A DNA stretch of 64,000 nucleotides, taken from positions 15,300 through 79,299 of IMG/VR virus record IMGVR_UViG_3300025133_006719, one strand, 5' to 3'. The notes under the pieces were generated by a model, which ran no database searches, had not been told where the DNA came from, and was given only the letters and a program-made list of their open reading frames with translations. This document shows, piece by piece, positions 1 through 64,000 of this stretch; position 1 is the stretch's first letter, and each line of letters opens with the position of its first letter. The position numbers and the translations under genes are program-made. Source of the DNA: a virus.

Positions 1-1
1 G

Positions 2-538
2 ACTGGGCTAAAAGAGGAATCTCAAGCCCTAAGCTTAATAGAAGAAGACGAGGACCTAGGTCTGATTGTAGATGAAATAGCATCTTTCCCTTTAGTTAAA
101 AGGCAGACGTCCAAGCTTTCCCTGAGGTTCTTAATTCTTCTCTTAATTCATAAATATGATCAAGGCAGCATAAAAAATAAACATAAACTTACAATTTCAA
201 AAATAGCCAGCATCTATTTTGACATGATCTACAATCAAATGCCTGATAATTGCTCCATAGACTTCAGTAAAAAACCAGACGAGGTATCAGCAAAGTTTTT
301 GTTTGTGTTGAGCGGCTTCTTTGGAGAATATTTTGCTAGATTTTTTAACCAATACGCGGAATATGAACAAGTCAAAGAGAGTCATATCAAATATATAGAG
401 GCGGGACTAAAGAAAGAAGGAGCAGATAAATGGGCCTCACAAGGTTTAATAATGTTAGAAAAAATCTCCGAAAGGGGATGGTTATCAAGATTTATGAAAA
501 CGAAAAAAACAAAAAAGGGAGCAAAAGCTGATGAATAA
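2..538 (+). CDS. hypothetical protein (5'-partial; frame open from window start)
   Basis: Frame of ORF 224..538 has no stop back to position 2. Confidence 0.6.
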   Translation, partial: TGLKEESQALSLIEEDEDLGLIVDEIASFPLVKRQTSKLSLRFLILLLIHKYDQGSIKNKHKLTISKIASIYFDMIYNQMPDNCSIDFSKKPDEVSAKFLFVLSGFFGEYFARFFNQYAEYEQVKESHIKYIEAGLKKEGADKWASQGLIMLEKISERGWLSRFMKTKKTKKGAKADE

Positions 539-1310
539 TCACAAGAAAGATATATTTTATATATTAGCTCTATGCCTTGTGGTTATAGGAGGATGCTCGA
601 CGCCTCTAGGAAAATTTAACAAACAAAAAAATATCGTAGATAACATACAAAGACAAGAGGATACAAACAAAAGCCAACAAATAGAAAGCGGAAGAACATT
701 TGTCTACGCAGCTGACCAAGCCCTGCAAAAAGACCCCGCTCCGTCAGCCGAATCCAAGGTAGCAAAACAAATGACAACCAGAGGAGTCACCGCTTTAGGC
801 CCTCCGCAAATGGAAAATGCCATGAAGTCAGACCAAATGGTAACGGGGCTTCTTTCAACAGACCCCAAAGAAGTAGAAAAAGGTCAGCAAATATTAGCTA
901 CGATGGATAAAGATTTAGTAGCGTTACAGAACCAGAACAGGGTCTTAAGAGGTCAGCTTGGCGACGCCCAACAGAAATTAGCCATAGTCAACCAGAACAA
1001 CGCCCTACAAGCCACGAAGTATTCTAGCTTAATGGGAAAAGTTTACTGGATAATAGGTATAGTCATCTTCATTGTTGTATTAGTTATTGGATTCAAAATA
1101 GTAACAGCAGTAGCCCCGTTTGCTATGCCAGCAACAGGAGCTACCTCTACATTACTTAAGGTCGTTCAAGGAATACAGAAAGTTAGAGACCAACATATGG
1201 GCGAAAAGCCCGAGATGCTTAAGCAAATTGATGATCACATGAGATCCCACCTAGACAAGAAAGACAGGTGGATGATAGCGCAGGCCAAACAAAAATTACA
1301 TATGATATGA
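531..1310 (+). CDS. lipoprotein with coiled coil and C-proximal TM helix (possible unimolecular spanin-like)
   Basis: Lipobox LVVIGG-C, Gln-rich coiled coil, TM VYWIIGIVIFIVVLVIGF. Confidence 0.6.
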   Translation: MNNHKKDIFYILALCLVVIGGCSTPLGKFNKQKNIVDNIQRQEDTNKSQQIESGRTFVYAADQALQKDPAPSAESKVAKQMTTRGVTALGPPQMENAMKSDQMVTGLLSTDPKEVEKGQQILATMDKDLVALQNQNRVLRGQLGDAQQKLAIVNQNNALQATKYSSLMGKVYWIIGIVIFIVVLVIGFKIVTAVAPFAMPATGATSTLLKVVQGIQKVRDQHMGEKPEMLKQIDDHMRSHLDKKDRWMIAQAKQKLHMI

Positions 1311-1519
1311 TAAAAGATAATCTAAATAAAAGGGTTTACTGCTGTTTTGTTATAACTATCATAGCCATGTTTTTCCTTTGCGGATGCACCACGACCAAAT
1401 GGAAGTGGATGCCTGAAGCGCAAGGTGTCAGCGATTTACACAAACAGAAGCAGTCGCCAAAAGACAGAGAGATTGAGTCAGGCGCCCTGAAAATCAACAT
1501 ACTAGAAGTAAAATTTTAG
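1307..1519 (+). CDS. small putative lipoprotein
   Basis: Hydrophobic stretch plus FLCG-C lipobox; ATGA overlap with upstream stop. Confidence 0.55.
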   Translation: MIKDNLNKRVYCCFVITIIAMFFLCGCTTTKWKWMPEAQGVSDLHKQKQSPKDREIESGALKINILEVKF

Positions 1520-1546
1520 TAAAAAAAATAGAATAATAACCAATAA

Positions 1547-1558
1547 GTGTATATTATA
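1547..1558 (+). promoter_or_regulatory. putative phage late-promoter motif GTGTA(A/T-rich)
   Basis: GTGTATATTATA, with GTGTA ending 11 nt before the ATG; motif recurs at 10876, 30119, 38965, 41145, 42008. Confidence 0.5.
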
Positions 1559-1562
1559 ACAC

Positions 1563-2186
1563 ATGGCATCAAGAATAGCTGACCAATTTAAAGGCCTCCC
1601 AATAGGAGAGCTAATCTCACAACCCCTAATTGCAGCGGCGCAAGCCCAAGGTAAATTAGCAGGCATCACAGAACAATTTATTGAAGAAATAGGTCTTGAA
1701 AGCGGCGTAAGCGGACTACAAGCAAGGCAAGTTAAGTTTAATTACGATACTCCAGTTGAGTATAAAACGGGTGTCGTATCCACAACAGTTACTGGAGCCA
1801 ATGGACAGTACGTAACAACTGAAGAGACACGAACTAAGATTGAGCCCAGAACACTGAACGTGCCTCTATTAGCTATTGTCAATACCCCAAACCTTTCAGT
1901 TAAAGATGTCTCTATCGATTTTGACATGAAGGTCCAGTCAAGTACTGAGCACAACGATTCAGTCACGGCAAATATAAACACAAAAGCTTCTTACAGCGCT
2001 TGGTGGTCCCCAGTTAAATGCTCAATGACGGCGTCAGTCGGAAGCAAGAGTAGCAACACGAGAAAGACTGACAACTCGGCTAGGTATACGGTACATTGCG
2101 AAGCTAGGGACGACGGGGCTCCCGAAGGGCTAATGAAAGTTCTCGATATTCTAGGAGAAGCCATTAAGCCTGTTCCGCCTGCTTAA
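1563..2186 (+). CDS. DUF2589 family protein
   Basis: F.GLPIGELI..PL.AAA.AQ N-terminus, VPLLAIV..PNL.V....IDFDM.V, TDNSARY.V...A....PEGL.KVLDIL. Confidence 0.85.
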   Translation: MASRIADQFKGLPIGELISQPLIAAAQAQGKLAGITEQFIEEIGLESGVSGLQARQVKFNYDTPVEYKTGVVSTTVTGANGQYVTTEETRTKIEPRTLNVPLLAIVNTPNLSVKDVSIDFDMKVQSSTEHNDSVTANINTKASYSAWWSPVKCSMTASVGSKSSNTRKTDNSARYTVHCEARDDGAPEGLMKVLDILGEAIKPVPPA

Positions 2187-2197
2187 GTAAATAATTA

Positions 2198-2698
2198 ATG
2201 GGCTTAACCAACTATTCCCTAAAAAAGACAGGTAAGTTAGAGAGCGAAGAGATTGAAAACTCTAAGCCGGACCTTACCTCCAGTTCTTTAGACAAGCTTG
2301 TAGAGTCTATATATAACTCTGTAGTATACGCTCAAAGAAAGGTTGAAACAGAGCATTTAAGCAGGTTAATGTCGACCTACTTTGACGACGCAGGAAACCC
2401 GATTACCTTTAAGGTCAATTTACCCGACAATAATGGAGAAGTAAAAGAATCAGCTATACCGCTTCTAACATTAGCGCCGAACTCCCACCTAAGCATATCC
2501 GAACTAGAGATGCAGCTCAAAGTTGACCTAGGTCAGTTCAGCGATGACGATAATGTGAACAATAACAAGTTGAGCGCTAAAATAGGAGCAGGAAAGAAGA
2601 CAAACCTCGCTAAGATTAAAATTAAGATGTCAAGCGCCAACTCTCCAGAGGGCCTAGCAAGGATAAACGATCAATTAGTGAAGATTCTACCGAACTAG
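2198..2698 (+). CDS. DUF2589 family protein (second, short type)
   Basis: L..LV..I..SV..AQ, YFD..G.P, IPLLTLAP...L.I, PEGLARI. Confidence 0.8.
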   Translation: MGLTNYSLKKTGKLESEEIENSKPDLTSSSLDKLVESIYNSVVYAQRKVETEHLSRLMSTYFDDAGNPITFKVNLPDNNGEVKESAIPLLTLAPNSHLSISELEMQLKVDLGQFSDDDNVNNNKLSAKIGAGKKTNLAKIKIKMSSANSPEGLARINDQLVKILPN

Positions 2699-2711
2699 TC
2701 GTTATACTAAG

Positions 2712-3485
2712 GTGGCAAAAGATTTAAAAATCTTGTTTTGCTCCTTAATAAGAGACAAGGCGGAGTTCATAGGCGACTGGTATTCTAGAATACGTTCAAT
2801 CCAGTCTCTAAGGCCAAGTTGGACTTTTAATATAAGCTTATACGAAAACGACAGCAAAGATGGATCCAAAGAGGATCTAGAAAACTTAGATTGGAGCTTC
2901 GCTAATTGGTTCAACCTTTCCTCAGAAAAGAACGATAAAGAATACTTTATTGGCCTAGAAAGGAAAAGGATAGAAAGGCTTTCTTCCTATAGAAATTTGT
3001 GCATCTACCAGTTTGGCGACTTAGATTCTATAGATAGGATTATTATGAACGATATAGATTGCTCCTATGATCCAAAACACGCGGTAGAGATCATAGAAAA
3101 AAGTCTGGAGTGGGATATATTTTCTTTTGCTAGTAGAGACTCTGGCACAGGAGATGAATTTTACGACAGGTGGGCAACCAGAAGAAGCCCAGTTGACACG
3201 TGGTGGGACGACAAACCCTACAACACAAAAGGAGATAATCAAACTTGGACAACAGGAAACGGCTTTGTCTCCTATAATCCAGAAGGCTTTAAAAGAGGTG
3301 CAACTTTTGGATACGTAAATAAGAGGCTAAAAACTCACGATAGTGAAAATGCGGTAGTGTGCGAAAACTTTAGAGCTTTTGGCTTTAACAAAATCGGTTT
3401 TGACGGCAGGTATAACACTATGCACGTGAGAGATAAGCACTGGCACAATAAAAAAGATGGAAGTACTACTAACAACATTCAATAG
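2712..3485 (+). CDS. glycosyltransferase (GT-A, CAP59/GT69-like)
   Basis: YENDSKDG, RIERLSSYRN, NDID, FYDRWATR motifs. Confidence 0.65.
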   Translation: MAKDLKILFCSLIRDKAEFIGDWYSRIRSIQSLRPSWTFNISLYENDSKDGSKEDLENLDWSFANWFNLSSEKNDKEYFIGLERKRIERLSSYRNLCIYQFGDLDSIDRIIMNDIDCSYDPKHAVEIIEKSLEWDIFSFASRDSGTGDEFYDRWATRRSPVDTWWDDKPYNTKGDNQTWTTGNGFVSYNPEGFKRGATFGYVNKRLKTHDSENAVVCENFRAFGFNKIGFDGRYNTMHVRDKHWHNKKDGSTTNNIQ

Positions 3486-4122
3486 ATCTAAGTATCTCAA
3501 ATCGTCTATAAAGTCTCTACTTAATTCTGACTTAGGAGACTCAACTATACATATTTATGACGATTGTAGCGAAGAGCCAAAAACATTAGGCATATTAGAA
3601 TCATTAAAAGATCACCCCCAAATTGAAATAGCAGTCAACGAAAGGAACTTGGGGTGCGATACTAATATAGCCTTAGCAGCCAGAGAAATAATCGAGAAAA
3701 CAGGATGTGAATACATCATTAGCACAGACAGCGATACTATCTACAATAAAGAGTGGTTAAACTTTTTTAAGAGCCAGCTTTCCAAGCCGGGGATTACTGA
3801 TTTTGCAGCTGCTATATCGTTGTTTAACGCTTCAGTTCATCCTGTTATTGGTACTTATGACGATGACCTTAACGTTAAAGAGAGTATGGGAGGGATGACG
3901 GTAGCCGTTAAGAGTTCGTATTTCTTTGATATGGATGAGACTACCGCCACAATAAATAAGCCGTGGTTCTGTTGGGACTGGGAGGTAGTTTATAAATCTC
4001 AAGAAAAAGGGGAACTCTTACTTTGCTCTAAGACCAGCATGGTTAGCCATATAGGTAAATATGGAGTTCATGCTAGAGGTGACGGCAATTGGGATCAGTG
4101 CGAGGATTTTATAGGAGAATAG
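3457..4122 (+). CDS. glycosyltransferase family 2
   Basis: TTFNR, YDDCS, NLG, DSD motifs. Confidence 0.85.
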   Translation: MEVLLTTFNRSKYLKSSIKSLLNSDLGDSTIHIYDDCSEEPKTLGILESLKDHPQIEIAVNERNLGCDTNIALAAREIIEKTGCEYIISTDSDTIYNKEWLNFFKSQLSKPGITDFAAAISLFNASVHPVIGTYDDDLNVKESMGGMTVAVKSSYFFDMDETTATINKPWFCWDWEVVYKSQEKGELLLCSKTSMVSHIGKYGVHARGDGNWDQCEDFIGE

Positions 4123-4124
4123 AT

Positions 4125-4301
4125 ATGGAAAATATAGAAAAAATAGATGAAGCTTTGGATCTTATAGTATCAATAGACACAGAGCGACTAACAGAAGAAG
4201 CAGCGGGGAATGTAATCTATGACGTTAACGATGCAGCAATATCTCTAGAGAGAATTAAAGACAGTCTTCTGGAAAAAACAAATTATGTTGAGTTTATTTA
4301 A
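4125..4301 (+). CDS. hypothetical protein
   Basis: Short acidic ORF filling operon gap. Confidence 0.5.
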   Translation: MENIEKIDEALDLIVSIDTERLTEEAAGNVIYDVNDAAISLERIKDSLLEKTNYVEFI

Positions 4302-5001
4302 GGATATTTACTGTATAAACTTAACCTCCAGAGAAGATAGGTGGCACCAAGTCCAAAAGTCTTTTTCTCAAATAGGCATTAAAGAGAAAGTACAAAGGTT
4401 TCCGGCTGTAAATCCAAGGGGATACGAGTTTGACCCTAAGTTCGACACCAAGGTAGGACCCTACCACATAGTACCTAACGCAGGATGCCTCGGCTCCCAC
4501 AGGGCTATAATAAAAAAAGCTAAAGAAGAAGGGATGGAGCAAGTCCTCGTATTTGAAGACGACGTTTCTTTTCTTCATGAAGACATAACGGCGGTGAGAC
4601 ACTCTGCAGAAGATCTGCCTAACACGTGGGGGCTATTTTACCTAGGAGCAACGGTTGAGAAAAAAATGAGCATGGTCTCTAATTTTTTATTCCGGACTAA
4701 TTGCGCTAAAGCTACTCACGCAGTAGTATATCACCACACAGTTTACGACGATATATTATCCAAAGTTCCAGAGGATATATCAGATTTGGTAGAGTTCACG
4801 GCGGGATGCGTAGCTGTCGACAACTTCTTAATACAAGAAATTCAGTCAAAGCACGCGACATATATTTGCAATCCCCTTTTCGCCGTCCAAGGTAAAAGCT
4901 TTAGCGATATAGTCCAGAGGAACATAGATTATAGTCACGATCAGATTAGGCTCTTCGATCAAAACAGGCCTGACGAGTGGTTCACGGAAAACTATAAATG
5001 A
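4285..5001 (+). CDS. glycosyltransferase family 25
   Basis: CINL..R.DR, GC..SH, FEDD, YLG, THA motifs. Confidence 0.85.
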   Translation: MLSLFKDIYCINLTSREDRWHQVQKSFSQIGIKEKVQRFPAVNPRGYEFDPKFDTKVGPYHIVPNAGCLGSHRAIIKKAKEEGMEQVLVFEDDVSFLHEDITAVRHSAEDLPNTWGLFYLGATVEKKMSMVSNFLFRTNCAKATHAVVYHHTVYDDILSKVPEDISDLVEFTAGCVAVDNFLIQEIQSKHATYICNPLFAVQGKSFSDIVQRNIDYSHDQIRLFDQNRPDEWFTENYK

Positions 5002-5834
5002 TTACCTTTAAAAAGCTTGGGAGATTTGGTGGATTGGGGAATTCCTTATTCCAGTACAGCACCCTAATAGCTGTGGCGGAAAGGTATGGCTACGATATTA
5101 AGATACCTTACAAAAATGAAACTTTCTACGAAGAGTCGTATGAAGCTAATTGTTATTCTATATTTCAAGGGTTTAAAAAAGTTTACGACAACCTAGAGAA
5201 AGAAGACTTAGGGAACATAATGTATGAAGTAAGCGAAGCGGGAATGTCTTACGATCCTAATCTACTAAACGACATAAAAGACAACACAAATCTCCACGGA
5301 TATTTCCAATGCGAAAAATACTTCAAAGACTACAGGGATAAAATCTTACAAACCTTGATCCCGACGGGTTATACGTATTCGTTTGCGATGAACTTTTTAA
5401 ACAGAAGTTCGGGAGAAGAGATAGACCCATTTGAATGTACATCTGTTCACGTAAGAAGGGGTGATTATTTAAAGAAGTCAGACTACTACAACATATTAGA
5501 TAAAGATTACTACCAAAAATCCATGGAAGAATCTAATACAAAGAAATACATATTCTTTTCAGATGACCCGGAGTGGTGCATGGAAAACTTTAAATCAGAC
5601 GACTACTACTTCAACAAAGAGGAGAACTCGCCATACGCCGACCTTCTTTGCATGTCCCTATGCAAGAACAACATCATAGCAAATAGCAGCTTCAGTTGGT
5701 GGGGAGCTTGGATGAATCAAAAAGAGGATAAGAAAGTCATTGCTCCTAAGGTTTGGTTTAATCCACAAATAAAAGACCGCAATAAAAACTACGAGGACAA
5801 GGATATAGTACCAGAAAGTTGGATAAAAATATGA
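4998..5834 (+). CDS. GT11 alpha-1,2-fucosyl/colitosyltransferase
   Basis: GGLGN.LFQY, GYFQ, HVRRGDY, FSDD, NSSFSWW. Confidence 0.92.
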   Translation: MITFKKLGRFGGLGNSLFQYSTLIAVAERYGYDIKIPYKNETFYEESYEANCYSIFQGFKKVYDNLEKEDLGNIMYEVSEAGMSYDPNLLNDIKDNTNLHGYFQCEKYFKDYRDKILQTLIPTGYTYSFAMNFLNRSSGEEIDPFECTSVHVRRGDYLKKSDYYNILDKDYYQKSMEESNTKKYIFFSDDPEWCMENFKSDDYYFNKEENSPYADLLCMSLCKNNIIANSSFSWWGAWMNQKEDKKVIAPKVWFNPQIKDRNKNYEDKDIVPESWIKI

Positions 5835-6727
5835 GCACAGTAATATTTGGAGCTAGAGGTTTCGTAGGCTCAAGCCTAGGACCCGAACTTGACCTAGCCT
5901 TTAAACCCAATAAATCGGTTTGCGACCTGACGAATCTCGATTCAGTTTTAACCTATTTAGACGGAACCAAGCCCGAAGCTATAGTAAATATGGCGGCTAG
6001 AGTTGGAGGCTTTCAATACAACAAAATAAACAACGTAGAGCTATTGAGAAACAACTCTTTAATCGCTTTAAATTTAGCAACGGCGATAAAGAAGCTAAGA
6101 TTAAGTTGTTATTACGTATATGTAAGTAGCGCTTGCGTCTACAAAGACGGCAATAGCCAAGAGGATTCCGTTTTTTTAGATAATCCGAACAATAATAACT
6201 TCGGGTACGGTCACTCTAAAAGGTTGGGCCACAAGGTTATAGATGCCTTAAACATAGACTGCCCAGATCTAATTAAGTCATGCATACTAATTCCAACCAA
6301 TATGTATGGCCCGCATGATGATTTTGATCCTTTTGTATCTCATGTTATTCCAAATTTAATTAGGCAAATGGTATCAAAAGAAGATACTATAAAAGTATTA
6401 GGTAACCCAAATAACGGAAGAGACTTCATGTATAGCGGGGACTTATGCAACGCCATCTCAGAATGCTTAAGAAAAAAAATCGAAGGAACGTACAACGTTT
6501 CGACCTTCTTAACCGTCACAATTAAAACTCTAGTAGAGACGCTAGTAGAGATAACCGGCTACGAAGGGGTGGTAGAGATGGAAGAACCAGACGAATCTAA
6601 AGAGGCGGAGGTTAGAATATTAAATAATACAAAAATAGTAGAAGCGCTAAATCTATCAGGCGACGCTTTCACAGACTTAAAAGCAGGACTTAAACAAACC
6701 GTAGAATGGTACAAGAGTGGAAATTAA
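5831..6727 (+). CDS. GDP-L-fucose/GDP-colitose synthase (Fcl/WcaG/ColC-like epimerase-reductase)
   Basis: G..GFVGS, AARVGG, SSACVY, Y...K, PTNMYGPHD.F....SHVIP. Confidence 0.85.
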   Translation: MSTVIFGARGFVGSSLGPELDLAFKPNKSVCDLTNLDSVLTYLDGTKPEAIVNMAARVGGFQYNKINNVELLRNNSLIALNLATAIKKLRLSCYYVYVSSACVYKDGNSQEDSVFLDNPNNNNFGYGHSKRLGHKVIDALNIDCPDLIKSCILIPTNMYGPHDDFDPFVSHVIPNLIRQMVSKEDTIKVLGNPNNGRDFMYSGDLCNAISECLRKKIEGTYNVSTFLTVTIKTLVETLVEITGYEGVVEMEEPDESKEAEVRILNNTKIVEALNLSGDAFTDLKAGLKQTVEWYKSGN

Positions 6728-7950
6728 ACGTAGACAACTTTACCCTATTAGACCGCCTCAAGATATGTAAGTTCTTTTTATCAAAAAAGAACAGGTGGAC
6801 TCAGGGAAAGTATGTAAGAGAATACGAAAAGGCGTGGGCCGAATACACAGGCTGCAAATACGCCGTTATGTTTTCTAGCGGTTCTACCGCTAACTCTTCC
6901 ATTGCCCAGTATATAAAACACAAAACTGAAGATGGCACCCATAAGTCAATCGGCTCCACAGTGTTGGTACCTTCCGTAACTTGGCAAACGTCTGTTACCC
7001 CTTGGATAAAAGCAGGCTTTAAAGTAAAGTTTATAGATATAACTTATGACGACTTTGGAATGAGCGCCAAAGAGCTGGGGCTATATTTAGAAGAGAATAA
7101 AAATAAGGTTGCCTACGTTTGGCCTACTTCTTTAATTGGGTTTAACCCAGATGTAAAAGGGATTACAGAAGAATGCAGAAAACATAAAGTAGAATATGGA
7201 CTAGATAATTGTGAGAACGCTTTTGGAGAGGTCTTGTCAACAGCAGAAGACGGAGACCTAACGCTCAAAACCCATATTTGTAAGGTAGCAACAAGCTCCA
7301 TCTCTACTTACTTCGGGCACCATACCACCTCAGTAGAGGGAGGCTTTATCCTAACTGATGACGAGAGAGAGTATAAATTCCATTTGATGAACAGGTCGCA
7401 TGGCATGACCAGAAGCCTGACAGAATATGGCATAGACTGTAAACTCTATCAGAACAATTTGGTTGATCCTAGTTTTGATTTTTTCTGCATGGGAAGTAAC
7501 TACAGGGCCACAGACATAGAAGCCTTTATAGGCTTACTAGACTTTAAGAGGATTGAAGACTATATAGAGACTAGGAGAGAATTGTATTCCTACTTCGCGG
7601 GGAAGATTGACCACGAGAAGTTTATACTGCCTAAGTTTGACATACATAACCTAAACGTCCCATTCTGCTTGCCTATAATTTTCAAAAAGAAAACGGCAGA
7701 CTGGAGAGCTAAAGATCTAGTGCTTGACACAAAAGCCTTTTGCGCTAAAAATAAAATAGAGCACAGGCAGATAATAGGAGGAAACATGCTTCGCCAGAGA
7801 CCATACCTCTCACCATTCCCAAAAGGGGAACAGTGGAAGGAATACCCAGTAGCCGAACACCTCCACAATTACGGGCTTTACGTAGGGCTAAACCACAAAG
7901 TCAAAAAAAGCATGATCTCAAACTTAACAGAGTATTTAAACAACTTATGA
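6706..7950 (+). CDS. colD: PLP-dependent DegT/DnrJ family enzyme, ColD-type GDP-4-keto-6-deoxymannose 3-dehydratase
   Basis: SSGSTAN, DNCE, STYFGHHTTSVEGG with His where aminotransferases have the Schiff-base Lys; RSHG; context with gmd and fcl. Confidence 0.7.
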   Translation: MVQEWKLNVDNFTLLDRLKICKFFLSKKNRWTQGKYVREYEKAWAEYTGCKYAVMFSSGSTANSSIAQYIKHKTEDGTHKSIGSTVLVPSVTWQTSVTPWIKAGFKVKFIDITYDDFGMSAKELGLYLEENKNKVAYVWPTSLIGFNPDVKGITEECRKHKVEYGLDNCENAFGEVLSTAEDGDLTLKTHICKVATSSISTYFGHHTTSVEGGFILTDDEREYKFHLMNRSHGMTRSLTEYGIDCKLYQNNLVDPSFDFFCMGSNYRATDIEAFIGLLDFKRIEDYIETRRELYSYFAGKIDHEKFILPKFDIHNLNVPFCLPIIFKKKTADWRAKDLVLDTKAFCAKNKIEHRQIIGGNMLRQRPYLSPFPKGEQWKEYPVAEHLHNYGLYVGLNHKVKKSMISNLTEYLNNL

Positions 7951-8987
7951 AAAACGTAATAATAACGGGAGTGACAGGACAGGACGGCTCCAATATGGCT
8001 GACCACCTCATAAACAACCATGAGGACATCCATGTCTACGGAATGTCTAGGAGGGTTTCGATACCGAATAACAACAACATCAAGCACTTACTGTCCCACC
8101 CCAGATTTACCCTGTTTCATGGCGACCTTACTGATTCAACGAGCATAAACAGCGCCGTAAAGAAGTATTCCCCAGATTATTTTTTAAATTTTGCTGCTAA
8201 CTCTTATGTTGGATGTAGCTGGACAAGCCCCATCCATGTCTGGGAAACCAATACGACTGGTTTACTTAGATGTTTAGAAGCCATTAGGTGCTATGCCCCC
8301 AAATGTCGGTTCTATAGCGCTGGTAGCTCTGAAGAGATGGGGGACGTGGATTACTCACCACAAGACCTTAAACACCCCATTAAACCCAGAAGCCCCTATG
8401 GAGCCTCTAAGGCAGCTTGTAGGCACCTAACTAAGGTTTACAGAGAGTCTTACAACCTTTTCGCTATCCATAGCATTTTATTCAACCACGAAGGATTGAG
8501 GAGAGGTGAGGAATTTGTCACACGTAAAATTACAAAAGGCGTAGCCAAAATTAAGAAAAGCATAAAAAACAATGAAGACATTATTCCCATTCGATTAGGC
8601 AACGTTAATTCAAGGAGAGACTGGTCTGATTCTGAGGATTTTATGAGGGGTGTTTGGATGATGATGCAGCAAGACGAACCCAAAGAGCATATCCTAGCTA
8701 GCGGAGAGACCCATTCCATTAAAGACTTTGTCGCAACTGCCTTTGCTGCCGCCGGTATCCCCGGTTTATGGAGTGGGGAAGGAATGGACGAAAAGTTTAG
8801 GCTTTTTCAAGAGAACACGGTCTTAGCGGAAATAGATAATGAATTTTATAGGCCAGCGGAAGTCGAGCTTTTGTGGGGAGACTCAACATCAGCTAGAAAA
8901 GAACTAGGATGGGAACCGCAGATTTCGTTTGACAAACTAGTAGAACGTATGGTACACTGTGACCTTGCGTTGAATGACGGACTTTGA
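7947..8987 (+). CDS. gmd: GDP-mannose 4,6-dehydratase
   Basis: ITGVTGQDGS, PRSPYG.SK, ILFNHE..RRG.EFVTRKIT, RPAEV.LL.GD. Confidence 0.95.
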   Translation: MKNVIITGVTGQDGSNMADHLINNHEDIHVYGMSRRVSIPNNNNIKHLLSHPRFTLFHGDLTDSTSINSAVKKYSPDYFLNFAANSYVGCSWTSPIHVWETNTTGLLRCLEAIRCYAPKCRFYSAGSSEEMGDVDYSPQDLKHPIKPRSPYGASKAACRHLTKVYRESYNLFAIHSILFNHEGLRRGEEFVTRKITKGVAKIKKSIKNNEDIIPIRLGNVNSRRDWSDSEDFMRGVWMMMQQDEPKEHILASGETHSIKDFVATAFAAAGIPGLWSGEGMDEKFRLFQENTVLAEIDNEFYRPAEVELLWGDSTSARKELGWEPQISFDKLVERMVHCDLALNDGL

Positions 8988-9405
8988 GCTAATAGGAGAA
9001 TCTATCGGAGACACCGGCGAAAAGAAGGCTAAAGCTAAGGCTAAAGCTAAAAAGCCAGCGCCAAAGGATAAGAATCATGCTTTCTATTCCTTCATGGTTT
9101 CTACGTTTTGCTCCGATCCAAAGAAGATAACGTTCATCTTTCAGTACAAGAGGGCCAAAGAGCTTTTCGCTATTATACCTGACAAAAAGTTTTGGAAGTG
9201 GCTGAACGCGGAGGGACACAAGATATACTCCCTAAAAGAGTGGCTGAAACCAGAGAAGACAGAGTGGCTCAAATTTCAAAACAAGAAAAGGAACCTAAAC
9301 CTGTCAGACAAGAAGACATACAGCTTAGAAAATAAACCAATCGGAAAAAATAAAAAAGGATTAAAATACCACAAGAACTTAATTGATTTCACAGACGATG
9401 AGTAA
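8974..9405 (+). CDS. hypothetical protein
   Basis: ORF downstream of TTGACA..TACACT promoter at 8929-8958. Confidence 0.6.
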   Translation: MTDFELIGESIGDTGEKKAKAKAKAKKPAPKDKNHAFYSFMVSTFCSDPKKITFIFQYKRAKELFAIIPDKKFWKWLNAEGHKIYSLKEWLKPEKTEWLKFQNKKRNLNLSDKKTYSLENKPIGKNKKGLKYHKNLIDFTDDE

Positions 9406-10462
9406 AGAAAAAATAGCACAACTACTTAATGATAAAAGGTTTAAGGGCCATCACTACAACACCAGCGCCCCCATTGATTGGTGTAGCAGTACCGGGAGCA
9501 TCGCACTAGACATCTTTATGGACGGCGGGCTTACCCCGGGTATATTCAGGGCGTCAGGCGAACCGGAGAGCGGAAAGACCAGCTTCGCTTTAAACTGTGC
9601 AAAAATATTTCAAGAGACAGTAAAGAATTCATTTGTCTTTTATGTTAACGCCGAAGGCAGACTTAATAAGATTCTTCTTGAAAGGAGCGGGATATCCCTC
9701 AAGGAAGACAAGTGGTTTTGTTTAGATAGCAATATGCTTGAGCCAAGCTTAGGCATGATAAAGGAGTTAGTACTAGACAACAAAAATAATTATCAATATT
9801 TATTTATCTTAGATTCTACAGATGCTCTTTGTAGGGTGGAGGATTTAAACAAAGACTTCTCTCAAGGCCAAAAAGTCGCAGGTTCAGCGGTTACTTTTTC
9901 GTTTGCGGGTAAATCTCTTAGCTTACCTATTACAAGATACGGTCACGCTATGATAGTTTTATCTCAAACCAGAACGAAGATGAACACTACCGGCTATGGC
10001 GCAACTGGCGGATCAACTGTTTCCGGAGGCAAAGCTTTGGGGTTTTATAGTTCAGTTATGGCAGAAATACAGCCCCTATGGACAGACCTTTATATTTGGG
10101 AAAACCCATCAGCAGCTTCAATTAAAGACAAAGGGAAACGTCTCGGCCACTATTGCGTTATGAAGTTCTCGAAGACTCGTAACGAAAAAACCGGGCAGAC
10201 GGTGGCTATTCCAGTTAAGTACTCCCAACAAGGAGGGGCCATATGGAGGGAAGTCGAAATTTATATGCTTTTACTACAGTTTGAGTTCCTTAAAAAGTCG
10301 GGGGCATGGTATGTTTTTTCAGACGATTTAGTGGAAGAGGTAGAGTCTCAAAAGATTGAGATTAAACAAAAGTTCCAAGGAGAAAGAAATCTTTGGGCCT
10401 ATTTGGCGGGGAATGATAAGCTTTTAGATTTCCTGTCAAACAAGTTTAAAGAACTCATTTGA
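9398..10462 (+). CDS. recA: RecA/UvsX-like recombinase
   Basis: STGS..LD, GEPESGKT Walker A, ILDS Walker B, SQ.R, GG.AL.FYSS, KSGAWY. Confidence 0.9.
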   Translation: MSKEKIAQLLNDKRFKGHHYNTSAPIDWCSSTGSIALDIFMDGGLTPGIFRASGEPESGKTSFALNCAKIFQETVKNSFVFYVNAEGRLNKILLERSGISLKEDKWFCLDSNMLEPSLGMIKELVLDNKNNYQYLFILDSTDALCRVEDLNKDFSQGQKVAGSAVTFSFAGKSLSLPITRYGHAMIVLSQTRTKMNTTGYGATGGSTVSGGKALGFYSSVMAEIQPLWTDLYIWENPSAASIKDKGKRLGHYCVMKFSKTRNEKTGQTVAIPVKYSQQGGAIWREVEIYMLLLQFEFLKKSGAWYVFSDDLVEEVESQKIEIKQKFQGERNLWAYLAGNDKLLDFLSNKFKELI

Positions 10463-10872
10463 AACTCTACAACACAAGCGGCAGACTTGTAAACAGAAAT
10501 GTTTCAAAATGTTTAATAGACTGGAGCGGCAACTCCAGATCCAAACTTCAATACAAAGTAAAACAGTTCTTAAAAACTTTTTGGGAGCATCATATAGTCT
10601 ACGAAGAGTTCCCAGTCTTTGGAAGTAGAATGAAGGTAGACATAGTTAACATCACTAAATACATAGCGGTAGAAGTAAACGGGCAGCAGCACAGTTCATT
10701 TAATAAGTTTTTCCACAACTCAAGATATGGATATTTCCAGTCTATAAGCAGGGATGTAAAAAAAGAAGATTGGTTAGAAAAGAACGGTTTTGCTTTACTT
10801 ACTATAGAATACAACGAAGTAGACGACTTGTCAGAATCCTTCGTAAAGGAAAAGTTTGATATATCACTCTAA
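10459..10872 (+). CDS. PD-(D/E)XK / DUF559-like endonuclease
   Basis: EEFPV..D....AVEVNG.QH....FFH, RD..K..W...NG. Confidence 0.7.
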   Translation: MKLYNTSGRLVNRNVSKCLIDWSGNSRSKLQYKVKQFLKTFWEHHIVYEEFPVFGSRMKVDIVNITKYIAVEVNGQQHSSFNKFFHNSRYGYFQSISRDVKKEDWLEKNGFALLTIEYNEVDDLSESFVKEKFDISL

Positions 10873-10889
10873 TATGTGTAATATAAACT

Positions 10890-11189
10890 ATGGAAAGCAA
10901 GGGGTTCACAATACCTCCGTCTGCATTAAAGCAGTTAAACGAATTCTCCGATGGAGGTTTCGCTCTTTTCCTTTATGACGAGATGGGGAATCCAAACGTT
11001 CATACCAAATTTGACACGAACAAAGACGCTATGGCCCTTCAGATGTTTATTTCAAATTGGGCAGAAGCTTTAAATAAGATAAGCATAAAATCAACGCTAA
11101 ATTCCCTTTCTGTTGACACAGGAGACGAAGATCCTCTTGACGATTTTGAAATTCCAGAGGATGAGGACGACGAGACGGATTTTATTTGA
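10890..11189 (+). CDS. hypothetical acidic-tailed protein
   Basis: ORF with upstream GTGTA motif. Confidence 0.65.
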   Translation: MESKGFTIPPSALKQLNEFSDGGFALFLYDEMGNPNVHTKFDTNKDAMALQMFISNWAEALNKISIKSTLNSLSVDTGDEDPLDDFEIPEDEDDETDFI

Positions 11190-11214
11190 CACCGAAGCCC
11201 CGTCGAGGTAGGAT
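11186..11214 (+). promoter_or_regulatory. sigma70-type promoter with CCCC spacer
   Basis: TTGACA-17-TAGGAT upstream of helicase. Confidence 0.7.
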
Positions 11215-11237
11215 AACTTCTTGATCTAATTAGATTG

Positions 11238-12740
11238 ATGTCCAATATATATTCTTTACGTATCGAAAAACATGTTTTAGGGGGAATCATTAATCACCCT
11301 TCCGCCTTTCTGGATCTTGATGGATTTGTAACTCATGAAGATTTTTACAGCGAGCTTCATAGCACAATATTTAAAGTTATTAGATCTATAATCCTAGAAG
11401 GAGAGTTTTCAAAAGATAAATTAGACGATGTAATAATTGCTCAAAAGATAGTAAACTTAGGCATAAGGTTTAAAGATGAAATAGATGTATTCAGTTATAT
11501 CAAAAGTATATCTTTCGCTCAGATAAACAAGAAGGGAACCATCAACTCCGCCAAAGAGTTAATAAAGCTAACTGTAAGAAGGAACACAGAACTAACAGGA
11601 AGAAACCTTGTCGAGCACGCCAGAAAAGAAGGAGATAATACTCTAACAGATTTCATAGCTAAGGCTGACAACATATACAGTGATAAGATATACGAATACA
11701 CAGGAGAGGCAGAGCCTTCCAATTTGTTCGACAATATGTCTGAACTCATTGAAGACAGGGGAAACAATCCTGAGAGAGACCCCGGCTACCTAACATCTTA
11801 CGAAGAGTTTAACAGGCTTTATGGAGGGCTTCGTCCCGGAAACATTTACGCAATAGCTTCTAGACCGGGACAAGGTAAGACAACTTGGATAAACGATCTT
11901 CTTATGAAAACCGCTAAGAAGAATAAGGTAAAAGCCTTAATCTTGGATACCGAAATGAGCAAGGAGGAAATGCAATTCAGAATGGCGGCGGCAATTTCTG
12001 GAGTTCCTTCTTGGTTTTTGGAAACAGGTAACTGGCGTAAGAATAAAGAAATGATAACAAAGGTGAGAGAAGCTCTTCAAGAAGTAAGGAGCTACGACTA
12101 CACTCACTTTCATGTCGGCAGTAAAGACATAGATCAAGTTTGCAATATTGTTAAAAGGTGGTACTATAAAACAGTAGGCAGAGGGAACGGCTGTATAATA
12201 GGGTACGACTACGTTAAGCTTACCGGCGAGAAGGTAGACAGAAATTGGGCAGAGCATCAAGCAATAGGTGAAAAGATTGACAAACTAAAAAGACTTTCCG
12301 AAGAATTAAAATGTCCTGTCATAACAGCAATGCAGCTTAACAGGCAAGGCGAGAGCCATAACCGAAATTCAAATACCGTTGTCGACGATAGCTCTGTAAT
12401 CGCCCTGTCAGACAGGCTCCAATGGTTTTCCAGTTACGTCGGCATTTTTAGAAGAAAAACTTTAGACGAAATAGCCCTAGACGGAGAAGAGTTCGGTACT
12501 CATAAGTTAGTGACTATAAAATCCAGATTCCAAGGAAGAGACGCGGCAGGGCATCAAGACCTAGTGAGGAGAGTGGTGGAAGATGGATCTGAAAGATTCA
12601 CGTACAACTACTTAAACTTTTCAGTTGAGAATTTCAATTGCGAAGAGATGGGGTCTCTTGAGACTATAGTGCAAAGACAAAGAGAACAACATACATTAGA
12701 AGACAGACACCCAGAAGATAACGACGACGAACTAATATGA
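11238..12740 (+). CDS. dnaB: replicative DNA helicase DnaB
   Basis: E..VLG N-domain, ASRPGQGKT, DTEM, YDYVKL, QLNR. Confidence 0.93.
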   Translation: MSNIYSLRIEKHVLGGIINHPSAFLDLDGFVTHEDFYSELHSTIFKVIRSIILEGEFSKDKLDDVIIAQKIVNLGIRFKDEIDVFSYIKSISFAQINKKGTINSAKELIKLTVRRNTELTGRNLVEHARKEGDNTLTDFIAKADNIYSDKIYEYTGEAEPSNLFDNMSELIEDRGNNPERDPGYLTSYEEFNRLYGGLRPGNIYAIASRPGQGKTTWINDLLMKTAKKNKVKALILDTEMSKEEMQFRMAAAISGVPSWFLETGNWRKNKEMITKVREALQEVRSYDYTHFHVGSKDIDQVCNIVKRWYYKTVGRGNGCIIGYDYVKLTGEKVDRNWAEHQAIGEKIDKLKRLSEELKCPVITAMQLNRQGESHNRNSNTVVDDSSVIALSDRLQWFSSYVGIFRRKTLDEIALDGEEFGTHKLVTIKSRFQGRDAAGHQDLVRRVVEDGSERFTYNYLNFSVENFNCEEMGSLETIVQRQREQHTLEDRHPEDNDDELI

Positions 12741-13165
12741 AAACCGAAACTAAAGAATCAACAGACAAAACATGGTTTATTGATATAGACGGAACTATCG
12801 TTAAACATAATTCCAACGATAAAATAGATGAAGCTATTGAAGCAAAAGGTCATGATAGCCACCTAATAGAAACACCCATAACACCTAGTATTGAGTTTCT
12901 TAACTCTATACCAGATAACGATACCATAGTTTTAACTACGGCAAGAGATAGCAAACACGCACCACATACTATAAAAATGCTTAAGCATTACGACATAAGG
13001 TATGATAGAATTATGTTTGACTTAATGGCTGGGCCAAGGGTTCTTGTGAACGATATTAAACCTGTCGGGACTGCCGGTAATAAGGTGCCAATGAAAACAG
13101 CTTTCGCAATTAACACGAACAGAGACGAAGGTATACTAAATGACTATAAAGGAAGTATTATCTGA
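12737..13165 (+). CDS. HAD-superfamily phosphatase
   Basis: FIDIDGT, TTAR, ND motifs. Confidence 0.8.
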   Translation: MKTETKESTDKTWFIDIDGTIVKHNSNDKIDEAIEAKGHDSHLIETPITPSIEFLNSIPDNDTIVLTTARDSKHAPHTIKMLKHYDIRYDRIMFDLMAGPRVLVNDIKPVGTAGNKVPMKTAFAINTNRDEGILNDYKGSII

Positions 13166-14030
13166 GCTAGGATACTCCCAAATCCTAGATAACGGTAGAG
13201 AGTACAGGATGAGGCCTCTTTACAGAGAGTCTAGCAATAATAGCTCATTAAGCGTTAAGAAAGATACTGGATACTTCAATGATTGGGGCGTTGGCGAAAA
13301 AGGTTCATTCCAAAGGTTGGTTCAAATTCATTTGAAGGTTACCACGATTGAAGCGTCAAACTGGATAAGGAACAAGGGGTTAAACCAGACCCGCACCAAC
13401 GAGGACGACAAACCTAAAGTAAAGGAGGCTAGAAAATTCAACAAGGAATCATTAAAACATATAACCCCAGACCATACCTATTGGGTAAACAGGGGGGTAG
13501 CGGAAGAAACTTTATCTTTGTTCCAAGGGGGCATAGTTGACGCAGGCCAACTCAAAAACAGGTACGTGTTCCCAATTTTCAACAAGCAAAAAGAAGTGAT
13601 AGGCTACACGGGTAGAGATATAACCGATAGCAGTAAAATAAAATGGAAACATATGGGAGACAAAAGCCAATGGAAGTACCCACTACAAGTAAATTATAAG
13701 GATATAAAATCCTGCAATAAGGTAATCCTACTGGAAAGTATCGGAGACATGCTTTCACTTTGGTCCGCTGGAATAAAAAACAGTATGGTTATATTTGGGG
13801 TAGACATAAGTAGCGAAGTTTTTAATCAGCTATTAAGCTTTGACCCAGATAAAATTACAATATCTCTAAATAATGACGAGAGGCAGACCGGAAGCATAGC
13901 GGCACACAAACTAAAAAAGAAACTATTAAAATTTTTTGACCCAAGTCAAGTCGAAGTCATGCTACCTAGACACCATAACGATTTTGGGGATATGTCTACG
14001 GAGGAAGTGAAGGATTTTTTTTATGAGTAA
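13140..14030 (+). CDS. DNA primase (DnaG-type Toprim)
   Basis: RYVFPI, GY.GR, KWKH, LESIGD, NND, DFGDM; N-terminal Zn-ribbon Cys absent. Confidence 0.85.
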   Translation: MTIKEVLSELGYSQILDNGREYRMRPLYRESSNNSSLSVKKDTGYFNDWGVGEKGSFQRLVQIHLKVTTIEASNWIRNKGLNQTRTNEDDKPKVKEARKFNKESLKHITPDHTYWVNRGVAEETLSLFQGGIVDAGQLKNRYVFPIFNKQKEVIGYTGRDITDSSKIKWKHMGDKSQWKYPLQVNYKDIKSCNKVILLESIGDMLSLWSAGIKNSMVIFGVDISSEVFNQLLSFDPDKITISLNNDERQTGSIAAHKLKKKLLKFFDPSQVEVMLPRHHNDFGDMSTEEVKDFFYE

Positions 14031-14625
14031 CTATGATAGAATATTCGGAATGGAGGAGCAAGAGAAAGACAAAGATCTTTTGAGCTATTACTGGTACGAA
14101 GGCATTCTTACCCCAGCTAAGTGCGAGGAGATGATAAAGATTGGGAAAAGTTACCCCAAACAAACCGCTACAACCTTCGCAAACTCAACTGGAGAGAGTG
14201 AAAGCGAAGTAAGGAATAGCGAAGTAAGATGGGTCCCACTAAACAAAGATACCCAATTCATCTTTGACCTAATAAGGGAATGCTGCGAAGAAGCCAACAA
14301 GAATCTATTCAAAGTTGATATAACCGGCTTTACAGAGGATCTACAATTTACAGAATACGAAGGGGCGGGTAAGCATTACGACTGGCATCCAGACATAGGG
14401 CCGGGAAAGAATAAGAGGAAGCTAACCGTTGTTATTCAATTAAGCGATCCAAAGGATTATACTGGGGGAGATTTAATAGTACAGACAGGCGGCGAAGTTA
14501 CCATGAAGAAAGGCATAGGTAATGTAGTTGTATTCCCTTCATTTTTACTCCACAAGGTTTGCAAAGTTGAGTCCGGCAACAGGTATACTATGATTAGCTG
14601 GGTTAGCGGAAATCCGTGGAGATGA
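14023..14625 (+). CDS. 2OG-Fe(II) oxygenase
   Basis: YDWHPD, RKLTVVIQLSDP.DY.GG, FPSFLLH.V, G.R. Confidence 0.9.
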   Translation: MSNYDRIFGMEEQEKDKDLLSYYWYEGILTPAKCEEMIKIGKSYPKQTATTFANSTGESESEVRNSEVRWVPLNKDTQFIFDLIRECCEEANKNLFKVDITGFTEDLQFTEYEGAGKHYDWHPDIGPGKNKRKLTVVIQLSDPKDYTGGDLIVQTGGEVTMKKGIGNVVVFPSFLLHKVCKVESGNRYTMISWVSGNPWR

Positions 14626-15602
14626 AAAAAGAAAAAATCTTATCAGCGTCAAGGATCAAGACTTTAGAAAGCTGTTCGTGGTCTTACTATTGTAACTACG
14701 AACTAAAGATACCCCAGAGACAGAATGAGGGATCTTTGCGCGGAACTATATGCCATTTAGTATTTGAGTTAATTCTAAAAAAGAAACATAATCGACATAA
14801 AGAATTAATCTCAAAAGCTTCCAGCTTAGACGGAAGCCCCTCCATTAAAAGATTAATAATCAAACATTTAAACCAAGACGCGAAAGAGCACGACCTGCCA
14901 ATGAACTCGGAGGAGAATTACGAGTTAATCAATAAGATGATTGTAGTTGGGCTGAGGTATGACTTTTTTGGAGAAGGGGGAAAGGTCACCGACCCAGAAA
15001 AAGAGTTCTTAGTAGTAAGCGAGAAACCAAAATACAAAATACGAGGCTTCATGGATAAGCCTATAATGTACAAAAAAGATAAGACCATCAAAATTGTAGA
15101 CTATAAAAGCAGTAAGCAGAAATTTAGAGGAGAAGAGCTTACCGCAAACATACAAGCGATGTCTTACTCTTTAGCTTCTTTAAAACTTTGGCCAACACTT
15201 AAACCTACTATTGAGTTTCTATTTCTAAGGTTTCCTAAGTCAGCCGCACAACAATGTGTTTATACAGTGGAGGAACTTGAAGGTTTTGAATACTTTTTAG
15301 AGAGTTGTTATAAACAAATAAATTCATTTTCGGAGAAAGATGCGAGAACCAATTACGCCAAAGACGGAAAGTCCTCTTGGATGTGTAAGGCTGGCAAGAC
15401 TTGGAGATGCCCATACCTAGACGCTTTTGACTATTACGAGCTACAAGATAAGGATTCTAAATTTATCAGATCAGCGAGAAAAAAAGAAAATTTGAAACAA
15501 AAAAAAGGTGAGAAGATAGTAGAGAAGAGGTATGACGGCTGTCCCGCTCACCCCCACCCAAGCAAGCAAATAGACATAATAGACGACTTGTTTGACTTTT
15601 AA
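14622..15602 (+). CDS. PD-(D/E)XK nuclease (Cas4/RecB-like)
   Basis: LSAS.I, GT..H, RGFMD, IVDYKSS, Q..SY, C-terminal Cys cluster. Confidence 0.85.
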   Translation: MKKEKILSASRIKTLESCSWSYYCNYELKIPQRQNEGSLRGTICHLVFELILKKKHNRHKELISKASSLDGSPSIKRLIIKHLNQDAKEHDLPMNSEENYELINKMIVVGLRYDFFGEGGKVTDPEKEFLVVSEKPKYKIRGFMDKPIMYKKDKTIKIVDYKSSKQKFRGEELTANIQAMSYSLASLKLWPTLKPTIEFLFLRFPKSAAQQCVYTVEELEGFEYFLESCYKQINSFSEKDARTNYAKDGKSSWMCKAGKTWRCPYLDAFDYYELQDKDSKFIRSARKKENLKQKKGEKIVEKRYDGCPAHPHPSKQIDIIDDLFDF

Positions 15603-15603
15603 C

Positions 15604-15632
15604 TTGACAAGACATCCCCGGGCAACTATAGT
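15604..15632 (+). promoter_or_regulatory. sigma70-type promoter, leaderless
   Basis: TTGACA-17-TATAGT, ATG 6 nt after the -10. Confidence 0.75.
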
Positions 15633-15638
15633 GGAGTC

Positions 15639-16409
15639 ATGGACATCATTCCATTATTCAAGAGTCACTATTCTTTAGGCAGGAGTATACTGACTTTGGC
15701 GTCTGAGTCTGAGCCGAATGGCCCAGATTCGATCCCTCAAATAGCCCAAGAGAACTCCTTGAAGGAGGTCTATCTGGTTGATGATTCTATGGGCGGGTTT
15801 CTTGAAGCTTACTCAAGCTTAGCCAAATTCAAGATTAAGCTTATATTTGGGGTCAGGATTACCGTCTGCCAAGATCTTCATAAAAAGAACGAGGCGTCCA
15901 TTCAGACTTCCTGCAAGTATATTATCTTTTGCAAAAACAAGAACGGGTACAAAAGGTTAATCAAAATCTATAGCCAAGCTGCCATCGAAGGGTTCTATTA
16001 TGAGTCAAGAACTGACTTTGAATCAATAAAGAATAACTGGAGCGACAAAGACCTTTTACTTGCAGTTCCTTTTTATGATTCCTTTATATTTCAGAATAAT
16101 TTTAGCAGTCGCGGCTGCGTTCCAGATTTTAGCTTTTGTAAGCCCGTGCTCTTTGTAGAAAACAATAACCTACCATATGATCACATACTAAAAGACTTGG
16201 TTGAAGATTATGCTTCTGCATCTAAGTATGAAAAAGTAAACACTCAAAGCGTCTTTTATAAAAACAAAGAAGACTTTAAAGCCTACTTAACTTTTAGATG
16301 CATTAACAACAGAAGCACATTAGAAAAACCGCAGCTAAACAACATGTCCTCGGACACTTTTTGCTTCGAGAACTGGACAAATCAAGGTCAGGAGGCAGTC
16401 AATAAGTGA
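15639..16409 (+). CDS. stand-alone PHP domain of DNA polymerase III alpha
   Basis: SHYSL..SIL, IFGVRI, KN..GYK.LIKI.S.A...GFYY..R.D. Confidence 0.8.
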   Translation: MDIIPLFKSHYSLGRSILTLASESEPNGPDSIPQIAQENSLKEVYLVDDSMGGFLEAYSSLAKFKIKLIFGVRITVCQDLHKKNEASIQTSCKYIIFCKNKNGYKRLIKIYSQAAIEGFYYESRTDFESIKNNWSDKDLLLAVPFYDSFIFQNNFSSRGCVPDFSFCKPVLFVENNNLPYDHILKDLVEDYASASKYEKVNTQSVFYKNKEDFKAYLTFRCINNRSTLEKPQLNNMSSDTFCFENWTNQGQEAVNK

Positions 16410-17476
16410 GTACAGGAACCAATAAAACAAAAAAAAGAAACATAGTTGCAGTAAATAGTTACTGCTCTGACCTAGCTAAGGAGTCCGTAATGGTCGAATG
16501 TATTAGCAGGTTCAAAGAATTCGGGTACGATGTCTTGCATGTATCTGGAGCACCAGTAAGAGATAAGTATCAGAGTCTTTCTGATTATTATTTTCACAAT
16601 GCAAAAGGTAATGTATTGTTATCGAGTGACAAGTCTGCCGTAATATGGTATGCTAATAATAAGATATCAATTCACGCTGACCCCCAAAGGCATGGGTTTG
16701 CTTGTGTTAGTAATTTTTCTATGAGTGCTTACATAGCCGAAGGGCTAGGTTATGATAATATTATTTATACCGATTTTGACAACATTATAAGCCATAAGGA
16801 TCTTCACGCTTTAGATAGCCTTGTGTCCTATCTAGACGTTTACGAAGCGGCCTTCTTTACCCCCGCCGACATGTTTCAACACCGAGATGGAACTCCACAA
16901 GACTGGTTAGAGACTTTGGTAGCCGCAGGCCGCACTTCTTTTTTAAACAAGGCTAAGTTCCCTAAAACCCTAAAAGAATGGCATCAAGACCCCTGCTTCA
17001 CTAGGCCCAATGGGACTTACGTCCCCGCAGAGGAGGGAGTAGCCCTTAAAATAAAAAGCTTTGACGGGAGGGGTTATCCTGTCAAAAAAATAAACAACAC
17101 TAACATTAAACATAGGATAGATAGCTTTTTTCCAAACAGTAGAATGGACTGCTGCTCTAGAAACGAGGCCAGCATCGCCTACAATAAAAAATCCCCACAT
17201 AATCCATACTTCTATATAGTAATTCAAAAAGATTCAGATTACAAGGTACACATCAATAGCAGAAAATCTTCCCCGCCCTATACAGAGAAGAAGACCTCAA
17301 GGTCTTTATCGTGGGTGAGGGCCGGACAATTCTTTTCAACAGAATTGGATCTACGGGAAAAAGAGTGGGATGTTAAAGCCACCAAAAATGGTATATTAAT
17401 TTTCGATAGAACCATCAGCGTTAAGAACATACAAGAATACAAACACGGCCCTACCGTACAGTTACTCAATGAATAA
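16406..17476 (+). CDS. hypothetical protein, possible GT-A fold
   Basis: LGYD.IIY.DFD DxD-like motif. Confidence 0.5.
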   Translation: MSTGTNKTKKRNIVAVNSYCSDLAKESVMVECISRFKEFGYDVLHVSGAPVRDKYQSLSDYYFHNAKGNVLLSSDKSAVIWYANNKISIHADPQRHGFACVSNFSMSAYIAEGLGYDNIIYTDFDNIISHKDLHALDSLVSYLDVYEAAFFTPADMFQHRDGTPQDWLETLVAAGRTSFLNKAKFPKTLKEWHQDPCFTRPNGTYVPAEEGVALKIKSFDGRGYPVKKINNTNIKHRIDSFFPNSRMDCCSRNEASIAYNKKSPHNPYFYIVIQKDSDYKVHINSRKSSPPYTEKKTSRSLSWVRAGQFFSTELDLREKEWDVKATKNGILIFDRTISVKNIQEYKHGPTVQLLNE

Positions 17477-18125
17477 AGATTTACTTAGATTTAATCAAGA
17501 TAAAGTATATACTTTTTGCGACTTCGAGACGTACAATTTATGCCTGAACTTTTGTCAAAACCGCCCTTGGCAAGCTGGCCTAATAAAATACAAAGGAAAC
17601 AAAATTCTCGACTCTCAAGATCTATATATAAAATGGGACACAGACTTAAAGGTCGGAGAGGAAGCGGCTAGAATAACTGGTTACAACGAGAAGAAATTCC
17701 TGTCAAAAGCTATCAGCCCAGAGGAGGCTTTCAAACAAATGTCACCTTGGTTTGATGAATGCGACTATATAGTTGGCCATAATTTTTTAGGATTTGACTT
17801 ATATTTGCTGAAAGGGTATTACGAATTCATGGGAGAGAGCTATAACCACTTAGTAGAAAAGATAATAGATACTAATTGTTTGGCTAGGGGTATCAAGTAT
17901 GACATACCTTTCAGAAATGAAGGAGGAAAACTTAGCAATAGAGAGCTATGTCTTTACCAATACAAAATACTGAACACGAGGAGAAGAAGGGTTAAAAGTA
18001 ACCTAACAGCTCTTGGCAAGGAGTTTGACATAGAACATGATTATGATAAGCTGCATGACGCTATAGTTGACCTACGCTTAAACATAAAAGTCTGGAACAA
18101 GCTAAAAATGCAAATAAACATATAA
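17469..18125 (+). CDS. DEDDh 3'-5' exonuclease (DnaQ/epsilon-like)
   Basis: DFET, GHNFLGFD, IDT, HDAIVD. Confidence 0.9.
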   Translation: MNKDLLRFNQDKVYTFCDFETYNLCLNFCQNRPWQAGLIKYKGNKILDSQDLYIKWDTDLKVGEEAARITGYNEKKFLSKAISPEEAFKQMSPWFDECDYIVGHNFLGFDLYLLKGYYEFMGESYNHLVEKIIDTNCLARGIKYDIPFRNEGGKLSNRELCLYQYKILNTRRRRVKSNLTALGKEFDIEHDYDKLHDAIVDLRLNIKVWNKLKMQINI

Positions 18126-18325
18126 TGCCATCTTTAGATTACTTAGAGGACTTAAAAGATAAACTAGAAAAAGATAACTTAGATTATTTTATGGTAGTTA
18201 TTTCTAGAGGAGAGAAGAAGAATAAAGCTAACGTTTGTTATAAGCTCTCTAAAAAGCATACAATCGATACGCTTAAAAAGGTTCTTCACAGATTAGACAT
18301 AGAAGGAGCGATTGAAAATGACTGA
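18125..18325 (+). CDS. hypothetical protein
   Basis: Coupled ORF. Confidence 0.55.
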   Translation: MPSLDYLEDLKDKLEKDNLDYFMVVISRGEKKNKANVCYKLSKKHTIDTLKKVLHRLDIEGAIEND

Positions 18326-20891
18326 AAAGACTTTTAATAGTAACTTCTCCGACTTGGACTTAGAAATCCACGGAGTCAGACTGCCAAATTTTAAGCCAAA
18401 CAAAAAAGGCGTAAAACTGTCCGGTAACGACAACTTTAGTTTCTTAAAGTCCTTATGTAACGAAGGGATAAAGAGGATTAAAGAGGAAGTGACCCCAGAT
18501 GAATACCCCAACTACGTAAACAGGGGCAAGTATGAGTTAAACACTATTCACGAATTAGGATTTACCGACTATATTCTTTTGGTTTGGGACGTGGTTCACT
18601 TTTGTCACAGAAATAACATCCCAGTCGGACAAGGTCGCGGCTCTGCTGCCGGTAGTTTAGTTTTGTATTTAATTGGGGTAACTAAAATAGATCCTGTTAA
18701 ATACGACCTATTTTTCGAAAGGTTTATATCTAAAACCAGAGCAAAAAAACAAGTAGTAGGAGGGATAACATATTTAGACGGAGAGTTAATGTGTGATGTA
18801 GATATTGACGTTTGTTATTATAAGCGCCAACAGGTCTTAGAGTATTTAGAGAAAAAATTCAAAGGTAAGACAGCAAAGATTTTAACCCTTAATAAACTTA
18901 GCAGTAAGCTCCTTATAAAAGAGTGTGGGAAAATAGCAGGCAGTAAAACCGAGGTTGAAATGAATGTGGTTTCCTCTCTAATACCTAAGGTTTTTGGGAA
19001 AGTAACTGACCTTGAGACAGCAAGAGAAGAAGTTGAACAGCTTGACGAATGGTTTAACGAGAATGAGGAGGTTTATAGAATAGCATTAAAACTAAAAAAC
19101 CTAATTAAAAATAAAGGAGTTCACCCTTCCGGAATACTTTTGTCTTATGGTAAACTAGAGGAGTCTTGCCCCTTGGAGTTGTCCTCAGACAAGAACCCTA
19201 TCTCTGGCTTTGATATGAATTGGGTTTCTCTAACCAATACAAAACTTGACATACTGGGGCTAAGGAGCGTCTCGGTTGTAGATAACGCATGTAAGGAGAT
19301 AGGGATAGACGTTGAGGATATAGATCTTAACGATAATTTCATTTACCAAAACCTGCAAGAACTCAGAGCTCCACACGGCCTATTTCAAATAGAGGCTGAC
19401 ACCAACTTCAGAGTTTGCCAGAAAGTAAAACCTAAAAATCTAGAACAGTTGAGCGCGGTGTTAGCTTTAGGAAGACCGGGGGCACTAGCTTTTGTTGATC
19501 AGTATTCCAACTACTCTAATAACGATGTTTACGATTCCATACATCCTTTCTTTGATGATATTCTAAAAAGCACAGGGGGAGTTTGTCTCTACCAAGAGCA
19601 GATGATGAAGATGGCTCACAAAATCGGCTTCACATTAGATGAAGCGGAAATTTTGCGTCGTATAGTCGGGAAAAAGAAAGTGGCTCAAGTAAGGGAATGG
19701 AAGGAGAAGATTGCGGATAAGGTGGAGGAAAATAGGCTTACAAGTGAATGGATGGGGGATAAAGGTAATGTTGACGTGGGAGATGTCCTCTGGAGTGTTT
19801 TGGAGGACTCAGCTAACTACTCTTTTAATAAGTCTCATTCTATAGCTTACGCTGCCCTATCAGCTTCTACGATTTATTTAAAATTCAAATATCCAAAAGA
19901 GTTTTTTCTGTCTCTACTTAAAATGACGAGGCATGAACCCGATCCTATTACCGAAATCGCCAAAATAGAAAGGGAGTTAGACCTTTTTGGAATTAAACTT
20001 ATGGCTCCCCACATCTTAAAGTCAGACTTAGATTTCAAAATCGAAGGTGACAATATAAGGTTTGGTTTATTATCTATCAAAGGGATATCGGATAAGTCGG
20101 TGGAGAAGTTAATGAACTTCAGAAAGGAGTACGCAAACAAGTTTGAAATATTCCAAGGGGCAAATGAAGCTGGATTAACGCTGCCTGTATTATGCCCTCT
20201 CATACAAGCTGGGGCTTTAGAGGGCTTCAAGCAGTCTCGCACAAAAGTAGTCTACGAAGCTCAAGTATGGAGCAAGCTAACGGAAAGGGAAAAGATTGCC
20301 ATAATGCCAATAGCTGAAACGTACAACTATGACCTAACTAAATGCGTCAAAGCTTTAAACGAAGAGTTAAAAGACGAGAAAGGCAGACCTATCATCAAGG
20401 ATAGCCGGATAAATACAATTAGAAAAAATACAGAACTTTATAGATTAATTTATTCTCAGAATATAAAATCAGAAAGTTTCGCTAATTGGTATTATGAAAA
20501 TAGGCTTTTAGGATACAACCACGGAGTCAGCTTAAAAGATATATTTGAAGAAAAAACCGACAACCTAGTCAGCATAAGAGAGGTTGAAAATAGCCCCATA
20601 GGTAGACTATCTACATTCATTGGTACTATTTTCGAAAAGCCACATATAGGTAAAACAAAAAAAGGGAACAGCATGTTGAGGACTTCTATATCCGACGATA
20701 CTGGAATCATGAAGGTTCTAATGTTTAACGAGAAGCTGAATACCTGCAAAAGCTTGAATGGGGATAAGTACCCAGAGGAGGGTAACATCGTAATAATAAA
20801 AGGTAAAAAAGTCGAAGAAGCTGTCTTTGCTGACCTAATAGCAGTACAAGATAGCCACGTTTACACAAAGCTTTCAGAAGTTAGGAACTAA
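18318..20891 (+). CDS. dnaE: DNA polymerase III alpha core (lacking PHP domain)
   Basis: GRGSAAGSLV, FERF, DVDID, GVHPSG, KLDILGL, LYQEQ, YSFNKSH. Confidence 0.95.
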   Translation: MTEKTFNSNFSDLDLEIHGVRLPNFKPNKKGVKLSGNDNFSFLKSLCNEGIKRIKEEVTPDEYPNYVNRGKYELNTIHELGFTDYILLVWDVVHFCHRNNIPVGQGRGSAAGSLVLYLIGVTKIDPVKYDLFFERFISKTRAKKQVVGGITYLDGELMCDVDIDVCYYKRQQVLEYLEKKFKGKTAKILTLNKLSSKLLIKECGKIAGSKTEVEMNVVSSLIPKVFGKVTDLETAREEVEQLDEWFNENEEVYRIALKLKNLIKNKGVHPSGILLSYGKLEESCPLELSSDKNPISGFDMNWVSLTNTKLDILGLRSVSVVDNACKEIGIDVEDIDLNDNFIYQNLQELRAPHGLFQIEADTNFRVCQKVKPKNLEQLSAVLALGRPGALAFVDQYSNYSNNDVYDSIHPFFDDILKSTGGVCLYQEQMMKMAHKIGFTLDEAEILRRIVGKKKVAQVREWKEKIADKVEENRLTSEWMGDKGNVDVGDVLWSVLEDSANYSFNKSHSIAYAALSASTIYLKFKYPKEFFLSLLKMTRHEPDPITEIAKIERELDLFGIKLMAPHILKSDLDFKIEGDNIRFGLLSIKGISDKSVEKLMNFRKEYANKFEIFQGANEAGLTLPVLCPLIQAGALEGFKQSRTKVVYEAQVWSKLTEREKIAIMPIAETYNYDLTKCVKALNEELKDEKGRPIIKDSRINTIRKNTELYRLIYSQNIKSESFANWYYENRLLGYNHGVSLKDIFEEKTDNLVSIREVENSPIGRLSTFIGTIFEKPHIGKTKKGNSMLRTSISDDTGIMKVLMFNEKLNTCKSLNGDKYPEEGNIVIIKGKKVEEAVFADLIAVQDSHVYTKLSEVRN

Positions 20892-20928
20892 CTGGAAAAA
20901 CAAATAAATATTAAATATAATAACTAAA

Positions 20929-21519
20929 ATGGCAAGAATACAATTCTATAAACCGAACCCTAAAGGAACAGGCAGCGCATGTTCTTTTTGGAGCAGCGTA
21001 AAAGACGGATCACTTTTTGGTTCGTTCATTAAACAAAGCTCTTGGAACGATAAGACGAAAACAGGTTCGTTCAAAGCTAATAAAGAGAATCCCGCTGCAA
21101 GCACTCAATTTAAATTTAACCGTAATGAGGTGGCGGCAATTTTAGATTGCATAGAATCCGATAGGGAATTTTCAGCTTACCATAGCACCCCGAAGCAGAT
21201 TACTCGCTTCAAATTCACCCCCTATTCGAATGCTAAAGGCAGAGTTGGATTTTCTTACTCCGTAAACAAGGAAGACAAGGAGGACTCAACCAACAAAGCT
21301 GGTTTTATCATAGGCTTAACTTTTGCAGAGGCTAGGCACCTAAAGGAATATTTTATCTACACCCTAGCTTCCATGTTTAAATGGGAGGACGAGCAAGCTG
21401 CTGCGAATGAATCCTCACCAGACTCAGGTACAGAAAAAAAACCTCAGAATAAAAAAGAAACTCCATCCGTCAAAGCTCCTGACATCTCAGATGTTTTAGA
21501 GGATGACGAAAATTGGTAA
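20929..21519 (+). CDS. putative ssDNA-binding protein (Whirly/PC4-like)
   Basis: Follows polymerase; aromatic-rich beta domain with acidic/aromatic tail LEDDENW. Confidence 0.5.
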   Translation: MARIQFYKPNPKGTGSACSFWSSVKDGSLFGSFIKQSSWNDKTKTGSFKANKENPAASTQFKFNRNEVAAILDCIESDREFSAYHSTPKQITRFKFTPYSNAKGRVGFSYSVNKEDKEDSTNKAGFIIGLTFAEARHLKEYFIYTLASMFKWEDEQAAANESSPDSGTEKKPQNKKETPSVKAPDISDVLEDDENW

Positions 21520-21567
21520 ACTTGCGAAAACTGACAAAACTTTGTTAACTGTCACAATTAAATAAGT

Positions 21568-23502
21568 GTGAAGAAGAAAAAGCTATTATTCCAAAGCGAC
21601 TTTGCTTTAATGAAAACGGGCTTTGGCCGAAATGCCAGAGCTGTTTTGTCTTATTTGTATAAGACTGGTAAATATGAGATACTGCACTACTGCTGCGGTA
21701 TGAACAAAGATAACGTGATGCTTGACAAAACGCCTTGGAAAAGCGTTGGATGCATACCACCTGCTGGCGAGCTACGCGGGAAGAAAGCTAAAGACCCCTC
21801 AATACAGAGGGATGTAAATTACGGTTCCCTTTTTATTGATGAGGTCGTTAAGGACTTTAAACCTGACGTATATATAGCAGTACAAGATATTTGGGGCGTA
21901 GATTTCGCAGTTCCTAAACAATGGTTTAGTAAAATCACTTCATGCATATGGACTACGCTTGATTCCTTACCTATTTTGCCATCAGCCGTTAAGACAGCAA
22001 AAAAGGTCAACAACTATTGGATATGGAGCAACTTCGCAACTCAAGAGCTTAGGAGACTTGGGCATGAACATGTTAAAACAGTAAGAGGGGCAGTAGAGTG
22101 TACGTACTTTAAGAGATTAAAGAATAGGAATGAGCTTAGAAATAAATTTAACCTTAAAGATAATTTTGTCATTGGCTTTGTATTTAGGAATCAATTAAGA
22201 AAATCTGTACCCAACCTCCTAGAAGGGTTTTCCCTCTTTAAGTTGGCTCACCCAAATGCGAAAGCGAAACTGTTGCTACATACAAGCTTCGAAGAAGGCT
22301 GGGGCATTCCTAAGTTAGCAAAAGAATACGATATACCAATCGAGGATATACTAACAACGTATGTCTGCGCCAAATGTAAACACTATGAGGTACAACCATA
22401 TACAAAAAACGTATTAGACTGTAAAAAGTGTGAGTCGGAGAAAACTGTAAAAACTGTAAATATAGGTACAGCAGCAACCGAGGCTCAATTAAATGAAGTC
22501 TATAACTTAATGGATGTATATTGCCATCCATTCACCAGCGGTGGTCAAGAGATCCCAATCCAAGAAGCGAAACTAACCGAACTGGTTACGCTAGTTACCA
22601 ACTATAGCTGTGGCGTGGATTCTTGCGTAGAAGAAGCCGCATCTTTACCTTTAGAGTGGTCCGAATACAGAGAGCAAGGCACAGAGTTTAGAAAAGCTTC
22701 CACCAAGCCAGAGTCAATCCTAGAACAGCTTCGTAAAGTCTATAATATGACTGATGAAGAAAGAACTAAAATGGGCAAGCAGGCCAGAAAATGGGTGTTA
22801 TTGAATTTCGATACTCCTGTTATAGGAAAACAGATATGTGAGTTCGTGGACGATGCCCCCTTTGTAGACGAATCTGTTTTTGGGGAGGGCGAGGAGGAAG
22901 AGATAAACCCCTATATTCCCATAGACAACAGTATCAAGGAGGATAAGCAGTGGCTAACAGAAGCTTATCACAAAATTTTAAGCATGACCCACGTTGACGA
23001 AGACGACGATGGTCACAAATATTGGATGGAGCTTTTAGAGTCAAAGAAAAACAGCAGACAAGATGTTGAGAGTTACTTTAGGCAGACCGCTATAGACAAC
23101 AAAAATAAAAAAATACTTAGAATCAGCGATGACAAATTTTCATCTCATCTAGACGAAGACGACGAGGGTAAGCGCATTATAATGGTAATCCCTAAGGACG
23201 CTGGGGATGTATACTTGGCTACCAGCTTGCTTCCAAGCATTAACAGGCTTTACCCCGACTACAATCTCTATTTTGCTTGTGAGGATAAGTTCAAGGATAT
23301 TATCTTAGGGAATCCTCATGTTCATAAGTGGGTTCCTTTTTGTCAGTCTATGGAGCAGGGGGTTTGGCTGGAAGGAAATGGCAATCATAAAGGATGGTTC
23401 GAGGTCGCTTATGTTCCTTTCTTAACAATTCAAGAGAACCTATCTAGCTGGCTTCATAACGATAAAAAAGATAAATTAGATTTAGAGCTATGCACATATT
23501 AG
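21568..23502 (+). CDS. multidomain glycosyltransferase (GT4 GT-B plus DUF4214-like and GT9-like C-terminus)
   Basis: TGFGR, RNQLRK, LNEVYN.MD, PI.EA; GDV.LATSLLP, NPHV. Confidence 0.8.
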   Translation: MKKKKLLFQSDFALMKTGFGRNARAVLSYLYKTGKYEILHYCCGMNKDNVMLDKTPWKSVGCIPPAGELRGKKAKDPSIQRDVNYGSLFIDEVVKDFKPDVYIAVQDIWGVDFAVPKQWFSKITSCIWTTLDSLPILPSAVKTAKKVNNYWIWSNFATQELRRLGHEHVKTVRGAVECTYFKRLKNRNELRNKFNLKDNFVIGFVFRNQLRKSVPNLLEGFSLFKLAHPNAKAKLLLHTSFEEGWGIPKLAKEYDIPIEDILTTYVCAKCKHYEVQPYTKNVLDCKKCESEKTVKTVNIGTAATEAQLNEVYNLMDVYCHPFTSGGQEIPIQEAKLTELVTLVTNYSCGVDSCVEEAASLPLEWSEYREQGTEFRKASTKPESILEQLRKVYNMTDEERTKMGKQARKWVLLNFDTPVIGKQICEFVDDAPFVDESVFGEGEEEEINPYIPIDNSIKEDKQWLTEAYHKILSMTHVDEDDDGHKYWMELLESKKNSRQDVESYFRQTAIDNKNKKILRISDDKFSSHLDEDDEGKRIIMVIPKDAGDVYLATSLLPSINRLYPDYNLYFACEDKFKDIILGNPHVHKWVPFCQSMEQGVWLEGNGNHKGWFEVAYVPFLTIQENLSSWLHNDKKDKLDLELCTY

Positions 23503-24686
23503 AAGCCTATGCATCAAATTGTTGCCTTAAAATAGATAAACCTTTTATCTACGAAAAATACTACCCACTTCCGGCTGACAAATACATCACTCTGCACCAT
23601 CCGAATAAAACAGACTCAAGGAAATATGACCATTGGGACTCTGTCGTTAGGCTGTTGAAGCCGGTTCTAGATAAAGAGGGTATTAAGATCGTACAGGTGG
23701 GGACTGGGTCAGAAGTGATAGTAAAGAATTGCCATAACTTGCTTGGTCGCACTTCCGTTAATCAGTTGGCCTACGTTATAAGGCGTTCAATGTTGCACCT
23801 TGGAGTTGACAGTCTTCCGATTCACTTAGCCTCTGGATATGGGAAAAAAATAGTAGCACTCTATTCTAATAAATATGCCTGTCACTCTGGCCCCTACTGG
23901 TCAAAAGAAGAGGATGTGATATTGTTAGAGTCTGACAAAGACGGAGACAAACCAACTTACGCACATAATGAAGAACCGAAGACCATAAATACAATAGCTC
24001 CCGAGGATATCACTAAGTCTGTTTGTAAGCTTTTAGGTCTAGATTTCGACTACGAATACGAAACGTTATACACTGGTAAATTCTTCCATATTGGTTTAGT
24101 CGAGTCAGTCCCAGATGAGGTTGTTAAAATATCAAACATGGATGGCCAGACAAGTTACATAAGAGCAGATATAAAAAACACAAACACCACACCCGAAAAA
24201 ATAGACGCACAACTTTCAATCGATGGCAAGTATTCTTTAATGATTGATAAACCTATCGACATAAACATACTAACCAAAAACAAAAAAAGGATTGATACAA
24301 TAATCTACATAATAGACGAGAGATCAAGGGCGTCCTTCTATGACGAAGTTATTTCCGAAGGCTTAAAATGCACACTTGCAACATTCGCCAGCGATGAAGA
24401 GTTCGAGAAAATTAAATTTAAGTTTTTAGACTACCCTAAGGTTACAAGAGTTAAGATAGATAGGGCAGATGAAGTTAAACAGCTAGAAGGAGAAAGTATT
24501 AAAAAGCTTTTTTATCAAACCAATAAGTATACTATTCACAAGTCCAAGTTCTACGCGAGCCAAGCGGCTTTAGAAAACGGAGAGCCAGCATCAAGGATGG
24601 ATCCTTCTGACGTTTATCAAATACCAGATAACCCCAACTTCTTCAAAGACTTGGATCATATTAGGATACTCAAAAAAACTCCTTGA
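23490..24686 (+). CDS. GT9 (heptosyltransferase-like) glycosyltransferase
   Basis: IVQVG, L.G.T...Q.A..I, HLGVDS.PIHLA. Confidence 0.75.
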   Translation: MHILEAYASNCCLKIDKPFIYEKYYPLPADKYITLHHPNKTDSRKYDHWDSVVRLLKPVLDKEGIKIVQVGTGSEVIVKNCHNLLGRTSVNQLAYVIRRSMLHLGVDSLPIHLASGYGKKIVALYSNKYACHSGPYWSKEEDVILLESDKDGDKPTYAHNEEPKTINTIAPEDITKSVCKLLGLDFDYEYETLYTGKFFHIGLVESVPDEVVKISNMDGQTSYIRADIKNTNTTPEKIDAQLSIDGKYSLMIDKPIDINILTKNKKRIDTIIYIIDERSRASFYDEVISEGLKCTLATFASDEEFEKIKFKFLDYPKVTRVKIDRADEVKQLEGESIKKLFYQTNKYTIHKSKFYASQAALENGEPASRMDPSDVYQIPDNPNFFKDLDHIRILKKTP

Positions 24687-24711
24687 CTTTGTCGCCCCGA
24701 CGAGATAGACT
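24683..24711 (+). promoter_or_regulatory. sigma70-type promoter with CCCC spacer
   Basis: TTGACT-17-TAGACT, ATG 7 nt downstream. Confidence 0.65.
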
Positions 24712-24718
24712 AAAAAAC

Positions 24719-25447
24719 ATGACAGCGGCGAAGAAGAAACTAACGGCACGAACCGTAAAGAGGGATGACGACGGCTTGATCGAAGGTCTCGACTACACAT
24801 TCGAAGATAACGGCTTAATAGATTGGAGAAGGATGGTGAGATCAGAATTTTTGGTCCCCAACAAAGATAGAACTAAAGAGGCGGATATATCCAAGCTCCA
24901 AGACAGGGATTTGATTATTCTTTTAGGAGGCTTGAAAGATCTGTCGCAAAAACGCGGCTATACTAAAGTAGACTATAAAATATACGAGGCCAGAGAAGAT
25001 TACGTTTGCGCTTCATGCAGGATAGAGTGGATTCCCAATTTTGAGACTGAGGGTAGAGCGGTGTCTTTTGAATCTTTAGCTAGTACGACGCTCCACAACA
25101 CGAAGGATTTTGGACAGCTTTATCTGGCAGAAATGGCGGAGAACAGAGCTTTTTGCAGAAGCGTTAGGAATTTCCTAAGAATCAATATTGTTTCTGCTGA
25201 TGAGATGTCAAAGAACTCCACGATGAACCCGTTTACGCCAAACGGGGATTCCGATTCATCTAATTCCTCTAATGACCCTGCTCAAATACTTGCGGCAGCT
25301 ATGAAATCTAAAGGCGTTACATTCGACAACTTAAAGAAAAGGTTAGTAGCAGAAGGCTATACCGATGCAGAAGAACTAAACAGTGTAAACGACATTAGTA
25401 AAACAAAAATATTTGAGCTAATCTCAAGAATTAAAAACAAGAAATGA
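24719..25447 (+). CDS. putative ssDNA-annealing protein (Rad52/Sak-like)
   Basis: AEMAENRAFCR..R..L.I motif; start reassigned to ATG after promoter. Confidence 0.55.
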   Translation: MTAAKKKLTARTVKRDDDGLIEGLDYTFEDNGLIDWRRMVRSEFLVPNKDRTKEADISKLQDRDLIILLGGLKDLSQKRGYTKVDYKIYEAREDYVCASCRIEWIPNFETEGRAVSFESLASTTLHNTKDFGQLYLAEMAENRAFCRSVRNFLRINIVSADEMSKNSTMNPFTPNGDSDSSNSSNDPAQILAAAMKSKGVTFDNLKKRLVAEGYTDAEELNSVNDISKTKIFELISRIKNKK

Positions 25448-26013
25448 GACAAGTAAACAATTTTTTTGCAGACCCAGACGAGGTAAGAGCAGGAGCAATG
25501 AAGCTCCAAGTTTGGCCTTGTAAGGAGCATCCTACGAATGGGAATTGGCCCGGACTAAGAACTGAATACATATCAGCAGTAAATGAGAAAGCTTTCGAAA
25601 TTTTCTGGAAGTCTTTTTATAAAGTAATGGGATGGCCAGACGGTAAAGATGTCTATTTTGAAACTTTTTACCAATTTTGCAGGGCGAAAGACGGGGATAG
25701 TTGGGTTCACCAAGACGTCATGACCCAAGGCTTTACTCGAGTTGGTGTAGTTTACCTATCCCCAAATCCCCCCGCCAATAGCGGCACAACCATTTACCAA
25801 CCCAAAGAAGGCGAAACCATTGAATCATTGAAAGATGACGAAGGTGATGTCGCAGGCGATGTTTCCCGCTATGACGTAAAGCAAGAATTCGAAAATATCT
25901 ACAACAGCGCGGTATTTTACAAACCTACTGACTTACATAAGTCAACAGGTTATTTTGGCTCCACAAAGGATGATGCCAGATTGACACAGGTATTTTTTGT
26001 AAGAGAGAATTAA
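25444..26013 (+). CDS. DUF6445-like 2OG-Fe(II) dioxygenase-fold protein
   Basis: NFF.DPD.VR, WPGLRT, WVH.D, VVYL.P, GT, H....YFG...ARLTQVFF. Confidence 0.75.
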   Translation: MRQVNNFFADPDEVRAGAMKLQVWPCKEHPTNGNWPGLRTEYISAVNEKAFEIFWKSFYKVMGWPDGKDVYFETFYQFCRAKDGDSWVHQDVMTQGFTRVGVVYLSPNPPANSGTTIYQPKEGETIESLKDDEGDVAGDVSRYDVKQEFENIYNSAVFYKPTDLHKSTGYFGSTKDDARLTQVFFVREN

Positions 26014-26082
26014 TGTCACACTAAGTGTCACACCTTTTTAAAAAAATGCGAAAAACCCCTTTAAAAACGAGAAAATTAAACT

Positions 26083-26098
26083 TGGCACGTTGTTTGCT
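26083..26098 (+). promoter_or_regulatory. sigma54 (-24/-12) promoter
   Basis: TGGCACG-TTGT-TTGCT perfect consensus 14 nt upstream of hsp20 ATG. Confidence 0.75.
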
Positions 26099-26112
26099 AT
26101 AATAACACCTGT

Positions 26113-26523
26113 ATGACAAAATACGAAAAAGAGTATTATGGAGTAGATGGTTCTATTCAGGACCTCACAAGCGAAGCGGTTAGATTATTCCCATCTTGGG
26201 CAGCTTTATTCGACACCGAGCCAAGAAGAGTAAACTGTTTCTCGGATGACGAGGAAGAGTATAGCCTAGAGTTGGAGTTAGCCGGTTTTGATAAAAAAGA
26301 TATTACTATGGAAGTGCAGCCCTCAAAGCACCTATCTGGTAAATATCTAATCATTAAAGGATTCAAGGAGGTAAGAGGCAGCAAAAAGAACGTATCAGAA
26401 AGGTTTTTGATGCCAGAAAATTCTGACCCCTCTAAGATTTCTGCAGAACTTAAAAACGGGCTTCTTTCAGTTAAGGTGGAGAAGCTTGAGGATTCAAAGC
26501 CTTTGCAGGTCAAAATAAATTGA
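26113..26523 (+). CDS. Hsp20 small heat-shock protein
   Basis: LAGF.K.DI, F..P...D...I.A.L.NGLL.V.V.K. Confidence 0.92.
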   Translation: MTKYEKEYYGVDGSIQDLTSEAVRLFPSWAALFDTEPRRVNCFSDDEEEYSLELELAGFDKKDITMEVQPSKHLSGKYLIIKGFKEVRGSKKNVSERFLMPENSDPSKISAELKNGLLSVKVEKLEDSKPLQVKIN

Positions 26524-26547
26524 TAAACTAAAACAATATTACCGCAT

Positions 26548-26582
26548 TAGCATGGAGTCATAAAGCTCCATGCTATTTTTTT
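26548..26582 (+). terminator. intrinsic terminator
   Basis: TAGCATGGAG/CTCCATGCTA stem plus T7. Confidence 0.85.
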
Positions 26583-26654
26583 CGGTACATAATACTAAAT
26601 TAACTGTAGAATAGATATAGCAATGAACACCAATTAAGACTTGGATTTTAACAA

Positions 26655-28595
26655 ATGAAAAAAAAAGACACCGACACCATACTAACTAACGACTTCTTAT
26701 CAAAATATAAAAACAAACAACCGAAATGGGGCTTTAATGGCCTAGGTTATATTGTTTATAAGAGAACATATTCTAGGCCCAAGGAAGATGGAAGCCTTGA
26801 AGAGTGGTCGGAAACCGTAGCTAGATGTATTAAAGGTGCTCAGGAAATAGGAGCAGAATACACAAGGAAAGAGGCTGAAAAACTTTTTGATTTAGTCTTT
26901 AATCTTAAATGTAATTTTGCTGGGCGTGGGCTCTGGCAGTTAGGGACTTCTACCGTTGATAGATTCGGGGGTAACAGTCTTCTTAACTGTTGGTTCACGG
27001 CCATTAAAAAGCCAGAGGACTTTTGTTTTATATTTGAGAATTTAATGCTGGGCGGCGGAGTTGGTTATTCGATAAGGCGAGAAGATATCCACGAACTTCC
27101 AAGGGTTAAAAGGAATGTCGAAATTTCTGTCAAAAACACAAACGATGCAGACTTTATAGTTCCCGACAGCAGAGAAGGATGGGTTAGGTTATTAAGTAAG
27201 GTCTTAGACGCTCTTTTTGTAACCGGAAAATCCTTCAACTATTCAACCGTTCTCGTTAGAGGCGCAGGGAAACCTATTGGAGGATTTGGAGGAACAGCAA
27301 GTGGGCCGGAAATCTTAGTAGACGGAATAGGGAAAATCATAGGAGTCATTAAGGAACGCGAAGGCAAAAAGCTTCGGAGCATTGACGTTTTAGATGTTGC
27401 TAATATCATTGGCTCTGTTGTCGTCGCTGGGAACGTCAGACGATCTGCAGAAATCGCCCTAGGCGATCCAGACGACTATCTATATATAAAAGCTAAAAGA
27501 TGGGACTTGGGCAATATTCCAAACTGGAGAGCTATGAGCAATAATACCATTTATTGCGACAGCTACGATCATATAGCAGAAGGGGTTTGGGACGGTTACG
27601 CTGGCAATGGAGAGCCTTATGGTTTTTTTAACGTCGCTTTAAGTTCTAAATTTGGAAGGACTGGAGAGAAGGCGAAAGAAAACTGTGAAGGAACAAACCC
27701 TTGCGGGGAAATCTCCTTAGCAGATAAGGAATGTTGCAATCTTGCGGAGCTATACTTAAATAACATAGAATCGAAACAGGAATTGATAGAGTGTTCAAAA
27801 CTTCTCTATAAAACCCAAAAAGCCATATGCGCTTTGCCCTTTATCCATGACGATACAAATAAGATAGTTCATAAAAATTTTAGAATAGGGCAAGGCGTTA
27901 CGGGAATCTGCCAGAGCTTACACGATAAGAAGCTAGAGTGGCTGGGGGATTGCTATGAGGCACTGAAAGCCTACGACAAGGAGTGGAGCAAAAAGCGAGG
28001 ATGGCCGGAAAGCATAAAGCTCACAACAGTTAAGCCTAGTGGCACACTGAGCCTGTTGGCGGGAGCAACACCGGGGGTACATCCATCTTATTCTCAATAT
28101 TATATCCGTCGTGTCAGGATGTCTAGCCAAGATGCCTTAGTCGAGACCTGCAAGGAAATGGGGTACCATATCGAGTTCGTTAAAAACTTTGACGGCTCCC
28201 TTAACCGAGACACTGTGATAGTCGAGTTCCCCTGCGAGTCCGGAAAAGAAGCTGTACTTACAAAAGATATGAAAGCTGTCGATCAATTAGACTTAGTTAA
28301 AAGAATCCAGAAAGAATGGTCTGACAACGCTGTCTCTTGCACTGTCTATTACAAGAAAGAAGAACTACAAGAAATAAAAGATTGGTTGAGAAAGAATTAC
28401 AAAAATAATATTAAAAGCGTCTCCTTTTTACTTCACCAAGAGCATGGCTTTGATCAGGCTCCTTACGAAGAAATAGACGAAAAGCGATACAATTCACTTA
28501 GGCTCGGCATCAAGAAGGTATCTGCTGTTAAAGTTGGCAACGGTCACGTTTTAGACGGCCTAGAATGCGATGGCGGAGCTTGCCCCATAAGATAA
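26655..28595 (+). CDS. nrdJ: class II (adenosylcobalamin-dependent) ribonucleotide reductase
   Basis: YKRTYSR, NC, GNVRRSA, TNPCGEI, TVKPSGT, C-terminal CDGGACP; no beta subunit. Confidence 0.93.
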   Translation: MKKKDTDTILTNDFLSKYKNKQPKWGFNGLGYIVYKRTYSRPKEDGSLEEWSETVARCIKGAQEIGAEYTRKEAEKLFDLVFNLKCNFAGRGLWQLGTSTVDRFGGNSLLNCWFTAIKKPEDFCFIFENLMLGGGVGYSIRREDIHELPRVKRNVEISVKNTNDADFIVPDSREGWVRLLSKVLDALFVTGKSFNYSTVLVRGAGKPIGGFGGTASGPEILVDGIGKIIGVIKEREGKKLRSIDVLDVANIIGSVVVAGNVRRSAEIALGDPDDYLYIKAKRWDLGNIPNWRAMSNNTIYCDSYDHIAEGVWDGYAGNGEPYGFFNVALSSKFGRTGEKAKENCEGTNPCGEISLADKECCNLAELYLNNIESKQELIECSKLLYKTQKAICALPFIHDDTNKIVHKNFRIGQGVTGICQSLHDKKLEWLGDCYEALKAYDKEWSKKRGWPESIKLTTVKPSGTLSLLAGATPGVHPSYSQYYIRRVRMSSQDALVETCKEMGYHIEFVKNFDGSLNRDTVIVEFPCESGKEAVLTKDMKAVDQLDLVKRIQKEWSDNAVSCTVYYKKEELQEIKDWLRKNYKNNIKSVSFLLHQEHGFDQAPYEEIDEKRYNSLRLGIKKVSAVKVGNGHVLDGLECDGGACPIR

Positions 28596-29041
28596 TGGAA
28601 TACAAAGGACTAAAAGCAATGAAAATAAACGCACTAAAACTTCACCCTGACGCAATACTTCCAACTCAAGGAGCGCCGTTTGATGCTGGGTATGATCTAA
28701 CCAGCGTAGAACAGAAGGAAATTCCACCTATGGGAAGAACTGTTGTTCCTACTGGGATATCAATGGAGATTCCAGAAGGGTTCTACGGAAGAGTTGCTCC
28801 CAGAAGTGGACTTGCCGTTAAGAAAGGGATAGACGTTTTGGCAGGTGTAATAGATTCTGGTTACAGGAATGAAATCGGAGTGGTTTTGATTAATTTAGGA
28901 GACTCATCCGTCACACTTCCCGCAGGAACAAGGATTGCTCAAATTATAATAGAGAAATGTCACGAGGTAGAATGGAACGACGTAGAAGAGCTGGCTGCAT
29001 CCAATAGGGGACAAGGGGGCTTTGGAAGTACTGGCGTATGA
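28595..29041 (+). CDS. dut: dUTPase
   Basis: AGYDL, APRSGLA, GVID.GYR.E, RIAQ, RGQGGFGSTG. Confidence 0.97.
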   Translation: MEYKGLKAMKINALKLHPDAILPTQGAPFDAGYDLTSVEQKEIPPMGRTVVPTGISMEIPEGFYGRVAPRSGLAVKKGIDVLAGVIDSGYRNEIGVVLINLGDSSVTLPAGTRIAQIIIEKCHEVEWNDVEELAASNRGQGGFGSTGV

Positions 29042-29095
29042 AGCTGTATTAATATGTGAAGCTTGTCAGCAGTCCATTCGTCAAACATTAAACCT

Positions 29096-29320
29096 ATGAA
29101 GAATAAGGTAATTATAAGCTGGAATAGCAAGAACGGTGTGGTAATGGGTGTTAAACTTGAAGAAGGCGTGGATATTCAAGCTATTGAAGATGAGCTGAAT
29201 AGCGAAAACCCCAAAGACCCAACTAAACTTTTGTCTAAATATATGTCACAGGAAGATTTAGACTTCTTTAACCCCGTGGACGTAGAGACATCTGGATACA
29301 GAATTAAAAGGTTAGACTGA
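29096..29320 (+). CDS. hypothetical protein
   Basis: ORF. Confidence 0.55.
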   Translation: MKNKVIISWNSKNGVVMGVKLEEGVDIQAIEDELNSENPKDPTKLLSKYMSQEDLDFFNPVDVETSGYRIKRLD

Positions 29321-29322
29321 TA

Positions 29323-29919
29323 ATGGGAATGTTTGACGACATAATCGTACCGAAGTCCTACCTTAGAGGTATCCTAACGAAACAGCAGGAGAAGTTAATC
29401 AAGAATGACAACTACCAAACCAAGTGTTTAGAGAACTCTCTTTGCATTTACAAAGTTTACAGACATAAGCTTTATAAGAGCGACAAGCACCTTCCTCATA
29501 TCGAGGGGAAAAAGAAGTGGGTTTTTACCCCTCATACTGGCGCGGTTAGTTTTTATGAAAACTTCGAAAACGACAAAGGAGATTCTTACTGGGTTGAATT
29601 TATCTTTACTTTTGTTGAAGGGGTTGTAGACACAAAACTTTTAGTTAGGTTTGAGGTTTCCAGAACTGCCGAAGAAAAAGAAGAAGCGGATAAAGAATGG
29701 AAAGCTAAAAAGAAGACGAGAGACGCCTTCCGTAAAACACTAAAGTACAAAATATTTAATTTTCTGCAAGGCGTTCTTTTTTATTTGGGTACTTGGGCGA
29801 TGAAACAGACAGTAACCCCAACAAATCAAGAAACTGAGCCGGTAAAGAGACACTTAAAAAAGCATGAGAAAGCTCGGAAAACCGCCCAAAAAAAGAAGCT
29901 TCCCAAGTCAAAAGTATAA
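29323..29919 (+). CDS. conserved phage protein (MGMFD...YQTK type)
   Basis: MGMFD start, YQTKCL, F..G motif typical of a common phage family. Confidence 0.6.
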   Translation: MGMFDDIIVPKSYLRGILTKQQEKLIKNDNYQTKCLENSLCIYKVYRHKLYKSDKHLPHIEGKKKWVFTPHTGAVSFYENFENDKGDSYWVEFIFTFVEGVVDTKLLVRFEVSRTAEEKEEADKEWKAKKKTRDAFRKTLKYKIFNFLQGVLFYLGTWAMKQTVTPTNQETEPVKRHLKKHEKARKTAQKKKLPKSKV

Positions 29920-30118
29920 AGAGCTGTACCGAGAATGCCCTCCTATTCCGGGTCCCACCTGCCCTCACATAGACAAAGCGCAGCAGTATCTAGAGGAATT
30001 AAGAGATCAAAATGAAGCCCTGAGAGACGTTGGCAAGTATTGGCGTGAGATAAGCATGGACTTACTTCAAGAGACTTGTGATCTTAATAGATACATAGCT
30101 ACGCTAGAAAAAGAGTAA
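29864..30118 (+). CDS. hypothetical coiled-coil protein
   Basis: TCP.ID......LEELR..N..LR motif. Confidence 0.6.
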   Translation: MRKLGKPPKKRSFPSQKYKELYRECPPIPGPTCPHIDKAQQYLEELRDQNEALRDVGKYWREISMDLLQETCDLNRYIATLEKE

Positions 30119-30133
30119 GTGTAATGTTATAGT

Positions 30134-30823
30134 ATGAAAAAGTTAATATTGATACTCTTTACCGTCAGTCTTCACGCTGGGGAGACGAACACATATAACA
30201 ACATAGTGACAAGGAATGCCTTTAACTTAACAAGTAAAGCGCCCACTCCACTTTTGCCACCAGTTAGTGAAATTTTAGCTCCAAGTGTTTTTATGACCGG
30301 TATTACTAGGTGGAACGGAACCAATAAGGTCCATCTTGTTCTTAGAGGAGTTGGGCAGTCGGACAAATTTGTTTCGCTTGGAGCAAACGAAAGGCAATAT
30401 AATATTGAGGTTAAAAACATACTCAAAGATTCAGCTCTTATTTCATCCAACGGTAACCTCCAGCTACTAAACTTTAAAGCCAACAGACTTCCAAGTATTA
30501 TAACAAAAGCGCCGACAACTAAGAAAACTTCCCTCTCTAGTCGTTATTCACGAGACAGAAAAGAAGAGAGCAAAAGCAACAAAGACAACAAGAATCCCAC
30601 CCCTCCTTCCGCTAACGTTGTTAAAGTTCCTTCCCGTAGGCCCGTAGTTGATCCTCGCGTTATAGAAAAAAGCTTAGAGTATTTAGCTAAAACAGAGAAT
30701 GACGACAAGAGAGAGTATGTCTTACAAAGGCTAGAAAGACTTCAAAACGGTCAAGAGAACATAGACAGGAAGATTGACCATAATGAAATGCGTAGGCAGT
30801 ACGACAAACGGAAGGAAAACTAG
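30134..30823 (+). CDS. secreted protein, GspC/PilP-like (Verrucomicrobia-type)
   Basis: Signal peptide, Y..IV.RN.F.L, Pro-rich linker, TGI...beta-sandwich. Confidence 0.5.
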   Translation: MKKLILILFTVSLHAGETNTYNNIVTRNAFNLTSKAPTPLLPPVSEILAPSVFMTGITRWNGTNKVHLVLRGVGQSDKFVSLGANERQYNIEVKNILKDSALISSNGNLQLLNFKANRLPSIITKAPTTKKTSLSSRYSRDRKEESKSNKDNKNPTPPSANVVKVPSRRPVVDPRVIEKSLEYLAKTENDDKREYVLQRLERLQNGQENIDRKIDHNEMRRQYDKRKEN

Positions 30824-30910
30824 TGTCCGAATGCTTGGACTGCAAAAAGTCATTTGACGAAATTAGCTTGACTTGGGTGCCCCAACGTGGTAAATTGGTT
30901 CTTCTATGTG

Positions 30911-31282
30911 ATGAATGCAATGATAACCGCGAAAGAGAACGTAAAGATAGTCCAAAAGAGCTGGGGACGAGAAATATGGATGGCCAACAATGAGAAGGAG
31001 AACTATTGCGGAAAGATCCTAGAGATATTTCCCGGAAATTCTACTTCCTTACATTTTCACTCTTTAAAGCATGAGACTTTTTATGTCTTAGAGGGTCGCT
31101 TACAAGTAAATACGGTAGACACACAAACAACCGAAGTTACTGAGAATTATATAGAAGAAGGAGAATCGTTTTCCTTAAATAGGCTTATCCCCCATAAGCT
31201 GATAGCTGGAGATAACCTTGTTAAGTTCGTGGAGATAAGCACCCACCACAAAGATGAGGATAGCTATAGAGTAATCCGCTAA
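30911..31282 (+). CDS. cupin (mannose-6-phosphate isomerase-like)
   Basis: K.WG.E.W, YCGKIL, SLHFH..KHETFYV, PH, EIST. Confidence 0.85.
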   Translation: MNAMITAKENVKIVQKSWGREIWMANNEKENYCGKILEIFPGNSTSLHFHSLKHETFYVLEGRLQVNTVDTQTTEVTENYIEEGESFSLNRLIPHKLIAGDNLVKFVEISTHHKDEDSYRVIR

Positions 31283-31286
31283 TAAA

Positions 31287-31886
31287 ATGAATATAACGAA
31301 GTCTATCAGGCTTAACAACAGTCAGCTAAAAGATTTAGCCCAAGTAGGTAAAAGCAGGCATGAAGCTAAAGATATATCATTTAGAAACGCAAGCAAACAC
31401 GGAAGCTTCAAAAAATATAAGACTAACAAAGTAGTCAACTTGTACAACTTAGAGGTAACTGAAAGACACATCCCCCATATAGCTGGCGTTATTGGAGAGT
31501 ATGCTTACGGAAAGTTTATAGGCGAAGATATAGATAGGAAGATATACTCCGTAAGAGATGATGGCGTAGATTTCAAGAACGGAGCAGAAGTTAAGACTTC
31601 AACATTTTACGGCGGCTCATGGGGAGAGACAGAGCTTAAAATACCCAAAAGGGAGTATCTAGAAAGGAGCCCAAAATTATACATTTTAGCGAGACTAAGC
31701 TCGGAGATTTTAGTAAAGTCTCCCCCTTTCTTAATGGTGGAAATATTAGGTCAAATATCAAGTGGCAAATTTGAGTCTATTAAAGAGGTGAAGCAATACA
31801 TAGGAGGTGGCCCCGTCAATTACGTAGTTGGAGCGAGTCGCCTTGACCCGGTTTCCCCAATAGAAGAACATTGGTATTTTAAGTGA
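31287..31886 (+). CDS. hypothetical protein, possible PD-(D/E)XK nuclease
   Basis: GE.A, DDG.DF....EVKT. Confidence 0.5.
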   Translation: MNITKSIRLNNSQLKDLAQVGKSRHEAKDISFRNASKHGSFKKYKTNKVVNLYNLEVTERHIPHIAGVIGEYAYGKFIGEDIDRKIYSVRDDGVDFKNGAEVKTSTFYGGSWGETELKIPKREYLERSPKLYILARLSSEILVKSPPFLMVEILGQISSGKFESIKEVKQYIGGGPVNYVVGASRLDPVSPIEEHWYFK

Positions 31887-32362
31887 TGAAATTAGCAATA
31901 GTTAGTGGTGGATTTGATCCCGTCCATGTCGGGCATTTAGAATGTTTCGAAAAGGCTAAAAGCATGGCCGATCATTTGTTTGTGATAGTCAATGATGATA
32001 AGTTCCTAGAACGTAAAAAAGGTAAGGCGTTCATGAATTGGCGGGAGAGATTAACAATAACACAAGCTTTTAAGCCGGTTACAATGGCTCTTCTATCTAT
32101 CGACGATGACGATACCGTTTGTAAGACCTTGGAGTGGATCAACAGCGTTTTCAAAGATAGATACGACAAGATAGCGTTCTGCAACGGAGGGGATAGAACT
32201 ATCGACGCCGAAAAGCCAGAGCATAAACTCTGTCTAGATTTAGGGATTAAGCCTATCTACGGCTTAGGAGATAAAATACAAAGCAGCAGTTGGTTAACCT
32301 CGGGGAGCGAACAAGCTCCAGCCCAAGAACGCCAGTCTAATGCGGGGAGCCTATTCTTTTAA
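31886..32362 (+). CDS. cytidylyltransferase-family nucleotidyltransferase (HldE/RfaE domain II-like)
   Basis: SGGFDPVHVGH, VN.D..L..KKG, NGGDR, K.QSSS. Confidence 0.88.
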   Translation: MKLAIVSGGFDPVHVGHLECFEKAKSMADHLFVIVNDDKFLERKKGKAFMNWRERLTITQAFKPVTMALLSIDDDDTVCKTLEWINSVFKDRYDKIAFCNGGDRTIDAEKPEHKLCLDLGIKPIYGLGDKIQSSSWLTSGSEQAPAQERQSNAGSLFF

Positions 32363-32413
32363 AACAAATTTTATAGGATCGTATTCTATAATTAGTAAAA
32401 CAAAATAAACATT

Positions 32414-32644
32414 ATGAGTGACTTCTTAAGTTATAAATATATGATAACTCCGGGAATCTTAAAGATTCTGAGTTATATCGCTATGGTCGGTTGTGTTATC
32501 GCTGGCATATTTACGGCATTCGTCGAGCCAGTTAGCGGCATCGGTATGATTGTTCTTGGGCCAATATTGGCGCGTATATATACCGAGTTGATGCTGGTTA
32601 TGTTCGAGATACACAATGAGCTTAAAAAACTGAACGACAAGTAA
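32414..32644 (+). CDS. DUF4282 family membrane protein
   Basis: MITP.I...L, two TM helices, RIY.E...V.F.I. Confidence 0.75.
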   Translation: MSDFLSYKYMITPGILKILSYIAMVGCVIAGIFTAFVEPVSGIGMIVLGPILARIYTELMLVMFEIHNELKKLNDK

Positions 32645-32652
32645 AGTGCTCT

Positions 32653-32729
32653 GCCCCGATAGCTCAATTGGACAGAGCATCTGCCTTCTAAGCAGAGGGT
32701 TTCTGGTTCGAGTCCAGATCGGGGTACCA
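32653..32729 (+). tRNA. tRNA-Arg(UCU)
   Basis: Acceptor GCCCCGA/TCGGGGT, anticodon arm TCTGC-CTTCTAA-GCAGA, GGTTCGAGTCC T-arm, encoded CCA. Confidence 0.97.
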
Positions 32730-32738
32730 TGTATATAA

Positions 32739-33602
32739 ATGATTATGGACCAAACGCCAGAAGATAACAAAGTTCACAATTCTGAAAATTCAGAAGTATT
32801 AGTCGTCGGCGAAAGCTGTAAGGACGTTTTCACCTACGGCTACGCAACGAGGCTCTGCCCAGACGTTCCAGCGCCGGTTTTCAAACCCGTGAGCGACACG
32901 GAAGGGATGGGCATGGCTGGTAACGTTTTTCTAAACCTAGAAGGGTTGGGGATAGAGTGCGACATCCTAACCAACAGGAGAGACTGCCAGAAACATAGGT
33001 ATGTAGACATGAAAACAAACCACACATTACTTAGGGTAGACACCAACGATGATATACCAAGAGTACCTGACCGCTGGCTAAAAGGCTACGACCTCTCCAA
33101 ATACAAAGCTATAGTCGTAGCTGACTACGGCAAAGGGTTCTTAGAGGAAGAGGATATAAAATATTTATGCGATAATCATGACAAAGTCTTTTTAGACACC
33201 AAGAAGGTCTTGGGAGATTATTGCGCCAATGTTAAATTTATTAAAATAAACAAACCAGAGTATGACGCAATTAAAGATAAAATCAACCTAGAAGACTGGG
33301 TAGAGAAGTTAATAGTAACGCTTGGAGACTTTGGATGCACCCACTTAAAGGTAGACTCAAAATCTAAATATTATTTTAAATCTCACCCAATTGAAGACCC
33401 ATCGGACATAATAGACTTATCTGGAGCTGGGGATTCTTTTCAGGCTGGTTTGGTATTTAAATACCTAGAAACGGAAGACATTGATCAGGCGTTAAATTTC
33501 GCTAACATAACAGCCAACGACGCTGTTCGAAAGAAAGGTGTTAGTGTAATTAAGAAAGAAGGAGAAAATAATGAAGAAGTCGACAAAAGGCAAGAAAGTT
33601 GA
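32739..33602 (+). CDS. PfkB-family kinase (HldE/RfaE heptose-7-phosphate kinase-like)
   Basis: RLCP..PAPV, G.A.NV..NL, DY.KG, D.SGAGD.F. Confidence 0.85.
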   Translation: MIMDQTPEDNKVHNSENSEVLVVGESCKDVFTYGYATRLCPDVPAPVFKPVSDTEGMGMAGNVFLNLEGLGIECDILTNRRDCQKHRYVDMKTNHTLLRVDTNDDIPRVPDRWLKGYDLSKYKAIVVADYGKGFLEEEDIKYLCDNHDKVFLDTKKVLGDYCANVKFIKINKPEYDAIKDKINLEDWVEKLIVTLGDFGCTHLKVDSKSKYYFKSHPIEDPSDIIDLSGAGDSFQAGLVFKYLETEDIDQALNFANITANDAVRKKGVSVIKKEGENNEEVDKRQES

Positions 33603-33753
33603 TGTTGAGCTTGAGGCTATGAAGCAGGAGATTATCTCCATGATCCAAAACACCACCGATAAAGTCAAGGTAAGTAGAGCTTACGAGTGCCTAACGGGCT
33701 ACGCAACTCAAAGCCACCCAACTAACTCATCTCAAATAAGAGTAATAACATAA
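33571..33753 (+). CDS. hypothetical protein
   Basis: ORF with AGGAG SD. Confidence 0.55.
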   Translation: MKKSTKGKKVDVELEAMKQEIISMIQNTTDKVKVSRAYECLTGYATQSHPTNSSQIRVIT

Positions 33754-33766
33754 ACGACGACATGAC

Positions 33767-33976
33767 ATGGAAGTAAAGAGTAATGAATTAATCCAGTTTG
33801 TTAACTTTATAAACGAATGTTGTGAGGTCATACCAGACGAAGAGGTTGCTGATTGGATACATAAGCCGCACCCAGATTTAAATATGGAGTCGCCCTTTAA
33901 CCTTTTTAAAGAGAACGAGATAGAAAGAGTCTTAAGACTATTGTATTTTATAGAAATGGACGAAGCAGACAAATGA
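33767..33976 (+). CDS. stand-alone Xre/MbcA/ParS antitoxin C-terminal domain (DUF2384-like)
   Basis: E.VADW...PHPDL...SP..L......RV.RLL pattern. Confidence 0.65.
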   Translation: MEVKSNELIQFVNFINECCEVIPDEEVADWIHKPHPDLNMESPFNLFKENEIERVLRLLYFIEMDEADK

Positions 33977-34515
33977 AAGAAGTATTTCAATTAAGCAGGA
34001 AGGAGGTAATGGCATCAGCCTTATCATTAAATAGCGATTGGGAAGATTCTCCACTAGAAGCGCTCTATGTGGGGGATAGGTCTTTTGCGGTTTTAGACAA
34101 AAGCTGGGTTATAAAAAAAGCCTACCCAGCTTACAAGAAGTGGCTGAATTTCCAAAATATAGATAAATGGAGGAACAATTGGGATTGTGATAATTTCGCC
34201 TATTCCTTTAAGTCGTTCTTGCAAGTGCTTCACGCCCAGCACAACCCATACACTTTCACAGAAAAGCGTAAAAAGAATGTCGAAAACACGACAGATGCAG
34301 AGTCCGTTGCTGTGAGCGTGATATATTACACTATAAAAAGAAAAGGCAGTAGCTCAATGCATGCTATAAATATGCTCATAGCTACCAATTCCCAAGGGTT
34401 CTTAACGGAAGGTTGTCCCCATCAGTACGGCCCATCTTTTTTTGAGCCAGACGGAGGAGTAGAAGTCAAACTATCAAAAGAAGAGAAAGATTCAATATGT
34501 TACATAAACTTTTAA
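33973..34515 (+). CDS. papain-like Cys-protease fold protein (Agglutinin_C-like)
   Basis: WDCDNFA, HAIN, FFEP (Cys-His-Glu triad). Confidence 0.65.
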   Translation: MKEVFQLSRKEVMASALSLNSDWEDSPLEALYVGDRSFAVLDKSWVIKKAYPAYKKWLNFQNIDKWRNNWDCDNFAYSFKSFLQVLHAQHNPYTFTEKRKKNVENTTDAESVAVSVIYYTIKRKGSSSMHAINMLIATNSQGFLTEGCPHQYGPSFFEPDGGVEVKLSKEEKDSICYINF

Positions 34516-34627
34516 TTAAAATGTTCGGCCTAAAGGGTAAAGTCGAATCCGAGATAAAGAAAGAGATCTTTATAAAGCCGGAGTATAAATGGATATACAA
34601 CACTAATAAAACAAACGATGCCAAATA

Positions 34628-34840
34628 ATGAAACAAAAAGCGGCCAAATCCTCGGTAAAGATTTGGTCAAACGTTCATTCGGTTTTTTTGCCGGTAGTGA
34701 GTCTCTTGTCGGTAATAATTTACTACTTACTGGTTTTAGGCATATCACTGATTGTATTGGTATTCTCAGACAAGCGTATGAGGAGAGCCTTCATAATCTT
34801 ACTATTGTTTACGTTTGTGATTCTCTGGATCTTAAGTTAG
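34628..34840 (+). CDS. small membrane protein
   Basis: Strongly hydrophobic, 2-3 TM. Confidence 0.5.
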   Translation: MKQKAAKSSVKIWSNVHSVFLPVVSLLSVIIYYLLVLGISLIVLVFSDKRMRRAFIILLLFTFVILWILS

Positions 34841-34900
34841 GGAATATCAACAAGCGGGTTCCCTTGAGGACGACTTTTGATGTAATATATAAGTAAGGAC

Positions 34901-35107
34901 ATGAATATCTCAGAGTTCGAAAGGACAAAGCCGGTTGAGACGATGCGGGAATTAAACCGCCTAATAAACAAATACACAATCATATCTAAAGATGAATCAG
35001 CGGAGGAAGACGTTAGTTCAAGCGTCCATCTCGTTACCTCACGTTTCTCTGAAGAAGTAAAAGATGATTTAGTTAAGTTTAAGGCGATATTCCATACAGG
35101 GACTTAA
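34901..35107 (+). CDS. hypothetical protein
   Basis: ORF with AAGGA SD. Confidence 0.6.
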   Translation: MNISEFERTKPVETMRELNRLINKYTIISKDESAEEDVSSSVHLVTSRFSEEVKDDLVKFKAIFHTGT

Positions 35108-35745
35108 TGAAAGTAAAGCTAGTATCCGTTACCTCCTCTAAAATAGAGGGCATGAATAACGCAGAGGAGATTATTGTCTACTGCGCTAGAGTTAGTAGTC
35201 CTAAAAACCAGTTAAATAAAGAGTCTTCTTCTAAATTATTAAGCTTTTTAATCAAACACGCGCATTGGTCTCCTTTTGAGTTAGCGTCGATGTGTTTAGA
35301 AATAAAGACTAGTAGAGGTATAGCGGCCCAAATACTGCGCCATAGAAGTTTTAGCTTCCAAGAGTTTAGCCAAAGATATTCTGAAGTCCAAGGGTTGGAG
35401 CCTTTAGAGCTTAGAAAACAGGCCGATAAAAATAGACAATCAAGTTCAGATGCTTTTACAAATGGCTTATTAAATACAAAAGTTAGAGAACATACAGCTA
35501 AAAGCATATCTTTATATAATAGTTTAATTTCAGCCGGAGCAGCGAAGGAAAGCGCAAGGTTCATCCTGCCGCTAACAACAGAAACAACAATGTACATGCA
35601 GGGCTCAGTAAGAAGTTGGATACATTATATAAATTTAAGAGCTCAAGAAAACACACAAAAAGAGCACAGAGATATCGCCGAAGCTTGTAGGCAAATATTT
35701 ATTGAAGAATTCCCAAATATAAGCGTTGCATTAGAATGGAAATAA
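35107..35745 (+). CDS. thyX: FAD-dependent thymidylate synthase
   Basis: HWSPFE, RHRSFSFQEFSQRY, ESAR.ILP, Q.EHR. Confidence 0.96.
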   Translation: MKVKLVSVTSSKIEGMNNAEEIIVYCARVSSPKNQLNKESSSKLLSFLIKHAHWSPFELASMCLEIKTSRGIAAQILRHRSFSFQEFSQRYSEVQGLEPLELRKQADKNRQSSSDAFTNGLLNTKVREHTAKSISLYNSLISAGAAKESARFILPLTTETTMYMQGSVRSWIHYINLRAQENTQKEHRDIAEACRQIFIEEFPNISVALEWK

Positions 35746-36419
35746 AACAATTAAAAGACTTTGATCTTGGGAGTTTTAAGGGGTCGTATCTTGAGAGCGA
35801 GATAGAGAGCGGGGTGTACGACCCCGTCAAGGAAATAAAAGAAAATGATATAGTAGTAGATATGGGGGCCAGCACAGGGATTGTATCTTGGCTCGCCAAG
35901 GATATGAAGCCCAAGCATATTTACATGTACGAGCCGTTTCCGAGCCACATACAAATAATTAAAGAAAACTTCAGCGGCCAAGATAATTGGACTCTTATCG
36001 AGAAAGCGGTTTCTAATGTTAGCGGCCAGCATCAAATAAGCTGGGAGGGAAACCCCATTGTTGAATCTACCACCTTCGCCGAGATTGCAAAACAGCACGA
36101 TAGGATAGATTTCCTAAAGATCGACATAGAAGGCGACGAATACCATGTCTTCACAGAAGAGAACTTAGATTATATAAATAACCACACAGGGATTATAGTT
36201 GTGGAATTCCATATGAGTAAAGTAGGGCTTAATTATACCAACGACAAAGAAAGGTTCCGAAACTTCAGGGATAACATCCTGCCCAAAATAAACAAACAAA
36301 TAACAGTTAACTCTACAGATATGACAGATATCAAATGGGATTTATATAATGAACACTTCATAGAGTATTATACTTGTGTAATATTTACTTTCAGACCTAG
36401 TGCACTACTAGAGAGCTAG
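35736..36419 (+). CDS. FkbM family methyltransferase
   Basis: DMGASTG, EP, LKIDIEG.E. Confidence 0.85.
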   Translation: MEIKQLKDFDLGSFKGSYLESEIESGVYDPVKEIKENDIVVDMGASTGIVSWLAKDMKPKHIYMYEPFPSHIQIIKENFSGQDNWTLIEKAVSNVSGQHQISWEGNPIVESTTFAEIAKQHDRIDFLKIDIEGDEYHVFTEENLDYINNHTGIIVVEFHMSKVGLNYTNDKERFRNFRDNILPKINKQITVNSTDMTDIKWDLYNEHFIEYYTCVIFTFRPSALLES

Positions 36420-36488
36420 TCATGTATAACTACGATATACTCCCAGAAGAAACCGAAGAAGAATACTTTGTGTGGGTTTGGTGATGCC

Positions 36489-37202
36489 GTGACAACGATT
36501 AAATTCCTAAAGAAGCTAAAAGCCCTAGGCTTCAATCCTGCAAACATTTTAGATATAGGAGCACATTGGGGCCGCTTCGGCGAACACTGTATTTCTGTAT
36601 TTAAAAAGGCCAACATCATGATGGTCGAACCAATTAAATATAAAGAATTAAAAAAATCTTGCCAATCAAACCAGTTCTCGTGCAGAAACGTCTTATTGGA
36701 CGAGTGCGAGCAAATGCGTGACTGGCATGAAATGAGAGACACAGGAGATTCCATGTACAAAGAAAAGACGAGGTATTATGAGAATTGCGCTATCTACAAA
36801 CGGAAAACGACGACCTTAGATGTTGAGTTTCGTGGGTATTTTTCTTCAGGGCCAGAATTAATTAAAATAGATACACAGGGTGCAGAAATACCGATACTAA
36901 AAGGAGGGAAAGAAACTATTAGAAATAATGAAATAATTATAATGGAGGTACCTCTTGTAGGATCATACAATGAAAATGCTCCTAATTTTTCCGAGTATAT
37001 TAGTTACTTAGATGACGCAGGGTACACTCCGCTAGAACTACTCAAACCCGGGGCCTTCTGCTACAGAGAGGTGACTAAGTGTATGACAGATGGTGCCGAT
37101 TTCTCTATCCACACGGATATAGCTTTTATTAAAAAGGGGCATAAACTGCTTGATAAACAACAAGCCCAAATCTTAGAATTAGGAAAGCGTACTAATGAAT
37201 GA
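36489..37202 (+). CDS. FkbM family methyltransferase
   Basis: DIGAHWG, EP, IKIDTQGAE; start uncertain. Confidence 0.85.
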   Translation: MTTIKFLKKLKALGFNPANILDIGAHWGRFGEHCISVFKKANIMMVEPIKYKELKKSCQSNQFSCRNVLLDECEQMRDWHEMRDTGDSMYKEKTRYYENCAIYKRKTTTLDVEFRGYFSSGPELIKIDTQGAEIPILKGGKETIRNNEIIIMEVPLVGSYNENAPNFSEYISYLDDAGYTPLELLKPGAFCYREVTKCMTDGADFSIHTDIAFIKKGHKLLDKQQAQILELGKRTNE

Positions 37203-37921
37203 AAAGCAAGAATTATAGGTGGCACATTGCTCATATAGAAGTTGCCCAAAAATTGTCTTCTTGGGACGAGGATTGCTTGGGGATCCTGCATAAAGGCATC
37301 AATATTCCACAGTTAGACAAGAGCAAACCTCTTAATGTTATTGATGTAGGTGGTAATACGGGCATGTTTGTTGAATATTTACTTAATCATACTGAATATT
37401 CGCTAGACCGTGTGGTGATGTTCGAGCCAGTACCTCTGTATGCAAGATGGGCTAGTTTTAAATACTCCAAATTATTGTCAAAACCCTTCGTCCAGACTGT
37501 AGAGGCTGGATTGTCAGACGAAACAGGGGACTGCGAGATAGCTGTAAACAAAGATGGCAATCTAGGTTGGAACACGATGGTTCCGGAATGGAAGGAGAAT
37601 TACTTCTGTTCTGACAATATCATAAGAACTCGTGTTTTTAAATTTGATGATATTGTTGATACTTTTGAGTTGGATGGTATTGATTTAGTTAAAATAGATA
37701 CAGAAGGGTGGGAGCTTAATGTTATGAAGGGTATGCTTGAGAGCATAAAGAAATTTAAACCTGTTCTCCTTGTGGAAATAGCGGAAGGCAGTAACCACTT
37801 AAAAATAGATGAGCTAAAGTCTTTCTTGGGAGAGCTTCGGTCAATAGGATATGAATTTACCGAAAATTGGCCGGATAAGACTTTCGACTTAGCCCTTTCC
37901 GCCAATAATTCTACTCCGTAG
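37199..37921 (+). CDS. FkbM family methyltransferase
   Basis: DVGGNTG, FEPVP, VKIDTEGWE. Confidence 0.88.
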   Translation: MKSKNYRWHIAHIEVAQKLSSWDEDCLGILHKGINIPQLDKSKPLNVIDVGGNTGMFVEYLLNHTEYSLDRVVMFEPVPLYARWASFKYSKLLSKPFVQTVEAGLSDETGDCEIAVNKDGNLGWNTMVPEWKENYFCSDNIIRTRVFKFDDIVDTFELDGIDLVKIDTEGWELNVMKGMLESIKKFKPVLLVEIAEGSNHLKIDELKSFLGELRSIGYEFTENWPDKTFDLALSANNSTP

Positions 37922-38647
37922 CTATCTCCTACGGTGTTTTATAAAGAAATCTTTTTCTTGAGTTTGTTTGTGCCGTAAGCCCCATTGAGTGGGGTCGGGA
38001 AGAGCTGGAATTCGGAGCGACTTAGTTAATATGCTCCAGATAGCTTGGTCGTGACGATGCTCTATAAAACCTTGGAATTCGTCCTCTTGTGGCTCCGTAT
38101 CCATTATAATTTCAGGGTCGCTCCCAAGCTCTAGCCATTTGTTTACAACTTCAAGGGAATAGTCAGTTCTCTTGACGACGGCAAAGCTGGCCATTCTTTG
38201 ATCGGAGTTGTAGATTCCCCGAGCAAATTCGGATTCCGCTGCGGCCCCTAATATTTTATGCGCGGCATTTTTGCGGCAATACTGATGTTCTTTATGATAC
38301 CCCGCCATCTCAAAAGCAAACAGATTAAACTCTTCCTGTTTTAATTTTTTGATAATTAAGTCTAGGGGTTTGGGGTTGATAAATCGAGAACCCGCATCCG
38401 AATAAAAAACTATATCCCCTTCTTGGGCTTCGCGCAAAGTTTTCGCTATAAAATAAGGTTTCCATAGCCAGTATCCAGCTCCTCTTTGCCGAGATAAAAT
38501 AAGCTCATTCTTTGTAAGAAATTCTTCGTCTATGTGCTCTTTCTTATACTGAATGACAGCATCAAAGCCCATCTCAATCCCCGAAAGGGAGTTCTGTTTT
38601 CTAGATTCATAAAAAGCAAGATCTGCGTAATTGATCAAATAGTTCAT
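37922..38647 (-). CDS. putative glycosyltransferase
   Basis: RGAGYWLWKP, Y.DAG, HRHDQ motifs. Confidence 0.7.
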   Translation of the reverse strand: MNYLINYADLAFYESRKQNSLSGIEMGFDAVIQYKKEHIDEEFLTKNELILSRQRGAGYWLWKPYFIAKTLREAQEGDIVFYSDAGSRFINPKPLDLIIKKLKQEEFNLFAFEMAGYHKEHQYCRKNAAHKILGAAAESEFARGIYNSDQRMASFAVVKRTDYSLEVVNKWLELGSDPEIIMDTEPQEDEFQGFIEHRHDQAIWSILTKSLRIPALPDPTQWGLRHKQTQEKDFFIKHRRR

Positions 38648-38654
38648 GTGTAAT

Positions 38655-38698
38655 AAAAAACCCCCGGCGCAGGAAACAGGTAAAAGCGCCGAGGGTTT
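38655..38698 (-). terminator. probable intrinsic terminator
   Basis: AAACCCCCGGCGC...GCGCCGAGGGTTT stem with A-run (U-run on minus strand). Confidence 0.55.
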
Positions 38699-38716
38699 AG
38701 TTATGAAGAGATGCCC

Positions 38717-38920
38717 CTAAGCTCTTTGCTTAGTACCAGACATCTTTTTGACCAGCACTCTACCATCAGTAGAGTTAATAAAGCTGACACCGATGTTTCT
38801 CGCCGCCTTCCATTCAGACTTGTGCTGATTTGTCTTCTTCAGGTACTCAACGCGGTTAACCTTGAGCTTGTTATCTGTCGTCTCAGAGACGACTAGCCGA
38901 TACGTCTTAGGTCTAATCAT
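38717..38920 (-). CDS. hypothetical basic protein
   Basis: ORF from ATG 38920, followed by terminator. Confidence 0.5.
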   Translation of the reverse strand: MIRPKTYRLVVSETTDNKLKVNRVEYLKKTNQHKSEWKAARNIGVSFINSTDGRVLVKKMSGTKQRA

Positions 38921-38978
38921 GACAAATATAAGACCAGACAACAGCCCCAACCATTCAAATAAAAGTGTAATTATAATC

Positions 38979-39287
38979 ATGGAAGAAGCAGCAAAAGGAT
39001 TTATAGGTCAACACGGCTGGGTTTTTATGGCCGGAGTAGTAGCGATTATGTTTAACAGCTTGATTAGCAGCAGCGCTCAGGGGTTTTTACTTTGGTGGAG
39101 TAAGCAGTATCAAGCAGATGATATTGTAGTCATTGGAGGCAGAAGAGCCAGAATAGTCAGGATCGGAATGAGAGAAATGGTGGTATACTACGAGGACAGT
39201 TGTACAAAAGCCACATATCCTAATGAATCAGTCAGAGGTATGGGAATAGAGAAAGAAATAAAATCCATGAATTTCAATAAGAAGTAA
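38979..39287 (+). CDS. small MscS-beta-domain membrane protein
   Basis: TM helix, D.V.I.G....I..IG.R, YPN; start reassigned after GTGTA motif. Confidence 0.6.
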   Translation: MEEAAKGFIGQHGWVFMAGVVAIMFNSLISSSAQGFLLWWSKQYQADDIVVIGGRRARIVRIGMREMVVYYEDSCTKATYPNESVRGMGIEKEIKSMNFNKK

Positions 39288-39310
39288 AACGTTTACACAT
39301 AGAGGTTTAC

Positions 39311-39577
39311 ATGACCAGAGAAGAAGCAAATGCCCTAGAGGGCGATATCGCAAACGATGTTCTGAATAACTTTCCACTATCAGGCTTAGTAGTGCTGGCA
39401 ACAGACGCCGCGAAAAAAAGAGCCCATCAGATAATGGAGGAGAGCACAGATGAGGCCCTAACTGATATGCAAGGGAAGTATGCCGAGGCTAAAGCTAAAT
39501 TAGAGGCCGAGAAGGCTAAGCAAGCAGCCACTGGCCACGGCAATGCAGATTCCAATTGCGATATGACCGAGGAATAA
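39311..39577 (+). CDS. hypothetical protein
   Basis: ORF with GAGG SD. Confidence 0.6.
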   Translation: MTREEANALEGDIANDVLNNFPLSGLVVLATDAAKKRAHQIMEESTDEALTDMQGKYAEAKAKLEAEKAKQAATGHGNADSNCDMTEE

Positions 39578-39579
39578 AA

Positions 39580-39873
39580 GTGACAAACACGGAAGTAAAT
39601 AAAGTACATTCCGTTACATTTGATAACACTGTTACCGAGTATCACGAAGTTAACTTTGATTCATTATCTAATTTCCAAGAGCCCGTAATGCCAACAGAAA
39701 ATAATCAAGCATTAAAACTATTAGACCAAATAATAGAAATGGCAGACGAGCAAGACGCTGAGTACAAAAAGAAAATGAACGAATCTCCCTACGTTAAAGA
39801 TTGGGAACAGTCTTTTGGTGAAGGATGGATGCCCTTTCACCTAAAAAAACTAAAAGAACTTCTAACTCAATAA
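39580..39873 (+). CDS. hypothetical protein
   Basis: ORF. Confidence 0.55.
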   Translation: MTNTEVNKVHSVTFDNTVTEYHEVNFDSLSNFQEPVMPTENNQALKLLDQIIEMADEQDAEYKKKMNESPYVKDWEQSFGEGWMPFHLKKLKELLTQ

Positions 39874-40464
39874 TTGAACGAAAAATTACCAAATAAACCA
39901 GTAATTACAGAGAATTTATTGCCAGATGACCTGTGTCGTTCATTAATCGAAGAATTCCAACATAAATCCGAAGTAGACTATACCAACCATCACAGAGGGT
40001 CAATTAGAGGCGGCATTCCCTCATACGCTCCGGGAGTAGGCAATCTGAGAGGCGACACACACCGCGAAGATTTTAAGTCTAGCTCTTACGTGCTTGTAAA
40101 CGATATTACTGGCCAAACTAAAGAAAAGTTGTTTAAAGTTATGCGAGAGAACAATATGCCATTTTCTTCGAAATCTTCCTGTATGTTTTATAGATGGTCA
40201 ACTTTTTCATATTACCCTACTCATGCGGATATGGGGATGGCCCGACTTGCTTCTATTTATTTAAATGAAGATTATCGCACATGTGACGGTGGGATGTACC
40301 TATACAAGGACGACGAGAGAAACGAATGGATAGGTATAGAGCCTAGTTTCAATAAGTCTGTCTATTTCGACCAAACTAACCATCCTGAAGGAACTTTGCA
40401 CATGGTAACCCCTGTAACCAGCAAAAAAGAAAGAATGTCCATTCAGATGTTCGAGGAAATGTGA
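39874..40464 (+). CDS. 2OG-Fe(II) oxygenase
   Basis: H.D, IYLN....GG, H.V.PV, R.SIQ. Confidence 0.85.
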   Translation: MNEKLPNKPVITENLLPDDLCRSLIEEFQHKSEVDYTNHHRGSIRGGIPSYAPGVGNLRGDTHREDFKSSSYVLVNDITGQTKEKLFKVMRENNMPFSSKSSCMFYRWSTFSYYPTHADMGMARLASIYLNEDYRTCDGGMYLYKDDERNEWIGIEPSFNKSVYFDQTNHPEGTLHMVTPVTSKKERMSIQMFEEM

Positions 40465-40493
40465 ATACAAAAATGCCAAATAAACCATAGTAG

Positions 40494-41129
40494 ATGATCA
40501 CTAAGCTAGAAAGCGAGTTCATGCTTGCGGGTAATCGATGGTTTCGCGACGACGGCAACAATACCTTACGTCTAAATTATGATTTAAATTGTGACTCTAT
40601 TGTATTTGACATAGGGGGTTATAAAGGAGACTTCGCTGAAGAAATGGTAAGACTATATGATTGCCATGTATATTTATTCGAGCCATCTGTAGAGTTTTTC
40701 AGGATCGCTCAAGCCCGGTTTTCTGCAAATAAAAAAGTAAAGTGCTTTAACTATGGTTTGTCTGATTCAAATTGTAAGATGATGTTGTCGAATGAGGGTA
40801 ACAAATCATCTGTAATGGATGTAAAGTCGCATCAAACAGGTTCCCAAGTTGATATACAAAACTTTAAAGATGTCTTTGATCGTGAAGGTATAGAAGATAT
40901 TGATCTTATTAAAATAAATATAGAAGGTGGAGAATACCCCCTTATGCGTCACATAATTAAGGAAGGATTAGCTCCTCGCATTAAGAATTTTCAGGTTCAG
41001 TTTCACATAAAGGATTTCATTCCTAATGTGTCTAGTATGAGAGAAGATATTCAGCACGCACTTTCTGAGACTCACAATTTAGATTGGTGTTATACCTTTA
41101 TTTGGGAAAACTGGTCGTTAAAAGACTAA
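40494..41129 (+). CDS. FkbM family methyltransferase
   Basis: DIGGYKG, FEP, KINIEGGEY, QFH. Confidence 0.88.
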   Translation: MITKLESEFMLAGNRWFRDDGNNTLRLNYDLNCDSIVFDIGGYKGDFAEEMVRLYDCHVYLFEPSVEFFRIAQARFSANKKVKCFNYGLSDSNCKMMLSNEGNKSSVMDVKSHQTGSQVDIQNFKDVFDREGIEDIDLIKINIEGGEYPLMRHIIKEGLAPRIKNFQVQFHIKDFIPNVSSMREDIQHALSETHNLDWCYTFIWENWSLKD

Positions 41130-41173
41130 TTGGTATAGATACTAGTGTAATATAACATAGTAAGGTAAATAAA

Positions 41174-41350
41174 ATGACATATTGGATTATATTAATACTA
41201 TCGTTAGCGCTTAATGGCGCTTTGGGGTACTGGATTTACACCCTTAAAAAGGCCGCATTTGCAAACGCAGCAACCGAAATAAAAGAAGCGGCTGAAGCGG
41301 TTAAGGATATTGGATCTAGAGATACAGAAGAAAGCTCCCAGAGAGTTTAA
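41174..41350 (+). CDS. small membrane-anchored protein (58 aa, below ORF-track cutoff)
   Basis: MTYWIILILSLALNGALGYWIY...ESSQRV*; GTGTA motif and AAGG upstream. Confidence 0.6.
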   Translation: MTYWIILILSLALNGALGYWIYTLKKAAFANAATEIKEAAEAVKDIGSRDTEESSQRV

Positions 41351-41358
41351 TCTATCAA

Positions 41359-41562
41359 ATGGGTGGAGTTTCTCAAATAAAAGACGCCCCAGAGGAGGAG
41401 CCAACAGACCCCACACTCCTCTTTCAAGAGAGGACTCTCACCTGTTTGAGGGAGCTTCAAAACGGCCTTTCTAACATGGAGGTGGTCGCAGAGAAAATGC
41501 AAGATTCTATTAACAGGATGAGATTTGATATTCATGGGGAGGATGTTGATGAAATTAGATAA
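41359..41562 (+). CDS. hypothetical protein
   Basis: ORF. Confidence 0.5.
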   Translation: MGGVSQIKDAPEEEPTDPTLLFQERTLTCLRELQNGLSNMEVVAEKMQDSINRMRFDIHGEDVDEIR

Positions 41563-41610
41563 TTCAAATATGAATATAAAGAAGCCAAATAAAGTTATAT
41601 CAGAAGAAAG

Positions 41611-42018
41611 ATGTTAAAAATGTTTAGAAGATTGTTCAGCAGAAAAAGAGAGTGTCCCGAATGTGGTTATCAAGGCTCATCTAGGGACTTTAAGAGAGTA
41701 ACCGTTTCAAATACGAACACAAAAAGGCCAAATAAAGCATCATGTTCCGGAACTTCTGGAACCTCTGGAACCTCTGGAACCTCCGGTGAAGCCCCTACGC
41801 AAACAAGGGCAAAACGGAAAAATAGAAGAGCTTCTACAAGCGGAACAAGCGGAACAAGCGGAACAAGCGGAAGCCCTAGCACCCCGAAGGCGAAAGCAAA
41901 AACGCCAAATAAGAATACAAAAACGCCAAATAAGAATAGTAGCTCATCTGGCGAAGGAACTACCTCTGGAACCAGCGGAGATGGCGATTCTACCTCTGGC
42001 AGTTCTGGTGTAATTTAA
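41611..42018 (+). CDS. Ser/Gly/Thr-repeat basic protein with CxxC
   Basis: CPECG and multiple (SGT)n blocks. Confidence 0.65.
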   Translation: MLKMFRRLFSRKRECPECGYQGSSRDFKRVTVSNTNTKRPNKASCSGTSGTSGTSGTSGEAPTQTRAKRKNRRASTSGTSGTSGTSGSPSTPKAKAKTPNKNTKTPNKNSSSSGEGTTSGTSGDGDSTSGSSGVI

Positions 42019-42030
42019 TAAAATAAGATT

Positions 42031-42243
42031 ATGAGTGATAAAGTAGACCCCCATTATATTCAACATACAACTGGCGAAGAATCAACCTCTGGTACTTCTG
42101 GCGATGGCACTTCTGGTACTTCTGGCGAGCCTCCAGCACCAGCACCAGCACCGACTCCCGATGAGGGAACTTCTGGTGAGGGAACCTCTGGCACTTCTGG
42201 CGATGGTTCATACGGTCAACCAGAGGCGAGCCAAAGAGTCTAA
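42031..42243 (+). CDS. Ser/Gly/Thr-repeat acidic peptide
   Basis: Repeated GTSG units, PA repeat, ends EASQRV. Confidence 0.6.
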   Translation: MSDKVDPHYIQHTTGEESTSGTSGDGTSGTSGEPPAPAPAPTPDEGTSGEGTSGTSGDGSYGQPEASQRV

Positions 42244-42284
42244 AAAAGAGAGTAGCGACCCTGAATTAAAATCCTTTTTTATTC

Positions 42285-42662
42285 ATGGCCGAAGTTAAAT
42301 TATCTATCAAGGAGAAAAATCTTCTAAAGCTATTAGAAGATAGGGACAGACTCGCAGACCAAGTATCTCTATGCGACAAGGCAATCGGTTTTTGGGAAAG
42401 CCAGATGGAGGCGTTGTTCGTTAAGATAGATGAGAACGATGAACAGTCATGGAGTCCAGATTACGAAGCTAAAGCGGAAAGCTACCTAAAGGATATAGAC
42501 AGACTCGTAGGTAGAGGGAAAATCGAGAATGACACAATCAACAAACTAGAACGAGAGAGTGATGACTTGTATTTCAAAATCATCGCCTTCCTTGAGGAAA
42601 ACGCCGATAACAAGAAGATTGTAAGTATTGCCAAAAATCATTTCAAAAAGATTAAAAATTAG
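42285..42662 (+). CDS. hypothetical helical protein
   Basis: ORF. Confidence 0.6.
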   Translation: MAEVKLSIKEKNLLKLLEDRDRLADQVSLCDKAIGFWESQMEALFVKIDENDEQSWSPDYEAKAESYLKDIDRLVGRGKIENDTINKLERESDDLYFKIIAFLEENADNKKIVSIAKNHFKKIKN

Positions 42663-42665
42663 GGG

Positions 42666-42694
42666 TTGACAGGGTATCCCCCGTAGGTTAGAGT
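42666..42694 (+). promoter_or_regulatory. sigma70-type promoter with CCCC spacer
   Basis: TTGACA-17-TAGAGT. Confidence 0.7.
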
Positions 42695-42703
42695 AATGAT
42701 GGT

Positions 42704-45046
42704 ATGATTACTCGACAGAACCAAACAAAACTACAACAATCCCAAGAGTTTGTCTCCCATTCATTCGGAATCAAACAAGAGGGAATCTCCCACATCTTCA
42801 ATGTCTTACGAAACCAACTCTACTCTGATAAGATACTTGCAGTTATCCGCGAATACTCTACGAATGCGATTGATGCTCATGTAGAGGTAGGTAAAGCAAC
42901 CCTTCCAATCGAAGTTTCCCTCCCTACCAAACTTAAATTAGAGTTCAAGGTAAGAGATTACGGTAGAGGCTTAACCGACGAACAGATTTCCCAAGTCTAC
43001 GCAATGTATGGTGAATCAACCAAGCGCGGCACAAATGAGCAAATTGGCCAATTAGGTTTAGGTTGTAAATCGGCATTTGCTTACGGTGATAATTTCATAA
43101 TCAACTCGTATGTTAAAGGAACAAAGACTTCCTACAACGCCTTCATAGACCCTTCGCAAGTTGGCAGAATCTCGAAACTTTCAGAAGAAAAGAGTAAAGA
43201 ATCATGCGGCATTGAGATTGTCATTCCTGTCAAGATGGATGATGTAGACGAGTTCTATACGAAAGCAGTAAACTTGTTTAAGTATTTCAAAACTTGCCCA
43301 ACCATAAAAGGCGCGTCAGGAAGAAACCTAGAAGATGACTTATCTGAAAAGATTGTCATAGAATCCGACGACAAAAGTTGGCAACTAACAGATGGTGATG
43401 CGGTTGCTATCATGGGTAACATAGCATACGAAATCGACAACTACGCACTAAACTTGTCTTGGTCATCAGATGCTACTGACAGGCTACTCTACGAATTACT
43501 TAATGCAGGAATAAGGTTGCATTGCAAAATTGGTGAGTTGGACATTGCGGCAAGCCGCGAAGCATTACAGTACACCGACCAAACCAAGGGAGTTTTAATT
43601 AACAGACTTAAAGACTGCATAAAGGAATTACCAGATTTGTTTACAGAAAGGTTCAAAGTCTGCAAAACTCTATGGGAAGCAAAGTTGCTATACAAAGACT
43701 TTTTCAGTCATGGAGGTTTTGGTAGCCATGTTAAAAACATTGTTGAAAAGCGTAAGGGAGTGTTTTGGAATGGTATTGCTGTTACAGACAGTCACTTCAC
43801 TTTCACTCACTTCCAAAGCGAAGATGCTAAAGTCATAAGATTCGCCAAAAAGCATGGGTATAAAAGTTATGCCAAAGTTAGAGGCATGGAGGAAGCTAAT
43901 CTATCAGTTGATTCTGAATGCCTTGTTATATTTGATGACAGGACTAGCCCAAATGGTAGGTTGAATCGTATAACACCTTTGATAGAGGAGTATGACACTC
44001 AACCAGACAACCATAAAAAGTATGAGAATGTTTACCTTATCACATTTAGAGATGAGTCTTTCCACAAAGAATGGCTAAAGAAAACAAACTTCGACTTGGA
44101 ATGTAAAAAACTTTCGGAGTACACTCCAGTAAAATTAAGGGAGATTTACCCAAGCAATTCAACAACGGCAAACTCCAGCAAAGTTAAGCCAGCAAAACAT
44201 CAAACAAAAGAGTTTACATTTAACAGAGATGCAGACTATGGTAATTACCACACTTGCCGTAGCGACTACTTCGATAGCGTAGCAGTAGACTTACAAAATG
44301 ATAGCGGCGTTTATGTTGAAATTGATGGTTTTTTTATCCATGCTCCTACAGAAATCCATCCTCATGCGTTTAGGAAGAAGTTGAAAGGTCTTGAATCTTT
44401 AGGGTTGGATGTTCCCGAAATCTTTGCCTTCAAACCTCCGAAAGCAGAGAAGATTAAAGATAATGACAACTGGACTTTGTTTGCAGATTGGGCAGAAGAA
44501 AAAATAACAGGCAGTCTATCAAAAGAACAGTTGCAAGAGATGAGAGACAGGGAATATGCCTTGAAACATTTTGAGAGTCAAGAGAGACAATACGATTCAG
44601 AACCTCTAAAGATTGATGGATGCAGACATGGAGGAGCAGATGATAAGCCAGAGTTAGACTTAAAAAAGTTAATTGTCGATGAAGAATCTTCTTATCTTGA
44701 TTACTATAACAAGTATAAGTCAATGGTTAAGAGCAGAAGTCATAAGAGACTTGACAAAGCTATCGCCGCTACTAGAGTGTTTGGTTTTGGAAGCAGGTTA
44801 GACGAGATAAAACCTACCCATGACCTTGACAATATGGTAAACAATGTATTGGAAAAATATCCCATGTTACATTATGGTATCCAGCATACAGATTGGCAAT
44901 GGAAAGAGCATATAGCAAAAGAATGGGTTAATTATATCAATCTAATAGATGTAACATGGCAAACCGCAAGAAGAAAAAACAGAGTAAAAAAAATTACAAA
45001 CATATTTGACCCCAATATAGTTTCAAAAGAAGTAATAGTAGCTTGA
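42704..45046 (+). CDS. rIIA: rIIA-like protein (GHKL/HATPase N-domain)
   Basis: LYSDK..AVIREY.TNA.DAH, RDYG.GL, STKR, G..GLG.KS.FAY, SRE.L; adjacent rIIB. Confidence 0.9.
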   Translation: MITRQNQTKLQQSQEFVSHSFGIKQEGISHIFNVLRNQLYSDKILAVIREYSTNAIDAHVEVGKATLPIEVSLPTKLKLEFKVRDYGRGLTDEQISQVYAMYGESTKRGTNEQIGQLGLGCKSAFAYGDNFIINSYVKGTKTSYNAFIDPSQVGRISKLSEEKSKESCGIEIVIPVKMDDVDEFYTKAVNLFKYFKTCPTIKGASGRNLEDDLSEKIVIESDDKSWQLTDGDAVAIMGNIAYEIDNYALNLSWSSDATDRLLYELLNAGIRLHCKIGELDIAASREALQYTDQTKGVLINRLKDCIKELPDLFTERFKVCKTLWEAKLLYKDFFSHGGFGSHVKNIVEKRKGVFWNGIAVTDSHFTFTHFQSEDAKVIRFAKKHGYKSYAKVRGMEEANLSVDSECLVIFDDRTSPNGRLNRITPLIEEYDTQPDNHKKYENVYLITFRDESFHKEWLKKTNFDLECKKLSEYTPVKLREIYPSNSTTANSSKVKPAKHQTKEFTFNRDADYGNYHTCRSDYFDSVAVDLQNDSGVYVEIDGFFIHAPTEIHPHAFRKKLKGLESLGLDVPEIFAFKPPKAEKIKDNDNWTLFADWAEEKITGSLSKEQLQEMRDREYALKHFESQERQYDSEPLKIDGCRHGGADDKPELDLKKLIVDEESSYLDYYNKYKSMVKSRSHKRLDKAIAATRVFGFGSRLDEIKPTHDLDNMVNNVLEKYPMLHYGIQHTDWQWKEHIAKEWVNYINLIDVTWQTARRKNRVKKITNIFDPNIVSKEVIVA

Positions 45047-45081
45047 CAAATTAGCCCGATAAACTAGAATAAAAAGAGATT

Positions 45082-45954
45082 ATGATACCGTACATACTAA
45101 CAGACAAAAGCCTGACTTGCGTAATCAATGGTAAGTCACTCACGATGGAGCAAGACAACCCTTCTTTTAAGGTAGCAGTAAAGACTATCTTGCAAGAAGA
45201 ATGGGACAACCTCGCAGACTTGTTTGATACTTCTAAAGCAGTAGAAAACTTTGCAGAGGGAAATGTTAAAGTTGAAGATGGTGAAGTTTACTACAAGGAC
45301 GAGATTGTTCACGGTCATGTAGTTGGCAGAATCCTAGATTTAATGAGCGGCGACAAGCCCTACAAGTCAGTTATCCGCTTTCTCGACAAGCTGATGAATA
45401 ACCCTTCTCGTAGGGCAGTAAACGAGTTGTATGCCTTTTTAGAGCATAAGAGTATGCCACTAACACCAGAGGGCAATTTCCTTGCATACAAGGGAGTGCG
45501 TGAAGATTTTACCGATTGGTATTCTGGCAAATTTACCAATAAGGTTGGTGATGTAAACGAGATGCCTCGCAGGGGAGTTTGCGATGACTATAACATAGGT
45601 TGTTCGTCAGGGTTTCATGCTGGCAGCTTGGAATACGCTAAAGGATACGGCAATGGCGGCAACTTAATGGTTGTCGAGATTGATCCTTCCGATGTTGTTA
45701 GCGTTCCACACGATTGCGACCAACAAAAACTTCGTACTTGCAAGTATAAGGTTGTTGCGCTTTTTGAAAAGAAGCTAGAAGAATCAATTGTCTATCCAAA
45801 CGATGACGGCACGATACACTACGAAGATGACGAGGATGATTACTCTGATGAGGATTCGGATTTAGATATTGCATACAACGAAGGCTATAAAGCGGCCTTG
45901 AAAAAGTTGTCAAAAGAATTTGGTAACGGTGGTTCCGCTACCAATGTTGGGTAG
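45082..45954 (+). CDS. rIIB: rIIB-like protein
   Basis: NPS...V.ELY.FL, G.FLAYK.V, MPR..V.D....CS.G.H, D.VSVP.D....KLR.C.Y.V. Confidence 0.9.
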   Translation: MIPYILTDKSLTCVINGKSLTMEQDNPSFKVAVKTILQEEWDNLADLFDTSKAVENFAEGNVKVEDGEVYYKDEIVHGHVVGRILDLMSGDKPYKSVIRFLDKLMNNPSRRAVNELYAFLEHKSMPLTPEGNFLAYKGVREDFTDWYSGKFTNKVGDVNEMPRRGVCDDYNIGCSSGFHAGSLEYAKGYGNGGNLMVVEIDPSDVVSVPHDCDQQKLRTCKYKVVALFEKKLEESIVYPNDDGTIHYEDDEDDYSDEDSDLDIAYNEGYKAALKKLSKEFGNGGSATNVG

Positions 45955-46000
45955 CTGACAGTTTCGACTGTCGGTTCCTTTCTGTTTGTAGTCATAACAT

Positions 46001-46067
46001 GGCATTATCCAAGCATATAAGTTTTCGTAGTAGTTTCTTATTGTAAGTCTTGGGTAGTGCCTTTTTT
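46001..46067 (+). terminator. long hairpin with T-tract
   Basis: GGCATTATCCAAG/CTTGGGTAGTGCC plus T6; UUCG hairpin at 45957-45972. Confidence 0.5.
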
Positions 46068-46106
46068 GATAAACATTAAATCTCAAAAGAATTAAAAAGA
46101 ATTATT

Positions 46107-46805
46107 ATGCGACAAGCAAGCCAAATCAATACAGGTATAGTAGAGGACTTTTTCGACTCCATTAAGGATAAGGACATTGAATCCTACAATGAGTATTGGG
46201 GAGAGTTAAAGCCTCAATCGTCAAATGCCGCTTTTAAGCGATACTTGTTTGCCTTTATGTCAGTCCATACAACTTGGAAGAATAATTGCAAAGGGTATAA
46301 CGCTATCAAACGATTTAACAGATGGACGCTTGAAAGGGGAGAGCAACTCCAGCTTTGGAATTATGATGCTGATAAGCTATTTAATGCTATCGAAGCTACA
46401 AGAGTAGGAATGCAAAACAACCGTACTAATTATATCGGTACTTTTAACGATAATTTTTGGCATGATACTGACGATTATCTGCATCGTAGCGATAACGAAG
46501 GATGGACAGAATGGAGGGACAGACTTTCCAAAAAAATTCTTGGACTAGGGAAGGCGAAAACTTCGTTTGCTATTGAGATGCTTTATCCGACAGAAGCAAA
46601 AGTTGTTTGTATGGATACTCATTTGTTTCAAGTTTATGGTTGTGACCAAACCAAGGACGCTAAAAAGTACGAGACTCTTGAAGCGGATTGGATTGCGCGA
46701 AGTGACGCAAGAGGATTAGCACCATACATGGCACGATGCCTTTATTGGGACAAGAACCAGAACCGTAAGAACTCACGCTATTGGAGCAAAGTATTAGAAG
46801 CATGA
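46107..46805 (+). CDS. HhH-GPD DNA glycosylase-like protein
   Basis: ILGLG.AK.SF helix-hairpin-helix plus CMDTH catalytic Asp motif. Confidence 0.7.
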   Translation: MRQASQINTGIVEDFFDSIKDKDIESYNEYWGELKPQSSNAAFKRYLFAFMSVHTTWKNNCKGYNAIKRFNRWTLERGEQLQLWNYDADKLFNAIEATRVGMQNNRTNYIGTFNDNFWHDTDDYLHRSDNEGWTEWRDRLSKKILGLGKAKTSFAIEMLYPTEAKVVCMDTHLFQVYGCDQTKDAKKYETLEADWIARSDARGLAPYMARCLYWDKNQNRKNSRYWSKVLEA

Positions 46806-47020
46806 AAATCCTTGAGTCTGACAAATTCTCGAAAGAAGATATTGAAGGTATGCGCGATACTCTCGCGGAATCTGAATGGGAAGGATTCAGAGACAGAGAT
46901 TTGCGTATGTTGCTTTGGGATGGTTGCGTTGGCTGGAAAAACATACCTGACGAAGAAGTGGTTGAAATGTATCAAAACATTTACGGTGAGACTGATAATG
47001 TTGAAATTATTAAAGAATGA
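46802..47020 (+). CDS. hypothetical protein
   Basis: Coupled ORF. Confidence 0.55.
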   Translation: MKILESDKFSKEDIEGMRDTLAESEWEGFRDRDLRMLLWDGCVGWKNIPDEEVVEMYQNIYGETDNVEIIKE

Positions 47021-47181
47021 TCTACCGAGAAGAAACTAACCGATATTGGATGGTTTATTGTGACGGTGATGAATGTAACGAGTTTTGGATGAGAGAAGAT
47101 GTAAAAGAACTACAAGGTTACTGGCACAAGATAAAAGAAACTAAAGAAATTCTCTGCAAAAAATGCTATAACAAAAAATGA
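47017..47181 (+). CDS. small Zn-finger-like protein (54 aa)
   Basis: CDGDEC...CKKC; ATGA overlaps at both ends. Confidence 0.55.
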   Translation: MIYREETNRYWMVYCDGDECNEFWMREDVKELQGYWHKIKETKEILCKKCYNKK

Positions 47182-47342
47182 CTTGGACAATCGAAAAAAG
47201 AAAACAAGGCAATGAGATTTGGGTAACTTCAAATGTTGAACCAGAAGCTATTCTCATTGGTGAATGTTACCATGAGAGAGAAAGAAAAAGAACTCATTAC
47301 CTTGCCGCGATAATTGTCAAAGCATTAAACGAAAACGATTAA
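47178..47342 (+). CDS. hypothetical protein (54 aa)
   Basis: Coupled ORF MTWTIEK... Confidence 0.5.
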   Translation: MTWTIEKRKQGNEIWVTSNVEPEAILIGECYHERERKRTHYLAAIIVKALNEND

Positions 47343-47350
47343 ACAAAATT

Positions 47351-48097
47351 ATGAAACATACAGCAAAATGGATTCCGTTACCTAGCCAACCTATTTCAGA
47401 GGGGGAAGCGGCAAGCACAAACAAAGTCAGGACTTACTCTATTAGAATTAAATTGGATGCACCTCATCCTTCTCCCAAAACCGCAACAACCAGAAATATA
47501 GATGGAGAGTTTGTATGGGAAAGATTGGTCACTTGCAAGGGACGATCAGAAGCAGTTGCTCTAGCGGGAAATTGGTTTCAAGGTTTGCGAAGCGATGGTG
47601 TAAGAAAGGGGGGAGTTGGGAAAGTCCTAGCGGGAAAAGAAACTCACGAATGCGTAACCGTCGATGACAATTGGAATGAATGTTTGTATGGTTCTAATTT
47701 TAACCCAAAGAATAGTTGCAACCGTTTACTAGATAAGCAAACTATAGAAAGAGTCATTGAAGAGTCCAAAGGAAACTTAAAAATCGCTGACAGTCCTCTC
47801 ATCAAAGGGCAGGGCTATCCATCACTAGAATGGGCGACTGACAAAAAGATAAACTCGTCTCCTATTAAGGTTGGCTTTTCGACCTATACCGAACCCACAA
47901 AAGGAGGAATGAAAGAGATGCTGACTAAAGCACTAGAGAATTCAAAGAAAAGAAAAGTATCTTGGACAAGGGAACAGCACTTAAAGGAGGCCAGAATTAT
48001 TGTGAGAAAGATGAAAGCAAAGAGTCTGATTGAAACCCGCGAACATAAATACGAAGAATTAAGGATTAAATTATCGGGAAAAAAGCAAGCGGCATAA
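47351..48097 (+). CDS. hypothetical protein
   Basis: ORF. Confidence 0.65.
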   Translation: MKHTAKWIPLPSQPISEGEAASTNKVRTYSIRIKLDAPHPSPKTATTRNIDGEFVWERLVTCKGRSEAVALAGNWFQGLRSDGVRKGGVGKVLAGKETHECVTVDDNWNECLYGSNFNPKNSCNRLLDKQTIERVIEESKGNLKIADSPLIKGQGYPSLEWATDKKINSSPIKVGFSTYTEPTKGGMKEMLTKALENSKKRKVSWTREQHLKEARIIVRKMKAKSLIETREHKYEELRIKLSGKKQAA

Positions 48098-48104
48098 AAA
48101 TTAT

Positions 48105-48308
48105 ATGCTATACGAAGTAAAAATCACAACAACTTACAAGAATGTTACTTACGTTGTAAAAGCAGAAAATGTTTTGAAAGCAGAAACAGAAGCATTGAAG
48201 AAATTAGAGAAAGACGTACCTAAAGAATATATCACCGCTGGACAATACCACATTGACTATATAGAGAATTTGAAGGAACCGCCAGCAACCAAACCAATGG
48301 GGGGATGA
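48105..48308 (+). CDS. hypothetical protein
   Basis: ORF. Confidence 0.55.
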   Translation: MLYEVKITTTYKNVTYVVKAENVLKAETEALKKLEKDVPKEYITAGQYHIDYIENLKEPPATKPMGG

Positions 48309-48411
48309 AAAAAAGATGGAAAGGAATTACTGCTTGCTTATGTGTGTCGATTCTTGTAGCCTTGTGGTATGTGGCTTTAACAACTTTGAATGAAATTATA
48401 TTATTAGCACG

Positions 48412-48639
48412 ATGAACTATTCAGAAGAACAATACTGGAAGCAAGATGATGGAGAAGTAATTGCAGTCGGAGACATGAACGAGCATCACGCTAAAAGTGT
48501 TTTGCGAGAGATGATTAAAAAAAGCAGACAAAGAGGGCAGAATGTTTTAGTGATGAGAGACAAGATAGACCATAAAGAACAGCATATATTTCGCCAAATT
48601 AGCAATACGCTAGGTGATATTAAAAGAGATTTACTATGA
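48412..48639 (+). CDS. hypothetical protein
   Basis: W...DG..I.V.DM...H motif. Confidence 0.6.
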   Translation: MNYSEEQYWKQDDGEVIAVGDMNEHHAKSVLREMIKKSRQRGQNVLVMRDKIDHKEQHIFRQISNTLGDIKRDLL

Positions 48640-48914
48640 CAACGACTGAATACAATTATGTCGATTGCACAAGCAAGCGGAGTTTCATTGGCGATATAAA
48701 CAAACAGGCTTTATTTGCAGATGGTTTCGATGACGCTATAATAGGGTACGATGCGGTTGGGTTTCGCGTTATCTACGATTACAATAAGTGCTTGGATGTT
48801 ATGGTGAAAAGGGATGACATGAGCTATCCAGAGGCGCATGAGTATATGGAATTTAATGTGGTTGGAGCTTACATGGGAGACTTTACGCCAATTTTTCTAC
48901 ACTCACTAAACTAG
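48636..48914 (+). CDS. conserved phage protein
   Basis: ADGFDDAIIG...EA.EY..FN..GAYMG..TP. Confidence 0.7.
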   Translation: MTTTEYNYVDCTSKRSFIGDINKQALFADGFDDAIIGYDAVGFRVIYDYNKCLDVMVKRDDMSYPEAHEYMEFNVVGAYMGDFTPIFLHSLN

Positions 48915-48944
48915 ACAATAACGAAAGTATTAAAAAGCATTATT

Positions 48945-49205
48945 ATGTATATTACATTATCACAAACAGCAGATAGAGATGGTTTTCAAGGTCAAGTTGC
49001 CTTGAATATGAATCAAATCAACGGCTTTAGGGAAGTTTCCTTCAAGGACATTGGAGGCAACTCTCAAAAAGACAAAGCGGGGTATGTGGGAACATATACA
49101 GAGGTTCTTATGAATCACTCTCGTTCTGCACAAGTGGTTCTAGTAGCCGATCCAATCTCAACAATCCTTGAAAAAATTAGGGATGCGAAGGTAAACCAAG
49201 CATGA
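48945..49205 (+). CDS. FlbD-like small beta protein
   Basis: I.L, LN..QI, V.D....I..KI. Confidence 0.45.
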   Translation: MYITLSQTADRDGFQGQVALNMNQINGFREVSFKDIGGNSQKDKAGYVGTYTEVLMNHSRSAQVVLVADPISTILEKIRDAKVNQA

Positions 49206-49450
49206 CAAACAGGCAGTTCAAAAAAGCGAACAACCTTGTATTAACCACTTTTACGGCAATGCTATTTCTTATATTGCTGTTAATGCTGGCAGGATGCGTG
49301 ACCGAAAAAGAAGTGGTCTATAAAAAAGTTTACTTTGCAGATACGAATGGAGTAACGACAACAATCTATTACCCCAATAGCTTTAAGAAAGACATGAGGA
49401 TAAATGCCGACAAGCTAAACAGAGAAATCAGAGTTCCGATCTATTATTAA
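49202..49450 (+). CDS. small lipoprotein
   Basis: LAG-C lipobox. Confidence 0.6.
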   Translation: MTNRQFKKANNLVLTTFTAMLFLILLLMLAGCVTEKEVVYKKVYFADTNGVTTTIYYPNSFKKDMRINADKLNREIRVPIYY

Positions 49451-49459
49451 CAAACACTA

Positions 49460-49810
49460 ATGATAGGGACTCTAAAAGTGCTAAACTCTCATTGTACTTT
49501 TTTTCTCAAAGAGAGAAAGACATACAATAATGTAGATATACACTTTAGGGATTTACATAGTCATACATTAAAATTATCAAACGGTAAGGTAGCGGTAATT
49601 TTCATCCAAGCAATTACGATAGAAGCAGAATCAATGTTAATAGAGGCAGATGGATACAATGAAGGGAAAGAACCAGCACCAGTAGGGTACAGCGATGTTC
49701 CAAGTATATTGTTAGAGTTAAGATTTTATCCCAATGGTATCACAAAACAGACTAAAAATAGACAAGCTAATCGACAAAAAAATAGAACAACTCATAAAAA
49801 GAAAACATAA
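49460..49810 (+). CDS. hypothetical protein
   Basis: ORF. Confidence 0.55.
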   Translation: MIGTLKVLNSHCTFFLKERKTYNNVDIHFRDLHSHTLKLSNGKVAVIFIQAITIEAESMLIEADGYNEGKEPAPVGYSDVPSILLELRFYPNGITKQTKNRQANRQKNRTTHKKKT

Positions 49811-49815
49811 AAAGG

Positions 49816-50019
49816 ATGGCACATTTAATAACATTAAAAAATGCGGATAACGATGAGGACATACTTTTCAACCTTGATACAGTTGTATCTATTGAAAAAG
49901 GTCATCGAAATACGGTAATCACTACTAGATGGGGTAGGCAATATGTCAAAGATACGCTAGATGATATTATGAATAGGGCAGAATCGACAAAAAGGCTTGA
50001 CGTAAGCCCCCAAGTATAG
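49816..50019 (+). CDS. FlbD-like small beta protein
   Basis: LI.L, FN.D.V.SIE, T.I, VKDT.D.I. Confidence 0.5.
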   Translation: MAHLITLKNADNDEDILFNLDTVVSIEKGHRNTVITTRWGRQYVKDTLDDIMNRAESTKRLDVSPQV

Positions 50020-50097
50020 TATTATCAAGAAGTTAGGCATGGAAGTGTTTATTCAAATCGGGGTTGTTTTAGCGTTTGCTTTGTTATTGTATTACAA

Positions 50098-50610
50098 ATG
50101 GATAAAAAAATGGGATTAAAAACAAGACATATAGAACAAAATATGAGCCAAATCAAAAATGAGCTACAAAGAGATGTAATGTCCAGAATCCTTCCAAAAT
50201 TAAAATGGGAGAAGCATGGTGCAGTAAGAGGCAACTCAAACATTAAGCGTGACGCTATAATTGAAAAAACTTCAACCGACAAGTTTCCCGCCGATTCGAT
50301 TACGGTTAGAGTCACAAGCGCGAAGAATAAAAGATTCACCGTATATTTCCACGGCGAAAAGAAGGAAAGAACATTCACCAACTACAACGGCAAGAAAACA
50401 AGTTACTTTTACACTACCGAGAAACTAAAGATTTCGGTTAACTGCAACCCACAAAGAGGCAGCAATCGGGCAGGAAGTCTTACCCCAAGGAAAACAAGAG
50501 TAAGTTATTCTTATACTGGCGATTTACCAGACTATCTTGACCAATATGATGTTGCCGCCGCTTGTGATTACATAACAGATAACCTTTTCGGAGAAGAAAA
50601 TGGCAACTAA
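50098..50610 (+). CDS. hypothetical protein
   Basis: ORF downstream of promoter 49997-50025. Confidence 0.6.
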   Translation: MDKKMGLKTRHIEQNMSQIKNELQRDVMSRILPKLKWEKHGAVRGNSNIKRDAIIEKTSTDKFPADSITVRVTSAKNKRFTVYFHGEKKERTFTNYNGKKTSYFYTTEKLKISVNCNPQRGSNRAGSLTPRKTRVSYSYTGDLPDYLDQYDVAAACDYITDNLFGEENGN

Positions 50611-50740
50611 AGCATCAACAAACAAAATCACTTTCGGCAAAGGCAAGAAAAAGAGAAAAGGAATCAACTCCAAAAACAAAAGTTCTTGGAATAAGAACAG
50701 CAAAAATTATGTCAAAGCATACAGAGGGCAGGGTAAGTAA
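50600..50740 (+). CDS. small basic protein ending YRGQGK (46 aa)
   Basis: GGAG SD; MATKAS...KNYVKAYRGQGK*. Confidence 0.6.
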   Translation: MATKASTNKITFGKGKKKRKGINSKNKSSWNKNSKNYVKAYRGQGK

Positions 50741-50764
50741 GAAGGAACGCTATTTAGAAAAGAT

Positions 50765-51028
50765 ATGCCGACAACTACAAAAAGAACGAGAGGAAATGTG
50801 GGAAAGATTGGGGATGGATTGGCAAAAAGGAACTTGTCTACCAAACCCAAAGCACGTTTGGGACAAGACAAGCTACTACCTCGGTTAGAGCTAAAAAAGT
50901 TGGCAGATATGAGCCGCAAGGAGAAAACACATTACAGAGCATATAGATGCGGTGCTATCACTCTTAACTCTGCAATTACAGAATGCCCAAGTTTAGCAAA
51001 ACTCTTAAATGAAAACGAAAAATGTTAA
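50765..51028 (+). CDS. hypothetical basic protein
   Basis: ORF. Confidence 0.55.
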   Translation: MPTTTKRTRGNVGKIGDGLAKRNLSTKPKARLGQDKLLPRLELKKLADMSRKEKTHYRAYRCGAITLNSAITECPSLAKLLNENEKC

Positions 51029-51281
51029 AACACTAATCGGGGTTACATTATTATCCTTTTTTATTTCTGGTTGCAGTTCCCTGACTCAACCAGAATATGA
51101 TAGGGTACAGTATCGTTACTATGTTATAGATGCTCATGCTGATGTTCCCGATGCTGATTTTTCCACATTTAAGGAAGCGTCAGTTTATCAGAAGGATTTT
51201 GCAGAGCATCACGATTATGTGATTGTGAAGATTAACAAAAGATACAATGTCTACAACATGGAGATCATAAATGAAGATTAA
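51009..51281 (+). CDS. small lipoprotein
   Basis: ISG-C lipobox. Confidence 0.6.
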   Translation: MKTKNVKTLIGVTLLSFFISGCSSLTQPEYDRVQYRYYVIDAHADVPDADFSTFKEASVYQKDFAEHHDYVIVKINKRYNVYNMEIINED

Positions 51282-51585
51282 AAGAAGTCTTAAATTCGGT
51301 TCGTTTGCGTGGGACGATACAACAAAACTTTTTACCATTGAGTATAGAGGTAAGTCTATTGAGCTAAACAAGGTTTACGCTTTTTCGTTTGTGCGTTTTG
51401 CTTTCAGTATAGCACAAAAGAACTGGTTCCGAAAGAAACCAAAGACAAGCAGCAAAGAGATGGAGTTAGAGCTACTCAAATCAAACATTGAAGCGACTTC
51501 ACCGTACAACGATGGCTGGACGGCATTACATTACAAAAAGAGAGCAGAAAAAATAGAGGCAGAATTAGAATTAAAGGATGAATAA
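51271..51585 (+). CDS. hypothetical protein
   Basis: ORF with SPYNDGWT motif. Confidence 0.6.
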   Translation: MKIKRSLKFGSFAWDDTTKLFTIEYRGKSIELNKVYAFSFVRFAFSIAQKNWFRKKPKTSSKEMELELLKSNIEATSPYNDGWTALHYKKRAEKIEAELELKDE

Positions 51586-51781
51586 AGATAAGATTATTAA
51601 AGATATAAGAGATAAGCTAAACTGCTCGGAAGAAACAGCGCATAAGATTTTCCATAAAGGTTTACAAGATGGAGTGATAAAGATGAGACTTAACTGGGAG
51701 GTTATTATTACTTATGCAATTAGTATTGCAGTTATCTTTTCCATTATCTTGGCAATTTATAGGTTAGCAAGCGGCAAGTAG
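51578..51781 (+). CDS. small membrane protein
   Basis: C-terminal TM. Confidence 0.55.
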   Translation: MNKDKIIKDIRDKLNCSEETAHKIFHKGLQDGVIKMRLNWEVIITYAISIAVIFSIILAIYRLASGK

Positions 51782-51791
51782 ATAATTAACT

Positions 51792-52112
51792 ATGACTATT
51801 AAAGAAGAAAAGAAAACGAGTAAAAAACCTTATGTAGATATAATCGACAAGATTATAGAAAAAATACAAGCAGAGGACTTTCAGCAAAGTAGTGAAGCAC
51901 TTGATAATTTTTTTGCTGACCCAATCGAAGCAGCCGAGACTAACCTAGCCGATAGATATAAACTTATTTATATTATTATGAGTAAAAGACTCCCCAAGTG
52001 GAAAAGGGATATATTGGGAGAGGACGGTAGGATAGCCAACGAGTTAGCTAGGGAAGTAGCTACATTAGCAGAGAGTGAAGATTGGATAGAGCAGTTAGAT
52101 AATTTAGAATAA
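51792..52112 (+). CDS. hypothetical protein
   Basis: ORF. Confidence 0.6.
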   Translation: MTIKEEKKTSKKPYVDIIDKIIEKIQAEDFQQSSEALDNFFADPIEAAETNLADRYKLIYIIMSKRLPKWKRDILGEDGRIANELAREVATLAESEDWIEQLDNLE

Positions 52113-52429
52113 TGGAATATAACGATAAGCTAGATGGGAGGATGCACAACTTGATGACTATTTGTGCCTCGTATTACTTTAAGGTTAAAGAAGGGGCCAA
52201 GGTTCACCACTCCCAAAAACACTTTTTAAGCGACTTTCGAGTACGAAAGGACAAGAGAGTCGATGGAGTAGCGTTTACCGTTAAGAAGGGCAGTCAGACC
52301 ATCGTAAGATACAATCCTACATGGCTACGCAAAGCGGAAATGGACAATGGGGTATGGTCTGCTTCTGATAGCATAGATGATATATGTGAAGCGATAGCCA
52401 TAAAGGTTCCCAAAAAGAATCGCGGCTAA
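52112..52429 (+). CDS. hypothetical protein
   Basis: ORF. Confidence 0.6.
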   Translation: MEYNDKLDGRMHNLMTICASYYFKVKEGAKVHHSQKHFLSDFRVRKDKRVDGVAFTVKKGSQTIVRYNPTWLRKAEMDNGVWSASDSIDDICEAIAIKVPKKNRG

Positions 52430-52512
52430 AGATGAGTATACTGCTCCCCATGACAATAGCTTTGATAGCGGGGTATTTTTTCGTGAAGTGGGTAAGTGAA
52501 TCAGAATTATAG

Positions 52513-52818
52513 ATGAAGTTCGTCTCAAAGTCTGGAAATGTATATTGGAGAAATCCAGAAAAGTATAAACTTTGGAGAAAAGAATACGAGAAGCGATCAA
52601 AGATAATTAAAGTGACGGCTATCCAAACAGCAGTAGCTAAAGAAATGATTATGTTAGGAGACTCTTGCGAGAAGTCCATCAACGCCGCTACAAGAAGTTA
52701 CTTAACACAATTAAAGAAAGATGGCTTTTCCGTTAAGCATAAGTTAACACGGAAAGTTAATGCAAGAAAAGTAAACTACATCATCAGTCAGTTAAAGATT
52801 CATGCTTACAATATATAA
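52513..52818 (+). CDS. hypothetical basic protein
   Basis: ORF. Confidence 0.55.
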   Translation: MKFVSKSGNVYWRNPEKYKLWRKEYEKRSKIIKVTAIQTAVAKEMIMLGDSCEKSINAATRSYLTQLKKDGFSVKHKLTRKVNARKVNYIISQLKIHAYNI

Positions 52819-52949
52819 TGAATGCTATTCTTAATATATAAGATTGTGATTTAATATATTATTGAGACAATGGGGGAGTTAATCATAGGATTAGTCATGT
52901 CTTGGTTCATTTGGGTTATGTTTGTCAAATGCGCCGATTGCGGAGACTA

Positions 52950-53449
52950 ATGCCTAAAACCCCTATAAACACTACCTTCTTTACATATTGATACATATAC
53001 AAGAGTATAAGAGAATACATATACCTTTATATGTTTTGTAAGAATAGGAATTAGGTAAGATGGTTGTGGCGCATTTTTATAATTAACAAATATATCATCT
53101 ATAACTATCTCTACCAAATCAAACCAAACCAACCCAATTCATTCCAATTATTAAATTTAACTATTATTTAACTATTACTATTATTTTGCCGCCCATTTTT
53201 TGAAATTAGTCGAAATATGGCCAAGTTTATTGGAAACGGGCCGAAATATAACCGATTTGGGAACGCGATAGTGCGAAATATGGTACTTTTACTCCATATA
53301 GAATATAAGAAGAACCAAGAATAGTAATTTAATTGTGAAATTTATTATTATATGATAAGAAAAGCCTAAAAGAGTCAAGATCAATCAACAATCACCGTTA
53401 TTTAATTATGATGGTTATGAATTAAATAGGATTTTTATTCAAAAAGTGG
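52950..53449. repeat. AT-rich intergenic tract with phased CGAAATAT repeats
   Basis: CGAAATAT at 53211, 53242, 53274 (31-32 bp period). Confidence 0.55.
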
Positions 53450-53483
53450 TTGACTTAATAGCCCGATCTGGTATTCTTAATGA

Positions 53484-53723
53484 ATGGCGAGGACTACTGG
53501 CTCAACATCGTTTGTAAGGATCAGCTTACAAGAACTAAACAGGGTATTAAAAGAGAACGCTAGTATAGTGGTGAATCGCCGCTATGCAGAGGCACTCAAT
53601 TTAGCTTGTCATCCTTTTAAGACTACCAACAAGGCACTAGGCAAACTTATAGAGGAGGGGATCGACGCGCCAGAATCCAAGCCAGCACCAATCACGATAA
53701 ACATGGTTGACTTTAGCGAATAA
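53484..53723 (+). CDS. hypothetical protein (leaderless)
   Basis: Promoter TTGACT-16-TATTCT at 53450-53477. Confidence 0.65.
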   Translation: MARTTGSTSFVRISLQELNRVLKENASIVVNRRYAEALNLACHPFKTTNKALGKLIEEGIDAPESKPAPITINMVDFSE

Positions 53724-53741
53724 CAATCAATAATAATTTTT

Positions 53742-54773
53742 ATGAAAACTACTACTAAAGATTACTTCAATGGGCTTGTCGGGCAGGACAATGCGAAGCG
53801 TAAGATAGCTTTCTTCATCAAGTCTTACATGAATGAGGGAGATTTGCCTCACATTATGTTTGTTGCCCCGAAAGGGACAGGCAAGACAGCATTTTCTCAC
53901 GCCTTGGGAAGCAACCTAACACAACAAGGTAGCAGTAAGCCCAAACCACTAATAGAAATTAACTGTTCTACTATAAAGAACTTAAAACAATTCTTTAATG
54001 AATTAGTTATACCTGTATTAGTTGATAGAGATGCTACTGTATTCTTTGATGAATGTTCTGAACTGCCCAAGGATGTAACAATGGCACTATTAACCATACT
54101 TAATCCTAACAAGGAAAGAAGGACAGAATTTACTTATGAAGATTATACTTTTCATTGTGATTTTAAGAGATTAAGTTTTATATTTGCCACAACCGAGGCA
54201 CAAGATGTATTCCATGCTCTCATGGATAGATGCGAGAGAATAGACTTGGAAGATTACAGTCACGATGAACTAGCCCAAATCATGCAGCTTATCAATAACA
54301 AGCAAAAGTGGGAAGGGGATGTTCTTCACAAGATCGCTACCACATTGCGCGGTAATGCTCGTAAAGCGCAACAAATGGCAGACAAGATTAGATTGGCACT
54401 ATCAAACAAATCCCGCCGCAAAGAAATCTTCACCAAGAAGGATTGGAAGGGACTGTCTTATACTATGACGATATTCCCCTTGGGGCTAACTACTGCTGAA
54501 ATTAGATTGCTTCGTACATTATCGGAGCAGAAGTATACAAGGTTAACAAACCTATCTGCCAAACTTGGGTTGAGCAAGGCGTGTATTCAGCGTGACCATG
54601 AACTTTACTTGCAGAAGCATAATCTGATGGAGGTCACTCCACATGGTCGAGCTATCTCGCCGCGAGGAATTGATTATCTAAATGAACTTGGTAAGCAAGA
54701 AATGATAGACGAATACGAAAGAGAAAATAAAACGGAATATAAAAACAATAAAGATAACTATACAACTAAATAA
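53742..54773 (+). CDS. ruvB: RuvB-like AAA+ Holliday-junction helicase
   Basis: VGQ, LPH.MF.APKGTGKT, FFDE, ATT, L.DR, RG.AR, GL....R, E.YL....L...TP.GR. Confidence 0.85.
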   Translation: MKTTTKDYFNGLVGQDNAKRKIAFFIKSYMNEGDLPHIMFVAPKGTGKTAFSHALGSNLTQQGSSKPKPLIEINCSTIKNLKQFFNELVIPVLVDRDATVFFDECSELPKDVTMALLTILNPNKERRTEFTYEDYTFHCDFKRLSFIFATTEAQDVFHALMDRCERIDLEDYSHDELAQIMQLINNKQKWEGDVLHKIATTLRGNARKAQQMADKIRLALSNKSRRKEIFTKKDWKGLSYTMTIFPLGLTTAEIRLLRTLSEQKYTRLTNLSAKLGLSKACIQRDHELYLQKHNLMEVTPHGRAISPRGIDYLNELGKQEMIDEYERENKTEYKNNKDNYTTK

Positions 54774-54781
54774 ACATTAAT

Positions 54782-55015
54782 ATGAAAAGACTACCTCATC
54801 ATCATCCCCCACTTGGGAGCAAACTAAAACAACTCACCTCATCTCATATAGAGGGTTTAGAACTACTAGCAAAGAAAGTAAACGCAACACGAGAAAAGTT
54901 GCGAAAGCATGGAGTTGGAGGTCTAGAAGGCGATGCGACTGCTGAAGATATGTTTCACCATCAAATAGAGTGGATGGGTTGGCTAAATGAAATGGAAGGC
55001 GGCGAGAAACTCTAG
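54782..55015 (+). CDS. hypothetical protein
   Basis: ORF followed by terminator. Confidence 0.6.
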   Translation: MKRLPHHHPPLGSKLKQLTSSHIEGLELLAKKVNATREKLRKHGVGGLEGDATAEDMFHHQIEWMGWLNEMEGGEKL

Positions 55016-55043
55016 ACTGATAATTTGTGTCATGTGTTATGCG

Positions 55044-55073
55044 CCTCCCTAGCGAAAGCTAGGGAGGTTTTTT
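55044..55073 (+). terminator. intrinsic terminator
   Basis: CCTCCCTAGC-GAAA-GCTAGGGAGG plus T6. Confidence 0.9.
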
Positions 55074-55084
55074 GTTATCAGAAG

Positions 55085-55328
55085 GAAAAATAAATAAATG
55101 TAAATAAGACAAATAAATAAGCATTATAATTCGCCACTTTTCGCCACTTTCTTCAATATAGCTAAATAACAATTAAATAAATGCCCACTTTTTGCCACTT
55201 TACAAAATAAGATTAAATAAATAAGCATATAATACCTTAATAAGTATGTAAATTTGCCTATAGACTGATAGATCTACATAGATAATTGTAATTACTTGAT
55301 TATAGTTTAATTGTAAAAGTATAAATTT
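55085..55328. repeat. AT-rich tract with (G/C)CCACTTT repeats
   Basis: Copies at 55133, 55143, 55184, 55194; many TAAATAA. Confidence 0.6.
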
Positions 55329-55353
55329 GGCCTGCCGCCGAGATTTAAGAGTC

Positions 55354-55413
55354 ATAAGTCATTGACTGTCAAAGGCTTACGAGGGGCGCAGCCGCGATTG
55401 CAAACCGTGTCAA
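55354..55413 (+). repeat. composite palindromic site R1
   Basis: ATAAGTCATTGA-CTG-TCAAAGGCTTAC, core GCGCAGCCGCGATT, degenerate second arm. Confidence 0.75.
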
Positions 55414-55436
55414 CCGTTTATTTTAAGAGTGGCAAC

Positions 55437-55465
55437 AAAAAAAGCCGCCCCCCGAAGGGAGCGGC
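55437..55465 (-). terminator. intrinsic terminator
   Basis: GCCGCTCCC-TTCG-GGGGGCGGC plus T7 on minus strand. Confidence 0.85.
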
Positions 55466-55481
55466 CTGATGAGGGAGGAGC

Positions 55482-56546
55482 CTAGGAAATGATTGCTTCC
55501 TCAAGTTTTGCCGCAGCCTCGGCCTCGGCCTTTTTCTTGGCCTCTTTTTTCTCCAGCTTGATGGCTTTTGGAGCCTTGCAGGGAGAGACGAGGGTTTCCC
55601 ACGCATCCTTTTTGGCCAAGGCTCGCGTGAACTCTCCGAGAACTTTATTCTCGGTCAACCGCGCATACTCGAAACGCTTCGGCTGAACCGTGTGCGTGAG
55701 ATGCTGCGTGGTGGCGTTGTACAGGTTCCAAAGGTTCCTGTCACGATCAAACTCCCCACCGCGACCATTGCCGATGGCCTGTTCGTTCCAGATGAATTCG
55801 ATTGAATCCTTCATGGACTCAGACAGAACTTTTTTCTGGGCCAACCGATTAAGGATGAAAACACCTTGGTCGATGCCGTTGTTCCTGTCGATTTTCAGCT
55901 CGCGCTGGGCGAACTGCGAAAACGAGTCAATGGTTTTGTGCCATTGCTCGACTGCATCCTCAATGCCGTCCTTAATGGTTACGACAGAGATCTTGTTGCT
56001 GTGACGCGCTGTGATGCTCGTCAGGGTAACATTCGAGGTCATGCCATTCAGACACGCCAGACGCTTCGCCGCGCCCTCAAGACCAGCTTTACAAGAGCGA
56101 TCAAAAGAGTTTCGGAGAATGAAGGCCATACCGACAGTATCGCCAACCCTTGCGCTACCACCAAGTGGGCGAGGATTGTTGAACTCGTAACGACCAAAAA
56201 AGCGCGAACCATTTTCCGTAATGGAAATGTCGCGCTTACCTTCGGCGAAGCCGGGGATGTTAACCACATGGCCTTGCTCGTTGAGCTGACGGGTGCTGGT
56301 ATGCTGACCCCAGTTTTTCAACTCGTCGTAATCTTGAAACGCCTCTTCAAGGCTTTCAACCAATACGGAATTCTGGAGCAAACCATACTGCTCTGTTATT
56401 CCATCGCCTAATGACTCACCTGTATCGGTGCGAACATTACTAAACCTCCCCGTCCAACGGTTGGAGCCGTTGTGCTGGATGTAGGTCTTGCGCTGCTCGA
56501 CTTGGTAGTCGAACTCACTCGTTACTTGTTTGCTATCTCTGGGCAT
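55482..56546 (-). CDS. DUF932 (LGT_TIGR03299-like) family protein
   Basis: R.DTG..LG......Y..LQN, NSFD.S, R..C.NG, RH, NLWNLYNA.T. Confidence 0.8.
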   Translation of the reverse strand: MPRDSKQVTSEFDYQVEQRKTYIQHNGSNRWTGRFSNVRTDTGESLGDGITEQYGLLQNSVLVESLEEAFQDYDELKNWGQHTSTRQLNEQGHVVNIPGFAEGKRDISITENGSRFFGRYEFNNPRPLGGSARVGDTVGMAFILRNSFDRSCKAGLEGAAKRLACLNGMTSNVTLTSITARHSNKISVVTIKDGIEDAVEQWHKTIDSFSQFAQRELKIDRNNGIDQGVFILNRLAQKKVLSESMKDSIEFIWNEQAIGNGRGGEFDRDRNLWNLYNATTQHLTHTVQPKRFEYARLTENKVLGEFTRALAKKDAWETLVSPCKAPKAIKLEKKEAKKKAEAEAAAKLEEAIIS

Positions 56547-56592
56547 TTTTTGTTTCCTTTCTGGTTTGTGTCCCTCTCAATCGGGAGAACCC

Positions 56593-56621
56593 ATTATGCC
56601 ATACAGGGGCTTAACAGTCAA
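56593..56621 (-). promoter_or_regulatory. sigma70-type promoter with CCCC spacer
   Basis: TTGACT-17-CATAAT on minus strand. Confidence 0.65.
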
Positions 56622-56661
56622 CCTCTTTTTCTCATTATTATTAAAAAAGTTTCACAATTAA

Positions 56662-56757
56662 AAGCTTGACACGTAAGTCGTTGACTATCAATGACTTAGG
56701 CTGCGCGGCTGCCGCGTTTGTAACCTACTGACTATCAGTGACTTAACTGTCAAGCTT
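56662..56757 (-). repeat. composite palindromic site R2
   Basis: GTAAGTCGTTGA-CTA-TCAATGACTTAG, 20-bp GC core, GTAACCTACTGA-CTA-TCAGTGACTTAA; outer IR AAGCTTGACA/TGTCAAGCTT. Confidence 0.85.
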
Positions 56758-56797
56758 AAACTGTCGATTACACAAAAAACTTTTTTCTATAATCTTG

Positions 56798-56825
56798 TTG
56801 ACAATGCTGCCCGTTGTGGTAGAAT
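56798..56825 (+). promoter_or_regulatory. sigma70-type promoter
   Basis: TTGACA-16-TAGAAT with GCCC spacer. Confidence 0.7.
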
Positions 56826-56843
56826 GTTTTCAGGCGTTAGGTT

Positions 56844-57287
56844 ATGAGAAGATTAGAAATCCAAAAAGATGGGCGCGACAAGTGGTATGCGCGGTTCAGA
56901 GCGGAAGGCTCTCACGATGCGATCTTGCAAAGTTATTCTTTCTATAATCACGGAGCAACGAATGTTCCCGAACCTGACTGGCGAAGTGATGTCGAATTTG
57001 TATTCGTGACAAGCGAGGCTAAACTGTTTCGGTATTTTGTCAACTCTACTTTTTGGCAGTTATCTGTGACAGGTAAACAGTATAAAGGGGTCGTTGGTGG
57101 TTGGCTTACAATCGCAAGAGAAGTATCTGTCGAGAAGATGTCCAACCTAGTATTTACTGGCGATATTAAAATCAGAAGAACCTTTTTAAATGTGTTCTCA
57201 ACTGGTACAATCGCAGCAGAGCGACCAGACTCTGACAATGAAGTGCAGCAAGATTTTAAAGTTAACGTAGATAATTATCATGACTAG
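56844..57287 (+). CDS. hypothetical protein
   Basis: ORF downstream of promoter. Confidence 0.65.
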   Translation: MRRLEIQKDGRDKWYARFRAEGSHDAILQSYSFYNHGATNVPEPDWRSDVEFVFVTSEAKLFRYFVNSTFWQLSVTGKQYKGVVGGWLTIAREVSVEKMSNLVFTGDIKIRRTFLNVFSTGTIAAERPDSDNEVQQDFKVNVDNYHD

Positions 57288-57456
57288 AGACATCATAAAA
57301 CAAGGAGATTGGGGCTATGGCGACACAAAGGGCCTAGCCAAAGCGGTTGACGTAGGCTATCAAAAATGGCTCAAAAAGAATGGGCTAGAACCAGAGGGCT
57401 ACAATAGGAAAACCAACAAGGGAAATTTTTCCTACGGGAAGAGCAAAAACAAGTAA
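57280..57456 (+). CDS. hypothetical basic protein (58 aa)
   Basis: Coupled ORF MTRDIIKQGDWGYG... Confidence 0.55.
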   Translation: MTRDIIKQGDWGYGDTKGLAKAVDVGYQKWLKKNGLEPEGYNRKTNKGNFSYGKSKNK

Positions 57457-57463
57457 TACCATT

Positions 57464-57658
57464 ATGGCAAACGATAAACCAAAAAAAGGCATGGGAGCCT
57501 ATAGGTTACCCAAGGAGACACTCGACACATTAAAGGCTGTAAGCGAGAAGTCAGGAATACCAACAGCAACCATTGTTTCACGATGTTTAGAGAAACAGAA
57601 GGTTTTAGATGTTGTAAGAGAACACCTTGCCAAAGCCACGGAGGCGTTGGCAGAATAG
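57464..57658 (+). CDS. ribbon-helix-helix DNA-binding protein
   Basis: YRLP.E....LK..SE.SGIP...IV...LE. Confidence 0.65.
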   Translation: MANDKPKKGMGAYRLPKETLDTLKAVSEKSGIPTATIVSRCLEKQKVLDVVREHLAKATEALAE

Positions 57659-57669
57659 GGGAACACCAG

Positions 57670-57697
57670 TCTTGCCCCTTCGGGGGCAAGATTTTTT
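57670..57697 (+). terminator. intrinsic terminator
   Basis: TCTTGCCCC-TTCG-GGGGCAAGA plus T6. Confidence 0.9.
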
Positions 57698-57739
57698 CCC
57701 TTGACTATCTAGGCCCAAACCACTATAATTGACGACGTT

Positions 57740-58495
57740 ATGACAACACCGAAACTACTAAACAAACTCGACATATTTTTTGAAAACGCCAAGCTCAAAG
57801 GTATTTGGCATTTTTCCTTACCAAGTGGCTGGACGTGTCCGGGTGCTTCTAATTGCCTGACAAAAGCAGACGAAGTCACGGGCAAGATAACAGACTTGCA
57901 GAAGCCCGACGAAAAAGGGGAAACGTACCGATGCTATGCGGCGGGGATGGAAAACAGGTTTCCAAAAGTAAGAGCCTCCCGATTCAAAAACTTTGAGCTT
58001 ATTAAAAAAGCCAAGACAGAGAAAAACATTACCGCTTTAATTGTCAGAAGTATACCGCAGGGACTGCGAAGCGTTGGGGGATATCTGCGGGTGCATATCG
58101 GCGGTGACTTTTTCAGTCAAACCTATTTCAACGCATGGATGAAAGCGGCGGCGTTCTTTCCTCGCGTTACCTTTTACAGCTACACAAAGAGCGTTCACTA
58201 TTTGGCAAAGTATTTAGAAACTAACAAGCTGCCAGAAAACTACAAGTTCACCTGTTCGTCTGGCGGAAAGCATGACAAGTTAATTAAGCAGACAGGAATC
58301 AAGACAGCAACCGTGTTTTTTAGCCAAAGAGCAATCGACGAGAAAAAGCTCGAAACCGATCACACCGACGAAAAGGCAATCTTCGGGAGTGTCAATTTCG
58401 CTTTAGCTCTTCACGGACAGCAGCCAAAAGGGAGCGCGGCAGTCAAAGCGTTGAAAGCCTTGAAAAAAGAAGGCTTCACGGGCTACTCAAATTAA
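57740..58495 (+). CDS. GP88-family protein (radical-SAM-like Cys cluster)
   Basis: FSLP.G.TCPGA..C, CYA, RVH..GDFF, YSYTK; promoter TTGACT-17-TATAAT at 57701. Confidence 0.75.
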   Translation: MTTPKLLNKLDIFFENAKLKGIWHFSLPSGWTCPGASNCLTKADEVTGKITDLQKPDEKGETYRCYAAGMENRFPKVRASRFKNFELIKKAKTEKNITALIVRSIPQGLRSVGGYLRVHIGGDFFSQTYFNAWMKAAAFFPRVTFYSYTKSVHYLAKYLETNKLPENYKFTCSSGGKHDKLIKQTGIKTATVFFSQRAIDEKKLETDHTDEKAIFGSVNFALALHGQQPKGSAAVKALKALKKEGFTGYSN

Positions 58496-58577
58496 TTCAA
58501 CTCACAAGAAAAATGCTGACCGTGGCCTTGTTGGTTGTTTGGTTTTTGGTATATTCAATGTACCGAATCAATGATAA

Positions 58578-58856
58578 ATGAAGATGGAACATATAAAAAA
58601 CGGTGCTTTATATTATAATAATATAACGGGCAGGGTGGAAAGAGTAATCGGAAAAGTGTCACCAGTCAGGGCGCTGACATATTGGCATCATACCGAGGAG
58701 AAAAGCCACAACGTCAAAGTATTAAGAAAAGCAAACCAATTAGAAGTTGAGAATTACCTTGATGGGGGGGATATTCCCACACTTAAAAAGAGAATCTTAA
58801 ATACAATAAATAAACTATTTAATAAGAGTGACAAACTAAAGTTTAAAGTGTCATAA
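58578..58856 (+). CDS. hypothetical protein
   Basis: ORF followed by terminator. Confidence 0.6.
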   Translation: MKMEHIKNGALYYNNITGRVERVIGKVSPVRALTYWHHTEEKSHNVKVLRKANQLEVENYLDGGDIPTLKKRILNTINKLFNKSDKLKFKVS

Positions 58857-58884
58857 TCCTCCCGAGAAACTATAAAGGTTTCGG

Positions 58885-58913
58885 AGCCCCTGCGAGTGCG
58901 GGGGCTTTTTTTT
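58885..58913 (+). terminator. intrinsic terminator
   Basis: AGCCCCTGC-GAGT-GCGGGGGCT plus T-run. Confidence 0.85.
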
Positions 58914-58918
58914 GTGTC

Positions 58919-58992
58919 GTAAAGCGTTGGTACTCAGTGGTTTAGGGGCGCGGCAGGCGCGTGAGCTAACCCATTGACTGTCAACGACTTAC
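58919..58992 (+). repeat. composite palindromic site R3
   Basis: GTAAAGCGTTGG-TAC-TCAGTGGTTTAG, 20-bp GC core, CTAACCCATTGA-CTG-TCAACGACTTAC. Confidence 0.85.
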
Positions 58993-59008
58993 GACGATGT
59001 TTTTTTTG

Positions 59009-59037
59009 TTGACATGTTGGTTGGTGTATGTTATAAT
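59009..59037 (+). promoter_or_regulatory. consensus sigma70 promoter
   Basis: TTGACA-17-TATAAT with extended TG. Confidence 0.85.
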
Positions 59038-59043
59038 GCCCCC

Positions 59044-59166
59044 ATGAAAAAGAAAGTGACAGCTAAACCACGCGCCAAGGTTGATTGGAATACTGGTGAA
59101 CGTATACATCCACCCAAAAAGGGTAAAGGGTCATACAATCGTAAAAAAAGTAAAAAAAGTAGTTGA
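59044..59166 (+). CDS. ArfA-like alternative ribosome-rescue factor (40 aa, not in ORF track)
   Basis: MKKKVTAKPRAKVDWNTGERIHPPKKGKGSYNRKKSKKSS; KKGKGSYxRK ArfA signature; ATG at predicted TSS. Confidence 0.65.
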   Translation: MKKKVTAKPRAKVDWNTGERIHPPKKGKGSYNRKKSKKSS

Positions 59167-59201
59167 CTTTGATTACCCCGCGTGATATCATATTAAAAGT
59201 T

Positions 59202-59825
59202 ATGAGGGAATTCATTAGTTGGAAGGATGCAGGGCCACGCAAGATGATGGACGGCATCGAAGTCGCACCGGATCGCGTGAAGGTTTATTTCAATCTACAT
59301 TTGGATTGCCTGTCGGTGATCGACGCCGAGACGGGATTGCTTTATTGTCACGCTCATCGTGTTGAATTGCGTGATGCAAAGTTTAGGGTGCAGGAGGCGG
59401 GTCGCCAGCGAGTCCTTCGGGAAAAGCGTAAGAATGTTCACGCCTACGTTGTTGGAAAATGTCATGAGATTGGTGACGTTTCCAAAGAACGCTTTCGCGA
59501 GGTTGATAATGAGTTATACGAGAAGTACAGCATCTGTGATTGCGGCGACAAACCATACGACTACTGCGAGCAATGTGTGCCAGAGTCAGGCGAGGAGTTT
59601 CGCGGAGGATATTATAATCCTTACAAGTTCAAAACCTTTGTTGATGACATTAACAAAACGCCGATCTACAAGTCGAGCAGGGTGATGATCCGAGACAAGA
59701 CAGCCATAGGGCCGCACTACAACATCTTTTACATACCAGAGCCAAAGAAGAAAAGAGAGCCTTGGAACAAAGGTATGAAGTATACCCATAGAGGGTTACG
59801 AGCAAGAAAACTATCACAAGTATGA
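59202..59825 (+). CDS. conserved phage protein
   Basis: VYFNLH, GR.RVLREKRKNVHAYV, YNPYK; promoter TTGACT-17-TATCAT at 59163. Confidence 0.7.
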   Translation: MREFISWKDAGPRKMMDGIEVAPDRVKVYFNLHLDCLSVIDAETGLLYCHAHRVELRDAKFRVQEAGRQRVLREKRKNVHAYVVGKCHEIGDVSKERFREVDNELYEKYSICDCGDKPYDYCEQCVPESGEEFRGGYYNPYKFKTFVDDINKTPIYKSSRVMIRDKTAIGPHYNIFYIPEPKKKREPWNKGMKYTHRGLRARKLSQV

Positions 59826-60145
59826 GTTGGTATCCAAACGATTGTCAGGAATGCGGTAAGCCCATCGAAGGCGACTGGGAGAGTCAGATCGCTCTCGGAA
59901 TAGAGACGGGTGAAATTACAGATAGGCCAAGCAACCGCTTGTTTATCTATGACAAGCATATCCGTTGTTCTCCTAGTAGGGCGCAGCGGATAGTCCACCC
60001 CGACTTTCCTCCGGTGGTCGATGAGCGACCACAGTTTGATTGGCGGCGGGATGATGGACCTTGGGATGATGGGATGCGGAAGAAGTACAAGAAACTCTAC
60101 ACAGAGGCTTGGGTAAGACTCCAAGAAAAAAGGGTTGACAAGTAA
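59822..60145 (+). CDS. hypothetical protein with CxxC
   Basis: CQECG...HIRC. Confidence 0.6.
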   Translation: MSWYPNDCQECGKPIEGDWESQIALGIETGEITDRPSNRLFIYDKHIRCSPSRAQRIVHPDFPPVVDERPQFDWRRDDGPWDDGMRKKYKKLYTEAWVRLQEKRVDK

Positions 60146-60173
60146 GCCCCCGTGTGGTAAGATTATTAAAGTT

Positions 60174-60434
60174 ATGACAAAACTAACAAACAAACTAAAG
60201 GAAAAGGTTCGAGCTTGGCTCAACATTAGAGAGAGAGTTACTGACTATGTGATGGTCTACTCTCCAGAGAAACACGCAACCAAAGTCTACTACCTCAAAG
60301 GCACTCGGAGAGGCTGGAGTCCCTTATACAAGGATCAAAAGGAAGTAGGCTTCAAGGCTAGGGTTTACAACCGCGATTTACAGGTCAGAAGTTTTAGGGC
60401 TGACAGGATAGTTTCTTTAGCTGCACGAAGTTAA
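60174..60434 (+). CDS. WYL-domain-like small protein
   Basis: RSFRADRI motif; promoter TTGACA-17-TAAGAT at 60135. Confidence 0.6.
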   Translation: MTKLTNKLKEKVRAWLNIRERVTDYVMVYSPEKHATKVYYLKGTRRGWSPLYKDQKEVGFKARVYNRDLQVRSFRADRIVSLAARS

Positions 60435-60444
60435 AAGAAAGGGG

Positions 60445-60472
60445 TTGACAACTCTGCCCCATCTGGTAAGAT
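60445..60472 (+). promoter_or_regulatory. promoter of ncRNA operon
   Basis: TTGACA-16-TAAGAT with GCCCC spacer and extended TG. Confidence 0.75.
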
Positions 60473-60584
60473 TAATGAGTTGTTATTGTTCATGTTAACG
60501 TAGTGGGTTATGGTTAAGAGTCAGGCAGGGCTGACTTAAAAGATTAGGGCGGGAACGCATTGCTAATCACCCCCTGACACTTTT

Positions 60585-60597
60585 TGTTCTTTGAAAA
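60585..60597 (+). promoter_or_regulatory. boxA-like antitermination element
   Basis: TGTTCTTTGAAAA. Confidence 0.6.
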
Positions 60598-60600
60598 TTT

Positions 60601-60749
60601 GCTCTTGAGTTTGCAGTCAGATCTGGGCGGTTGCACCGACATGCTTCTTCGCCCTCTCTCACAACCTAAAAAAACTCGGACTCGCGTCTAGCGTCGGAAA
60701 AGCGTTAACTCGTTTTGAAAAGGTTAGATATTAGAGTTTCCTCAAGAGC
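60601..60749 (+). ncRNA. structured ncRNA domain B (unidentified)
   Basis: Closed by perfect 9-bp GCTCTTGAG/CTCAAGAGC; internal GGGCG/CGCCC and AACCT/AGGTT. Confidence 0.6.
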
Positions 60750-60757
60750 GATCAATT

Positions 60758-60909
60758 TGAGTTGGCGAGTAAATTGGCTTTTAAGCCGACAACGCCTCCA
60801 TCGCCCTAAGCTATAAACGCGCTGGGACAGGGATGGTAAGACATTTTACGCGACTGCGCTTGCAATACAGCGCGATCACACTACTGGTGGCGCGGTAGCA
60901 ACTCATTCA
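60758..60909 (+). ncRNA. structured ncRNA domain C (unidentified, multibranch)
   Basis: 7-bp TGAGTTG/CAACTCA closing stem with internal GTAAA/TTTAC, CCATC/GATGG, GCGCT/AGCGC, CTAC/GTAG stems. Confidence 0.6.
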
Positions 60910-60914
60910 ATTTT

Positions 60915-61100
60915 TCTCACTCGACGGAGTGAGATCGGTGTGACGGAATAATCCCTCCCAAAGGGGTAACGTAGCGACTGCGAGAAGTACAACGGCCTAG
61001 TGGCAGAGGAAAATCGCGGGTGAGTCCGAAGTAAGTCGATCTGAAACATTTGTTTTCTGGGGACTGAAAAGGTGCGGGTACACAAATACTCCCGCCACCA
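60915..61100 (+). ncRNA. structured ncRNA domain D (possibly manA-motif-like)
   Basis: TCTCACTC/GAGTGAGA, GATCGG/TCGATC, TGCGA/TCGCG stems; 3' GGTGCGGG..CCCGCCACCA then T8. Confidence 0.55.
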
Positions 61101-61114
61101 TTTTTTTTAATATA

Positions 61115-61312
61115 ATGACATACTATAAGTGTTGCGAATGTGATAAGATTTTTGAATGGGATGAGGATGTTCGTCCCCATCATACAGATAATTTATTGTG
61201 TGATGATTGTGGCAGCGCAGATTGGTCTAAAAGGCCCTTAATAGTAAACAAATGGAGTTTGATGAGTTATACAAAGAAACAATTAAAGCATTTGAACAAG
61301 AAGAGCAAATGA
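61115..61312 (+). CDS. small Zn-finger protein
   Basis: CCEC...CDDC. Confidence 0.6.
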   Translation: MTYYKCCECDKIFEWDEDVRPHHTDNLLCDDCGSADWSKRPLIVNKWSLMSYTKKQLKHLNKKSK

Positions 61313-61527
61313 AAACAAAACATTTACAAAAGAAGGCCGCGAAGAAGAAGGTCACGCGACAAGTTAAGCATGATAAGATTGTCATGCGGGATCATGTTCG
61401 GGGTGAGATGAAGAGGCACATTGAGTATCAAATCAAATCCCTTCGGCAAAGAAACGCAGCCGATTGCGACGTCGTTGCGTTCATAAATAAGAAGTTCGCG
61501 CAAATACGTCAAATAATATCAGAGTAG
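61309..61527 (+). CDS. hypothetical basic protein
   Basis: Coupled ORF. Confidence 0.55.
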   Translation: MKTKHLQKKAAKKKVTRQVKHDKIVMRDHVRGEMKRHIEYQIKSLRQRNAADCDVVAFINKKFAQIRQIISE

Positions 61528-61536
61528 GTAATCCGC

Positions 61537-61609
61537 TTAAACCGCTAAGCCGCAACGGTTTAGCAGGGGCGCAGCCGCAAACGCAAGCCATTGATGATCA
61601 ACGACTTAC
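61537..61609 (+). repeat. composite palindromic site R4
   Basis: TTAAACCGCTAA-GCC-GCAACGGTTTAG, 19-bp core with GCGCAGCCGC, GCAAGCCATTGA-TGA-TCAACGACTTAC. Confidence 0.8.
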
Positions 61610-61774
61610 GCGCTCTACCGCAGTAAAGACCACGGGGTGATAATACTTCGGGCCGATCCGTTGATGGTTCTTTTGGAATTTGATAATCGCCTCCTCTTCA
61701 AACCATGCGCGTACTTCTATCTTGTCGCCTTGGTTAGTTGTGAAAAGATAAGTGTTGCGTATGTCGTCGATCAT
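61598..61774 (-). CDS. hypothetical protein; stop codon lies inside R4
   Basis: Last codons CGC GTA AGT CGT TGA come from the palindrome arm. Confidence 0.55.
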   Translation of the reverse strand: MIDDIRNTYLFTTNQGDKIEVRAWFEEEAIIKFQKNHQRIGPKYYHPVVFTAVERVSR

Positions 61775-61776
61775 TT

Positions 61777-61953
61777 TCAATATCCGTTGTAAGATACGGT
61801 TGTGCCATACTTCTTGCGCTTGGCATCAGCGGCCTTCCGCATGGTATCGTGGTAGGAGCCTTCGCTCCAGTCCGCTTTAGGGTATTGAGCTTCTGCCTCC
61901 TTGAGTTGTTTCACTCGCTCCCAGCTAGGCACGCCATATATCTGGTCTTTCAT
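61777..61953 (-). CDS. hypothetical protein (58 aa)
   Basis: Coupled ORF MKDQIYGVPSWERV... Confidence 0.55.
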   Translation of the reverse strand: MKDQIYGVPSWERVKQLKEAEAQYPKADWSEGSYHDTMRKAADAKRKKYGTTVSYNGY

Positions 61954-62153
61954 AGTGGCATAGTCCAGTTACAGTATGATCCTGACGCACACCTTTCGCA
62001 TACTGGTACGGCTGTGCCATCATCATCTGTATTTAGCTCACAGCTAGACATAGGGAACCAGCCATTACATGAGTAACATTTGGCTGCGTCCTCATCGTCT
62101 TGTAGGTGGATAACCTGTGTGGATACGTCATCCCATGTGATGTTATCGTTCAT
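61950..62153 (-). CDS. small Zn-finger protein
   Basis: CYSC...CERC; GGAGG SD. Confidence 0.6.
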   Translation of the reverse strand: MNDNITWDDVSTQVIHLQDDEDAAKCYSCNGWFPMSSCELNTDDDGTAVPVCERCASGSYCNWTMPL

Positions 62154-62380
62154 GCGTCCACCTCCGTTTCGTTTTCCCAAGGGCTGTCCGCAGTATAGTG
62201 GTTACTGTCCCAATTAAATGAGAAGTATTCGTTAAAGAGGGCCAAGTTGAATTTTGACTCTATACTCTCGGTTTTGGCTGCTGCTTGTAGTATTTCCCTC
62301 ATAGAATTAAGCCTTCTCCGCATCTCCTCTGTTCCCGCTTTTGTTCGCGGCCTCATCCAATCATCATCTATTTGTTTCAT
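62150..62380 (-). CDS. hypothetical protein
   Basis: Coupled ORF. Confidence 0.55.
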   Translation of the reverse strand: MKQIDDDWMRPRTKAGTEEMRRRLNSMREILQAAAKTESIESKFNLALFNEYFSFNWDSNHYTADSPWENETEVDA

Positions 62381-62381
62381 A

Positions 62382-62621
62382 TCAGTTGTCGGTGTACATT
62401 ACGTCATAAAGAGTTTCCTGAACTTTTTTGAGCCTTCTATCTGCTTGCGTCAATGTAGCATGAGCTTGCTCTTCGCTACATAAGCCGCCGAGGTTGTTGG
62501 TCAGAAAGGTCAAGCCGCCTCTTACTTGCGCGATTTTTCCAGTTAATTTTGCCAGATCGATGTCCGTGCTGAAGCGTTTACTTTTGTAGTTATAATCATT
62601 CATGTTTTTTTTCTCACTCAC
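62382..62621 (-). CDS. hypothetical protein
   Basis: Promoter TTGACT-17-TAGAAT (62657-62629, minus). Confidence 0.6.
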   Translation of the reverse strand: MSEKKNMNDYNYKSKRFSTDIDLAKLTGKIAQVRGGLTFLTNNLGGLCSEEQAHATLTQADRRLKKVQETLYDVMYTDN

Positions 62622-62660
62622 TTGTTATATTCTATCACGCTCTGCCTACAAAGTCAACAA

Positions 62661-62948
62661 TTATTTAGTGTTAAAATGACCGCAAGAACCCCATGCCATA
62701 TCTGGATCGCCATACTTCTTGTCCCATCCTAACGGACTTATGCCTGACATAAGAAACTCCCTGTCGCCAGCGCATAACGATTTCAACGCCATTATGCTGC
62801 CCGTCTGCCTCATCTGAAAGAGTTCCGAACCTTTAACGCTCACACTATAAGGAGCTTCCGTCACGACGCACTTGCCCGTGAATGTGTAGATATGCTCCGG
62901 CTCGTAAGTCTCGGAGTAACTGCAACCTGTGTCGATAAACCTTGTCAT
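62661..62948 (-). CDS. conserved phage protein
   Basis: L...DREFLMSGISP.GWD motif; promoter TTGACA-17-TATAAT (62987-62959, minus) fixes start. Confidence 0.65.
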   Translation of the reverse strand: MTRFIDTGCSYSETYEPEHIYTFTGKCVVTEAPYSVSVKGSELFQMRQTGSIMALKSLCAGDREFLMSGISPLGWDKKYGDPDMAWGSCGHFNTK

Positions 62949-63075
62949 AACGCCGTTAATTATACCAACAGCTAAACACAATGTCAACAAATAACTCAAA
63001 GTTTTTTAATATACTTTGTAATAACACCAAATAGGAAACCAAATAGCATCAAATATAATATATTAATAATACACT

Positions 63076-63160
63076 ATAAGCCCTTAATAGTAAATGACTT
63101 GAGTCATGGTTTAGAATCGCGGCTGCCCGCGACGTAACCCATTGATAATCAAAGAGTTAC
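63076..63160 (-). repeat. composite palindromic site R5
   Basis: Degenerate left palindrome, core AATCGCGGCTGC (exact reverse complement of R1 core), GTAACCCATTGA-TAA-TCAAAGAGTTAC. Confidence 0.8.
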
Positions 63161-63244
63161 GCCCCCGCCGTGGGAAAGAAAGGGGGAATACAGATAAAAA
63201 CCCCAAAAACCACGACGAGGGCGCTAGCGCGTTATGAGACAACG

Positions 63245-63472
63245 CTAAATTTTTTGTAACTCCTCCCTGTATTTGTTTACTAGGCGGTTCAATTGCCGCA
63301 TCTTGGACTCATCGTATCCACGCTGCAGGTGATAGTCATCTTCGGCACGTTCTTCGGGAGTTGTCGTCGCTATATACTTAGCAGTCTCTCTAGCTATCTC
63401 TTTATCGAATTCACTGGTGAAGTCAGGATCCTTGCCTCTGTACGGTTTAGTGTGACGGTATTGTTGTTTCAT
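63245..63472 (-). CDS. hypothetical protein
   Basis: Coupled ORF from ATG 63472. Confidence 0.55.
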   Translation of the reverse strand: MKQQYRHTKPYRGKDPDFTSEFDKEIARETAKYIATTTPEERAEDDYHLQRGYDESKMRQLNRLVNKYREELQKI

Positions 63473-63660
63473 TTCTTTATAATTTTTATAGCCTTGGCGC
63501 ACCAACCATCGTAATCGCTTTCGGTTGCGGTAACTTTGCCTTCCCAAGTTGCGCCCCGAACATCAGCAAGCCATGATGGACTTGGTAAAATTGCTGTGTC
63601 GCCTACGCTTGCCTGTTCGTCAGTTTCGTATGTGTAGTTGTCGTTTATTTTTATTTTCAT
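63469..63660 (-). CDS. hypothetical protein
   Basis: YTY.......VGD...LP...V......Y.G motif. Confidence 0.6.
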   Translation of the reverse strand: MKIKINDNYTYETDEQASVGDTAILPSPSWLADVRGATWEGKVTATESDYDGWCAKAIKIIKK

Positions 63661-63665
63661 AGTAG

Positions 63666-63998
63666 TTATAGTTTGTAGAAAATGTGGTTGCCGATAACCT
63701 TGACAGGCTTTTCACCTTTGGCCCAGTACGGTTTCTTTTTCATCCAAGTGGCGTGGTAGTGATTAGCGAAGCCAACAAAGTCACGACTTAAAAGTTTGAT
63801 GCTTTTAGCCAATGACAGCGCGTACTTTGCTTGTGGTACTTTTAGCAAGTGTTCAAGGCTCTTTAAGGTTTTACCGTTCCAACAACTAAATTGCCATTTT
63901 TTAAGACATACTGCTGATGGTGTCCGTTTTCTTTCAAATGCTCGTTGAGCAATGACTGCAGCAACCGCGTACATCCCTGCTTCCCCTTCTCCCCTCGC
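63666..63998 (-). CDS. cell wall hydrolase, SleB/Hydrolase_2 family (5'-partial)
   Basis: ARGEG..GM.AVA.VI..R, QFSCWN, A.HYHA...P.WA, IG.H.FY. Confidence 0.9.
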   Translation of the reverse strand, partial: ARGEGEAGMYAVAAVIAQRAFERKRTPSAVCLKKWQFSCWNGKTLKSLEHLLKVPQAKYALSLAKSIKLLSRDFVGFANHYHATWMKKKPYWAKGEKPVKVIGNHIFYKL

Positions 63999-64000
63999 TT

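Follow-up and report, generated by a model that had tools for sequence, protein, structure and literature searches.

Promoter-early stem-loops (PeSLs) are known from T4-type phages (Arbiol et al. 2010, PMC2839356; Comeau et al. 2014, PMC4122927). They are intergenic repeats of ~100 bp, each made of a sigma70 promoter and a terminator stem-loop with a GC-rich (polyG/polyC) segment, and cluster where small accessory genes make up hyperplastic regions; related phages differ by indels and replacements next to them, and homologous recombination between the repeats is the proposed mechanism. Among other dispersed sites, those of IHF include H2 and H′, which flank the lambda attP core, and others that lie upstream of phage early promoters and inside Correia/RIP-type small repeats; IHF-type host factors classically occur at att cores, in MITEs, and in promoter regions. 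Dispersed phage-repressor operator arrays include the conserved inverted repeats of phiC31, the mycobacteriophage stoperators, and the SPBRE of SPbeta; the phiC31 repressor binds many such inverted repeats, and the SPbeta master repressor binds the SPBRE repeats. Operator repeats of this kind are short (13–17 bp), and the phage repressor that binds them has been identified. In shufflons, invertons, and integrons, gene modules are delimited by repeats with inverted arms and a short core, and relatives differ in how the modules are ordered and oriented.

Here, we describe five sites, R1 to R5, in a 64-kb window (the whole 64,000-nucleotide stretch analysed, part of a 79-kb record of an uncultured marine phage), which an earlier note had read as a recombinase-driven shufflon or cassette system. 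The sites are genuine and not a product of chance: with ≤2 mismatches allowed, the half-palindrome pattern TTGAYNRTCAANGNSTTA has 12 matches in the window against 1.18 expected from 100 shuffles, none of which (0/100) reached 12. Every match is confined to 55,355–63,159, bearing out the earlier statement that the first 55 kb hold no copy, and none occurs in the 15.3 kb of the record upstream of the window; as the window stops at the contig end, the array may extend further. Measured against the family consensus GTAASTCRTTGA-N3-TCAAYGASTTAC, two recognisable palindromes are present in R2 only, and the degenerate partner claimed for R1 and R5 (17 mismatches each) is matched by degenerate partners in R4 (16) and R3 (7). 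The spacer, formerly described as an asymmetric core, is mostly a small GC palindrome (GCGGC-W-GCCGC), so that its orientation hangs on few bases. The reported exact 12-bp reverse complement between R1 (GCAGCCGCGATT) and R5 (AATCGCGGCTGC) was recovered, and the motif common to the window spacers is the 8-bp GC motif GCAGCCGC alone, from which R3 deviates.

The sites, none of which is assigned a strand, divide the region into gene blocks. R1 (55354..55427) consists of an intact palindrome (55354-55380, 3 mismatches), a GC spacer with GCAGCCGC (55381-55400), and its degenerate partner (55401-55427); it is flanked by a plus-strand terminator (55043-55068) and a minus-strand terminator (55467-55442), and a GC step from 0.38 to 0.45 coincides with it. 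Between R1 and R2 lies a single-gene unit, the minus-strand DUF932 gene (55482..56546; Pfam PF06067, E 2.5e-9), for whose product a fold search gave no informative match; the gene is flanked by two sites in 5/5 relatives too and is flipped in one of them (L129). R2 (56673..56746) joins a palindrome with 1 mismatch (56673-56699) through the spacer CGCGGC-T-GCCGCG (56700-56719) to one with 5 mismatches (56720-56746), and stands between two divergent promoters (56621 on the minus strand, 56798 on the plus strand). The plus-strand R2–R3 block (56798..58908) holds two transcription units, each with its own promoter and terminator: three small plus-strand genes (56844-57658), one of them weakly RHH-like (64 aa; weak PF12651 match, E 0.078), and a GP88 family gene with a 92-aa ORF (57740-58856, plus strand). 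A terminator at 58883-58908 precedes R3 (58919..58992), in which a degenerate palindrome (58919-58945, 7 mismatches) and a spacer (58946-58965) are followed by the intact palindrome (58966-58992, 2 mismatches), with a consensus promoter at 59009. This promoter is one of four (59009, 59163, 60135, 60445) in the plus-strand R3–R4 block (59009..61527), which also contains a 40-aa ORF, a gene resembling L5 gp82, small ORFs, and a manA-like RNA in a non-coding stretch. R4 (61536..61609) is located between genes that converge; an unrelated short palindrome (61545-61563) occupies the partner position, and after the spacer (61564-61582, GCAGCCGC) comes an intact palindrome (61583-61609, 2 mismatches) within which the minus-strand ORF 61598-61780 has its stop codon. 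The minus-strand R4–R5 block (61598..62999) comprises six small ORFs and has promoters at positions 62987 and 62657; its promoter regions are inverted repeats of 59002-59037 and 59154-59200. R5 (63090..63160), upstream of the minus-strand consensus promoter 62987, is composed of a degenerate partner (63090-63114), a spacer (63115-63133, GCGGCTGC), and an intact palindrome (63134-63160, 2 mismatches). The coordinates of the five sites, the three coding-strand switches at R1, R2, and R4, the bracketing of the DUF932 gene by R1/R2 and of the minus-strand block by R4/R5, and the strong sigma70-type promoters and terminators next to the sites all agree with the earlier description.

These five sites are members of a conserved family of boundary elements, ~75 bp long and intergenic, that lie in the accessory (early) gene islands of one clade of large aquatic phages. 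The exact 21-mer pattern is carried by at least 118 viral contigs, and 91 viral loci yielded 368 distinct palindromes, usually paired, and 225 composites, in which the start-to-start distance has modes at 48 and 50 bp and spacer GC averages 0.75 versus ~40% GC in the genomes. The phages carrying the islands are uncultured and 150–180 kb in size, and in 100%-complete relatives the sites are gathered in one or two islands of 3–10 kb. Across relatives, 87% of palindromes are intergenic, and the commonest array residents are GP88 (25/52 loci) and DUF932 (19/52 loci), neither of which matched a DNA-binding or recombinase fold.

The family resembles PeSLs in its intergenic placement among small accessory genes, in its GC-rich segment, and in the indels and replacements that adjoin its repeats. 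It differs from them in having, instead of a promoter joined to a terminator stem-loop, a GC spacer and one or two 27-bp palindromes that are conserved in sequence and have independent half-sites. The repeat itself contains no sigma70 early promoter; window promoters are separate from it at variable distance, with the −35 box 16 nt from the end of R3, exactly 51 nt from R2 on either side, and, at R5, a distance of 102 nt, and are absent at R1 and R4. A terminator function of the palindromes, as judged from their sequence, appears unsupported. In addition, the phage of the window, whose DnaE-like polymerase has <30% identity to that of any cultured phage, is not T4-type.

The same palindrome is found in bacterial genomes (35 exact matches vs 0.27 expected). 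It occurs in 23/26 Fibrobacter genomes, ~100 bp upstream of giant adhesin genes, and at 20 sites in one Akkermansia MAG, 17 of them intergenic, ahead of functionally unrelated genes. In Bacteroidota MAGs, it lies 7–11 nt past tRNA genes, adjoining integrases, as well as ~55 nt ahead of a tyrosine integrase gene, and one Bacteroidota contig reads palindrome, tRNA-derived core, palindrome, int; in a Saprospiraceae MAG, it is central in a multi-copy MITE of ~150 bp that has terminal inverted repeats of its own. Among Enterobacterales, the extended palindrome is rare (4/151 genomes), and it is patchy in other Bacteroidota (1/60) and other Verrucomicrobiota (1/40), a distribution that points to a more specific protein of patchy occurrence and not to a universal nucleoid protein. 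A bacterial protein probably recognises the same palindrome. For CTnDOT integration, a host factor of the IHF/HU family is on record from Bacteroides (PMC6606824).

Because the half-sites vary independently and without covariation, the palindromes are predicted to be protein sites, not hairpins: across the 368 palindromes, mutual information between half-site positions is ≤0.07 bit, variable positions show no excess of complementary pairs over the number expected if they were independent (124 observed and 126.5 expected at positions 8/20), and long-range pairing between the two palindromes of a composite showed no better covariation. Each half reads WATCAANNNNTTR, the IHF consensus as checked in the literature, with W on the dyad. 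A perfect match to WATCAANNNNTTR is present on at least one strand in 207/342 palindromes (61%), in the window at the first palindrome of R2 (plus strand) and the second of R5 (both strands), and the unconstrained centre triplet is T-W-A-like in 75% vs 30% expected. The extent of ~27–29 bp would suit a wrapping protein, and the contexts (att cores, MITE, upstream of promoters) agree with those of IHF sites. In contrast to IHF sites, the palindrome is perfectly dyad-symmetric with four extra conserved positions per half (conservation beyond the IHF consensus falls at positions 1 and 5–8), and its extended form is almost missing from Enterobacterales. DNABII genes are present in 5/5 checked palindrome-bearing bacterial genomes, which is uninformative for a universal family, and none was found in these phages. 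The missing phage gene, the conservation beyond the IHF consensus, and the patchy bacterial distribution count against an IHF-type binder.

A minor yet credible place remains for a specific phage-encoded dimeric regulator, whose operators would serve to time or shut off early units. As in known repressor-operator arrays, many copies of one predicted protein-binding repeat lie in intergenic gaps of an early region; the half-sites are independent and strongly conserved at more positions than IHF requires, the RHH-like gene sits within the array, and some lineages keep fixed site-to-−35 registers (peaks at 5 nt and 15–17 nt), a regularity also evident in the equal spacing on both sides of R2. However, no DNA-binding gene common to the arrays was found among the 52 loci, the RHH-like gene is restricted to the nearest relatives, and bacterial chromosomes also use the palindrome, with no neighbour gene in common with the phages; a fixed-geometry pair around a GC spacer also sets the elements apart from known operator arrays. 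The earlier note had itself offered sites for a dimeric DNA-binding protein as the alternative, and this alternative fits better than the shufflon.

That composites are site-specific recombination sites, at which a recombinase acting in trans (from the host, a satellite, or an unrecognised family) inverts, excises, or captures cassettes, appears improbable, even though the relatives are, as this idea would have it, not collinear, with blocks between sites permuted and flipped. Break points are indeed enriched at the sites: of 142 homology break points, 30% fall no more than 30 nt from a palindrome vs 8% at random (1.9-fold over intergenic controls), and the attP-like layout proposed earlier does adjoin tyrosine integrases in some Bacteroidota. 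Spacers are uniform inside a genome (6-mer sharing 0.25 within vs 0.09 between genomes); for example, sites 2 and 4 have an identical spacer within each of two relatives (L023 and L073), and the spacer differs between the two. Such uniformity would equally be required by a multi-site recombination system. Nevertheless, of 20 replacements or indels, 11 have a site at one edge and only 2 have both edges within 30 nt of a site, so most exchanges are not site-bounded on both sides; 16 finely mapped break points are scattered over palindromes, spacer, and flanks with no core focus, and the window spacers share only the 8-bp motif. Neither PF00589 nor PF00239 matches (controls positive), nor a homologue of the palindrome-linked Bacteroidota integrase, were found in the 79-kb record or three 100%-complete relatives, extending to the whole record the absence of a recombinase already noted for the window. 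Contigs from four metagenomes traverse R1–R5 collinearly in a single arrangement, with assembly breaks elsewhere, and thus show no population heterogeneity at the window sites; contigs drop rare variants, so junction events may still occur at low frequency, and one low-support joint connects the spacers of R2 and R3 (56707 to 58952; depth 3.9, shorter side 26 nt). Genes also move singly without a site, as with the g62661 homologue inside the gp82 block in L130/L131 and the contig joint 59804/62373. The modules here, in distinction to shufflons, invertons, and integrons, have their own promoters.

A similarly small probability attaches to the elements acting as nucleic-acid structures, whether bidirectional terminators, RNA processing hairpins, or supercoiling-extruded cruciforms. 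Single-strand folding beats shuffles at 3/5 window sites (z −3.3 to −4.5), R4 and R5 have no separate canonical terminator, sites are commoner in convergent gaps (44%) than in co-directional gaps (20%), and A-runs and T-runs lie a few bases outside the element in some lineages. This reading is opposed by the lack of compensatory variation in the 368 palindromes and by conservation of the sequence itself across phages with proteins 30–60% identical; moreover, a T-run of ≥5 within 20 nt downstream accompanies just 17% of palindromes, R1 and R3 come after separate canonical terminators, and promoters point away from R2 on both sides. The least probable explanation is that the elements are selfish repeats, MITE or REPIN-like, which have spread into phage intergenic gaps; it is suggested by the Saprospiraceae element and by homogenised spacers but is at odds with window copies that are only 68–76% alike, with unrelated flanks and neither the near-identity nor the terminal repeats of MITE/REP copies, with R1–R4 positions kept in L130/L131 beside proteins 47–86% identical (one weak match, 25%), with the lack of HUH or DDE candidates in the arrays, and with the absence of hairpin covariation.

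On balance, we modestly favour the view that the elements are architectural or operator sites doubling as PeSL-like recombination hot spots, with no recombinase-driven shufflon; the conserved functional boundary element of the earlier reading is retained, and its shufflon or cassette system is not. Each 27–29-bp palindrome would be the binding site of a symmetric DNA-binding protein, most likely a host-supplied DNA-bending architectural factor of the IHF/HU (DNABII) kind. The canonical element would consist of two palindromes around a stiff GC-rich spacer of fixed length, one palindrome of the pair having apparently decayed at 4/5 window sites. The elements occupy gaps between transcription units, after terminators or where neighbouring units diverge or converge, and many stand at a constant distance ahead of a sigma70-type promoter; there they probably shape or insulate early transcription. 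Against a general link with promoters, only ~10% of site flanks across relatives have a recognisable sigma70-type promoter (−35) within 20 nt. The elements are also the sole long sequence common to otherwise unrelated gene blocks, and a palindrome is homologous to its copies either way round, so general recombination could cross over at the elements, a passive mode supported by the enrichment of break points at the sites, by the 11/20 exchanges with one edge at a site, and by the spacers shared within genomes. Such crossovers, as with the PeSLs of T4-type phages and with no dedicated site-specific recombinase involved, may explain the swapped, flipped, and lost blocks among relatives.

The five boundary sites R1-R5, each about 75 bp long and built of two palindromes (a and b) around a GC-rich spacer, were all recovered where the earlier note had placed them. 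At up to two mismatches, the half-palindrome pattern matches the window 12 times against 1.18 expected, a number that no shuffled sequence reached, and all 12 matches lie within 55,355-63,159, in agreement with the claim that the first 55 kb hold no copy; the remaining 15.3 kb of the 79,299-bp IMG/VR record gave no match to this pattern. Because the window stops at the contig end and the completeness of the record is 52% (CheckV), the array may run on. When palindromes were scored against the family consensus GTAASTCRTTGA-N3-TCAAYGASTTAC, the good ones showed 1-3 mismatches (R1a, R2a, R3b, R4b, and R5b) or 5 (R2b), and the degenerate partners 7 (R3a) or 16-17 (R1b, R4a, and R5a), so that the degeneration described for R1 and R5 is present but is not limited to these two sites. 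The spacers are GC-rich, 19-20 nt in length, and carry a common motif (GCAGCCGC / GCGGCTGC); the proposed asymmetric core is largely a small palindrome, GCGGC-W-GCCGC, of which this motif makes up most. No Rfam family covers any of the five sites. GC content rises from ~0.38 (1-55 kb) to ~0.45 (55-64 kb), with the step exactly at R1, which is preceded by a 280-bp AT-rich non-coding gap (55070-55350).

R1-R5 belong to a wider family. An exact search for the 21-mer pattern matched at least 118 viral contigs, and relaxed scans yielded 368 distinct palindromes in 91 loci, along with 225 composites (both palindromes plus spacer) in which the distance between the two palindrome starts has two sharp modes, 48 and 50 bp, and the spacers have a mean GC of 0.75. 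Spacer motifs are lineage-specific and alike inside one genome, 6-mer sharing being 0.25 within and 0.09 between genomes. Three complete relatives, 148, 172, and 182 kb in size, have their sites grouped in a single island or in two, each 3-10 kb long. The element is common in uncultured aquatic phages, yet no published description was found, literature matches to the half-site 12-mers being unrelated primers and satellites.

The phage itself is a large uncultured lineage and no true T4 relative. It encodes rIIA/rIIB, a UvsX-like recombinase, a DnaB-like helicase, ribonucleotide reductase, a clamp loader, and a DnaE-like polymerase with less than 30% identity to anything in cultured phages. Near-identical DNA was found in 19 public runs labelled marine metagenome; among cultured phages, a near-DNA search with the region returned no match and BLAST of the canonical composite only chance matches, the array occurring in none of them. 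Between 55 and 64 kb, small transcription units are densely packed, with consensus sigma70-type promoters and several terminators. R1 is flanked by two facing terminators, R2 has a divergent promoter on either side with its -35 element exactly 51 nt away, and R3 is downstream of a terminator and ends 16 nt ahead of a consensus -35; these three sites therefore lie mostly outside transcripts, which points to a role at the DNA level. R4 occupies the gap of convergent genes, and R5 has a consensus promoter 102 nt downstream.

The GP88 gene (57740-58495) and the gp82-like gene (59202-59825) are homologues, in a marine phage, of mycobacteriophage L5 gp88 (PF17338, E 2e-38) and gp82 (PF25735, E 8e-29), respectively, and GP88 is the most frequent array gene (25 of 52 loci). 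The commonest array residents, GP88 and DUF932, were folded (pLDDT 71 and 75) and the models compared with the PDB. GP88 is predicted to form a partial beta/alpha barrel, and its Cys33 and Cys65 are invariant; both proteins were dropped as recombinase or DNA-binding candidates, as the comparison gave only weak TIM-barrel-like matches for the GP88 model and no match for that of DUF932, for which a literature search found no functional data. A 64-aa protein at 57464-57658 (+) shows a weak ribbon-helix-helix match (PF12651, E 0.078), and its homologues were seen only in two phage relatives, L130 and L131. At 60917-61105 (+), within a non-coding stretch (60480-61110) behind the promoter at 60445, the manA RNA motif of Rfam (RF01745) is matched over its full length at 42.7 bits (E 1.5e-9), below the gathering score of 55.2. 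Contig depth in the bins 60680-61681 is 3- to 15-fold above that of neighbouring bins in four metagenomes, hence this stretch is common to many related phages. In other lineages (15 array loci, including L079, L091, L078, and L034), the array often neighbours a phage sigma70-family protein, with regions 2 and 4 present, and a PhoH-like ATPase.

Across the 368 palindromes, complementarity of the half-sites at variable positions is no higher than in independent draws (mutual information at most 0.07 bit), and in composites the first palindrome pairs with the second no better than under independence. What is conserved is therefore sequence without pairing, the signature of a symmetric protein site, and the palindrome is a putative site of this kind. 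Hairpin and long-hairpin models were rejected for lack of covariation, and the scarcity of T-runs weakens a terminator model. Both halves of the palindrome spell out WATCAANNNNTTR, which is the IHF consensus as checked in the literature, with W at the dyad; a perfect match to that consensus on at least one strand is present in 61% of palindromes, and the central triplet, otherwise free to vary, agrees with it in 75%, where 30% would be expected. Since four further positions are conserved per half, the putative binder may exceed E. coli IHF in specificity. No DNABII families were found in the phage genomes. Resemblances to FNR/FixK (TTGA-N6-TCAA), MexR (GTTGA-N5-TCAAC), NtcA, Fur, dif, and C-box were dropped because spacing or half-sites misfit.

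Among 185,579 bacterial species genomes, the strict consensus has 35 matches against 0.27 expected, 5 of them in mis-binned phage contigs. Fibrobacter carries 1-6 palindrome copies in 23 of 26 genomes (reversed control, 0 matches), situated ~100 bp upstream of the promoters that serve giant adhesin-like genes and an HD-domain gene. In eleven Fibrobacter loci (L135, L137, L139, L143, L145, L150, L151, L153, L156, L164, and L166), the 27-bp palindrome is conserved ~100 bp upstream of a TAnnTTTG-type promoter, behind which lie genes for giant Big_9/cadherin-repeat proteins, divergent from a 136-aa gene and an M23 peptidase gene; the adjoining genes have no homologue in phage arrays. One Akkermansia MAG has 20 copies, 17 of them intergenic and often between divergent genes of unrelated function, and two Bacteroidota MAGs have 23 and 26. 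In one of these two, the Saprospiraceae MAG G189 (L192, L194, L198, L199, and L201-L205), a MITE-like repeat of ~150 bp has the palindrome in its middle, adjoining a GC hairpin, and bears terminal inverted repeats, CGGAATTATCGGCTTTATGGTAC and its complement; one contig has two copies of the repeat, 19 kb apart and oppositely oriented. In Bacteroidota MAGs, the palindrome is located 7-11 nt 3′ of a tRNA gene in four cases, and a tyrosine integrase gene of a weak-scoring subfamily follows ~55 nt after it in two of these, and in a third case beside a partial tRNA copy. The loci concerned are L191 (tRNA-Ser 405-492, palindrome 501-527, integrase from 581), L195, L142, L207, L136, L161, and L193. 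One short contig reads palindrome, tRNA-derived core, palindrome, and then int, and in L193 the palindrome precedes a 17-bp copy of the tRNA-Ser end by 14 nt; taken with the other loci, this arrangement implies a putative attP of the form palindrome-core-palindrome in these Bacteroidota.

Scans of 151 Enterobacterales, 60 other Bacteroidota, and 40 other Verrucomicrobiota genomes turned up hardly any copy of the motif, a rarity that weakens a universal host factor as binder; together with the bacterial occurrences, this patchy distribution points to a bacterial protein, itself probably patchily distributed, as the recogniser. In the lambda and Correia/RIP paradigms, bending factors act at att arms, in small mobile repeats, and upstream of promoters. 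By analogy, the contexts of the palindrome would be those of an architectural bending factor. A host factor of the IHF/HU family is documented for CTnDOT integration in Bacteroides (PMC6606824).

Phage relatives, retrieved by way of the gp82-like protein, depart from collinearity with the window. L130 and L131 keep R1-R4 in place with the hydrolase gene flipped; L127-L129 have permuted inter-site blocks, with DUF932 flipped in L129. Over 37 closely related pairs, 30% of 142 homology break points have a palindrome no more than 30 nt away, compared with 8% of random positions; relative to intergenic controls, the enrichment is 1.9-fold. The comparative predictions of the earlier note, which had proposed a recombinase-driven shufflon or cassette system, were partly borne out, but the mechanism was not: replacements and indels have one edge at a site in 11 of 20 cases and both edges in only 2 of 20, and tyrosine and serine recombinases, already stated to be missing from the window, were found neither in the whole record nor in the three complete relatives. 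Metagenome contigs assembled from four runs (2017-2021) pass through each of the five sites in the same arrangement as the window, with breaks elsewhere, and the sole site-to-site joint (56707 to 58952) has a depth of 3.9 and a shorter side of 26 nt; other short-sided joints (57395/60512, 59722/60518, and others) were left out of interpretation. An active shufflon does not fit.

Single genes move between promoter repeats and not between sites, as at the inverted-repeat pair I3/I6 and the 59804/62373 joint. The 112-aa gene at 62661-62999 (-) has a homologue (70% identity) in L130 (9693-9953) and L131 (8015-8275), where it has the opposite orientation and is flanked by the 40-aa ORF and the gp82-like gene. 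The promoter regions on either side of the window gene, at 62620-62994 (-), recur in inverted form at the promoters 59009 and 59163 (I3 and I6; 59002-59200 (+)), and its shift is a single-gene move between promoter repeats without a palindrome site.

It is conceivable, though very improbable, that the palindrome-spacer-palindrome units are genuine attP-like sites at which a recombinase supplied in trans, by the host, a satellite, or an unrecognised phage protein, inserts, flips, or excises promoter-bearing gene cassettes. The same layout is present in some Bacteroidota integrative elements, where a tRNA-derived core near a tyrosine integrase has palindromes on both sides; no homologue of that integrase was found in the record or the three complete relatives, and 16 finely mapped break points are scattered across palindromes, spacer, and flanks. 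If true, the early island would be an integron-like platform. Rare or trans-catalysed events at the sites may occur.

The observed rearrangements fit exchange guided by homology at conserved repeats, the process described for the promoter-early stem-loops (PeSLs) of T4-type phages (PMC2839356, PMC4122927). Most likely, the R element has an architectural or operator function at the boundaries of transcription units and, in addition, channels recombination.

A palindrome common to phages, Fibrobacter and Akkermansia promoter regions, a MITE, and tRNA-integrase junctions points to a patchily distributed DNA-binding protein of unusually conserved specificity, probably a DNA-bending one, which the phages apparently exploit. 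The element offers a testable handle on the ways in which large lytic phages arrange their dense early transcription units, insulate them, and reshuffle their accessory islands, and naming its binder would hint at the hosts of this phage clade.

What the first reader, a model, noticed from the sequence alone, without database searches (positions are those of the whole stretch)
60445..61108. About 620-nt operon of tandem structured non-coding RNAs with its own promoter, boxA and terminator
Seen in sequence: a strong promoter (TTGACA-16-TAAGAT) is followed by no + strand ORF of 60 aa or more for about 640 nt, in a genome that is otherwise nearly all coding. A boxA-like TGTTCTTTGAAAA precedes three GC-richer self-closed domains separated by short A/U linkers, like a phage tRNA array. 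Domain B is 60601-60749 with a 9-bp closing helix. Domain C is 60758-60905 with a 7-bp acceptor-like helix, an expanded first arm, a 5-bp arm and a hairpin stacked on the 3' strand, giving tRNA-like topology without tRNA sequence consensus. Domain D is 60915-61100, ending ...CCACCA followed by T8. Established: boxA/Nus antitermination serves stable-RNA operons, and phages carry large ncRNAs (manA, GOLLD, ROOL motifs). From memory only, domain D (GTGTGACGGAATAA...GGTGCGGG..CCCGCCACC) resembles the manA motif; I recognise nothing for B and C. Inference: processed stable RNAs, possibly tRNA mimics or decoys of host defence nucleases, carried inside one repeat-bounded module.
Basis: partly seen in the sequence, partly recalled or inferred. 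Interest (0 to 1): 0.8.

Follow-up and report, generated by a model that had tools for sequence, protein, structure and literature searches.

The report
Modular phage RNA array ending in manA-like RNA
This gene-free 650-base stretch of an uncultured marine phage is a real, promoter-driven chain of separately folding RNA modules that ends in an uncatalogued relative of the known "manA" RNA. That RNA is very abundant in one ocean RNA data set, so it looks more like a product in its own right than a switch.

Summary
Behind a consensus sigma-70 promoter (60445-60472) lie about 640 nt without a plausible ORF, made of self-closed modules.

- **Module A (60520-60576):** an H-type pseudoknot, followed by a conserved boxA-like element (60585-60597).
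- **Modules B (60601-60749) and C (60758-60905):** conserved structured RNAs that match no Rfam family.
- **Module D (60915-61100):** a divergent manA RNA. It scores 42.7 bits against RF01745 (E 1.8e-9), below the gathering score of 55.2; canonical cyanophage copies score 120-197.

I collected 102 distinct contexts from marine viral and metagenome contigs. A, C and D show compensatory base changes well above controls, and B shows them in its closing stem. Module content and order vary between contigs: D alone, A-boxA-C-D, A-boxA-B-C-D, A-D-C. Some arrays end at canonical terminators.

In 78 of 97 contexts a small basic-protein gene starts 11-17 nt after D.

In one vent metatranscriptome a relative's D contig has depth about 2,900, against 6-17 for the adjacent C.

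Most likely this is a processed stable-RNA array with a leaky end. A cis-regulatory leader is the main rival, and the function is unknown.

This scan has already found the same family on other DNA (e1-5900047, e1-5913328). In the literature, only the manA core is known.

The parts
60445..60472 (+). Sigma-70-type promoter TTGACA-16-TAAGAT with extended -10 TG. The transcription start is inferred near 60479.
   Evidence: A near-identical promoter copy lies at 60135-60163. Relatives carry an equivalent promoter upstream of their arrays.
60520..60576 (+). Module A, an H-type pseudoknot. S1 pairs 60520-60524 with 60531-60535. S2 pairs 60526-60530 with 60572-60576. An optional hairpin (60542-60568, GGAA loop) sits inside loop 3.
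   Evidence: 33 unique variants. S1 pair 4 is AU, UA, GC or UG. The S2 variable pair is AU in 24 and UA in 9, with no mismatch. The inserted hairpin covaries (GCG/CGC, GUA/UAC, GCA/UGC) and is absent in some relatives.
60585..60597 (+). boxA-like element TGTTCTTTGAAAA.
   Evidence: G(C/T)T(C/T)TTT(G/T)A is present in 51 of 58 arrays that carry C. One search shows it following A in nearly all unique A contexts. Variants include TGCTCTTTGAAAA (L083) and CGCTCTTTGAATTT (L065, L068). Function is inferred.
60601..60749 (+). Module B, a self-closed structured RNA with a 9-bp closing helix (60601-60609 with 60741-60749).
   Evidence: 12 full-length variants of 135-194 nt, always between boxA and C or another module. 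The closing stem covaries (CUCUUGAG, UUCUUGAG, CUUUUGAG with matching 3' strands). nhmmer finds a single copy in the genome, E 4e-36. MFE z -2.5. No Rfam match.
60758..60905 (+). Module C, a three-way-junction RNA. P1 pairs 60759-60764 with 60899-60904. P4 pairs 60881-60884 with 60895-60898 and carries the invariant loop UGGUGGCGCG (60885-60894). Peripheral hairpins are variable.
   Evidence: 57 unique sequences in two subtypes. On alignment A2, 100% of cells are paired, 7 of 10 pairs are compensatory and 0 of 500 shuffles match. P2 and P3 covary within the short subtype. No Rfam, tRNA or wcaG match.
60915..61100 (+). Module D, a divergent manA-type RNA. Helices: P1 60915-22/60927-34; pseudoknot 60937-40/61096-99; P2 60943-44/60971-72 and 60951-55/60963-67; P3 60975-82/61015-22; P3a 60995-97/61002-04; P4 61034-37/61062-65; P4a 61043-47/61052-56; P5 61074-78/61091-95. 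A candidate loop-to-junction contact pairs 60957-60 with 61058-61.
   Evidence: RF01745 at 42.7 bits, E 1.8e-9, model positions 1-192. 87 unique homologues. Covariation. Tertiary contact. RNA contig of depth 2,925 on 60954-61097.
61101..61108 (+). U-run after D. With P5 extended by 61071-73/61097-99 it forms a candidate leaky intrinsic terminator.
   Evidence: Fold of 61066-61108 gives -13 kcal/mol, z -3.2. The simple terminator scan does not call it. A U/A-rich run is present in nearly all contexts. RNA contigs read through it.
61115..61312 (+). 65-aa Cys-rich (zinc-ribbon-like) ORF inserted between D and the conserved basic-protein gene.
   Evidence: Weak Pfam Zn_ribbon_8 match, E 7e-4, below cut-off. 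Present in the window, L185 and (truncated by a deletion) L142, and absent from the other relatives.
61252..61527 (+). 91-aa small basic helical protein (K-T-K-H...KKAxKKK motif). In relatives this gene starts 11-17 nt after D.
   Evidence: 78 of 97 contexts. No Pfam, PHROG or PDB family. AF2 model is four helices, pLDDT 81, with no fold match.

Best explanation
This is an early phage transcription unit that makes a chain of independently folding non-coding RNA modules: 5' leader, pseudoknot A, boxA-like element, B, C and manA-type D.

**Shown**
- The modules are real, conserved structures.
- They are shuffled, lost and gained as units between related phages.
- RNA contigs in metatranscriptomes bridge boxA-C-D.
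- In one sample D alone reaches a very high level and ends close to the end of D (61096/61097).

**Inferred**
- Host RNA polymerase starts at the sigma-70 promoter.
- The boxA-like leader recruits Nus factors, as in rRNA operons and CRISPR arrays, so that the long untranslated transcript escapes Rho.
- The conserved AAUUU linkers (which fit the RNase E preference RN|WUU) are cut to release the modules.
- D, like canonical manA RNAs in vitro, builds higher-order RNA assemblies.
- The P5 hairpin plus U-run is a leaky terminator or processing site. Read-through transcripts would then also express the downstream small proteins.

The biological role of the RNAs is not known. My best guess is a structural or sequestering RNA made early in infection.
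For: 1. **Structure and conservation.** (covariation for A, C and D with controls; B closing-stem covariation by inspection).
2. **Modularity.** D stands alone directly behind a promoter in L004, L007, L045, L056, L093 and L097. Other arrangements are A-boxA-C-D, A-boxA-B-C-D, and A-D-C in L020, L033, L129, L131, L162 and L192. Extra modules X and Y occur elsewhere.
3. **Arrays that cannot be leaders.** In L028, L065, L125 and L236 the array ends at a canonical GC-hairpin/T7-8 terminator followed by a new promoter; L145 also ends at a canonical terminator.
4. **boxA-like element.** Present in 51 of 58 C-bearing arrays and absent from the promoter-proximal D-only units seen.
5. **Metatranscriptome X15.** A 164-nt contig of a relative's D (60954-61097) has depth 2,925 and runs straight into Illumina adapter. 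Contigs on the same relative's C have depth about 6, and the downstream gene has 4 or less. Contigs X15 record 6 and X17 record 19 bridge the C-D and boxA-C-D junctions.
6. **Linkers.** AAUUU lies within 14 nt before D in 93 of 101 contexts.
7. **manA self-assembly.** manA RNAs form 8-, 10- and 60-mers in vitro (bioRxiv 10.64898/2026.07.01.735769).
8. **manA next to tRNA.** In 2 of 18 canonical cyanophage loci a tRNA gene follows manA within 3-8 nt, which is the arrangement of a stable-RNA operon.
Against: - In 78 of 97 contexts the start codon of one conserved small gene lies 11-17 nt after D with no Shine-Dalgarno. This is what a cis-acting leader would look like.
- Read-through RNA contigs exist (X16, 61078-61162).
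- The abundance evidence is one contig in one sample. It is measured as contig k-mer depth, comes from a relative rather than this phage, and its 5' end cannot be placed.
- Most copies of the boxA-like element read GUUCUUUGA. This differs from the gamma-proteobacterial GCUCUUUAA, and the host is unknown.
- No processing site, Nus dependence or assembly has been shown for this RNA.
- D lies below the Rfam threshold, so transferring the in vitro behaviour of canonical manA to it is an extrapolation.
Confidence: 0.55

Rival explanations
1. The array is a cis-regulatory 5' leader. The whole array, or at least C plus D, would be the structured 5' UTR of the small basic-protein gene. It would set that gene's expression through alternative pairings of the 3' tail CGCCACCA, in the manner of a riboswitch, attenuator or thermosensor. 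The tail can pair with D's distal GGUG (the manA pseudoknot). It can pair with the proximal GGU (61071-73), which extends P5 into a terminator next to the U-run. It can also pair with the C loop UGGUGGCG.
For: - D and the basic-protein gene are linked in 78 of 97 contexts, with an 11-17 nt spacing and no SD.
- The pseudoknot 3' strand and the terminator extension are mutually exclusive.
- The C loop is complementary to the D tail: 8/8 Watson-Crick in 31 contexts and 7/8 in 18.
- manA was originally proposed as a riboswitch candidate in 5' UTRs (PMC2864571).
- A terminated or processed leader remnant could also accumulate.
Against: - Some arrays end at strong terminators with no gene behind them, and some have A-D-C order.
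- The middle pair of the terminator extension is lost in 16 of 86 variants.
- D is about 500-fold deeper than the upstream C of the same relative, which a simple terminated leader does not explain.
- Canonical manA sits directly before tRNA genes in some phages and self-assembles in vitro.
- No ligand is known 16 years after the motif was described.
Confidence: 0.27
2. The RNAs are tRNA-end mimics or tRNA-end binders. D would be processed to end in ...CCACCA and would present a tRNA-like acceptor end. The invariant C loop UGGUGG would bind NCCA 3' ends, as T-box bulges and the RNase P P15 loop do. The RNAs would then titrate or decoy host tRNA-handling or tRNA-cleaving factors.
For: - The D tail CCACCA is nearly invariant, and the C loop UGGUGGYGCG is invariant in 57 sequences.
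- The two are complementary.
- An abundant RNA contig ends at 61096/61097, inside this tail.
- Pairing of UGGN or GG with NCCA ends in T-box and RNase P RNAs is established knowledge, cited from memory.
Against: - ARAGORN and the Rfam tRNA and tmRNA models find nothing here.
- The tail is already accounted for as the 3' strand of the manA pseudoknot.
- The C loop has an equally good partner inside C: CGCCUCC or UACCCCU, with the Y position pairing C-G in 26 of 26 and U-A or U.G in 31 of 31.
- The observed RNA end lies 3-4 nt short of a CCA end.
Confidence: 0.08
3. The stretch is not an RNA feature. It would instead be a DNA-level element such as a recombination cassette, or it would hide small or antisense ORFs.
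For: - The minus strand of D is free of stop codons in two frames in 66-67 of 86 variants.
- ORFs of 60 and 88 aa are listed on the minus strand.
Against: - Two or three minus-strand frames are open at once, which points to base composition rather than coding.
- D lengths differ by non-multiples of three (176-187 nt).
- The substitutions are compensatory within helices.
- RNA libraries hold the + strand modules.
Confidence: 0.03

Closest known systems
manA RNA motif (Rfam RF01745; Weinberg et al. 2010, PMC2864571; cryo-EM assemblies in Ren et al. 2026, bioRxiv 10.64898/2026.07.01.735769)
   Same: Module D aligns to the whole model, positions 1-192. Shared features are the P1 hairpin with a GACG loop, the conserved GUGAC-GAAUAA strand, a P2 hairpin enclosed by a 2-bp helix, the 3' hairpin with a GGUA...AAUA.UCC loop, and the 5'/3' pseudoknot. 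The overall topology P1-PK-P2-P3-P4-P5 is also the same. Like many manA RNAs it sits just upstream of a gene in a marine phage.
   Different: D scores 42.7 bits against 120-197 for canonical cyanophage copies, and below the gathering score of 55.2. The central P3 and P4 stems are not alignable in sequence. The pseudoknot is GGUG/CACC rather than GGGAG/CUCCC. The carriers are non-cyanophage marine phages with sigma-70 promoters. D is usually chained to other modules behind a boxA-like leader and tied to one small basic-protein gene. Self-assembly has not been tested for this variant.
boxA/Nus antitermination leaders of rRNA operons, lambda nut sites and CRISPR arrays
   Same: A U-rich element of the form (U)G(C/U)UCUUUGA sits early in a long untranslated, highly structured transcript, just after a stem-loop or pseudoknot. 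Variants such as TGCTCTTTGAAAA match 11 of 13 positions of the E. coli rrn boxA TGCTCTTTAACAA.
   Different: The commonest form has U where enterobacterial boxA has C. No Nus binding or Rho dependence has been tested. The host, and therefore its own boxA, is unknown. GTTCTTTGAAAAC is used as a primer for mycoplasma 16S-23S spacer PCR in papers returned. That it is the Firmicutes/Mollicutes boxA is from memory.
Phage stable-RNA operons (tRNA arrays; T4 tRNA cluster with its stable species 1 and 2 RNAs), cited from memory
   Same: Several compact structured RNAs are made in tandem from one promoter. They are separated by short A/U linkers, and module content varies between related phages.
   Different: No module here is a tRNA or tRNA-like by ARAGORN or Rfam. 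Processing has not been shown. The array usually runs into a protein gene.
wcaG RNA motif (RF01761), the other cyanophage 'riboswitch candidate'
   Same: The published wcaG alignment contains the 10-mer UGGUGGUGCG in 9 places. It also begins with a hairpin, a UAAAA stretch and CCCUGG, an arrangement reminiscent of modules A and C.
   Different: The wcaG covariance model finds nothing in this genome even at E 10, nor in the permissive Rfam scan. The resemblance is a lead, not homology.
GOLLD and ROOL large phage ncRNAs
   Same: They are phage-borne, highly structured non-coding RNAs of several hundred nt, often near tRNAs.
   Different: There is no Rfam match. Here the length comes from separable modules whose order can change, not from one large fold.

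Membership tests
manA RNA (RF01745) | Covariance-model score at or above Rfam's gathering score (55.2 bits) | tested here: not met
   42.7 bits, E 1.8e-9, full-length alignment. Relatives score 38-52 bits. Canonical copies score 120-197 bits.
manA RNA (RF01745) | P1 hairpin (GACG loop), then the pseudoknot 5' strand and the conserved GUGAC-GAAUAA strand | tested here: met
   Alignment. P1 covaries at 4 of 8 pairs. GGTGTG and GAA are invariant or nearly so in 20 sequences.
manA RNA (RF01745) | P2 hairpin enclosed by a short outer helix with UAA on the 3' side | tested here: met
   The outer pair is A-U in 52 and G-C in 24 of 86 sequences. The inner stem covaries.
manA RNA (RF01745) | Central multi-stem region (the model's two further stems) | tested here: inconclusive
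   The model could not align these stems (marked v). Helices P3, P3a, P4 and P4a in the same positions are supported by covariation. Topology therefore agrees but sequence does not.
manA RNA (RF01745) | 3' hairpin followed by the pseudoknot 3' strand | tested here: met
   P5 covaries at two pairs (CG/UA; GC/UA/AU). The pseudoknot GGUG/CACC is invariant in 86 sequences, so it is compatible but unproven by covariation.
manA RNA (RF01745) | Homo-oligomeric assembly through kissing loops (Ren et al. 2026) | not testable with these tools
   No obvious self-complementary loop was found by eye. SEC or cryo-EM is needed.
wcaG RNA (RF01761), considered for modules A and C | Match to the covariance model | tested here: not met
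   No match in the genome at E up to 10. None in the permissive scan of 60300-61250.
tRNA or tRNA-like, considered for module C | Cloverleaf with D/T-loop consensus detectable by ARAGORN or Rfam tRNA | tested here: not met
   The only tRNA in the window is at 32653-32729. Nothing at 60758-60905 even at E 10.
boxA/Nus antitermination site | Sequence close to the boxA consensus at a conserved place early in an untranslated transcript | tested here: inconclusive
   It is conserved after pseudoknot A in 51 of 58 C-bearing arrays. The window copy matches 9 of 13 positions of the E. coli rrn boxA, and L083's copy matches 11 of 13 (consensus from memory). The host's boxA is unknown.
boxA/Nus antitermination site | Binding of NusB-NusE and Rho-resistant transcription | not testable with these tools
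   Requires biochemistry or genetics.
Intrinsic terminator | GC-rich hairpin immediately followed by a U-run | tested here: inconclusive
   The scan does not call it because the loop is 12 nt. The extended hairpin folds at -13 kcal/mol, z -3.2, and ends 1 nt before U8. The extension is imperfect in 16 of 86 variants. Read-through RNA contigs exist.
Riboswitch | Ligand-dependent alternative structures that control a downstream gene | not testable with these tools
   Mutually exclusive pairings of the 3' tail exist, but no ligand or switching has been shown.
GOLLD / ROOL | Match to the Rfam models | tested here: not met
   No match at E up to 10.

The most novel reading that the evidence does not exclude
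manA-type RNAs and at least three uncatalogued RNA families (pseudoknot A, B and C, plus modules X and Y in relatives) would form a combinatorial 'RNA operon' system of marine phages, transcribed under rRNA-style antitermination. Its products would work together. The invariant C loop would dock on the invariant CCACCA tail of D (8-nt complementarity), and the always-linked small basic protein would join them. The result would be a phage-made RNA or RNA-protein particle, not a gene switch.
Probability: 0.15. Interest if true: 0.85.

Novelty: new variant of a known kind. Interest (0 to 1): 0.62.

Why it matters
manA has been an orphan 'riboswitch candidate' since 2010, and a 2026 preprint shows that it builds RNA-only cages in vitro. 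What it does in a phage is an open question.

This locus and its roughly 100 relatives place a divergent manA RNA in a gene-like setting:
- it has its own promoter and an rRNA-style leader;
- it has interchangeable companion RNAs and, in some phages, its own terminators;
- in one environmental RNA data set it is very abundant as a discrete piece.

That argues for a product RNA and gives concrete, testable partners: module C, the AAUUU linkers and the small basic protein. It also adds well-supported new structured RNA families (A and C, plus B with weaker support) that Rfam lacks.

Tried and rejected
- **Folding energy.** Whole-region energy is not better than shuffles on either strand, so thermodynamics alone is uninformative.
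- **Cultured phage relatives.** blastn of the array and of a relative's array against 50,697 phage records found nothing. The DnaE-like protein has under 30% identity to any cultured phage. There is therefore no host or isolate to lean on.
- **Genome-collection scan.** It found only two MAG contigs, one labelled Enterobacterales and one Planctomycetaceae. This is too weak to name a host.
- **wcaG.** No model match.
- **Ocean-VI.** This motif is absent from Rfam. It was checked in the 2010 supplement and is AU-rich and unrelated.
- **Conserved terminator/antiterminator switch.** The proximal GGU is not conserved in the D2 and L068 subgroups. I keep this only as a rival.
- **Small basic protein.**
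  - No PHROG, Pfam, PDB-sequence, ESM Atlas or Foldseek match.
  - The AF2 model is a plain helical bundle.
- **Minus-strand ORFs.** Rejected as a composition effect.
- **Parts of the window without RNA-contig cover.** No conclusion is drawn, and the 5' end of the abundant D species could not be placed.
- **First C pattern scan.** It returned many coding false positives, which were discarded. L013 was a false hit of the first D pattern.
- **Loop-J contact control.** The shuffled-class control was not discriminating because most classes share CCC/GGG.
- **Complex prediction.** Not used, because no protein-protein claim is made.
Full report
**What is in the window**

The window is the last 64 kb of a 79.3-kb IMG/VR virus record estimated to be about 52% complete.

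At 60445-60472 lies TTGACA-16-TAAGAT with TG before the -10. A near-twin promoter sits 310 bp upstream.

From there to 61114 the + strand has no ORF longer than 35 aa.
- TGTTCTTTGAAAA at 60585-60597
- the 9-bp closing helix of B
- the closing helix of C
- D ending in CCACCA followed by T8

Neighbouring genes are uncharacterised early phage genes: L5 gp82-like, GP88 and DUF932. No cultured phage is close.

**Identity of domain D**

Rfam at gathering thresholds finds only one tRNA in the window. A permissive scan aligns 60917-61105 to the whole manA model (RF01745) at 42.7 bits, E 1.8e-9, below the gathering score of 55.2.

The parts that match are P1, the GUGAC-GAAUAA strand, P2, the 3' hairpin and the pseudoknot. 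The central stems do not align.

For scale, 18 canonical manA copies from cyanophage-like contigs score 122-197 bits. A related subgroup, L020, reaches 51.9 bits.

**Relatives and module structure**

I searched for related loci by flanking proteins and by DNA patterns in IMG/VR, JGI metagenomes and GTDB genomes. This gave 135 loci, 102 distinct contexts and 87 distinct D sequences, all marine.

*Module D.* My manual structure (10 helices, 48 pairs, two of them pseudoknotted) gives these counts on 20 sequences:
- 93.3% of cells paired, against 41-49% when partners are slid
- 18 pairs with compensatory changes
- 0 of 500 shuffles as good

The same holds on 86 sequences. A loop-to-junction contact changes in step across three subgroups: CCCA:UGGG, CCUA:UAGG and UCCAA:UUGGA. 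The topology P1-PK-P2-P3-P4-P5 is that of manA.

*Module C.* It has 57 distinct sequences in two subtypes. Variable hairpins are inserted at fixed points, and the 10-nt loop UGGUGGYGCG is invariant.
- P1 and P4 are paired in 540 of 540 cells.
- Compensatory changes occur at 7 of 10 pairs.
- No shuffle is as good as the observed structure.
- P2 and P3 covary within the short subtype.

*Module A.* It is an H-type pseudoknot. Its one variable S2 pair is A-U in 24 and U-A in 9 distinct sequences, never mismatched. An optional GNRA hairpin in loop 3 covaries as well.

*Module B.* It has 12 full-length variants whose closing stem covaries.

None of A, B or C matches Rfam 15. The wcaG model, which shares a 10-mer with C in its published alignment, finds nothing.

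**Architecture**

The modules behave as units. The arrangements seen are:
- D alone, about 50 nt behind a promoter
- D directly after a stop codon (L057)
- A-boxA-C-D
- A-boxA-B-C-D (the window)
- A-boxA-X-B-C-D, and A-Y-boxA-B plus a further module before C-D
- A-boxA-C-X-D
- A-D-C
- X-C-X without D

Other regularities:
- A boxA-like G(C/U)U(C/U)UUU(G/U)A follows A in 51 of 58 C-bearing arrays. It is absent from the promoter-proximal D-only units seen.
- AAUUU lies just before D in 93 of 101 contexts, and similar linkers separate the other modules.
- Downstream, 78 of 97 contexts have the ATG of one small basic helical protein 11-17 nt after CACCA, without a Shine-Dalgarno.
- Four contexts end at a canonical terminator followed by a new promoter (L145 too ends at a canonical terminator), five continue into C, and three continue into another module.
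- In the window, a 65-aa zinc-ribbon-like ORF has been inserted at the junction between D and this gene.

**Transcription**

Six RNA libraries hold parts of the stretch. I laid four of them on 59000-62600.
- RNA contigs bridge boxA-C-D (X17 record 19) and C-D (X15 record 6, identical to the window).
- One 164-nt contig of an L002/L015-type D covers 60954-61097 at k-mer depth 2,925. It continues directly into Illumina adapter, so most inserts end at 61096/61097.
- Contigs of the same variant on C have depth about 6, and the downstream gene has 4 or less.
- X16 holds low-depth contigs that read through the U-run.

These are contigs, not reads. They come from one sample and from a relative, and the 5' end is not defined. 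Even so, a roughly 500-fold step between adjacent modules is hard to explain without processing and differential stability, or an internal start.

**Mechanism**

I weigh three readings.

*Stable-RNA array with a leaky end (0.55).* This fits:
- the modularity
- the arrays with their own terminators
- the boxA-like leader, which follows the logic of rRNA operons and CRISPR arrays
- the abundance step between C and D
- canonical manA lying directly before tRNA genes
- the in vitro self-assembly of manA RNAs

*Cis-regulatory leader (0.27).* This fits the tight linkage between D and the gene, and the competing pairings of the tail CGCCACCA:
- with the distal GGUG (the pseudoknot)
- with the proximal GGU, which extends P5 to a -13 kcal/mol hairpin that ends 1 nt before U8
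- with the C loop, which is 8/8 complementary in 31 contexts

That loop has an equally consistent partner inside C, so its target is unresolved.

*tRNA-end mimic or binder (0.08).* This has no positive test.

A non-RNA explanation (0.03) is excluded by the covariation and by length differences that are not multiples of three.

**Comparison and novelty**

D works like, and is probably a distant member of, the manA class, but it fails Rfam's own threshold.

I could not find any of the following in the literature searched:
- modules A, B and C
- the boxA-like leader
- the shuffling of modules
- the link to the basic protein

Earlier follow-ups in this scan reached the same reading on other DNA of the same family (e1-5900047, e1-5913328). 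They also saw boxA-led manA genes elsewhere. I used these as leads only, and the tests above are my own.

Overall this is a new variant of a known kind, in an undescribed setting. It bears on the open question of what manA RNAs do.

Noticed in passing
window 60885-60892 and 61093-61100: The invariant loop of module C (UGGUGGCG) is the exact reverse complement of the last 8 nt of module D (CGCCACCA). Across arrays the match is 8/8 in 31 contexts, 7/8 in 18, has a G.U in 7, and has a C.A mismatch in 5. The loop also has a consistent partner inside C (CGCCUCC or UACCCCU). Which pairing is real is unresolved.
   Followed up: partly
L017:2171-2290 (- strand), L021:7290-7560, L022:6100-6210: A further recurrent self-closed module 'X' carries the motif UGCUA(G/U)UAAGAUGC and a UUGAUCGCC-like 3' motif. 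It is inserted at different places in the arrays, and in L021 it flanks C on both sides without D. It has no Rfam match.
   Followed up: partly
L002:4390-4450, L083 (about 480-560 nt upstream of D), L169, L225: Module 'Y' (GGUCGC...CUAGG...GGUAGCACCU...GCGACC) is inserted between pseudoknot A and the boxA-like element or C.
   Followed up: no
L183, L190, L234 (first 170 nt after D): In these contexts D is followed by another conserved non-coding stretch (GCCGGUGCUGGUAUGG...) instead of a gene. This may be one more module.
   Followed up: no
L054:5230-5400: Three tandem copies of a repeat of about 31 nt (GAGCGATTTAGTTTA...CTCAGTGCGTAC) lie between the promoter and D.
   Followed up: no
L272:2878-3155 (-), L287:2795-3072 (+); L241, L287: In canonical cyanophage-type contigs a tRNA gene follows manA within 3-8 nt. 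A glutamine riboswitch lies about 400 nt upstream of manA on the same strand.
   Followed up: partly
window 60123-60165 and 60433-60474: There are two near-identical promoter cassettes (AAAGGGGTTGACA...TGGTAAGATTA) 310 bp apart. The first drives the 99-aa gene that precedes the RNA array.
   Followed up: no
window 61115-61312: A 65-aa Cys-rich ORF is inserted exactly at the junction between D and the basic-protein gene, and the U-run-AAUAUAAUG context is kept. It occurs in two other contigs (L142, where it is truncated by a deletion, and L185).
   Followed up: partly
L238 (CAZSAT010000152.1): The only genome-collection hits for D are two MAG contigs, one labelled uncultured Enterobacterales. 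This is a weak hint at a gamma-proteobacterial host.
   Followed up: no
PMC2864571 supplement, wcaG.sto: The published wcaG alignment shows tandem wcaG copies next to tRNA genes. Its 5' hairpin-UAAAA-CCCUGG arrangement resembles pseudoknot A.
   Followed up: partly
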